From Anaeromyces robustus (Eukaryota): a stretch of DNA of 60,620 nucleotides. The translations under genes were made by a program, and so were the position numbers. Under the pieces are notes generated by a model. The model did no database searches, was not told the DNA's origin, and saw only the letters and a list, made by a program, of their open reading frames with translations. Below, piece after piece: positions 1-60,620 of the stretch. How positions within the stretch are numbered: the stretch's first letter is position 1; each line of letters starts with the position of its first letter. Where the stretch lies: NCBI GenBank assembly GCA_002104895.1, contig MCFG01000203.1:62001-122620 (forward strand), in the 5' to 3' direction.

Positions 1-287
1 ATTTTTTATTTTTATTTTTTATTTTTATTTTATTTTGTTTTGTTTGTTTATTTTTATTATTTATTATTTTTTTGTTTTTATTTCCTTTTTTAATTTAATT
101 TTATTTTATATTTGATTTTATTGCATTCTTTTATATGTTATATTTTGCTTTTTTTCAATGCCATTTTATATTTTTTATGTATAAAAAAAAAATAACAATT
201 TTTTTTTTTTATAATATATAAAAATGATATATATATATTTATTTTCTATATATATTTAAATTCTCCAAGAATAATAAATTATTGAAT

Positions 288-642
288 TTACTCTTCATTA
301 ATTGGGTGGTATTGAGCATCATTTCTAAGAGCTTCATAGTTTTCATCTCTGTAAACAATACAGATATACCAACCATGAATAATACCTATATTTGTTATTA
401 TATATATATATTTTTTAGTTTTTTTTTTTTTTTTAGTAATGTAATCAATAATATTGTAAATAATTTATAAATTAAGCATTTATAAAATATAAAATTTTTT
501 AATTACCTGGAACAACACCAATTAAGAAACAAATAAGATTAATCCAGAAATCTTGAAGAAGACCTCTCTTAAAGAAAACAGCGAGAGGTGGAAGGAAAAA
601 AGCGAGAACTAAATATAAAAGATCTTTAATAGTGAAATGCAT
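288..642 (-). CDS. PMP3/UPF0057-family plasma-membrane proteolipid, 77 aa, 2 exons (642-507, 385-288)
   Basis: Spliced translation MHFTIKDLLYLVLAFFLPPLAVFFKRGLLQDFWINLICFLIGVVP/GIIHGWYICIVYRDENYEALRNDAQYHPINEE*. The LPPLAV...G...FWINL...PGIIH pattern is the PMP3 signature. GT..AG intron 506-386. Missed by the ORF track because it is spliced. Confidence 0.9.
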
Positions 643-1885
643 TTTGACTATATAATATTAATATTAATAAAATAAATTAAAAAAAAAAATTAATATATAA
701 TTTATTTTATAAATACAAGTATGTTTATTAATGTAAATTTAATAATATTAATATATGTTTTCCTTTTAAAAGAAAAAAAAATAAAATGTAGTTTATTTTA
801 ATAAAATATAAAAAAAAAATATATGGTCTATTAATTAAAGAAATGTATAATCTTAAATAGTGAAAATATTGTATTAACATGTAAATAGATATATATAAAG
901 TGAAAATATTGTATTAATAAATACACAAATATATATAATATTTTTCTTAAATTTATTAATACTACTAATAGAATTAAATCATTTATATAAATATTATATT
1001 TTATAAAAATAATCAATAATTTTAAATTTAATCGATATTTACTTTTATTATTTAAATATTTTTTTTACTTTAAAAAAAAAATACAAATAATTTTTTTTTT
1101 CTCGATTTAATTATAATATTTATTTATTTATTTATTTATTTATTTACTTATTATTTATTTATTATAATATATAATAATAACTCAATTATTATTATTAAAG
1201 AATATAACCGTATTTTTTTAATAAGAAATAAACAAATGAAAATATAAATATATAAATAAATAACTATTAAAAGTAAATAAATAACTATTATAAGTAAATA
1301 AATAAATAATTAATTAATTAATTATTTAAATTTTATTTATTTATTTATTATATTAATATATTCTTAAATATATATTCTTAAATATATTACATAAGCATTT
1401 TTTTCAAATAAATAATGAATCTTAATAATTAAAAAGTTAATTTATTATTAAATTTATTTTTTATTTTATTAATTATATAGATGAAAATGATTAAAATGAT
1501 TCTTTCTAATAAAAATTTTTTTTCTTTATATTATAATTATAATATATTATTTATATTAATTAAATTAAATTTTTTTCTTTATATATTATTATTATTTAAT
1601 ATTTTATATTTTTATTGGTTGTAAAAATTTAAAAATTTAAAAAATACATATTTATTTAATGTATTCTACTTAATGTTAAAAGTCAAACTTTCAACTTTAT
1701 TAATATTTTATGAATATGAGTTACAAGTTAAATTACATGCTTTTATACAAAGTGACTTAAACGTAAAAGTTAATACATTACTTTTAATACTTTTAATAAA
1801 TTAATTATAATTTGATTAAATTTTAATTATAATTTTTTTTTTTATATTAGAATATTTCATAATGCCAAATAATGTATAGTAAGAA

Positions 1886-1967
1886 ATGTTAAAAAAAAAA
1901 GAAAAATTCATAACATTTCATTAAAATAAATTATTAATGAAATGTTATGAATATTTTTTTTTAACAT
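1886..1967. repeat. Foldback inverted repeat (~80 bp)
   Basis: attcataacatttcattaa (1906-1924) and ttaatgaaatgttatgaat (1934-1952) are perfect reverse complements; pairing extends imperfectly to atgttaaaa.../...ttttaacat. Confidence 0.7.
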
Positions 1968-3148
1968 AGATATTGAAATTACATTTGCTATCATGGAGAA
2001 ACTTAAGAAGGAATATAATAAAAAAAAAAGAATCTAAGGATACAAGATATTAGTAAGGAAAGCTATTCTCTTTAAAAGTATCAAACTTAAAGAAATGCTC
2101 AAATATTTTTAAAAGTATTAAGGAAACCTTTGGTATTCTTGACAGAAAGGAATATAAATTTGGAGTTTTTGAAAAAGTAAAAAGCATTACCTTTTGAAAT
2201 TTAGTTAAAAATTACTGTTGACGATGATTAATAATGAAAATCCTTATGAATTTTTAAAATTAACCAAAAAGACTTGTAAATGCTTTCTAAAATATTAATA
2301 ATGAAACATTAATTAGAAATGAAAAAGAGGTTAAATAAATAAAAAAAAAAATTAAAAATATATAACCAGGAAATAAATAATTATCAAATAAAATATAAAT
2401 AAAATATTAATAAATAAAGTTTATATTATAACCAGAATACTATTTGCTTTGAATAATAATAATAATAATAATAATTATAATTAATTTAATAAAATATTAC
2501 TTTTTTTTTTTATTTATTATCATTATTATTAAATAACTGCCTAAAAATAAATAAATAATAAATATTGAAAAATTTTATAAAATTAATTTTTTATAGTGGT
2601 TTTATATTTATTTTCCTATATTATTTCCTCTTATAACGTTTTTATTACTACTATTTAAATAAAATTATATATTATATATAAAAATAATTTATTTTTTTTC
2701 TTATATATATATTTCAATTGAATTTAAATGCATTTTCTTAATTTTTATATTTATTAAAAAATACATGTTAAATATATATATATATATATAATAAATAATT
2801 TCACACATATGAACATTTTATTTAAAAAGTATTTTTAATAATTTAATTACTTAAAACAAAACATTATATCGAGTTTACTCTTTTTAAAAGAAAAAATATA
2901 TATAATATATTTTTTCAATTTAAAAAAAATTCTCTTTTTCTATCAATTTTTTTTTAATTTCTAATTAATTTTATTATAAATTTATAAATAATTAAAATCT
3001 TTTTGAACAAATTAAAGATAAATTATATTAATAAATTGGTTAAATAGTCAATTTAATAAAATAATTCAATTCAACAAAAAAAAAATATAATAAAAAGAAA
3101 TTGAAATAAAAAAAAAAGTTAAAAAATAAATATTAATAATATATACAA

Positions 3149-3429
3149 ATGTTGATATTAGTATTATTATGTATAATTCTAATTGCCATTTTTGTCTTAT
3201 TATCTATTTATTTGATTATTCAAATAATAAAATGTAATAAGGCAGTGAAAGAAAGTAAAAATCGACTTTTACAATATGGTGCTAAAACTGCTATATTGAG
3301 TTATGGAAAAATGAATTATGTTGATAAAGGAAGTAATGATGAAAATATTATTCTTTCAGTTCATGGTATTTTTGGTGGTTATGACCAAGGTTATGATGCC
3401 TATAAAGATTTTAGGGATAGTTCAGATTC

Positions 3430-3463
<34 letters not shown>

Positions 3464-4108
3464 TATAGAATTATTGCACCTTCAAGATTTGGATATTTAG
3501 GTAGTGATATAATGGGTAATGGAACACCTAAAGAACAAGCTAAAGCTTATATAGAATTATTAAATAATTTAAAAATTGATAAAGTATTTGTATTAGCAAC
3601 TTCTGCAGGTGGAAGTCCAGCTATACGTTTTGCTTTAGATTATCCAGAAAGAGTAAAAGGTTTAATTTTATATTGTAGTGCTATGCCTTTTTATGAAAAA
3701 CCTAAAAAAATCATTAAATATGCTGGTCCACCACCATTTATATGTAATAATTTTCTTATGTTTTTAATGAAACCATTATTTAAACTCATTATGGGTATGG
3801 AACCTTCTACTATATATAGTATATTACCTATTAATGATAGGAAAAATGGAGTAATCATAGATGCTTCTATAACCAATTTAGATATGGCAAAAAATTATGA
3901 TGAATATGCCGTTGAGAAATTAAAAGTTCCTACTATAGTTTTCCAAGCTAAAGATGATAAATTAATAAATTATATTGATACTGAAAAATCTATAAAACGT
4001 TTTCCTAATTGTACTTTTATTTCATTTGAAAATGGTGGTCATTTAATGACAGGACATGAAGAAGAAATTCGTAAGGAAGTTTCTAAATTTGTTTCAACCT
4101 ATCATTAA
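3149..4108 (+). CDS. Alpha/beta-fold hydrolase with N-terminal membrane anchor/signal, intronless, 319 aa
   Basis: HG oxyanion motif (SVHGIFGG), APSRFGYLGS, nucleophile elbow ATSAGG, ALDYPERVKGLIL, acid region QAKDDKL and catalytic His GGHL; hydrophobic N-terminus. Confidence 0.9.
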
Positions 4109-5115
4109 ATATATATATATATATATATATAGTCCAGTTTAAACTTTCTTTTCATTCATGATTCCTCTTTTATTATTTTATTTATTATATATATTATAAA
4201 TCCTTAATTATTCATACTTTATATATCACAAATATCTATATAGATGATAGTTATTTTCTAAAGTTTTTAGAGGATTACTTAAAAAGCTTAATAAAATAAA
4301 AGACAAATGTTGATTAATTATAATATATATATATATATATATATAAGGTTGATGAAATATTTATAAATAGTATTATTTGAAAGGAATAATATTCTATCTT
4401 TCCTTCTTCATATTTGATATTATATCAAAAATGATTTAAGTAGTATTAATAAAAACAATAAAAATTGTAATGAAAATAATTAAAAAAAAAAAAAAAAAAT
4501 ACAAAATATAACCTTTTAACTATCTTAATAATTATGAATAATTATTTTCTTATATAAAAAATTAATATATATTAAATTCATTATAATTTGTTTTTATAGT
4601 TTATATAAAACATAATTATTATTATAATAAAAATAAAAATAAAAATTAAAAGAAAACATAATGATTATTATAATAAAAATAAAAATAAAAATAAAAATTA
4701 AAAGAAAAAAATTGCAAACAATTATAAGTAAAAAAAGGGTAACATTTTTTTTTAATTTATTTTCAAAATTAAAGAGGGTAGTATTTTTTTTTCTTTTTAA
4801 TATATAAAAATAAGTACAAAAAATTGGTTAACATAATGAATTTTTTCTATAGTAATAATGGTAATGTAACAAAATACAAAATAAATATAAAGAAAAATAT
4901 AAAATAGAAAAAAAAAATTTTTTTTCTTTATATGGTAAATTTATACAAAGTAAAATAGAATAATACTAATAATAATAATAAAAAGAAATGTAGTTTTAAA
5001 CAAAATAACAATATATATATAAAAATACAAAAAAATTGGTTAACAAAATGAAATTTTTTTTTTATAGAAATAATGTGACAAAATACAAAATAAATATAAA
5101 GAAAAATATAGAATG

Positions 5116-5149
<34 letters not shown>

Positions 5150-5201
5150 GTTTTTATTTTGTATAAAAATATACAAAATAAAACATAATAATACTAATAA
5201 T

Positions 5202-5204
<3 letters not shown>

Positions 5205-5242
<38 letters not shown>

Positions 5243-8200
5243 GCAATAAAATAATGAAAATTTTATTTAAATTTAATTTAAAAAGTACATGTTATAAAGT
5301 AATTGTACATATTAAAACTTAATCTAATAAAGAATAATAATTTATTATTTAATAGATAGTAATAATTTATAATTACTTCATATGGTATAGTGTATATTAT
5401 TAAATTAAATCAAGTTGGAAAGTTATTATCATTATTAGATGCGTGTGACCTACTGTCTTGTCCTACTGAATTGTCAGCTTCGACGCTCTTGGTTAGATTG
5501 TTGGGATACCTATTGAATAATGACCAGATCTGGCCACTAACAGTAGGCATAATTCTAAGTAAAAGTGCGGATGTACGTACCAAAAGTGGAACATCCGAAA
5601 AGGTGCTAGGTTTAAGTTGCGCCTTACAAAGACTGTTCCACTCCTCTTTCCCCAAGTTATAATGATTAACTCTTCCACCAAGAAGGAAATAATATACCCT
5701 ACTCCATTCCAACGAGTTGGAATGAAAATTTACCCCACTTGAAGCATTACTAACTAAATTATTATAATTAATACTATTATTTAAACTATTATTATTGTTG
5801 TTGATACTATAACTGAAAGTATTATTTAAGTTGTAAGTTAAACTAACATAATGAATAAAACTATTAGAAACTAAGAAAGTATTATTTCGTGAAGAATTCT
5901 CCAAGGAGGAGAAATTGTTGAAGTAATTAAAACCAAAAAAAATGTTGTTGACAGTTAAATTATTAATGAATTGAGAGTAGTTGTATAGAAAATATGTAGA
6001 TAAGCTAGTACTATTACTATTACTAACATTATTAATATTACTATTATCATTGCTATTACCATTATTATTACTATTAATATTAATATTACTATTACTACTG
6101 CTATTATTATTATAGATATTATCATAAATATTATTATTGTAGTTATTATTAAAATTATTAGAAAAGTTGATATTATCAGAACTAACTAAAGGTTTTCGAT
6201 TAACATACAAATAAATGGTTTCAAGATTGCCAAATAACTTAGAACGCCAATGATCGAATGTTGGGCATTCTAAAATCCAATGTTCGAAGGTTTGACTACC
6301 GCCTTTACAACAAGGACAGTAATCAGGGCAAGAGTCGGATACAAGTTTAGCGGCTTTAGCAATTTCACTATTGAATTTATAACCACTACGTATTTTGAGG
6401 AGCCAATTAAAGCCATAAGCCAAGTTAGGGTATTCAAGTTCAAGATGTAAATAATCACGAGATAATTCAAGGTGATTATCACAATAGGTAACAGCTTTAA
6501 CGGAGTCTTTTTTGACATCTCTATTCCAATAAAAAGTCAAGATATCTTCTCTAGAGCCAATTTTAGAAAGTTTCTTTGATAAAGTTCTGCTTTCTTTAGC
6601 CCATGTGTATTTTCTCATCTTCGGAATAATAGTAACTAACTTGGAAATAATACAATTAGAGTCTGCCCATCTCTTAAAACATTTATCTTGAGCAATGGCA
6701 CATTTGGCAGAAAGAGGAGGAATATTAAGATCTTTAGATACATTATATAAAGATATGAAGGAAGAGCGCTTCCTAAGACCTGCAATCCAAGAGAGTCCTT
6801 TATTAATTAGCCTTTGAGCACCGTTTGTTCTAGTTTTATTAGATCCAAGTAAAGGTGCAACGTATGATACTTGACTGACAACAACCGAATTAAAAACTGA
6901 TTTCTTGAAGGATATAGGCATATAAGGATTAATTAAAAATCCTCTAACAGAAAAAAGCGCTTTCCTAACTTTATTATTCGTCGATTTAATTATCGGTTTA
7001 AGAGATAAATCACTATCAAAAGGAATTCCCAAATACGTATAACAATTAGTTTTTGGAATAATTTGACCAGCAAGGTAAAAGGTAGGGTCACCTTTAACTT
7101 TAGAATTTTCTGCTTTTACAACCGTAGTTCCACATTTACCAATTCCGAATTCCATAAGGTTAAATTTAGCCCAATCATTAACTTTTTTCAAAAGCTTATT
7201 TAGTTTACTTCTAGTAGGTGCACAAAGGACAATATCATCGGCAAAGAGGCCCCCACAACAGTATTCGTTATCAATACAAACTCCATATTCGTTACAATCT
7301 CGAAAAATATCGTTGATGAAAAGGTTAAATAAGATAGGAGAGAGGGGACAACCCTGTCTAACACCTTTCTCAATATTGAAAGTATCCGAATATTGAGAGT
7401 CAAGTTTCACACAAGCTTTGGAAGATAAGTATAAGTTTTTAAGGAAATTATAACATTTTCCTCTAATTCCTAAGCATTCAAGTTTATTCAGAATATTATA
7501 AATAGGAACTGAATCATAAGCTTTTTTAAGGTCTAAAAAAGCCAAATAAGTATCTTTTCCCATATTCTGTCTGGTCTGACATATAGTACGAATGGAGACA
7601 AATAAACTGATACATTCTTCTTTATTACGAAAACCAAATTGTTCAGGTCTAATGAAATTATTCTTGTAAGCATATGTTGAGATTCTGGTAGTAACAATTT
7701 TTGAGATAATTTTAATACAGTTATTGATCAGGGATATACCTCTATAATTATTACAGTCATATAAGTCTCCTTTTTTAGGGATAGAAACAATACAAGCAGT
7801 ATTCCATAAATCCGGAAAGTCACCATCCCAAATACGGTTGTAAAATAAATGTAGAAAAGAGAGACCATAATTAGTAATATCAGAAGAGTCATCGGAGTTT
7901 CCAAAATCAGTAGAAATAGCTTTAAAAAATTCAATAGGAACATCATCAGGACCTGAAGCTTTAAATTTAGGGATATCAGAAATAGCTGATCGAATTTCCT
8001 CAATACTAATTTCACCATTAATATCCCACTCTATATTATTGCTGAAGTTATATAACTTATGGTTGGCAGGGTTGGACCAAAAAGGTTTATATAAACTATG
8101 ACCAGTAGAATCAGAAGCTAACTTTTCATAATGGTCATGCCAAACGTTAAGTTGTTCACGAGAAGAATAAACAATGTTGTCATCGTTATCTTTAATAGGA

Positions 8201-9919
8201 TGAAGTGAAAAGTTAGATGATTTACCAATTTTAGTATTCTTTTTGATCCATTTCCACCAATTCCTAGAATCTTTATTAATAGCCAACTGACACCCAACTG
8301 AAACCCAATGTTGATATTCAAGCATACGAAAGTGATTACACATCTTGTGGATATTATCACACAGCTTCTGATAATTATTGATAAGTCTAATATAATCATC
8401 AAGGGCACGAACAGAACCCAATTTTTTAATATCTTTGTAAGCCTTAACTTTGAGTTTCTGAAGGTTAAAGATTTTTTGAGACATATGAAACATAGATTCA
8501 TGAATATCAGGAGTAGATATAATTTCCAATTCATCAGCAATAGAATTAGCAGTAGATACAAACATATCATATATAGCATTAGAAGAATAATAATTATCTG
8601 TACATTCCTTCATAAGAATACTAAATCTATTACTAGTAGCAATTTTAATACTTTCGTCCAGACATTTGATTCTATTCCAACGAGCTGGTTTTTTAGGGAG
8701 TGAGAAAGTATTATTATCATCAAAATAATTTCCAAAAACAAGAAGAGGCTTATGATCGGAGATAGGAGAGAAATCAATAATTGAAGCTGAAGACAGAAGA
8801 TTTTTCATGGGTTCATTAATAATAGCATGGTCAATAGCAGAGGAACGACTTCCACTTACCCACGAGATAGGAGAACCATTGAGTTGAAATAAATACCAGC
8901 CATTTATATTAGAAACCCAATTTTGAATATCTTCAAGATTAATGTTAAAATCGCCAAGGAGAATAGAAGGATGATGTAAGTGAAGAGAAAACCATGTACA
9001 AGCTTCTGCTTTAGCAGATTTATGGTGTAAACTATGCCCTTTCTGAGGTATATAAATATTTCCAATAGAACACTTAGTGAAGTTCCACAAGGAATATGTC
9101 GTAACTGAGATAATATAATTCAAAGAAAAATCTTCAATAGAAGTCTGTAAAGACCTATTATAAAAGATATATAAACCTCTCAAACCAGGAATTGTATTAT
9201 TTGCTCTCTTACAGAAATATTTATATTTAGGTAAAGTGATTTTACAAGGAATAACATTACTAGAATTAGTACCATTACCAGTTTCTTGAAAACAAACAAA
9301 TAGCGGTTTAAAGAGACTAAAGAAATACAGAATACCATCTCTTTTCTTGTTATTCCACCCGTTAGTGTTCCAACTAAGACAAAAGGAAAATTCATTCAAA
9401 TTGTTCTTAGAAGTAAAAGAATTGTTGATTTCAGAAAAGTCAGTAATATTAATATCCTTAATGTTCTTTTTAGAGTGGCAAAGTTTTCTCCTGATAAGAG
9501 CAAAGGAAGGCTTGTGATTCTTCCTACTACATCGATGAAAGTTAATGGAACATTTTTTAATAATTAATTTGAAACTATCAATAAATTTATTAATATTCTC
9601 CTCAGAAGCTGTAGTTTTAATTTGATATAAATTATCATTAAGAAGAGAGGAATGTTTAACAGCAACGATGGTATTATTAAACTCAGGGAAATTCTTCTCA
9701 AGAAAATTTCTAAATTTTGGAAGAGTCCAAGAACGAATGCGACGGATAAAAATAACATAAGTATCTGAGATATCAATACCATGACACCTAATACCCCGTC
9801 TGATATAGTTAATCTTATTAGTATAGTTCGTATGATCCATTTGATAAGGCTGATAAGAATCTATATAAAAAAAAAATAATAAAATAAAAAAAATATAAAT
9901 GTATTATAATAGAAAATAG

Positions 9920-9964
<45 letters not shown>

Positions 9965-10574
9965 ATTTTAATATATAATTAAAAAATAAAAAAGTATATA
10001 AAAAAAAACTTAGCAATGAAAAGAATTATAGTAAATGACTGAGAAATATTGTTGAGAGAAAAAGTAAGAGATTCAACTGTGTAGTTGTATATATAATTTA
10101 ACGTTGTGAATGATGTATTAGTGAATAAAAAAACTTTTATTGTTGGTATGTAAAAAATTGTATTGTATAGTATTTATTGTGCTGTATTGATTGTGCTGTA
10201 TATAAGAATAATAGTGTAGAATTGATAGAAACATAAAAAACTTAATTGTAAAAAGAACTGCAATATAAACTAAATAACATAAATAGTGTAAGGTAATTAT
10301 TTCAAAGAAAAAAAAAAAAAATGGATTGTAATAAAAAGTCGTACTTTTTATTACTAACATTATCATTGCGCATAATGTTACCTACTTCTTTAACCGAATA
10401 GTGAATATAAATAATCATTACACCAAGCATTATCATTGCGCATAATGCCCAACTTAGATACAAGTACAATATCATAAGTTGTAACAATGCCATTGACGTC
10501 GCCATGTCTCGACAGGCATTCTTCCTCTTCCGACCATTCCAATAAATTGGAAAGTACAGGACCTCAGAAGAGGG
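5205..10574 (-). mobile_element. Full-length non-LTR retrotransposon (LINE), copy 1
   Basis: Poly(T) 5204-5241 is the poly(A) tail on the minus strand. TSD actaataataat at 5193-5204 and 10575-10586. Identity with copy 2 stops exactly at ...gaagaggg (10574). Contains an intact APE-RT ORF. Confidence 0.95.
5410..9840 (-). CDS. LINE polyprotein: N-terminal domain + AP-like endonuclease + reverse transcriptase + CCHC zinc knuckle, 1476 aa
   Basis: APE motifs SWNTNG, FQET, NIYIP, GDFN, IDH, SDH. RT motifs GPDD, NYRGISL, QFGFR, DLKKAYDSV, GVRQGCPLSP, FADD. Knuckle CPCC-x8-H-x4-C (CPCCKGGSQTFEHWILEC). Confidence 0.95.
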   Translation of the reverse strand: MDHTNYTNKINYIRRGIRCHGIDISDTYVIFIRRIRSWTLPKFRNFLEKNFPEFNNTIVAVKHSSLLNDNLYQIKTTASEENINKFIDSFKLIIKKCSINFHRCSRKNHKPSFALIRRKLCHSKKNIKDINITDFSEINNSFTSKNNLNEFSFCLSWNTNGWNNKKRDGILYFFSLFKPLFVCFQETGNGTNSSNVIPCKITLPKYKYFCKRANNTIPGLRGLYIFYNRSLQTSIEDFSLNYIISVTTYSLWNFTKCSIGNIYIPQKGHSLHHKSAKAEACTWFSLHLHHPSILLGDFNINLEDIQNWVSNINGWYLFQLNGSPISWVSGSRSSAIDHAIINEPMKNLLSSASIIDFSPISDHKPLLVFGNYFDDNNTFSLPKKPARWNRIKCLDESIKIATSNRFSILMKECTDNYYSSNAIYDMFVSTANSIADELEIISTPDIHESMFHMSQKIFNLQKLKVKAYKDIKKLGSVRALDDYIRLINNYQKLCDNIHKMCNHFRMLEYQHWVSVGCQLAINKDSRNWWKWIKKNTKIGKSSNFSLHPIKDNDDNIVYSSREQLNVWHDHYEKLASDSTGHSLYKPFWSNPANHKLYNFSNNIEWDINGEISIEEIRSAISDIPKFKASGPDDVPIEFFKAISTDFGNSDDSSDITNYGLSFLHLFYNRIWDGDFPDLWNTACIVSIPKKGDLYDCNNYRGISLINNCIKIISKIVTTRISTYAYKNNFIRPEQFGFRNKEECISLFVSIRTICQTRQNMGKDTYLAFLDLKKAYDSVPIYNILNKLECLGIRGKCYNFLKNLYLSSKACVKLDSQYSDTFNIEKGVRQGCPLSPILFNLFINDIFRDCNEYGVCIDNEYCCGGLFADDIVLCAPTRSKLNKLLKKVNDWAKFNLMEFGIGKCGTTVVKAENSKVKGDPTFYLAGQIIPKTNCYTYLGIPFDSDLSLKPIIKSTNNKVRKALFSVRGFLINPYMPISFKKSVFNSVVVSQVSYVAPLLGSNKTRTNGAQRLINKGLSWIAGLRKRSSFISLYNVSKDLNIPPLSAKCAIAQDKCFKRWADSNCIISKLVTIIPKMRKYTWAKESRTLSKKLSKIGSREDILTFYWNRDVKKDSVKAVTYCDNHLELSRDYLHLELEYPNLAYGFNWLLKIRSGYKFNSEIAKAAKLVSDSCPDYCPCCKGGSQTFEHWILECPTFDHWRSKLFGNLETIYLYVNRKPLVSSDNINFSNNFNNNYNNNIYDNIYNNNSSSNSNININSNNNGNSNDNSNINNVSNSNSTSLSTYFLYNYSQFINNLTVNNIFFGFNYFNNFSSLENSSRNNTFLVSNSFIHYVSLTYNLNNTFSYSINNNNNSLNNSINYNNLVSNASSGVNFHSNSLEWSRVYYFLLGGRVNHYNLGKEEWNSLCKAQLKPSTFSDVPLLVRTSALLLRIMPTVSGQIWSLFNRYPNNLTKSVEADNSVGQDSRSHASNNDNNFPT

Positions 10575-11328
10575 ACTAATAATAATAATAATAATAAAAT
10601 TAATATAGTTTAAACAAAATAAAAAAATTGATACAATAAAATAAAAAAATTAATACGGTTTAAACAAAATAAAAAAATTAATACGGTTTAAACAAAATAA
10701 AAAAAAAATAGAGCAATTTAAAAGTTTAAACAAAATAAAAAAAAAAAAAAAAATAGAACAATTTAAAAGTTTAAATTAAATAAAAAAAATAAAAACAAGA
10801 TAGAATAAAAAAAAAAGAATATAATATTAAACAGAATAATTTATGTATATATTTTCATTTTTTATTTAGTATTTTAATGTTTTATTTTTTCATTTTTTTT
10901 TATATTATTTTATCTTAAACTATTAATTTTTTTTTAATTGAAAAACGAATAATTATAAATTATTATTTAATTTACCAGAAAAACAATGTTTTTAATTATA
11001 TATACTGAAAAAGTATATGAAAAAATAATAAAAAAAGTTAATAAAAAAAAAATTTTTTTTTTAAAATTGTTGTATTTTTTAAATTTCGAATTTGATATTT
11101 CGGTATATAATAATTTAATTATTATTATGTTAATATAATAATTATTTGAAGGTTTATTTGTTTGATTGATTATTTATTTATTTTATTTTTGTTTTTGTTT
11201 TTTTTTTTTTTTGGTTTTCTTGCTTGATTGTTTGTTTTTATTAATTGATATAATTAATATTTTATTTTTTATATTTATATATTTTTATAATTTCATATTT
11301 TATATAAAATTTTTATTTATTTATTTAT

Positions 11329-12728
11329 TTACATTGGACCAACATTTCTTGTAACTTGATTATAAACATTATTAACATTATCCATTGAATATTTATATGG
11401 TACACTATAAAGACTACCAACTCTTGTAATGGAATTACTTCCATAATTATTACCAAAATCATTATTACGTTCAACAGCATAACCTTCTTCTACGGATTCA
11501 TAATTGGTAACAATTGGATGATTAGCATTACGGAAAACATTACCTTCAACTAATACTTGAGCACCCATACGTGAATTAACACAGGAATATTCAATATTTT
11601 CATAAACATTATTATATATATGTCCTGTACCAAAACGTAAAGATGGTAAACGTGATACAATATTTTTAAAGTAATTATGATGATAAGTAATATGTAATTT
11701 ACCAGAATCACCACTACCATTACTATCACTATGTCCAACTAAAGTTGCTTTAGAATGATGATGAAGATAAGTCCATGATACAGTAATAAAATCACTAGAA
11801 TAGGTAAAATCAACTAAACCATCATAATAATCTTTACCATGATCAAGATCATTATAAAATTCACAATGATCTACCCAAATATTTGTAGATCTTCTAAAAC
11901 CAAGACAATCTTTACTTGAACCTAAACAATAACTAAATTTAATATTTTGTATAATAATATTACTAGCACTTTTAATGAAGAAACCTCCACCTGTAAATCC
12001 AGAATTATTATCTATACCAATAATAGAGAAATTGGATTTTTTATTTATACTAATATCTTTTGAAAGTTTTATAATACCTTTTACCCCAATAATAATTGGA
12101 TCTGATGATTTAAGAGCTGAATTTAATTCAGATTGATTGGATACAATGACTACTTTACCTCCTTTACCACCTGTTGTACCACCATTTAATGAAGCATAAC
12201 CAACTGGTTCTTTAGGTAAATTAGAATTAAATTGTGGTTGTGGTGATGGTGTTGGTTGTATAGTAGTAGTGGTTGTAGTGTTGTAGTAGTAGTAGTAGTT
12301 GTTGTAGTAGTAGTGGTTGTAGTAGTTGTAATTATTGTTTTAGTAGTTGATTGTGGTTGTGGTTCATTTGACAAAATACACATGGAATAATATGAATTAT
12401 ATTCTTTACATATATAACCGGGTTTACAACATGTTGAACCTTTCCAGTTATTACTATTTAATAATAATTTTTAAAATAAAAAAAATATAAAAGAAGTATT
12501 TAAATAAAAATATAAAATAAAAAAAGTGTGATTAATAAATATTTCTATTTTTCTTTTCTTTTCTTTTCTTTTATTTATTTTATTTTATTTAGTAGTTATT
12601 CTTTTAATCATTGAAATGAAATAATAATATATTTACCCTCCACATTGGAAAAATGCTGAATTTGCACATTCTTCAGTAAATACATATGCAATATTTAATA
12701 ATACAATTATAAAGAATAGTGTTTTCAT
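11329..12728 (-). CDS. Secreted CBM1-linker-PL1 pectate lyase; 2 exons (12728-12637, 12453-11329) with a 1-nt frameshift in the Thr linker near 12280
   Basis: Signal peptide MKTLFFIIVLLNIAYVFT, then CBM1 (CANSAFFQCG/GNNWKGSTCCKPGYICKEYNSYYSMC), a poly-Thr/Pro linker, and a PL1 domain (GYASLNGGTTGGKGG, NIIIQNI, IWVDHCEF, YYDGLVD, RLPSLRFG, NSRMGAQVLVEGN). GT..AG intron 12636-12454. Confidence 0.88.
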
Positions 12729-13655
12729 TTTGACTTGAATGATATATGTAGTTTAAAAGAATATGAAATATATATTTTATATATAATATTTTATTCTTTT
12801 TTTTTTTTTTTTTATTAAAATAATCAATGAATCATTGACATTTTTATATGATTTTTTGTTTTTTATATTTTTTGTATCTATATATGATATAATTATTATA
12901 TAATTTGTAACAATGATAACAATACAAAAAATTGGTATGACAAAAAATAAAGTTTAATAAAATATAAATTAATTTATAATCATTTTTAATGTTTATATCA
13001 ACGAGGAAAATAATAATTAAGTGGAAATTTATTTATTAAATTATATTTATTATTAAATTAAAAAAAAGAAAAAAAAGAGGAATATAATTTTAAAGGGTTT
13101 TTTTTTAATTATCATTTTATTAAAAATTTTCAAAATTTTAATATTATATTACATTGATAATAGTATTAAAGTTATTTTATATGTATTTTATATTTATATA
13201 ATAAATTCATTATTATTAGATAATATTTAATATATAATATATAATATTTAATATTTAATATATAATTTCATAATTCTTTTCTTTTTAATTATTAAATTAT
13301 TTTATTTATTTATTTATTTATTTATTATTGTTATTATATTCCTTATTTAATTATTTTTAGTTAATTAAAGTTACAATTTAATATAAATGATAGGTTTAAT
13401 CAATATAAAAAAGCATGATGTAAAAATTTAAAATTTAAGAAAAAAAAAAAAGTAAAATAAAATAAAATAAAATATATAATAAAAATAAAATAAACTCATT
13501 AATGATAAAAATTGATATTGTATATCATTTAAGATTTTCACAAAATGACAAATTGATTTTTTTAATATACATCAACTATTTTAATTTAATTTAACCAAAC
13601 TTTAATTAATAATTAAAAATAAAATAATAAATAATTAAAAATAAAAATAAAATTA

Positions 13656-13718
<63 letters not shown>

Positions 13719-13719
13719 G

Positions 13720-13777
<58 letters not shown>
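13656..13777. repeat. (AAAT)n microsatellite
   Basis: Direct tandem tetranucleotide repeat. Confidence 0.95.
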
Positions 13778-13781
<4 letters not shown>

Positions 13782-15385
13782 TTTATTTATAATCTTTTTT
13801 TTTTTTGTTTTTGTTAATATTAATTATGAATATAAATGTTTAATTTAATATAATTCTATTATATACACATAATATATTTAGAAAATATAATTGTATACAA
13901 CACTTTTATTGTTTAACCAAGTTTTTTTTTTTTAATATTATGGAAAGATTATTATTAATATAAAATTAAAATAATAAATACAATTATTTTGTATATAAAA
14001 TACTATTTATTTAGTTATTTATTTATTATATTTATAATATTTATTTAATATATAAGAATAATTAAATAAAAAGAAACTATTTCATTTGATATAATAATAA
14101 ACAAGTTTGTGATTATTGGTTTGTTTTATTATTATTATTACTATTATTACTATTATTAATATTATATTATATCATAGGTTATTTATTATTAAATAATGAA
14201 AGAATTAATATAAAATTTTTTAAATATAATTTAATTGCTCTTTTATTTTTTTTTTCCTTCATATTATTATTATTGTGTCTTTAATTATATTATTATTACT
14301 TTTTATATGCAATAATTGTTAAATTCTTTATTCTTTAATTATTCTATAATATAATGATTATTTTTTAATTTTGACTTTAAATATAAAAATATATATATCA
14401 ATCGATTATTAATATTACACAGACTATAATAAATTATCTAAAAAAAAATAATTTATTAATCTACTATACATATATTTCAGAATTAATATTATTAAAAGGA
14501 ATGATAATACATTTGGATTATATATATATATGTTTTTCACTTATTTTGAAAAATAAAGAAACTTTACATAATCATTATATTTAATATATATATATATTTA
14601 TAATTTATATATAAAGAAGTAAATTTTTTTTTTTTTGATTAACATATTTACATTATACATAATTATATTTATTATTTAATTTTTTATTATTATTACTATT
14701 ATACTATTATTATATTAATTATTAACTTTACTTATAATTATTTATTTATTATTAATAAATAATATTAAATAAATAATCATTATTATAAAATAATATTATT
14801 AAATAAATAATCATTATTATTACTATAATTCTTTTTCTCATGGCTTTTTTTGTCTTTATATATATATAAAAGTTAATATATTAAATATTAACCTTTTTTA
14901 TTTTTAAATTATATATATTATATAATAACCGGATAAATATTAAATATTTTTATTATTAAATACTTTTTTAGATTATTTTTATTAATTTTATTCTTATTGG
15001 ATAATTATTATAAATAATTAAATATCTCAATAAATGATACAAACATCTCTTATTTTGGGATAAAGTCTTAATTGGGAAAATGTAAAAATTCATTATAATG
15101 AAAAATATTTTGATAAATAATTTAAAATAAAAAATAAAAAAAAAAAAATAAAAAAAATTAATAGTTTGATCAATTTATTAAAAAAGAAAAAAAGAAAAAC
15201 TAATAGTTAGATCAATATTTATTAAAAAAAAAAAAAAAAAAAAAAGACTAATTATTTTCATATTATTATAAAAATTTTCATTATAATTGTTTTATATTTA
15301 TATATATTCAAATTAAATAGAAAAAAAAATAAAAAAACAAAAATAATATAATATAATAATTAAATAAAAAAGAAGATAATACAAG

Positions 15386-16315
15386 ATGGCAGATTCATGT
15401 ATACAAGAAATAATAAATGTTCCTATAATTGATAATACTCATTCATTATTATATCATCTTTGTTCTAATTCACTTGGAGGTATTATAAATTTTATGATGA
15501 GAGTTTCTAAACCTTCTGATCTTGTAAATACTCAAGATGATGATGGTAATACACCTTTACATTTATTATGTAGTAGAATTGATGATTCAAAAATGGAAAA
15601 TGTAAATTGTTTTAAATATATTAATGATTGGAGTTCATTTTTTTCATGCTTTACTTCTCAACCTTCATTAGAAACTTTTATTTTAGTATTTAATTATTTA
15701 TCAGGTTTTGCAGATTTTTCAATAAAAAATAATGAAGGAAAAACTATAGATGAAACCACAGATAATACTTTAATTCATAATATGTATTATAATATAATGA
15801 ATAATTCACCAGAAACTACTAATACTAGTAGTACTGTTCACCAAAAAGTTTTATTAAGAAATAGTACTAATATTAAAGATATTCCTAATAAAGAAAATTG
15901 GAGTGTTTTATTTAGTTTAAAAGATTCTAATAATAAAAATAGAATATTATTACATCATCTTTGTTCTGGAGATCGTTTAAGTGCTATTAAATTATTAATA
16001 GAAAATGGAGCAAAAACTAATGGTGAAAAAGGAAATTTTTCTTCTCTTAATGGATTATTTACATTAATGGATAAAAGTTTAGATGAATATTCATCTGTAA
16101 AAATTTATGTTCCATCAGGTTTTAGACATGCTGATAATATTATATTAGATGACTTAAAAAAGAATTCAAAATTATCATATAATGAAAGAAAACTTCTTGA
16201 AGAGACAGAAGAAATTGCTTTATATTTAGCAGATAATGGAGCAACTTCATTTGCTCTTGAAACATTTTATTGTATTTCAGATATTTTATATAGAATATAT
16301 AAAAAGAAAAATTAA
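15386..16315 (+). CDS. Ankyrin-repeat-like protein, 309 aa, intronless
   Basis: VNTQDDDGNTPLHLLC, ADFSIKNNEGKT and LLHHLC...AIKLLIENGA are ankyrin consensus segments. Confidence 0.8.
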   Translation: MADSCIQEIINVPIIDNTHSLLYHLCSNSLGGIINFMMRVSKPSDLVNTQDDDGNTPLHLLCSRIDDSKMENVNCFKYINDWSSFFSCFTSQPSLETFILVFNYLSGFADFSIKNNEGKTIDETTDNTLIHNMYYNIMNNSPETTNTSSTVHQKVLLRNSTNIKDIPNKENWSVLFSLKDSNNKNRILLHHLCSGDRLSAIKLLIENGAKTNGEKGNFSSLNGLFTLMDKSLDEYSSVKIYVPSGFRHADNIILDDLKKNSKLSYNERKLLEETEEIALYLADNGATSFALETFYCISDILYRIYKKKN

Positions 16316-16504
16316 AAAATAAAATATATATATTATATTTTTAATCAATTAAACTTTATTTATTTAATATGATTAAATATAATGGAAATAGGCAAACAAA
16401 TAAGCAAAATTAAATAGACAAAACAAATAAATAAATAAGTAAATGAAAAATATCAAAAAAATTTTTTATGAAAAAATTCAATGTTTTATTTTCTTTTCTT
16501 TCTT

Positions 16505-16535
<31 letters not shown>

Positions 16536-17016
16536 CAATTAAAATAATATAAAAAAAATTATTGTTATTGATAAAAATAATAATATATTAAATAATAAAA
16601 AAAATATTATTAGTATTGTTAAAAAATAAGAATAGTATATAATACAGAAAAACAAAATGTAATACTTTATAAAATTACACTTTTCAATTATTTTTATTAA
16701 TATAATTTTTTTTTTAAAAGAAAATAGTTAAATAATATAAATAAATAATAAAAATAAAAAATAAAAAATGTAATTTTTAATATTAATGAATTATTTACAT
16801 TACCTTTTTAGGAAAATTATATATATTTTAAATTTTTTATATATAAATGTCTACCATAAAAATATTAAACCTAAACACAATAAAAAAGATATATAAAAGT
16901 ATATATAAAAATTGGAATTTTTTTTTTTTTAGGTTAAATTTTATTTTTGAATATAAGTTTAGGAATTCATTTTAATAAAAAAAATTATGTAATAAATTTT
17001 TTTTATTTCATTTTCA

Positions 17017-17311
17017 TTATTTCAGCAATAGTACATCATCAACTTTATTAAAAAGACTAGTAATTAAAGAATCTTTCATAGTTAAAAAAGATTCAATATC
17101 TTGGAACATATAGTCAACTGGAATATTTAAGTTATTTAAGAATGAATGAATAAACATTTTCCCTTGATGAATAGATTTCATTTTCAGTAGTAGTAGAAAT
17201 AGAGATAAGATTTAATTTATTTTCATCTTCATTATAATTAATAGTTTTACCGAAAACACAAGATAATAAAGAAGAAGGAAAAATAACTAAAATGAAAGTT
17301 AATGATTTCAT
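17017..17311 (-). pseudogene. Possible degraded gene for a small secreted protein
   Basis: Signal-peptide-like start MKSLTFILVIFPSSLLSCVFGK...; coding-like sequence continues in another frame (FIHSFLNNLNIPVDYMFQDIESFLTMK...). No family recognised. Confidence 0.3.
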
Positions 17312-20300
17312 TTTCTTTTTTTTTTTATGTTTTATTTTAACTTTTAAATTAGATGAATAGTAAGAGATGTTTTAATAAAAAATTTAATTATTAATTTTTA
17401 TTGTTTTATTTTATTTTAATTATTATATTTATTTGTTTGTTTATTTAAAAATCTTTACAATTTTGTAACTCTCAATAAAAAAGCTGGAAATTTTTATTGA
17501 CAACTATTTATTTTTTTTTCTTTTGAATTGAATCAATATTTTAACAAAAATTTCTTTCTTCTTTTTATTTAGCATTAATAAATTTGTTATAAATATTTTT
17601 AAATAACACATTAATAAATTTAATAATACATTTATTTACAAAAAAAAAATATTTAAACTATTTCATGGAATTTCTATAGAAAGTCTAGTAAAAATACTTT
17701 AAATCTTTTTAATTTCAATTAATTCATTTAATTATAATTTATAACATTATTATAAAATTTTTTAACAATTTTATAAAATTAAAATAATATATTTTAATAC
17801 ATTTAGTACTTTATAATATTTATAATTCTTAATAGAATTTTTAAAATTAGTTATAAGCAGAATTATTTACCATATTACTTTATTATTTTAAAGTTTTTAC
17901 ATAGTTAACATTTTTTCAAATAAAATATTAACTATTATTTATTTATTATACTTGTTATGTTTTATAATATCTTATTAGATTTTTTTATAATATATTATAT
18001 TTTATTGCATTTTATTAAATTTTGTTATATAGTGTTATATTTTATTATAATTTATTATATTTTTTTATATTTTATGTTCATATTTTAAGGTTTACAATTC
18101 ATTTATTTTTATGTTATATTTCATTATATATATATATATATTACATTTTAAGTATTACAATTTATTTATTTTTATATTAATCATTAATAAATATAATTCA
18201 ATTTTTTAAATTATTTTACCAAGCCAAAAGTAAAAACCAAGGTCAGAACTTGCTCTGCAAAAATATTTTGACATTTTAAATTCATTGTAATTATAATAGA
18301 TATTTTTATTTTTATTTATATTATTTTTTTTACTAATCTAACACTATTTATTTACAATAACATATGTAGTTTGAAATTATTCATTTTTATGATATAACTA
18401 ACCTTCTTATACTTAATTGTAATATTTATACATAACTATCCTTTATCATATCTAGAACAAAAGACTTAAATAATAAATATTTTACAATATTTGACAAAAT
18501 TTTAAATAAAGAATTAAAACATAAAGTAAATGTATATATATACTACCATATATACTATTTTTTTATATGTAATTATTTATTTTATAATAAATTCTACTTA
18601 TTTCTTTTTTTATATTCATTTAGTATAATATATAAATTAAAATAAAAAATAAAATAGTATAAATGATAACATTTTATTTTTTTAATGTTATATTTTTTAA
18701 TATTATATTTTTTTTTATATTTTATTTTATATATTATATTTATTTTATTTGCATTTTAATTTCTATATTATATTTGTTTTATTTTATATGTAATTAGATG
18801 ATTTCATATGTTTGATTTTGTATTATGTATAATTTATAATTTTATATGAATAGTTTTACACATTTATTAATCTAACCCTGATATTATATTTAAAAATTTC
18901 ATATTATTAAATGTAATATAAATAATATATTATCTCTATAATAAATAATATATTAAAATAATATAAATGTAAATAATTAATTAGAATAAATGGATAATCC
19001 ACATCATATTAATATAAAATTAACATATATGGTAAAATAATTTTTTACATTAATTTTATTAATATAATATATTTTGCTATTTATTAATATGTTAATATAA
19101 AAATATATATTGTAATTGAAATGACTATAATATAAAAATATATAAATATTATATCTTTTGACTATTATTATTAATATATTTACTTATTATAATATTTTTA
19201 TTACATATGAAGATATGAAGATCACACTTAATTATTACTATTTGTAAATTTTTATATAGATAGTTTAAGAAAAATTATTTTGTGTTAAGTAATTAAAAAT
19301 ATTATTTAAAAATGTAGTCTTTTTTCTTAAAAACTTTATATAAAATATAAGAATTTTTATAAATAAATACTGAAATTGAAATGTTATACTAATTATATTT
19401 TTAATACATTATTATATTAGTAAGTAAATAATTACTTTATATTTAAATAAATGAATAAATAATTTTAATAGACCATTTATTTATTTATATTTTTATTTAG
19501 TTTTTTTATAATTATTGATAAAAAATATTAACTATTATTAATAAAATATATAAATATTAAAATAATTCTATAGTTTCAAGAAGTCATAATTTCAAGTTAA
19601 TTTTACTAGAAATAAATCATTATTTTTTTATTAATATGGTATAGCTAATAATTATAATAATAATAGTATTGTATACGAAATGAATTAATTAAAAATATAT
19701 ATTAATAGATCTTTTTTTTTAATAGATGTATTGAATGCAACTTAATGCATTAAGATACATATAAATTTATACTTTATTTTTTTATTAAAAATATAGATAA
19801 AAAATTTTTTTTCTAAAATAATATATATATATTTATGATTAACTATAGAATAATATAGTATAATTATATATTTTATAATTTCTTTTTAATAAAAAGGTAA
19901 AGATTCAAACTATCAAAACTCTGTATAGAGGATAGAGTCAAGATAAAAATAATTCCTTTAACAAATTATAATGAATATAATAAATATAATATTCCATTTT
20001 TTTAATATAATAAATATTAAATTAAATTTATATATATAATATAATCCGTAAAGTTTAACAAATAATAACACCTTATTATCTATGGTTTATTGACTATTCA
20101 TTTATATATAATTTTAAGTCAAAAAGGAAAAAAAAAAGTTTAATTATAAAATATTAGAAATTTTTTTTTTATATACTTTTATAAATTATTTATTTACACA
20201 ATTTAATTAAAAAAAATAATATACTATTTGTGACTGATCATTTTTTTTTAAAAGGCTAATATTTTATTGCATTATTACTGTATAAATATTAAATGTTTAT

Positions 20301-22446
20301 ATTAACACTAAAAAGAATGGTGAATAAAATGAAATCTTGTAATAGTTATATCTATTTTTTTTTTTTTTATTTTATAAATGATAATTTAAATATTTTTGAC
20401 TTTTATAATAAATTAAAAAATGGTAAGATTTATATTGAATAATAATATATTATATTAAAATAGTTAAAAATAGCTTTTTTTATTTATCTGAAATATTTAT
20501 ACTATTTTAATTTTTTTATTATGTTTCAGCCAATAAGATTTGAGTATTACTATAGGAAAATCCATAATTTGAATTTTTGTTTTTACTTTATATATCTAAA
20601 AAAAAACTTATATTATCAATTATTCTGTAATATATTAGATTATATTACAATATATTATACACAAGTAATTAATAATTATGTTTATAAAAGGAAATTATTA
20701 AATTAATTAAAATTTTTATAAATATGGTATAAATATTAATTAATTAATTAAAATATTTATATTTAAATATTTTTTATATAAAGAAAAAACATTAAAAATT
20801 TTTTTTGAAATCCTGTATATATATATATTATTTTTATTATATTATTATAAGTTCTTTAGTTCTTTAGTTCATTATATTTTATAATTTAAGATAATAATAA
20901 TTATTATTTTATTTTTTTTTATTCTATTTATTTACAAGCTATATGAATTTTGACTATCAATCTAAATATTAATTATTATTTATTTATTATCAAAATAAAT
21001 ATAATAAATATTTTTTAATTTAATTATTTTATTTTTTTTTTAAGATTATATTAAATATATTTGTAATATATTGTTAATGTTTATTTTATATAAATATTTA
21101 TTTGATATTTCATTTGATATATATAACAAAAAATAATAATCATTATTATATAATATTATTTGTAATATGATTTTTTTTTTCTTTATCATAATGATTTTTT
21201 AATAACTCTAGTTTTTATGTATTTATAATATTAATAAATAATAATTATATTTATTATTGTATTACTATATTTATAATAATCATTATTTATATTAAAAAAA
21301 GTTATTTAATATAAAATAATAGTGATATATTGATAGTTTTTTTATTTTTACTTTTTTTAATCCCAGTTTTTGAATAGAAATAAAATAAAATAAAATAAAA
21401 AAACGGATGATGAAGTTGACGGCTATTAAATGAATTCTAATTATATTATTTATAGTTTTTATTAAAATTTTTATTATTAATAACGAAATATCATTTTATA
21501 ATAATTATTGAATAATTTAAAATATTTTATATAATATTAATTTTTTTTTTGTTTATTAATTAAAATTAATAATTTTTTTTTTTAAAAATTTAAATATATA
21601 ATAAATTGTAAAATAAAATAAATAAATAAATAAAATTTTTTTTAAAAAAAGATTTTTTAAAAAGATTTTTTTCTTTTCTTTTTTTTTTTCTTCTTCTTAA
21701 AATAAAAAAATATAATATATATAATTTTTGTTAAAATAATCTTTTAAAGATTTTATTTATAAATAAATTTCTTTTTTTTCTTTTATTATTTTATATTTGT
21801 ACAATTTTGATAAATCTTATACTCATTATCTTATTCAATAGTAATTTATATTTAAATTACTAATTTTTATATTATTTTTAAATTTATATTATAAATGAAA
21901 TTTTATTAAATTAAAATTAAAAAATAAAACTATTATTATACAAAAAAAAAATAAAAAGGAAAAGCTTAAGCGATATATTTAATAGAATAAAGGAAAAAAA
22001 GAAATAATAATACATTAAAAATATATTATATTAAAACCGGGGAAAATAAATAAGAATAATTCAAACTTTTTAAAAAAAATAAAATAAAATAAAAAAAACT
22101 AAGTGTTAAAAAATATTTTATAAAATATATTTTTAAACACTCTATTTTTATTATTTTATTTTGTCAATTAAAAGAAATTGAAAAACAATTAATAAAAATA
22201 TATTATATGATATAATAAATAATTTCATTTTTACTATAAATATAATTGAAATTATTTATTATATTGTAATTTAAAATTTAAGAAAGTAGAAAAATTAAGA
22301 AAACGACATTTAAATTTCATTTTATTAACCATAAAAATATTATTAATATTATTTATAAAAAAAACCCATATATATATATACAAACGTTAATTAGAAAAGA
22401 ATATATATATATATAAAAAAACATTTTGTATAAATATTATTCAACA

Positions 22447-23944
22447 ATGACTTCAATATTAGGAAATCAAGATAACAGTAGTACCGAATGTATTACTGAT
22501 TATAGTCAAGAATTTAAAATAGAAATGGAAAATAGTATTTGCAATTATTTTTCGAAATGCAATTTAGAAGAAGATAAACAGTAAGAATTTTTTTTTTTTT
22601 TTTTTTAAATTATAATTATTATATTACAAAATTTCTATATTATATTTTATAATATAAATTCATTTTATAATAATAAATTATTTCAATAAAAAAAAATAAG
22701 GATATACAAGTTTAAAATAAAAAAAATAATATTAGATATTAGTTAATATGAGATAAAATAAAGAGAAAAAAAATTTTTTTCCCTTTTTTTTAAAAAAAAA
22801 TTTTTTAATAGCACAAAATATATTAAATAATATATGATTTAAGTTGAAATAAATTAAATCAAATAATCCTATTTGAAATGATAAATATTTAATTATTTAT
22901 AATTATTTTTTAAAAAAAATTTTTTTTTATGTTGTAAATAAAAAAATAAAAAAGGAAAAAAAAATTTTTTTAATTATTATTTTTTTAAATCCTTAAAATA
23001 TAAATATAATTACTAATATATTTATTTTCATATAATTATTTATATAAGCGATACCAATCGTTCAGAAACTTTAATAGATAATAATGAAATAGAATATATT
23101 TCTCCCGCTCCTTCCTTAAAAGGTATTTCAGACTTTATGATAAACCAAATTTTTTCAACAGATGAAATAATACCTATAGAATATCCATCGGATGATGAAG
23201 ATACAAAGATTAAAAATGTAAATGAAGAAGTAAAAAATGATAATAATAAAAGTTCAGATACTAATAAAATGAGTTCATGTAATTCTGATGTTACTTTAAA
23301 TGTTAATGATGTAAATGTTACTGATAGTGAAAATATAAATATTACTGATGTAAATGTTACTGATAATGAAAATATAAGTAAATCTTTTGCTGCTGAATTT
23401 ATTGATTTACTTGATATTAATATGAGAGAAGTAAGTTTAATACTAATAATAATAATTAATAATAATATGATAATAGTTAAAAAAATAATTATATATAATA
23501 TATATAATTTTAAACCATATATATATTAAATTTAAAATTTTAATTATATATTTCTTTTTTAATTTATATAAATAGTTAAATTCCAAAAAGGATGATTTTC
23601 ATGTTATTGGATTAAAAAAGGTTGATGAAGAAAAAGAAAATAATGAATCCAATAGTCCAACTTCAATAAATTTTAAAGATGATACTTTAGATAAAAAACA
23701 AAAAAAGAATAAACGTTCAAAACATATTTCAATATTCACATTAAATAGAAAATCTAGTAATTCACAACTTTCTCGTTCTAAATCTACAAATATTAAATCT
23801 TCATCAAATAAATGTAAAAATACTTCATCAGAAATTATAGATGGTAGTAATGATAATGGAAATAAGCTTAAAAAATCTAAATCCAAATTAGGTTTATCAA
23901 AAATTTTTAAAAATGTTAAGAAGAGAATGTCACATCAATACTAA
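22447..23944 (+). CDS. Hypothetical protein, 294 aa, 3 exons (22447-22580, 23049-23430, 23576-23944); acidic N-half, Lys/Ser-rich C-half
   Basis: gtaaga/gtaagt donors and AG acceptors join three coding-like segments in frame, from MTSILGNQD to KRMSHQY*. Confidence 0.75.
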
Positions 23945-24118
23945 GGAGAAAAAAGAAAAACAAAAAACAAAAAATAGTGAATAAGAAAAGAAAAAATTAA
24001 TACTAATAATAATAATTATAATAATATGATAATAGTTAAAAAAATAATTATAATTATCCATCATTCATAACTATTATAAATGATATTAATAATATTAATG
24101 ATATAAATAGTAATATTA

Positions 24119-24239
<121 letters not shown>

Positions 24240-25997
24240 GAAGATTGAATTAATCAATTTCCATTTATTCTTTCGTTTAATATTTAAAATCAATATTTTC
24301 ATTTTTTTTAATTTACATTATATTTATTTTTTCTTTTACCTTCAATATAAAATTTTATTTAATTATTCTAATTTATAAAATATTACACATAAAAAACCAT
24401 TTATAGATTAAATATTCAATACTCAATAATCAAATAGTCATATAACCAAATAAATAATCAATTAATCAAAAATTACCATTACTTTATTATTATTATCATT
24501 TTCTCCCTTTTCTTAATACATATAAATATCATAATATCAATCTTTTTTATTATTTTATTATTCAATTTTTTAACAAATGTATTAATATATATATTTATAT
24601 ATTATGACATCAAATAAATATAATGAATTTATAATATTAATAAAATATTTATTCTTTTAAACCATTTATACTAATTACAATAAATAATATTATAGACTTT
24701 TAACAATATATAGGAATTATAATTAAATGATTAATCTTTTTATTAAATATTAACAATATATATATATATGTACTTTTTTCATTAATAACAAATAATAATA
24801 ACATCATAAAATTTAATTATACATTAATGATATTCATTAATATTATTTTTTTTTTAAAAAAAGAAAAAAGAAAAGAATAAAAAACCTCTCATTTTCATAT
24901 ATAATATATCAACTTTTTTTTTTCTTTATTTGTTATTCTTATTTATTTTTTACATATATGAATTAGTAAAAACGTAAATAAAGAATAAAATAAGAAAGAA
25001 AAAAAAAAAAAAAAGAAATAATATATATGGTTTATTATGAGGTAAAATCAAAGAAATAAAAATAAAATAAAATAAAATAAAATAAAATAAATAAATAAAT
25101 ATCAAATTAATCCATTATTTTATAAAAAGAAATTAATTAATTTCCCGGTTTTTTATATATTTGAAAAATAAGAAAGTAAATCATATTAGAAATAGAAAAA
25201 TGAAAAACAAACAAACAAACAAAAAAAAAAAAAAAAACAGTAAAGATAAACAAATCAAAATTAAAGAAAAGAAAACAAAGAAATATAGATAAATATAAAT
25301 ATTATATATATATGTATATTATTTTTCTCATATATTATTATAAAAAAATAATATTTGAAGAGAAAATTAATATAGTAATTATGATAATATATATATAATA
25401 TTGTCTTTTTTTTTTTTTATTAATTACTTCTTTTTGAAAGAGAATAATTAAAAAAAAAAAATTACAATTCTTAATAGTATAAAGAATAATAAATATATAT
25501 ATCAATATATATTATTATTTAAAAATATATTATTATTAAAAAAAAAAAAAAAGTAAAAGAATTAATTGTATATCATTATATAATTTATTATTTAAAAAAA
25601 AACAAAAAAACAAAAAAAAAAAATACTATATATTTTTTATCATTATTTAACTTATTAAATAAATAATTAATAAATATTTTTTTAAAAAATAATATATAAT
25701 TATTTTATATTGTATATTTAAATTTTTATTTTATTATTTTAGTAATTGTAAAACTTTATTTAGGTATATTATTTAAATGATAGTATTATTAACTTTAATA
25801 ATACATACATATTATATATATATTATTTTATTTCATTTTATTTTTATTTTTATTTATTAATATAAGTATTATTATTAGGAAATGTATATAATTGATATGG
25901 TATATAAATATTATATATAAATAAATAATTATGCTTTTTTTTTTTTTTTTTTTTTCTAAAAAGAAAAAGATAAAAAAAAAAAATAATAATAAATAAA

Positions 25998-34111
<8,114 letters not shown>

Positions 34112-36887
34112 TAAGTTTAAATTATTTTCATAAATGTATTAATATTATTTATTTTGATATAAATATTTTTTTTTTTGAATTCTTTTGAATTTTATTTTTA
34201 TATAAAAATATTTTTTCATATCAAAAACAAAAAAAAAATAAAATAAAGTAAAATAAAAAATAAAATTAAAAAAATAAAATAAAAAAAAATAAAATAAAAT
34301 GAAAAAAGATAATAAATGGATAGATTATTTATTCATAAGGTTAAAAAAAATATAAAACAACAAAATATTAATAAAGTTGACAATAATTATTGAAATTTAA
34401 TTACTTTTAACATATATAGATTGTGGCTTATTATTGTGGCTTATTATTCTATTATACAGATAATTCATAAATCATATTTTAATTGTTTTTTATTTTTCAT
34501 TAATTTAAATAACATTTTTAGATATTATTTTATATTACTTTATTTTTGATTACACTAAATATGATATATATTTTAATATAATAGTTTATACTATTTAATA
34601 ACTAAACCTATATTTTGATTTAGTAATTGGTGATGTAGTTAAACAATTAAATAATAATTAAGTGAATAACATAGAGTCATTTAATTATCTTTAAAAGATC
34701 TATTAAATTTAATATAATAACGATTTAATCATATTCTATTGAACTTCATTTTTTTTCTTTATCAAATTCTATTGAACTTTATTTTTTTCTTTCTTTATAG
34801 GCAGGCATATCACTATGCACATGATATTCGTTCTCCAGTTCTTGCGGGATGAATGACAGCCTCTCTGCTCGTTCATATTTGGGTACACTTCTCAGTCTTC
34901 GCTTGGAATCAAATACTATTGAACTTCTAAATTTATTAAACCAATCTTATAAAATATGTCCGGATGCTCAAAGATATTCTACAGAAAAATGTAATAATAA
35001 TATGTACGTATATAATTTATCGATGTTTGTTAATGGTGATAATAAATATTCAATAAAATGTAAAAAAGGTCAACGGCATGAAATATCTTGATAATTCTGA
35101 ATGTTATTCTGGAATCTTTATTTTTATTACAATATTTTGTTACATCAAAGATAATGATGAAACAGTTCATCTCTCTAAGACTGCCGTTATTGTTAAATTT
35201 TATTAGTTTAGTTTTATTGGTAATAATAAGATGTCTTAATTCTTGCTTTCATAAAGCTTATCTAGTATATTGTTTTATTTTTTTTGTATAATTTATATTA
35301 TACGTTCGGTATATATATATTGATTCTAGAATTTAATAAGTAAATAATAAATGATAAATATTAAATAATAAATAATAAATAATAAATAATAAATAATAAA
35401 ACCATCATCATTTCTTTTCTTTTTTACTTAATTCATTCCCATATTTTTTGTTAAGTATACTTTAATTGTACCAAAAATCAAAATATTTACTGATTATCTA
35501 TAAAAAATACATAAATAATTAATAATTATACTTAAACCATAAGAATTGAATTAGGTTCATTTTAACTTCCATTATGTATTTCTTTTTATTTTTTTCTTTT
35601 TAAACAAAATATTGAATATTACGTAGTATAAGATTTTATATTTTAAAATTTCAATACAATAATAAGTGTAAATCTTTTTTTTTTTTTTTGGTTTAAGTTC
35701 AAAAAAAAAAAAAAAATTTTAATATTGAAACAAAATCTTGTTTATTATAGAATTTAATAGTTATTCAAAAACTATTTTTATCAAAGCTTTAATATTTAAA
35801 TATAAAAATTTACAAGAATAATTAATATTTATAATTAATATTTTGTTATTAATACAATAACAAAAATAGTATTCATATATAAAATACTTACATTAATTTT
35901 GGTTTTATTATCTTCTATAATTAATATATTGTGTTCATATGGGTAATAGATATATCGTAAATATAAAATATTAAATTATTTCTTTAATAAACATAAAAGT
36001 TATATTTACATGTATTATTGTTAAATTATTATTAATATATTTTAAAACATCTATTTTAATTAATAATATCTTTACACTTTTTACAAAAATTTTCATATTA
36101 TACAGATATAAAAATTCACTTATCTAACTTTTGGAACAACAATACGTTATTCTTACAGGATAAAATTAAAGTATATTAAAAACGTTATAAAATATATTAC
36201 ATACATGAATTGTGTACTATTATTATTAATTATTTTAAAATATAGAATAAAAAAATTTATTTATCAAATTATTTACTAAAATTTATTCATTTATTTATTT
36301 AGATAGATATAAAGATTATTTATATAAAATGTTTTATATATACAATAGTAAAATAAATTTATTATATTTTATCATATATTTAGTTTATCTTAAGTCATAA
36401 AACATAACACTAACTAAATCAAAATATCTTATTAAGTATTGATTTGTTTTGCTGTAATTACCAGCATAATTATTAAGTTCATAATAACTAAATATATAAT
36501 TGTTTTGTAGCCCAATTATCAAATTATATATATTATGGCAATTTATTATTAATTTATTATTTTTAATTATATTTTAAAAAAAAAATTAGATCAATTAGTA
36601 ACATCTCCTTAAATTCTCTAAATGTCATTACTATATAGTTAATAAAATATCTATTATTTAGTATAATTCATGCATAATAATAATAATAAAAGAAAAAAAA
36701 AACAATATTTTCATTAAAACTATGTATTTTCATTAAAAATAAAATATTTAATTATTTTTAAGAATAGTTTAAATTCCTTGTTATTTTTTAACCTTAAAAG
36801 ATCGTACTTCATTAAATTAAAAAATAATATATTTTTTTCAGTAATTTCTATTTATTTTTTATTTGATCATGTATTAATTAATTCTAT

Positions 36888-37632
36888 TATTATGTTAATA
36901 CACAATAAAATGAAAGTCAAAATGTTTTTTTTTTTTTGTGTAACATAATAATAAAATATATACATAAATAAATGAAATTAAAAAAAAAAAAAAATAACTT
37001 GAAATTCTGTTTTTTTAATTTAAACTAAAATATTATTTTGCATTACTATTTTAGTCGACCAGTTTCTATCCTGGTTGTTAAGGCGTTTCCTTAGCATACA
37101 TAAGGCTTCTGGATCGACACCGCATCTACCCCAAGCACAAGTGGTTTTCTCCTTCACGGGTTTTACACTGTGGCAAGGTAGTGCACAGGTATAGTATTTG
37201 TGGCGTAGCTACTCACGCCTCATTAAATAATATAAGTATATGAGTAGATCTTTAAGTCTAATAATGTGGGGTGCGGCTCTAAATTATTGGGCGGTTTCCT
37301 TGGTGACTACTATTCATATGTGGGGCTTGTAGACTGGACCCGTTATTAAGTTAGCGTTAGGGTTTAAGTACAAATGTAAAATATATGAATATACCAAGGG
37401 CGTCGACGCCGAAAAGGTAAGGCAGGGAATTTAATTCCGATACATTCATGTGAAAAATCACATGATAAGTCTATAAAAAAAAAAAAAGCATTACTATTAT
37501 GTCAATACACAAACAAATAAAAGTCAAAATTTCATTTATTTATGTATATATTTTATTATTAACATAATAATAATGCAAAATAATATTTTAGTTTAAATTA
37601 AAAAAACAGAATTTCAAGTTATTTTTTTTTTT
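36888..37632. repeat. Local duplication/inversion flanking the SINE
   Basis: 36990-37048 is the reverse complement of ~37568-37627 (aaataacttgaaattctgtttttttaatttaaactaaaatattattttgcatta). 36946-36979 is inverted at ~37528-37560. 36888-36923 is an imperfect direct repeat at 37495-37530. Confidence 0.8.
37051..37487 (+). mobile_element. Candidate tRNA-derived SINE with LINE-related 3' end
   Basis: TSD gcattactatt at 37040-37050 and 37488-37498; A13 tail 37475-37487; GC much higher than the flanks. A-box-like tatcctggttg (37067-37077), anticodon-loop-like cttagcat and B-box ggatcgacacc (37111-37121). The 3' motif 37393-37423 is similar to the LINE 3' end. Confidence 0.8.
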
Positions 37633-37908
37633 AAAATTTATATTTTTGATGAAAAATGTTTTATCCTAAATTTTCATAGTTGTGAAAAAATTATTACTTC
37701 TCCACAGATTATTTTAAAAAGAAAATTAAAAGCTATATCTAAAATCATTTTAATTAACATCAAATATATAATTATCAACAAAAGAAAAAAATTATGATAT
37801 ATATCTGAAAAATTTAAGATTATTTTGATGATAGTAATAATATAGAAATTTTACTTGAAATTCTCATAAAATTTCTATATATAAAAGTAATTAAAAAATT
37901 ATTATTAA

Positions 37909-37955
<47 letters not shown>

Positions 37956-38049
37956 ATTAACAATTAAACCAAACTATTCTATAATAATAATTACAACAAA
38001 AACTAACAAAAAAAAAAAGCATAAATTATTTATTAATTAATTTATATTT

Positions 38050-38076
38050 GTTTGTTTATTTATGTATTTATTTTAC

Positions 38077-38127
<51 letters not shown>

Positions 38128-38192
38128 CTTATTTACTTATTTATTTATTTATTTACTTATTTACTTATTTATTTATTTATTTATTTATTTAC

Positions 38193-38250
<58 letters not shown>

Positions 38251-38312
38251 ATTTTTATTTATTTTTTATTTATTTTTTATTTATTTTTTATTTATTTTTT
38301 ATTTATTTATTT
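38050..38312. repeat. Degenerate (TATT)n microsatellite
   Basis: Tandem TATT/TACT units; source of the spurious FIYL ORFs. Confidence 0.9.
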
Positions 38313-40067
38313 ATTTTCCTTTTATTACAATCTAATAACCAATAGAAATGTAAATTTAAAACATTTTGTATCAATATATTAATCCATATATTAATTAATA
38401 TATATTAATATATTAATATATTATATATTACAATATATTACATTATTATTGAATCATTCCTTTAATTTAAATGTATAAAAAAAAATTTTTTTTTCTTGGT
38501 ATTACTAAATGGTTAGCGAATAAAATAATTAAATATATATAATATAATACAATATATATTATATTATATTAATAATATATACATTAATATATTCATAAAG
38601 TTTTTATTTTTTTTAAAAAAAAAGATTAGTTTCCAATTTAAACATTAAAAATAATATATTTGTATTCATTATTGTTTATTTATTAAACTTTTCATTTATT
38701 TATTATATTTTATTTATTTAATAATTATTAAACATTTATTCATTAAATTTTAATTTAATGAATTATATATAATTAATAATTAATTAGCTTAAATAAGCAA
38801 TTAATAATTACAATTATTGTTTTATTTTGTTTTTTCATTTTTAAAAAATTTGTTCGATTATTTATCCTCATATAGTATTCATATACTGTTATTTTACATA
38901 ATTATTGGCTCAAAAAATACATTATACTTAATATTATTAATATTAATTAATTATTTCTTGGTTTTTTATAATAATAAAAAAAAACGTTATTAATAAATAA
39001 AAACATTTTTTTATATTTTAAAATTATTTTCATTTTTTTAAAAAGTTAAAATATTATAAAATTAATTTTTCTTTTTTAAAAAATAAGAAGTAAAAATAAA
39101 AATAAAAAATTAAATAGAAGAAATTTAAATAAAAAGATTAAAAAAAATTTAAAATCAAAGAAATAAATATAAATAATTATAAAATAATATAAAAATAAAT
39201 ACAAATTAAAATATAAGAAGCAAAAAAGAAATTATAAAATAATTTAAGTTTTTTTTTTCTTTAAGAATTTTATATTATATTTTAGAAATTTTGATGTATA
39301 TTTAATAAAATCAAAATTATTCATTAGTAATTTATATAAATTATCACAAAAACTTAAAATAGCTCATCATATTTTAATATTTTTTGTTTATATAAAAAAC
39401 AAATAAAACATCTTTTTATTTAAAATTTCTACTTCTTATTATACAAAAAGAAAAAATAATTTAATCTCTATATATTAATTAATTCATAAAAAAATAAAAT
39501 ATTTTAAAAAAAAATAAAAATGATTTAAGTATTTAATTATTGCTTAAGAAAACAATAAAAATTAAAAATCAAAGAAATAATTATAATACTATCTTTATCA
39601 TTAAATGTCACTTTTTATATATAGTTTTAATACTATATTTATATAATTTAGTATAAAACAAGATATTTATTTTTTATATTTATATTTAAATTTTATACCA
39701 TCATATAAAATGAAATATATTAATTAATTAATAATTGAATTTCTATCGATTATATACTACAATATCTGGAATGAATAATTATTATTATAACAAAATAATA
39801 ATAACAATAAATATAAATTATAAATCTATTTTATTAATATAGTAGTGTAACTCGAGTAAAAAATTCCTAATATTATAGTATAATATATCTTTTTGATAAA
39901 AGATATTTTAAACTATTAAAACAATAATAAAAAAGCAAAATAAAAGGCAGAAAAAAATAAAAAAAAAAAGTAAAGTAAATACCAACATTTTTCATTTATA
40001 TTGTATAATAATTTATTTAATTTGACGTTTTATAATTGAAAAAAGAATAATAAAAATAAAAATAAAA

Positions 40068-41427
40068 ATGAATAAGTATATAATAATTTCAATAATACTG
40101 GGATTAATAAATTCACTATCAGCAAGTAATTTACACACAAGAGATTTCATTGATGATGAAAATGATCTTATCCCAAAAGATTGTAGAATTGCAATAACTT
40201 TTAATCTTGATAGTATGAATAGTTGTATTCAACTCTTACAAGACAACACAATAGAAGAAGATGAATTAGATTCACTATGTGAATCTTTTGAAGATTATTA
40301 TGCACAAGATACTGAAAATGAAACAGATGATGAAGAAGAAACAATTTCATCAAAACCTGATAATGAACAAAATAATCTAACTGAAGAAGAAGAAGAAGCT
40401 TTAAAACATGTAAATCAAGTTATAAATGATTATATTGATAATTCTGAATCTTCTCAAAAAACTGAAAAAGAGAACGAGGAAGAGAATGAGAAAATAAGTT
40501 ATTATAAAACTGACCAATTTATAGGAGCAAATCAAATTTCTAATGAAATAATAAATACCAAAAATGGTAATGAAGACAAAAATGAAGATAATGATAAATA
40601 CAAAGATGATATTAAAAAAGATGATGGGAAAGAAATTAAGGATGATAAAGGTGATGAAAATGATGATAAAAACAATGATAAAACCAAAAATATTGATAAA
40701 AGATCATCTAAAAATTACCAAAAGAAAATTTGCAAAATTTATGTAAAAAAATGGAAACGTAAATGTAAAGATTTACCAAGAGTTGAATCTGTTATAAATG
40801 CACCTTTAGAATACTTTTATTTTAGAAGAAAGAGTTATTGTTTAAAAAACAGTCAAAATCGTTACTGTACAATAGTAATGAATGAAATAAAAAATCGTGT
40901 TTATAACGAAACAGCGAAAGTAAATTTACCTTTAACTGATCAAGAAAAAAATGACACTTGTGAATGTTACAAAGAAAAAATGAATTATTATGGTGAAGAA
41001 TATTTAAGTAGTAATAATACAGTAAAACAAGAACCCATGAAATATTATAGTAAAAATAAAAAACAAAACGATTCAAAAACTTCAGAATCATCAATAAAAC
41101 CAGAAGAAAGTGTAACGCCTAATAAATATAAAAGAAATTTAGATATTGAGAATAAAAATAAAGATTATAATAATAATAATAATAATAATAATGGTAAACA
41201 AACAAAAGTGTTTTGGAATTATTTAGATAAAATAATATCTCAATATCTTCCAACAAAATTTGGTATGCGTGGACGTACTAAATTTAATTATATACCTAGT
41301 TTTAAAGACATAAGAGAAAAAGTTAAAAATGGAAAAATGAAAGATTATAGTTTTGCTGAAATTCTTGCTCAAGAAATTGAAAAACTTTTACATCCAGACT
41401 CTGATATATTTAATGATTATGATAATG

Positions 41428-41458
<31 letters not shown>

Positions 41459-41687
41459 TAATAAAGTTAAACGTATGCAAGCTACTGATAATATTCAAAA
41501 ATTGAAAAAATTAATTAATCTTTATGAAAATGAAATGAATGAATTTATGGATATTTCAACATGTAATATTACTTTTTCTGAACTTAATCCAAAAAATGTT
41601 GTATCAAATGCACTCTCTATTAAGTCTATATCACTTACCTTATTAATAACACAAATTTCAATAACAATTTTATTTTATTTATTTTAA
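40068..41687 (+). CDS. Secreted, probably GPI-anchored Cys-containing surface protein, 539 aa
   Basis: N-terminal signal peptide MNKYIIISIILGLINSLSA; C-terminal SNA small-residue site followed by a hydrophobic tail ending ITILFYLF; spaced Cys (YC..YC, CEC). Confidence 0.8.
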
Positions 41688-42159
41688 TATAATTCAATGA
41701 AAGTATTTCACATTTTTTTTTTAAATAATATACTAAACAAAAAAAAAAAACTAATAATATTAAAAAATAATATTATTAAAATTAAATATAGATAAAAAAA
41801 AAACTATACAATAAATAATATGAAAAAAAAATTAAAAAATAAATTAAATTTAAGGAAAAAAAAAAAAAAGTAAAAAAATATTAAAAATATGAAAAAATTT
41901 AAAATATAATGAAATAATAATGAATTAATAAAATAAAACATATGTATTTTTAATTTTTTGATTATAAAATACTATAAAAAAAAAAAAAAAAAGAAAAGAA
42001 AAAAAAAAAATAGAAAACAAAAGAAACAAAACTTTTTATTTTTATTTTTTTTTTTTTTTTTTCGAATAATAATTTATTATTTATTATTGTTTTTTAGTTA
42101 TTGTAGTAAATATTTAATTAATTATTATATACTATTTTATTTATCATTATTAAATAAAA

Positions 42160-42348
42160 ATAAAATAAAAAATTCCCATATATTTTATCATTATTGTAAA
42201 ATAAAAAATTCCCATATATATTATCATTATTGTTAAAATAAAATAAAAAAAATTCCATATATTTTATCATTATTGTTAAAATAAAATAAAAAAATTTCAT
42301 CTATTTTATCATTATTGTTAAAATAAAATAAAAAAAATTCCATATTTT
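42160..42348. repeat. Minisatellite, ~37-41 bp unit, ~5 copies
   Basis: Repeated aaaataaaaaattc(c)catatattttatcattattgt(t). Confidence 0.85.
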
Positions 42349-42800
42349 AATTTTTCATTTCATTTTAATAAAACTATAACCTATAACAATAACAAAAATA
42401 TTAATAATAAAAATATCAATAAATGAATAACTATTATTTAATATATTCTATGGAATACCAATACTATAACAATATTTTTGATATCATTATATCATTAAAT
42501 AAATTGTATTATTATAAAATCGTTTTTATTATAAATAATTATTTATAATTATTAAATAATTAAACAAACAATAACAATAATAAGTATCCTTTAATTAATT
42601 TATAAAAAAGGATAGGAATTATTGATTTAATAAATAGGATAAAATTTGGTAAATAAAATGAATTATACTAAAAAAGATGTTATATATAAATATATTGATA
42701 ATTATAATTAAAAATAATAATAAAAATTAATAATAAAAATAATACTGAATTTAAATTATTAGAAATGTATAATTTATATATTTCTTGATATGAATTATAC

Positions 42801-43129
<329 letters not shown>

Positions 43130-43459
43130 GGTAATTGCTTTATCATATGTTGGTAAATGAGGATTTTTATTTTAATTAACAGGTGTAATGTTTTCATTTA
43201 AAACATATACTGGTAAAGTGATTATTGTTTTTGGTTAAAATATATTCTAGTAAAATATCATCATTATTATTGTTGTTACAGTTACTATAATTATTAAAAT
43301 TATAGCCTTTTTTCCATGTCTTAGTAGTATTAGAACTACTAAACCAAAAATAACCATTCCAAATATTCCAAATCCAAATATTAAATAATCATTACTATCT
43401 TCATTATTACATTTCTGTATACTATCACGCCATATCATTGAGGCTATATTTATTTATAT

Positions 43460-44035
43460 ATATAATTGAAAATATTATAGATAAGTTTGATTTAAATCAA
43501 CAAAATAAACTTGATAATATAATTCTTCATTATTCCATTAAATTAATAGATGAATATCCTATCAATGGTCTATGTTATGTTGATAAAGAGCTTAAAAATA
43601 ATCAAGAAAAATCACTTATGGACATTTTAATAGAAATAAAAAATTAAGGGGAAAAAAGATGATAAAAACAACCAAAACAGTATAAATGACTATAATGAAT
43701 TATCAAATTTTTAACATCTAATATCTCTAAAAGGAATGAAAAAAGCATTAAAATTAAAAACATCAAATTCACTGATATCATCTATTAAATTATTATTATT
43801 ATTTAAAAAAAAAACACCGATGAAAAAATTAATAATTATATTAAAAAGTATCAATTAGAACAATTTAAAATGGAATATGAAAATTTAATTCTACATCTAA
43901 TCATATTTCTCCCTTTTGAAAAAACTGAAAATGAAATGGGATTTATGTAACATATATTGAAATATTAACGAAATTTTTCCAGAATACTACAGAAACAAAT
44001 ACAAAAGATACGGATACTATTAATTAAAATGGAAT
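43460..44035 (+). pseudogene. Degraded ankyrin-repeat gene relic
   Basis: FDLNQQNKLDNIILHYSI...VDKELKNNQEKSLMD resembles ankyrin consensus (D.N.Q...GNT.LH; D...KNN.GKT..D). Downstream coding-like sequence is broken by stops and frameshifts. Confidence 0.4.
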
Positions 44036-44583
44036 AAATAAAAATATTATATAACTATTAAATAAAAAAAAAATAACTATTATATTTCAAAATAAGAATA
44101 ATAATACTTTTTTTTTAATACGTATTTTAATAAGAGATAAAAAATTATTAATTTGATAATATAATTAATAATTTAAGATTTGAAAATTGATACTTATTTT
44201 AAAAAATTTAAAGTTTTGCAGAAAATAAAAAAGAAAAAAATTTTTTAAATGATAATAATATTTATGACAGCATATATTTTAATTTATATATATAAAATCT
44301 TATTTGTAAAAATTTATTTATATATATAAATATATCAATAATCATAATATTTATACTATAAAAAAAAAGCAATAAATTTATTTCATTTTGAATATAATAG
44401 AGTAATAAATAAAAAAAAAAAAAAAACTAAATCACTATCAATTACGAACATTTAGAAAGAAGTTATCATATATAAAGTGTTTTTCATAAATATTAACAAT
44501 AATTTCATTAAATTTATATTTATAAAATTAACATAAGCATAAAAAATTTATTATAATTAGTTTTTTCATTTCTCATTTCTGTA

Positions 44584-44782
<199 letters not shown>

Positions 44783-46720
44783 AATATATTTTAATATTAT
44801 ATATATTTATTTTACTATTATAGTTATAAATATAAATATTGTTTTATATATTGTTTTATATAAATAAATTTTTTATTAGTATGATATTCATATATATTGG
44901 TTATATATTTAAATTTATTTATTTTATATATATTTTTAATTAAATTAAATATAATTTAATATATGTAAAATATATTATTATATATTAAATGCTAAGAATA
45001 ATTAATATCCAATGAAAATAACCAATAAATATAATTAATCCATTATTACTCTATACTATTTTTATCCAAATATATTATATTACATTGTAAAGATTATATA
45101 TAATCTTTTTTTAATTCTGTATAATGTTTTTATATTTGAAAATTAATTTAAATTTAATTTATTTTATACTAAATAATAGTATATATTTAGTTTACTATAA
45201 TATATTAATTAATATGTTATTTATATAATACAATATATATACCATATATTAAATAATTAATATAATAAATAAAGGAAATTATAAGTTATATAATAATAAT
45301 TAAATGAATAAAATAAGATATTAAATAAATACTTAATAAATAAATTAATGAATAAATAAATAAATAAATAAATTATAGAATATCTTTGTTCCTAAAAATT
45401 GATTATACTCATAAACAAAGATAAAGAAAAAAAAAAATTTAAATAATAATTAATTAATAGTAAATAATTACCATAATTACTAGTAAAAAAAGAAAAAAAA
45501 AAAGTTTGTACAAATCTTTTTATATATAAAAATATTCTTATTAGTTATAATAATTATTATTATTTTAATATATTATAATAATAATAATAGAAAAATTAAT
45601 AATACTAATAATGCTAACAATAATAATATTAGTTTATTTTAATATTTCTATAATTATTAAATATTATTAAATACTTAAATATTTTAATATTTTAAAAACT
45701 TTAATTAATAATATTTAATAGTATTTAAATAATATGATTTATTTATTATATTATTTATTTATTTATTTATATTAATTATTTATTCATTCATTCATTTAAT
45801 AAAAAATATATACGAAAATGAATTATATATAAAAGTTTATTTTTCTTTATTCATATGTTTTTATATTTAATAATGATTAATTAAATATATTTAATAAATA
45901 ATAAAAAAAATTTTTTATATTTAGAAATATTATTAATTAAGATTAATATAACAAATTTAATATACAATAATTAAAAAAAAATTTTTTTTAAAAGCCAACA
46001 TACAGAACTGTTTCACTTTTTTTTTATTATTAGTATTTTCTACAATAATTTATTTTTTCTTATTTAATTTATTTTTAATTTTGTCTTTTTATATATTTAC
46101 ATCAGAAATTCCATTAAAAAAATAACTAAATATCATTTTTTAGTTATTTATCATTATATCTTATCATTACATAAATATTAAAAACATCTATTAATTTTTT
46201 GTTAATTATATAAAATTCAAAATATAATATGAATTAATTTTTTATTATTATTTTTTAGTAATTTGTATTGTAAATATTGTATATATAGTATATATCATAG
46301 AAAATAACAAACCAAATAATAAAAAAAAAAACCAAATAATCCTAATTTTGTATATGTGTTTTTAAATATATAATATAATCTTGTAAATAATATCAAGCAG
46401 TATCAAGTAAAATTTTAATATAATATATATAATAATCAGAGCTTTTTAAATAATTAATATATATAATAAAAGTAATAATAATAGCTTTTTTTTCTTTATT
46501 ATTATTTTTATTATATATATATATTGTAAAAAAGAAAAAATTAAAATAATTTAAATAAGAAAAAACAAATATTAACATTAATATTAAATTCAAAAGTATA
46601 TTATTGACATATTAAATAACAAAAAAAAAAAAAAAGAAAAAGAAAAAAGAAAAAGAAATAACAATATAGTAATAGTCTTAATAAATAATAATTAAGATAA
46701 TTAAATTAAATAATACAAAA

Positions 46721-47348
46721 ATGACAGATACTTTATATTCATTATATACTGAAAGTCCAACTGAGACTTCTACTACTTATTATTCTGAAAATATCTTATC
46801 ACCATATGCTTCAGAAAATATTACTGAATCTATAAATAATAATACCCTAATTTCCAGTATAAATTCTATGGTTACTTTTCAAAATAATTTAAATCAAAAA
46901 TATACCAATGCAAAAGAATTACCAAATGAAATTTTGTTAAAAATCTTCAATTATTTAGATAATATGAATGATATATTAAATTTACGTTGTGTCAATAAAA
47001 AGTTTAAATCTTTAAGTGAAGTAAAACTTTATGATATTATCGAAGAAAAAATACAAACATTAGAAAGTAAGAAAAAGAGTTTAGAAAGACGACTTTCACA
47101 TATGAAAAATCATTTATGTCCAAGACTTTCACATTATAAAGTATTTTTAAACGTTATTAGTCGTTCAGACGTTTCTGAACTTTGTAATCTTCCAAAACCT
47201 CCAAGAGAAGTTAAATACATTTTTAGTGTTCTTTATATTTTATATACTGGTGGTAAAAATTGTCGTTGTATACAATGTACTCAGAATAAAAATACACTCA
47301 GTCCTAATTCATATTCTAATTTTAATAATATAAGTAGTAGCAATAGTT

Positions 47349-47381
<33 letters not shown>

Positions 47382-60620: not shown

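Follow-up and report, generated by a model that had tools for sequence, protein, structure and literature searches.

LINE and SINE copies in the window

The window, that is, the whole stretch of 60,620 nucleotides of Anaeromyces robustus DNA analysed here, is very AT-rich. Host genes at 3140-4108, 11329-12339, 15380-16315, 46685-48166 and 60253-60327 encode alpha/beta hydrolase, pectate lyase, ankyrin-repeat and F-box proteins and tRNA-Val. Two copies of a LINE and one copy of a SINE are present.

5242..10574, minus strand: LINE copy 1 (lineage A), full length, poly(A) at 5204-5241
5193-5203 / 10575-10585: 11-bp target-site duplication of LINE copy 1
5410..9840, minus strand: single LINE ORF, 1476 aa counted from the first Met
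48886..54209, minus strand: LINE copy 2, an independent insertion with the same 5' start as copy 1
48836-48849 / 54210-54223: 14-bp target-site duplication of LINE copy 2
37051..37487, plus strand: SINE of ~437 nt, multicopy, poly(A) at 37475-37487
37040-37050 / 37488-37498: 11-bp target-site duplication of the SINE
37059..37133, plus strand: tRNA-like head of the SINE, AGC at the anticodon position, cloverleaf pairing not kept
37111-37120, plus strand: B-box-like site in the SINE head
37298..37399, plus strand: long SINE hairpin (P1), closed by CCTTGGT/ACCAAGG
37395..37443, plus strand: LINE-derived block of the SINE, with short-loop P3 at 37402-37423 and P4 at 37426-37438

The two LINE copies are 99.2% identical and thus are counted as one. 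Segmental duplication was ruled out as their origin, since the target-site duplications differ. The LINE is of the APE type: its ORF encodes an AP endonuclease (PF03372, E 2e-6) and a reverse transcriptase (PF00078, E 4e-37), and the copies have poly(A) and variable target-site duplications and no LTR. A CCHC-like motif was read in the ORF by eye. The best solved relative of the protein is human L1 ORF2p (PDB, E 3e-25), followed by R2; a search of the ESM Atlas returned generic reverse transcriptase and endonuclease clusters only. Named relatives of the C-terminus come from Piromyces and Anaeromyces, and this clade of single-ORF endonuclease/reverse-transcriptase elements is likely to come from anaerobic gut fungi.

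The 5' UTR of the LINE is ~730 nt long. Both 5' ends (10440-10574 and 54075-54209, minus strand) start at the same base and contain a GC-rich predicted hairpin. Neither the 5' end nor the 3' end has a credible match in Rfam, and home-made descriptors of HDV-like and hammerhead ribozymes, used without a positive control, matched neither 5' end. One possibility is that the 5' end carries an internal promoter or an unrecognised self-cleaving RNA.

The SINE is short, non-coding, retroposed and multicopy. It was present in 20 of the 24 sequencing runs listed. Summed over contigs, the depth in DNA run X15 is ~1,700-17,000 over the SINE body and 37.5 on its 5' flank, which does not amount to a copy number; the same run contains diverged SINE pieces that differ by 10-15%. 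The head matches the tRNA-Val of the window at 31 of 55 positions in an ungapped alignment, the best of 500 shuffles giving 28. ARAGORN, Rfam and a tRNA covariance model did not recognise it as a tRNA, nhmmer gave E 0.73, no A box was found by the pattern used, and blastn against phages with the head gave chance matches only. The tRNA origin of the head is likely, though not proven. No Rfam match of the SINE was credible. It is nested in an AT-rich MITE-like element with inverted arms of ~100 nt (~36950-37050 and 37566-37665). Another candidate, a bipartite deletion derivative of the window LINE, was rejected because the SINE does not match the LINE 5' UTR (score 20).

Contigs of two RNA runs cover the SINE deeply, although contigs can give neither strand nor level. 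In RNA runs X1 and X16 the contig depth over the 5' half (37062-37260) is far above that over the 3' half, and in run X16 ends joined to adapter lie at 37062/37063, close to where the tRNA-like part starts. This is a weak hint at a shorter SINE transcript.

Collection of relatives

The earlier note, made from the letters of the window alone, proposed that the SINE tail descends from the end of a LINE ORF. Compared directly, the SINE and positions 5230-9950 of the LINE gave a score of 26, which was reached in 119 of 300 shuffles; for the 3' part of one against the 3' part of the other, the score was reached in 106 of 2000. As the pairwise match is weak, relatives were sought. The last 116 residues of the LINE protein matched 88 clusters at 50% identity, the most conserved part being a motif of the form T-K-S-V-N-A-E/D-x-T-V-R/G-Q. 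This peptide motif was found in frame in 50 of the 96 proteins examined. A codon-degenerate pattern was run on metagenomes; of ~610 stretches 120 were examined, and at least five loci (six matches) are LINE ends, while no SINE was found among the 120. A stricter pattern yielded two further LINE ends, on contigs that had been placed in genome bins. Viral contigs scanned with patterns gave four unrelated matches in one case and none in another, and a search for the SINE in G001 and G002 gave no match.

A covariance model built from the window LINE and seven fetched ends gives the SINE a score of 27.9 bits (E ~1e-4, a rough value; next best 12.8). The match is partly circular, as the seven training ends were fetched by patterns that also fit the SINE. 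The tail of the SINE is homologous to a LINE 3' region and the proposed descent holds; the donor, however, is likely to be another lineage (see below).

Several peculiarities were seen among the relatives. Two poly(A)-ended LINE contigs, L125 and L126, come from prokaryote genome bins labelled Methanosphaera and Clostridia, where they are likely fungal contamination. Proteins P0123, P0151 and P0152 carry prokaryote labels in public sources. In four A. robustus gene models (P0109, P0111, P0115, P0116) the LINE C-terminus is fused to unrelated host proteins (beta-glucosidase, zinc finger, lectin and aminopeptidase), which may be either mis-splicing in the models or real exonisation. Locus L080:316-931 has two tandem 5'-truncated LINE ends, the shorter of which starts ~11 nt before the motif, and L033 is a LINE end with a 5' inversion.

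Predicted hairpins at the end of the LINE ORF

The conserved motif coincides with a set of candidate RNA hairpins.

5460..5484, minus strand: P3, a stem, internal loop and hairpin; codons V-E-A-D-N-S-V-G-Q, 16 before the stop
5447..5457, minus strand: P4, a small hairpin that follows P3 immediately on its 3' side; its stem has 3 bp here and 4 bp in most relatives
5506..5550, minus strand: P2, an upstream hairpin predicted in lineage A LINEs and not seen in the SINE
5579..5586, minus strand: 5' strand of P1, a proposed long-range stem with its partner at 5486-5493; weakly supported in LINEs
49104-49128 and 49091-49101, minus strand: P3 and P4 of LINE copy 2

P3 in both LINE copies, its counterpart in the SINE and the upstream strands of P1 (CTTTTGGT at 5579-5586, CCTTGGT at 37298-37304) had all been noticed previously, and the cited strings and coordinates are correct, as are the LINE and SINE peptide frames. 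The element is larger than was then described: P3 stands, with P4 added downstream and P2 upstream. Applied unprompted to eight LINE ends, RNAalifold predicts P2, P3 and P4.

The claim that LINE and SINE form one and the same structure is borne out on the LINE side only. The pair probabilities of P3 are 0.61-1.0 in all seven LINE ends folded, and P3 is the better fold of the window LINE by 4.6 kcal/mol. In the SINE, P3 has a probability of only 0.03-0.10 in a 185-nt context; folded alone with P4 it has -9.1 kcal/mol and the competing hairpin -9.7 kcal/mol, a tie. All eight lineage A ends have the same P3 sequence, which is altered in the SINE only; the case for its pairing thus depends on the predicted folds and a single two-sided change, that of the SINE. 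Three P3 pairs that the codon-degenerate pattern did not fix are kept in 8 of 8 LINE matches (six from this pattern and two from the stricter one) and in 9 of 119 non-LINE matches.

The motif is also conserved at synonymous positions. Between the window LINE and L065, all five of its four-fold sites are identical, one of the five being imposed by the search pattern, compared with 86 of 211 in the remaining ORF. The valine codon used in the motif is GTC, though it makes up only 10-23% of Val codons. Among 1095 windows of 12 codons elsewhere, nine match the motif in third-position identity and 236 in amino-acid identity. These observations support the suggestion that the region is under RNA-level constraint, its sequence being conserved beyond the need of the protein.

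The long-range stem between ACCAAG and UUGGU, also suggested previously, is borne out in the SINE (probability 0.93, z -4.15), where the variants mostly keep the pairing and those at 37312/37390 would be compensatory if linked. It is not borne out in the LINEs: 48 of 56 cells pair there, there are no two-sided changes, and the probability is 0.01, 0.03, 0.03 and 0.37 in the four ends that have TTGGT. Three ends (L065, L125, L126) lack TTGGT. In these, by eye, a site ~90 nt upstream of the motif could pair with the bases preceding ACCAAG, and such a shifted long-range stem forms in the L125 fold. A K-turn was considered and ruled out by eye, as tandem G-A pairs are absent in most relatives.

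The position of the P3/P4 block is 16 codons before the stop in three ends and 40 codons in three. The distance from the block to poly(A) is 216-481 nt in five LINE ends; in the window LINE and the SINE it is 217 nt and 50 nt from the motif end, close to the ~220 and ~50 nt given earlier. Thus the shared block is within the ORF, neither in the 3' UTR nor at the extreme 3' end. In the lineage A LINE ends AATAAA is located 20-30 nt ahead of poly(A); it is absent from the SINE, which has a hairpin of its own at 37446-37466, just ahead of poly(A).

Covariation in P4

The earlier note had suggested looking for covariation in aligned 3' ends. It is almost absent from P3 and strongest in P4, where two-sided changes occur at three of the four pairs (G-C, A-U, U-A). 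On ten rows, 97.2% of the cells of P3 and P4 pair, compared with 15-40% when the structure is slid along the alignment.

Since P4 uses the first and second codon positions, its pairing can be tested on proteins that were found without the DNA pattern. At residues +12 and +15 the codons are complementary in 33 of 45 rows (17.8 in shuffled data); without the window family, they are so in 21 of the 34 usable rows out of 86 examined (10.9 in shuffled data). The signal is reached in 0 of 3000 shuffles and is the top one among 147 residue pairs, although the protein rows are related to each other and kinship inflates such tests. The swaps involve chemically unlike residues: Ser/Asp, Asp/Ser, Thr/Val, Val/Thr, Pro/Gly. 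Among the protein rows other than Ala/Ala, both P4 pairs are kept in only 7 of 20 by Watson-Crick pairing, and in ten when G-U is allowed. We consider the conserved dual-coding RNA element to be real, as judged by comparison of these sequences. The covariation of amino acids at P4 is a caution for methods that predict protein coevolution, as it likely reflects RNA pairing and not protein contact.

Lineage B as a probable partner of the SINE

Contigs that match the SINE at 37395-37433 only, with other sequence on both sides, occur in 4 of 4 runs; the SINE thus appears to have kept the block and not the LINE flanks. In the X2 record this match has three differences. Read by eye, the loose end of the partner contig behind the block gives S-D-T-D-S-N.

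Contig L126 ends in a second LINE fragment that has the SINE-type loop, one codon shorter; this motif at the contig end was not found by model R1. A search with the fragment retrieved six reverse transcriptase proteins; five extend this far and have the sequence V-(K/R)-S-V-D-V-x-x-I-R-(H/Q)-R...S-D-T, with S-D-T-D-S-N in P0121. In a reverse transcriptase tree of 13 rows, comprising our own sequences only, this lineage B splits from the lineage of the window with support 100/100. It is 42% identical to the window LINE over the ORF.

The short loop in lineage B proteins, together with S-D-T-D-S-N in one of them, suggests that lineage B is the likely donor of the SINE tail, the window LINE being a cousin, and that the 39-nt partner contigs may be ends of lineage B LINEs. 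The SINE tail matches the short-loop sister lineage far better than it matches the window LINE; protein profiles score the SINE frame nearly equally (4.1 bits with lineage A, 4.4 bits with lineage B). The terminal 60 nt differ between the SINE and six lineage A ends, and the partner contigs diverge behind the block.

Possible role of the P3/P4 block

We suggest, with a probability of roughly 0.6, that P3/P4, in the last 16-40 codons of the ORF, are the site at which the LINE protein binds its template RNA. Recognition by the reverse transcriptase can reasonably be inferred by analogy, as known stringent LINEs require a 3' stem-loop (PMC5135761). The LINE protein would bind P3/P4 in its own mRNA, and target-primed reverse transcription would then start at poly(A), at a distance of perhaps 50 to 480 nt. 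An RNA with a tRNA head may have gained the block from a lineage B LINE by template switching and thus become a SINE, which would be carried by lineage B proteins. Lineage specificity could be set by the length of the P3 loop and the sequence of P4. A more general version is less likely than not: the block would be a clade-wide dual-coding module of ~45 nt, located in the ORF at most ~480 nt from poly(A), that binds the reverse transcriptase and dictates the C-terminal sequence; its long-loop and short-loop forms in the two lineages would constitute orthogonal protein/RNA pairs, and the module would be sufficient to make a tRNA-headed RNA a SINE.

The hairpins could also be real and serve a purpose other than template choice: they might make ribosomes pause close to the stop codon, help to assemble the RNP with a host protein, or affect the stability or export of the RNA. 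Their position, tied to the ORF end (16 or 40 codons) and not to poly(A) (216-481 nt), fits such a role. However, the SINE, which codes for no protein, has retained the block as well, at 50 nt from poly(A), where a role in translation is improbable, and we regard this explanation as unlikely. Less likely still, the peptide alone is conserved, and the block was left behind passively in the SINE by template switching, the SINE moving via poly(A), that is, by relaxed recognition. Poly(A) alone is enough for human L1, whose ORF2p is the best solved relative of the LINE protein (E 3e-25), all the LINE and SINE elements here end in poly(A), and the peptide motif does recur in 50 of 96 proteins. This explanation is already weakened by the synonymous conservation within the motif, by the covariation of P4 through chemically unlike swaps and by the narrow retention of the block in the SINE.

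The least probable explanation is that the signal is mainly a sequence, ACCAAG-R-GCGUC, together with P4, and that the SINE folds otherwise, into the long P1 and a 4-bp hairpin at 37399-37410. This stretch is indeed the most conserved sequence, and the competing SINE hairpin, more stable by 0.6 kcal/mol, would also explain the paired changes of the SINE. On the other hand, the window LINE favours the P3 fold by 4.6 kcal/mol, and both SINE variants at P3 stem positions keep the P3 pairing.

Binding of the LINE protein to P3/P4 would mean that a template signal need not reside in the 3' UTR. Template choice by LINE proteins has been mapped in few animal elements only. Here a small portable module that varies naturally between two lineages, intact full-length LINEs 99% identical to each other and a matched SINE come together, and thus template choice and lineage specificity become directly testable. 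Few genetic tools exist for anaerobic gut fungi, where a LINE of their own whose cis signal is defined might be used for insertion.

Comparison with known systems

Among the papers on SINEs and LINEs of anaerobic fungi and on ORF-embedded signals, judged by titles and the beginnings of abstracts, none dealt with this element; this covers subscription journals only to a small extent and excludes Repbase, Dfam and SINEBase. Precedents may exist for SINE tails that partly overlap the end of the ORF where the LINE has a short 3' UTR.

Structured tails shared by SINEs and LINEs are well established and, in the accessible parts of the sources, are described as features of the 3' UTR (PMC3747384, PMC5135761, PMC3472496, PMC5786205, PMC2104539, PMC12503042, PMC2996970, PMC2653535). 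Stringent elements include eel UnaL2/UnaSINE1, zebrafish ZfL2-1/-2, silkworm SART1 and carp HAmo. As in these pairs, the SINE has a LINE-derived tail and a tRNA-like head, and the hairpin has an asymmetric internal loop 4-6 bp from the terminal loop. In the stringent pairs, however, the stem-loop is described as a terminal part of the 3' UTR, and LINE and SINE have nearly identical tails (PMC5135761, PMC2653535), whereas here it is in the ORF, 216-481 nt from poly(A), and a block of ~45-50 nt is common while the terminal sequence is not.

The hairpin of monocot L1 elements and SINEs is similar in that ~50 nt are common to several LINE and SINE families, with compensatory changes and poly(A) ends; its sequence and host are different, and placement in coding sequence is not stated in the available text (PMC3472496, PMC3747384). 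The fungal pairs Mg-SINE/MGL and SINE2-1_BG/Tad1-24_BG also combine a tRNA-headed SINE with a LINE-like 3' end (PMC3747384, PMC2104539). Their hosts are Ascomycetes, and they are the only fungal rows in the accessible part of the table (PMC3747384). Bombyx R2 provides an analogue of a structured RNA within a retrotransposon ORF that may engage the protein, but that motif is at the 5' end, has a role in second-strand cleavage and belongs to an element with another class of endonuclease (PMC12503042). Compared with these systems, the difference here is that the shared element is inside the ORF and away from poly(A), the 3' UTR not being common to the LINE and the SINE.

Follow-up and report, generated by a model that had tools for sequence, protein, structure and literature searches.

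The goal of this analysis was to decide what kind of mobile element lies at positions 37051 to 37487 (+ strand) of the stretch of Anaeromyces robustus DNA described here, all 60,620 nucleotides of which we call the window, and the reading that we favor, as a fairly probable one, is that it is a young copy of a non-autonomous poly(A) retroposon of the SINE type. Such an element would be comprised of three parts: a degenerate tRNA-related head in which the B box is good and the A box weak, a structured and unique body of ~340 nt, and an A tail. It is probably a short parasite that was copied by the neighboring active LINE.

The insert is 437 bp long, is non-coding and is present as one copy in the window. 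Its GC content is 0.398 (39.8%, or about 40%), against 0.118 (11.8%) in the flanks, taken as ~1 kb on each side, and the window is AT-rich throughout, with 8-25% GC in most of its 1-kb bins. An exact 11-bp target-site duplication, GCATTACTATT, borders the insert on the left (37040-37050) and on the right (37488-37498), and the insert ends in a tail of 13 A residues (37475-37487, + strand). The initial annotation had described a GC-richer insert of 437 bp with this duplication and this tail, and its borders were confirmed in every respect. A 67-nt inverted duplicate of 36984-37050, with 99% identity, is found at 37566-37632, and reading onward from it gives the target without the insert, so that the uninterrupted sequence represents an empty-site paralogue. 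Because the inverted duplicate runs across the insertion point, it acts as an internal empty-site control, and with this control the retroposition signature is real. The segment 37051-37487 is a product of target-primed reverse transcription, with an 11-bp duplication, an A tail and an intact empty-site paralogue; the same mode of insertion had been proposed in the annotation and is supported by the inverted paralogue, which keeps the target intact. The insertion site lies within a local duplication, whose direct repeats at 36885-36934 and 37492-37541 share 82% identity. With both these direct repeats (82%) and the inverted repeats (99%), the DNA into which the element inserted itself amounts to a small, AT-rich palindromic structure. 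In a BLASTN search of the 60.6-kb window with 7-letter words the element matched only itself; other matches covered at most 47 columns at E values of 0.002 or higher, and the best of them fell on the A tail.

The head of the element was compared with a genuine tRNA, the tRNA-Val(TAC) at 60254-60326 (+ strand), which scores 63 bits in Rfam. T runs are present 3' of this tRNA gene, the first TTTT at ~60341 and a TTTTTT at ~60351. The tRNA-related head (37060-37132, + strand) aligns without gaps to positions 1-73 of the tRNA-Val, with 37 of 73 positions identical. When the ungapped comparison is made in the register that begins at 37059, 38 of 75 positions match; shuffled versions of the head gave a mean of 26.4 (sd 1.9) and none of 1000 reached 38, while real 90-nt control segments taken from the element body and the LINE (n=211) reached a maximum of 33. 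Within the core of the head, 37074-37122, which corresponds to tRNA positions 15-63, 32 of 49 positions are identical. The local alignment score of head and tRNA-Val is 30, compared to a mean of 14.6 (sd 2.6) for shuffles, with 0 of 1000 as good. Sliding the tRNA-Val over both strands of the window (~121,000 positions) placed 37059 as the best non-self position with a score of 38, followed by a next best of 34, over a background with a mean of 19.6 and sd of 3.45. A sequence-only tRNA profile also gave 37074-37122 as the best non-self match of the 8 that it returned, with 9.6 bits and a window-wide E of 0.063, a modest value whose calibration is rough. The gap-free alignment proposed in the annotation therefore holds at 38/75 with 0/1000 shuffles as good. 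Judged by its sequence, the head appears significantly tRNA-like, above what is expected by chance.

The promoter-like elements and the structure of the head were examined against what is known of tRNA genes. A B-box-like segment, GGATCGACACC, is present at 37111-37121 (+ strand), where the annotation had placed it, with one mismatch to the consensus; at this level of mismatch the window holds 4 sites against 0.34 expected, and 2 of the 4 belong to the true tRNA. An A-box-like segment, TATCCTGGTTG, had also been reported, at 37067-37077 (+ strand). It is present and its start lies 44 nt before that of the B-box-like segment, a spacing as in tRNA, but the segment itself is weak and matches 6 of the 9 specified positions of the consensus. 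Of the stem pairs the head keeps 4 of 5 in the T stem, 3 of 4 in the D stem, 2 of 5 in the anticodon stem and 2 of 7 in the acceptor stem, so the anticodon and acceptor stems are broken, in agreement with the annotation. The equivalent of the anticodon loop reads TTAGCAT, in which the residues that correspond to tRNA positions 33 and 37 are T and A, respectively. Runs of TTTT, which could stop Pol III, are found inside the element at 37145-37148 and 37161-37164. ARAGORN reported no tRNA in the head, relaxed thresholds included, and Rfam gave no match at E<=10 over 37045-37200 (156 nt), a strict threshold because the E-values are multiplied by 4227 families. A covariance model that was built on the window's tRNA with its cloverleaf returned 12 matches, and the element was absent from them. 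The annotation had named the lack of a tRNA covariance-model score as a finding that would speak against its proposal, and no such score was found for the head. Since the sequence and the promoter geometry are tRNA-related and the structure-aware methods are negative, the head is best described as a decayed tRNA derivative.

The body of the element (37133-37474, + strand) is unique, with no match to an Rfam family and no similarity to the LINE. The predicted fold of 37051-37474, which includes the head and excludes the A tail, was better than 100 of 100 shuffles (z -3.51). None of the stop-to-stop frames that overlap the element is longer than 62 aa. The longest sense frame (46 aa) had no relative among proteins of 25-81 aa, and a comparison with 1.84 billion representative sequences gave three weak matches (E 2e-7 to 7e-4), none of them near-identical. 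A coding origin of the element was rejected on these grounds, that is, the lack of any frame above 62 aa and of a homologue of similar length for the 46-aa frame. Rfam searches over 36900-37650 (751 nt) returned three junk matches with E >5, and an origin from 7SL, 5S, snRNA, snoRNA or a ribozyme had no support from Rfam at E<=10. Within the body, a GC-rich motif of 39 nt (37395-37433, + strand), made of a 12-nt palindrome and a small hairpin, overlaps the motif that the annotation had assigned to the tail. This motif recurs, with 36 of 39 positions matching, in two otherwise unlike contigs of 686 nt (run X3) and 809 nt (run X2), in which loosely similar sequence follows it, and it could be a domain held in common with another mobile element. 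Elsewhere in the window, a GC-richer island (0.33) at 54901-55340 on the minus strand contains a short uninterrupted ORF with its ATG at 55340 and is probably a housekeeping gene.

The window contains two full-length copies of a LINE, both on the minus strand. Copy 1 (5204-10575) has an ORF at 5410-9840 that encodes 1476 aa with APE and RT, ends in an A37 tail and is flanked by a 10-bp duplication, TTATTATTAG, at 5194-5203 and 10576-10585. Copy 2 (48850-54209) has an ORF at 49054-53478 that encodes 1474 aa, a tail of ~A35 and a 14-bp duplication, TTAATATATAAGCA, at 48836-48849 and 54210-54223. The presence of an autonomous LINE twice in the window, as annotated, is thus borne out by two intact copies with their own duplications and poly(A) tails. 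The copies are 99.07% identical over 5402 columns. Both ORFs contain the domains RVT_1 (4e-37) and Exo_endo_phos (2e-6), the nearest solved chains are those of human L1 ORF2p (3e-25), which score better than R2 (1e-17), and 1106 of 3345 candidate relatives satisfy E<=1e-20; one relative, with 59% identity, is named after an Orpinomyces gene-model set. The distance from the LINE 5' end to the start of the ORF is ~730 nt, and a second ORF of at least 150 aa is lacking. With APE and RT in one ORF, poly(A) and duplications of variable length, the LINE has the sequence features of an L1-like, APE-type non-LTR retrotransposon and would be classified as such. The 99.07% identity, the intact ORFs, the A35-37 tails and the differing duplications suggest that this LINE family is active now or was so very recently.

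The initial annotation had combined a tRNA head, a body and a LINE-derived tail into one architecture, of which the tRNA-like head and the A-tailed insert stand and the LINE-derived tail is at chance level. The 19/23 match between the tail of the element and the LINE does exist in the alignment. It scores 26 by itself, and comparisons of the element with the whole LINE on both strands gave scores of 26-30, against shuffles with a mean of 26.2, sd of 2.5 and maximum of 37; there is accordingly no similarity above shuffle level between the element and the LINE on either strand. The most favorable restricted test, in which the last 144 nt of the element were compared with the last 400 nt of the LINE, gave p values between 0.016 and 0.08 depending on the scoring. 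On the LINE, the match falls inside the ORF, ~60-80 nt before the stop and ~230 nt from the poly(A), and is for this reason not collinear with the 3' ends. A LINE-derived tail was rejected, given alignment scores at or near chance and a match within the LINE ORF. Because no 3' sequence is shared, recognition must go through the A tail if the window LINE is the partner. A-tail recognition is a feature of L1-type systems, and by analogy with these the two LINE copies of the window could mobilize the element via its A tail.

The element is also found in public sequencing runs. Of 24 runs listed, 20, from 18 studies, hold 0.81-0.97 of the sampled 31-letter words of the element, and 6 of these 20 are on record as RNA. 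Contigs were examined in four runs (X1, X2, X3 and X17), two of which are on record as RNA, with X3 being guessed to be RNA; RNA libraries may contain DNA, and contig depth cannot be used to rank the parts of a gene. In X3, a run of one organism, a 501-nt contig with a depth of 765 matches 37054-37487 with a single difference (1 in 434 nt), an A for T at 37201. This difference indicates that the dominant contig and the window copy stem from different loci, and it would also explain why single-organism runs hold 0.92 of the words. The X3 contig is single and clean, shows no branching at the borders of the element, and carries 62 nt of unlike sequence upstream of the element start; the contig in X1 has the same upstream sequence and extends it to 255 nt. 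Past 37487, the corresponding contigs of X17 and X1 continue with 9-11 A's. Diverged sequences were found as well: a copy with 21 differences and one gap over 37371-37487, which has its own degenerate A-rich tail followed by a different flank, and a second variant of the head with 7 differences in 62 nt. Run X2 holds 0.92 of the element words but only a 39-nt piece in contigs, and a filter may have dropped records.

Some contigs, from two studies, are joined to a sequence that we take to be the Illumina adapter. These begin at 37062/63 (X3, X17), not at 37054, and end at 37188 (X1, X17), which suggests that an RNA sampled at very high depth has fixed fragment ends there. The first of these ends, at 37062/63, is 2-3 nt away from the tRNA-like +1 position. 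In the contigs examined, depth along the element, which is up to ~190,000 in X1, looks higher over 37083-37236, keeping in mind the limit on contig depth given above. Inspection by eye of the fixed RNA ends showed neither an HDV-like P1 helix nor an H/ACA layout. Scans of assembled collections were empty: 0 matches were obtained for an exact 24-mer (37166-37189) in contigs of metagenomes, genomes and viruses, for a degenerate 34-mer (37398-37431) in those of metagenomes and viruses, and for a 33-mer (37089-37121) in those of genomes. As the sequences in these collections are for the most part of prokaryotic, viral or environmental origin, the empty scans say nothing on the copy number in the fungus.

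The SINE reading draws strength from the position of the 5' end. The tRNA-like block begins 9 nt inside the end that is defined by the duplication (37051), and the homology of the dominant contig begins at 37054, 3 nt inside that same end. Taken together, the element end at 37051 and the contig homology start at 37054 give two loci with the same 5' boundary, located just upstream of the tRNA-like part. In all, the contigs represent at least one other locus with a 5' boundary at 37054 and at least two diverged relatives. Both positions, 37051 and 37054, lie 13-16 nt before the A-box-like segment, about where Pol III would be expected to start. The element would have an internal Pol III promoter, with G37054, 13 nt ahead of the A-box-like segment, as the approximate start of transcription; the enzyme for insertion would be supplied by an L1-like APE+RT LINE such as the two copies in the window, and the RNA would be picked up via its A tail. 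The insertions of the window LINE have duplications of 10-14 bp and poly(A), the same kind as the 11 bp and A13 of the element. Speaking against a free Pol III transcript, the dominant contig, present in one RNA library and in X3, continues 62-255 nt upstream, which is not expected; this extension could mean that another copy is embedded in a longer transcript, or that the parent RNA is itself longer. A wider proposal, which we put forward tentatively and hold to be possible rather than probable, is that anaerobic gut fungi carry a currently active LINE/SINE system whose master is a very abundant, structured, polyadenylated and tRNA-headed ncRNA, similar to BC1. This RNA would be expressed in many cultures as well as in metatranscriptomes of guts or enrichments, and its processing would take place at a fixed site close to the tRNA-like +1 position, giving the ends at 37062/63.

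The same upstream extension of 62-255 nt keeps as a rival the view that the insert derives from a longer non-coding transcript, abundant and polyadenylated (a lncRNA, a long 3' UTR or a spacer transcript), as a 5'-truncated processed retrocopy that a LINE made once or a few times, instead of belonging to an independent SINE family, with the tRNA-like stretch being an internal feature of the parent RNA or a coincidence. We regard this as rather unlikely. The dominant contig agrees with it in that it matches 37054-37487, goes on upstream in both X3 and X1, reaches poly(A) at the same 3' end as the element and is unbranched at the element borders, and the one copy in the window, the tRNA profile E of 0.063 and the negative structure-aware tools are also what it would lead one to expect. 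On this view, however, chance would have had to place the truncation no more than ~10 nt upstream of the sole tRNA-like block, the likelihood of which we put at a few per cent if the parent was at least 690 nt long, and the diverged copy with its own A-rich tail and different flank, together with the other variants, indicates repeated retroposition over time. A GC content of 40-50% and a strong fold would also be unusual for a UTR amid flanks of 12% GC.

Truncation at the 5' end is common for LINEs, and the insert might instead be a 3'-terminal piece, all of it 3' UTR, left by an autonomous retrotransposon that was truncated at its 5' end and belongs to a different family, one absent from the window. 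The contigs that share the 36/39 motif and loosely similar following sequence, as the 3' ends of related LINEs might, and the extension of the contig upstream of the element are in keeping with this. We find it improbable, as the element has no similarity to the window LINE on either strand, the sense frame that runs into the upstream extension has no RT-like or near-identical protein among the 1.84 billion representatives, and the 5' end of the element is precisely where the tRNA-like head is found. That no retroposition took place, and that a flanking repeat arose by chance in low-complexity AT-rich DNA or that the insert is an assembly artefact or foreign DNA, is a reading that the AT-rich, locally duplicated flanks with their many imperfect repeats might invite. 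It is close to refuted: the perfect 11-bp repeat lies directly against the GC step at one end and against the A13 at the other, the inverted paralogue keeps an uninterrupted target, and the same sequence is present in 20 independent runs. The reading as a SINE-type retroposon is the one that we carry forward.

If family status holds, the element would be the first SINE described for the Neocallimastigomycota and would show directly that LINE-driven retrotransposition took place very recently in anaerobic gut fungi, the recent activity being indicated by a copy one base off the dominant contig and by two LINE copies that are 99% identical. A full-text literature search found nothing joining Neocallimastigomycota and SINEs. 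Among the matches listed for anaerobic fungi, transposable elements and LINE, none was, in the part of each record available, about SINEs of these fungi, and the partial records listed for Neocallimastix and non-LTR likewise included none on SINEs. The extreme AT content of anaerobic gut fungal genomes makes their assembly and annotation difficult, and a GC-rich, abundantly represented repeat would matter for annotation since it could pass for a gene or ncRNA. Insertion polymorphism of the element could provide strain markers and, again if family status holds, a Pol III-type promoter native to these fungi, together with retrotransposition machinery that is active, would be of use for tool building. 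Existing knowledge of how SINEs work is unchanged by the element.

L1-type LINEs make processed retrocopies of abundant cellular RNAs in trans, and rodent BC1 is the RNA of a master gene. The element resembles such retrocopies and BC1 in its poly(A), its duplication and its near identity (1/434 nt) to a deeply covered contig of an RNA library, and it resembles processed retrocopies in being possibly 5'-truncated; it differs from them in that its 5' end coincides with the tRNA-like block and in that older, diverged copies have tails of their own. In the 'stringent' LINE/SINE pairs, the SINE tail is derived from the 3' end of the LINE. Compared with these pairs (see PMC4176376), the element has the same head-body-tail layout but lacks the shared 3' end, the alignments of element and LINE being at shuffle level. 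Among fungi, tRNA-related SINEs are described in ascomycetes, for example the AfuSINE2 families of Aspergillus fumigatus (PMC5063351). The element is probably a new member of the tRNA-derived SINE kind. In contrast to other members, its head is too degenerate for any tRNA detector and its dominant contig carries extra upstream sequence, and at 437 bp it is long for a typical SINE. Like the tRNA-derived SINEs of poly(A)-recognizing, L1-like 'relaxed' LINEs, it is short and non-coding and has a head that is tRNA-related in sequence, with B-box- and A-box-like segments at tRNA spacing, and it shares with tRNA-derived SINEs an unrelated body, an A tail, a duplication of ~10 bp and the coexistence of an intact APE+RT LINE.
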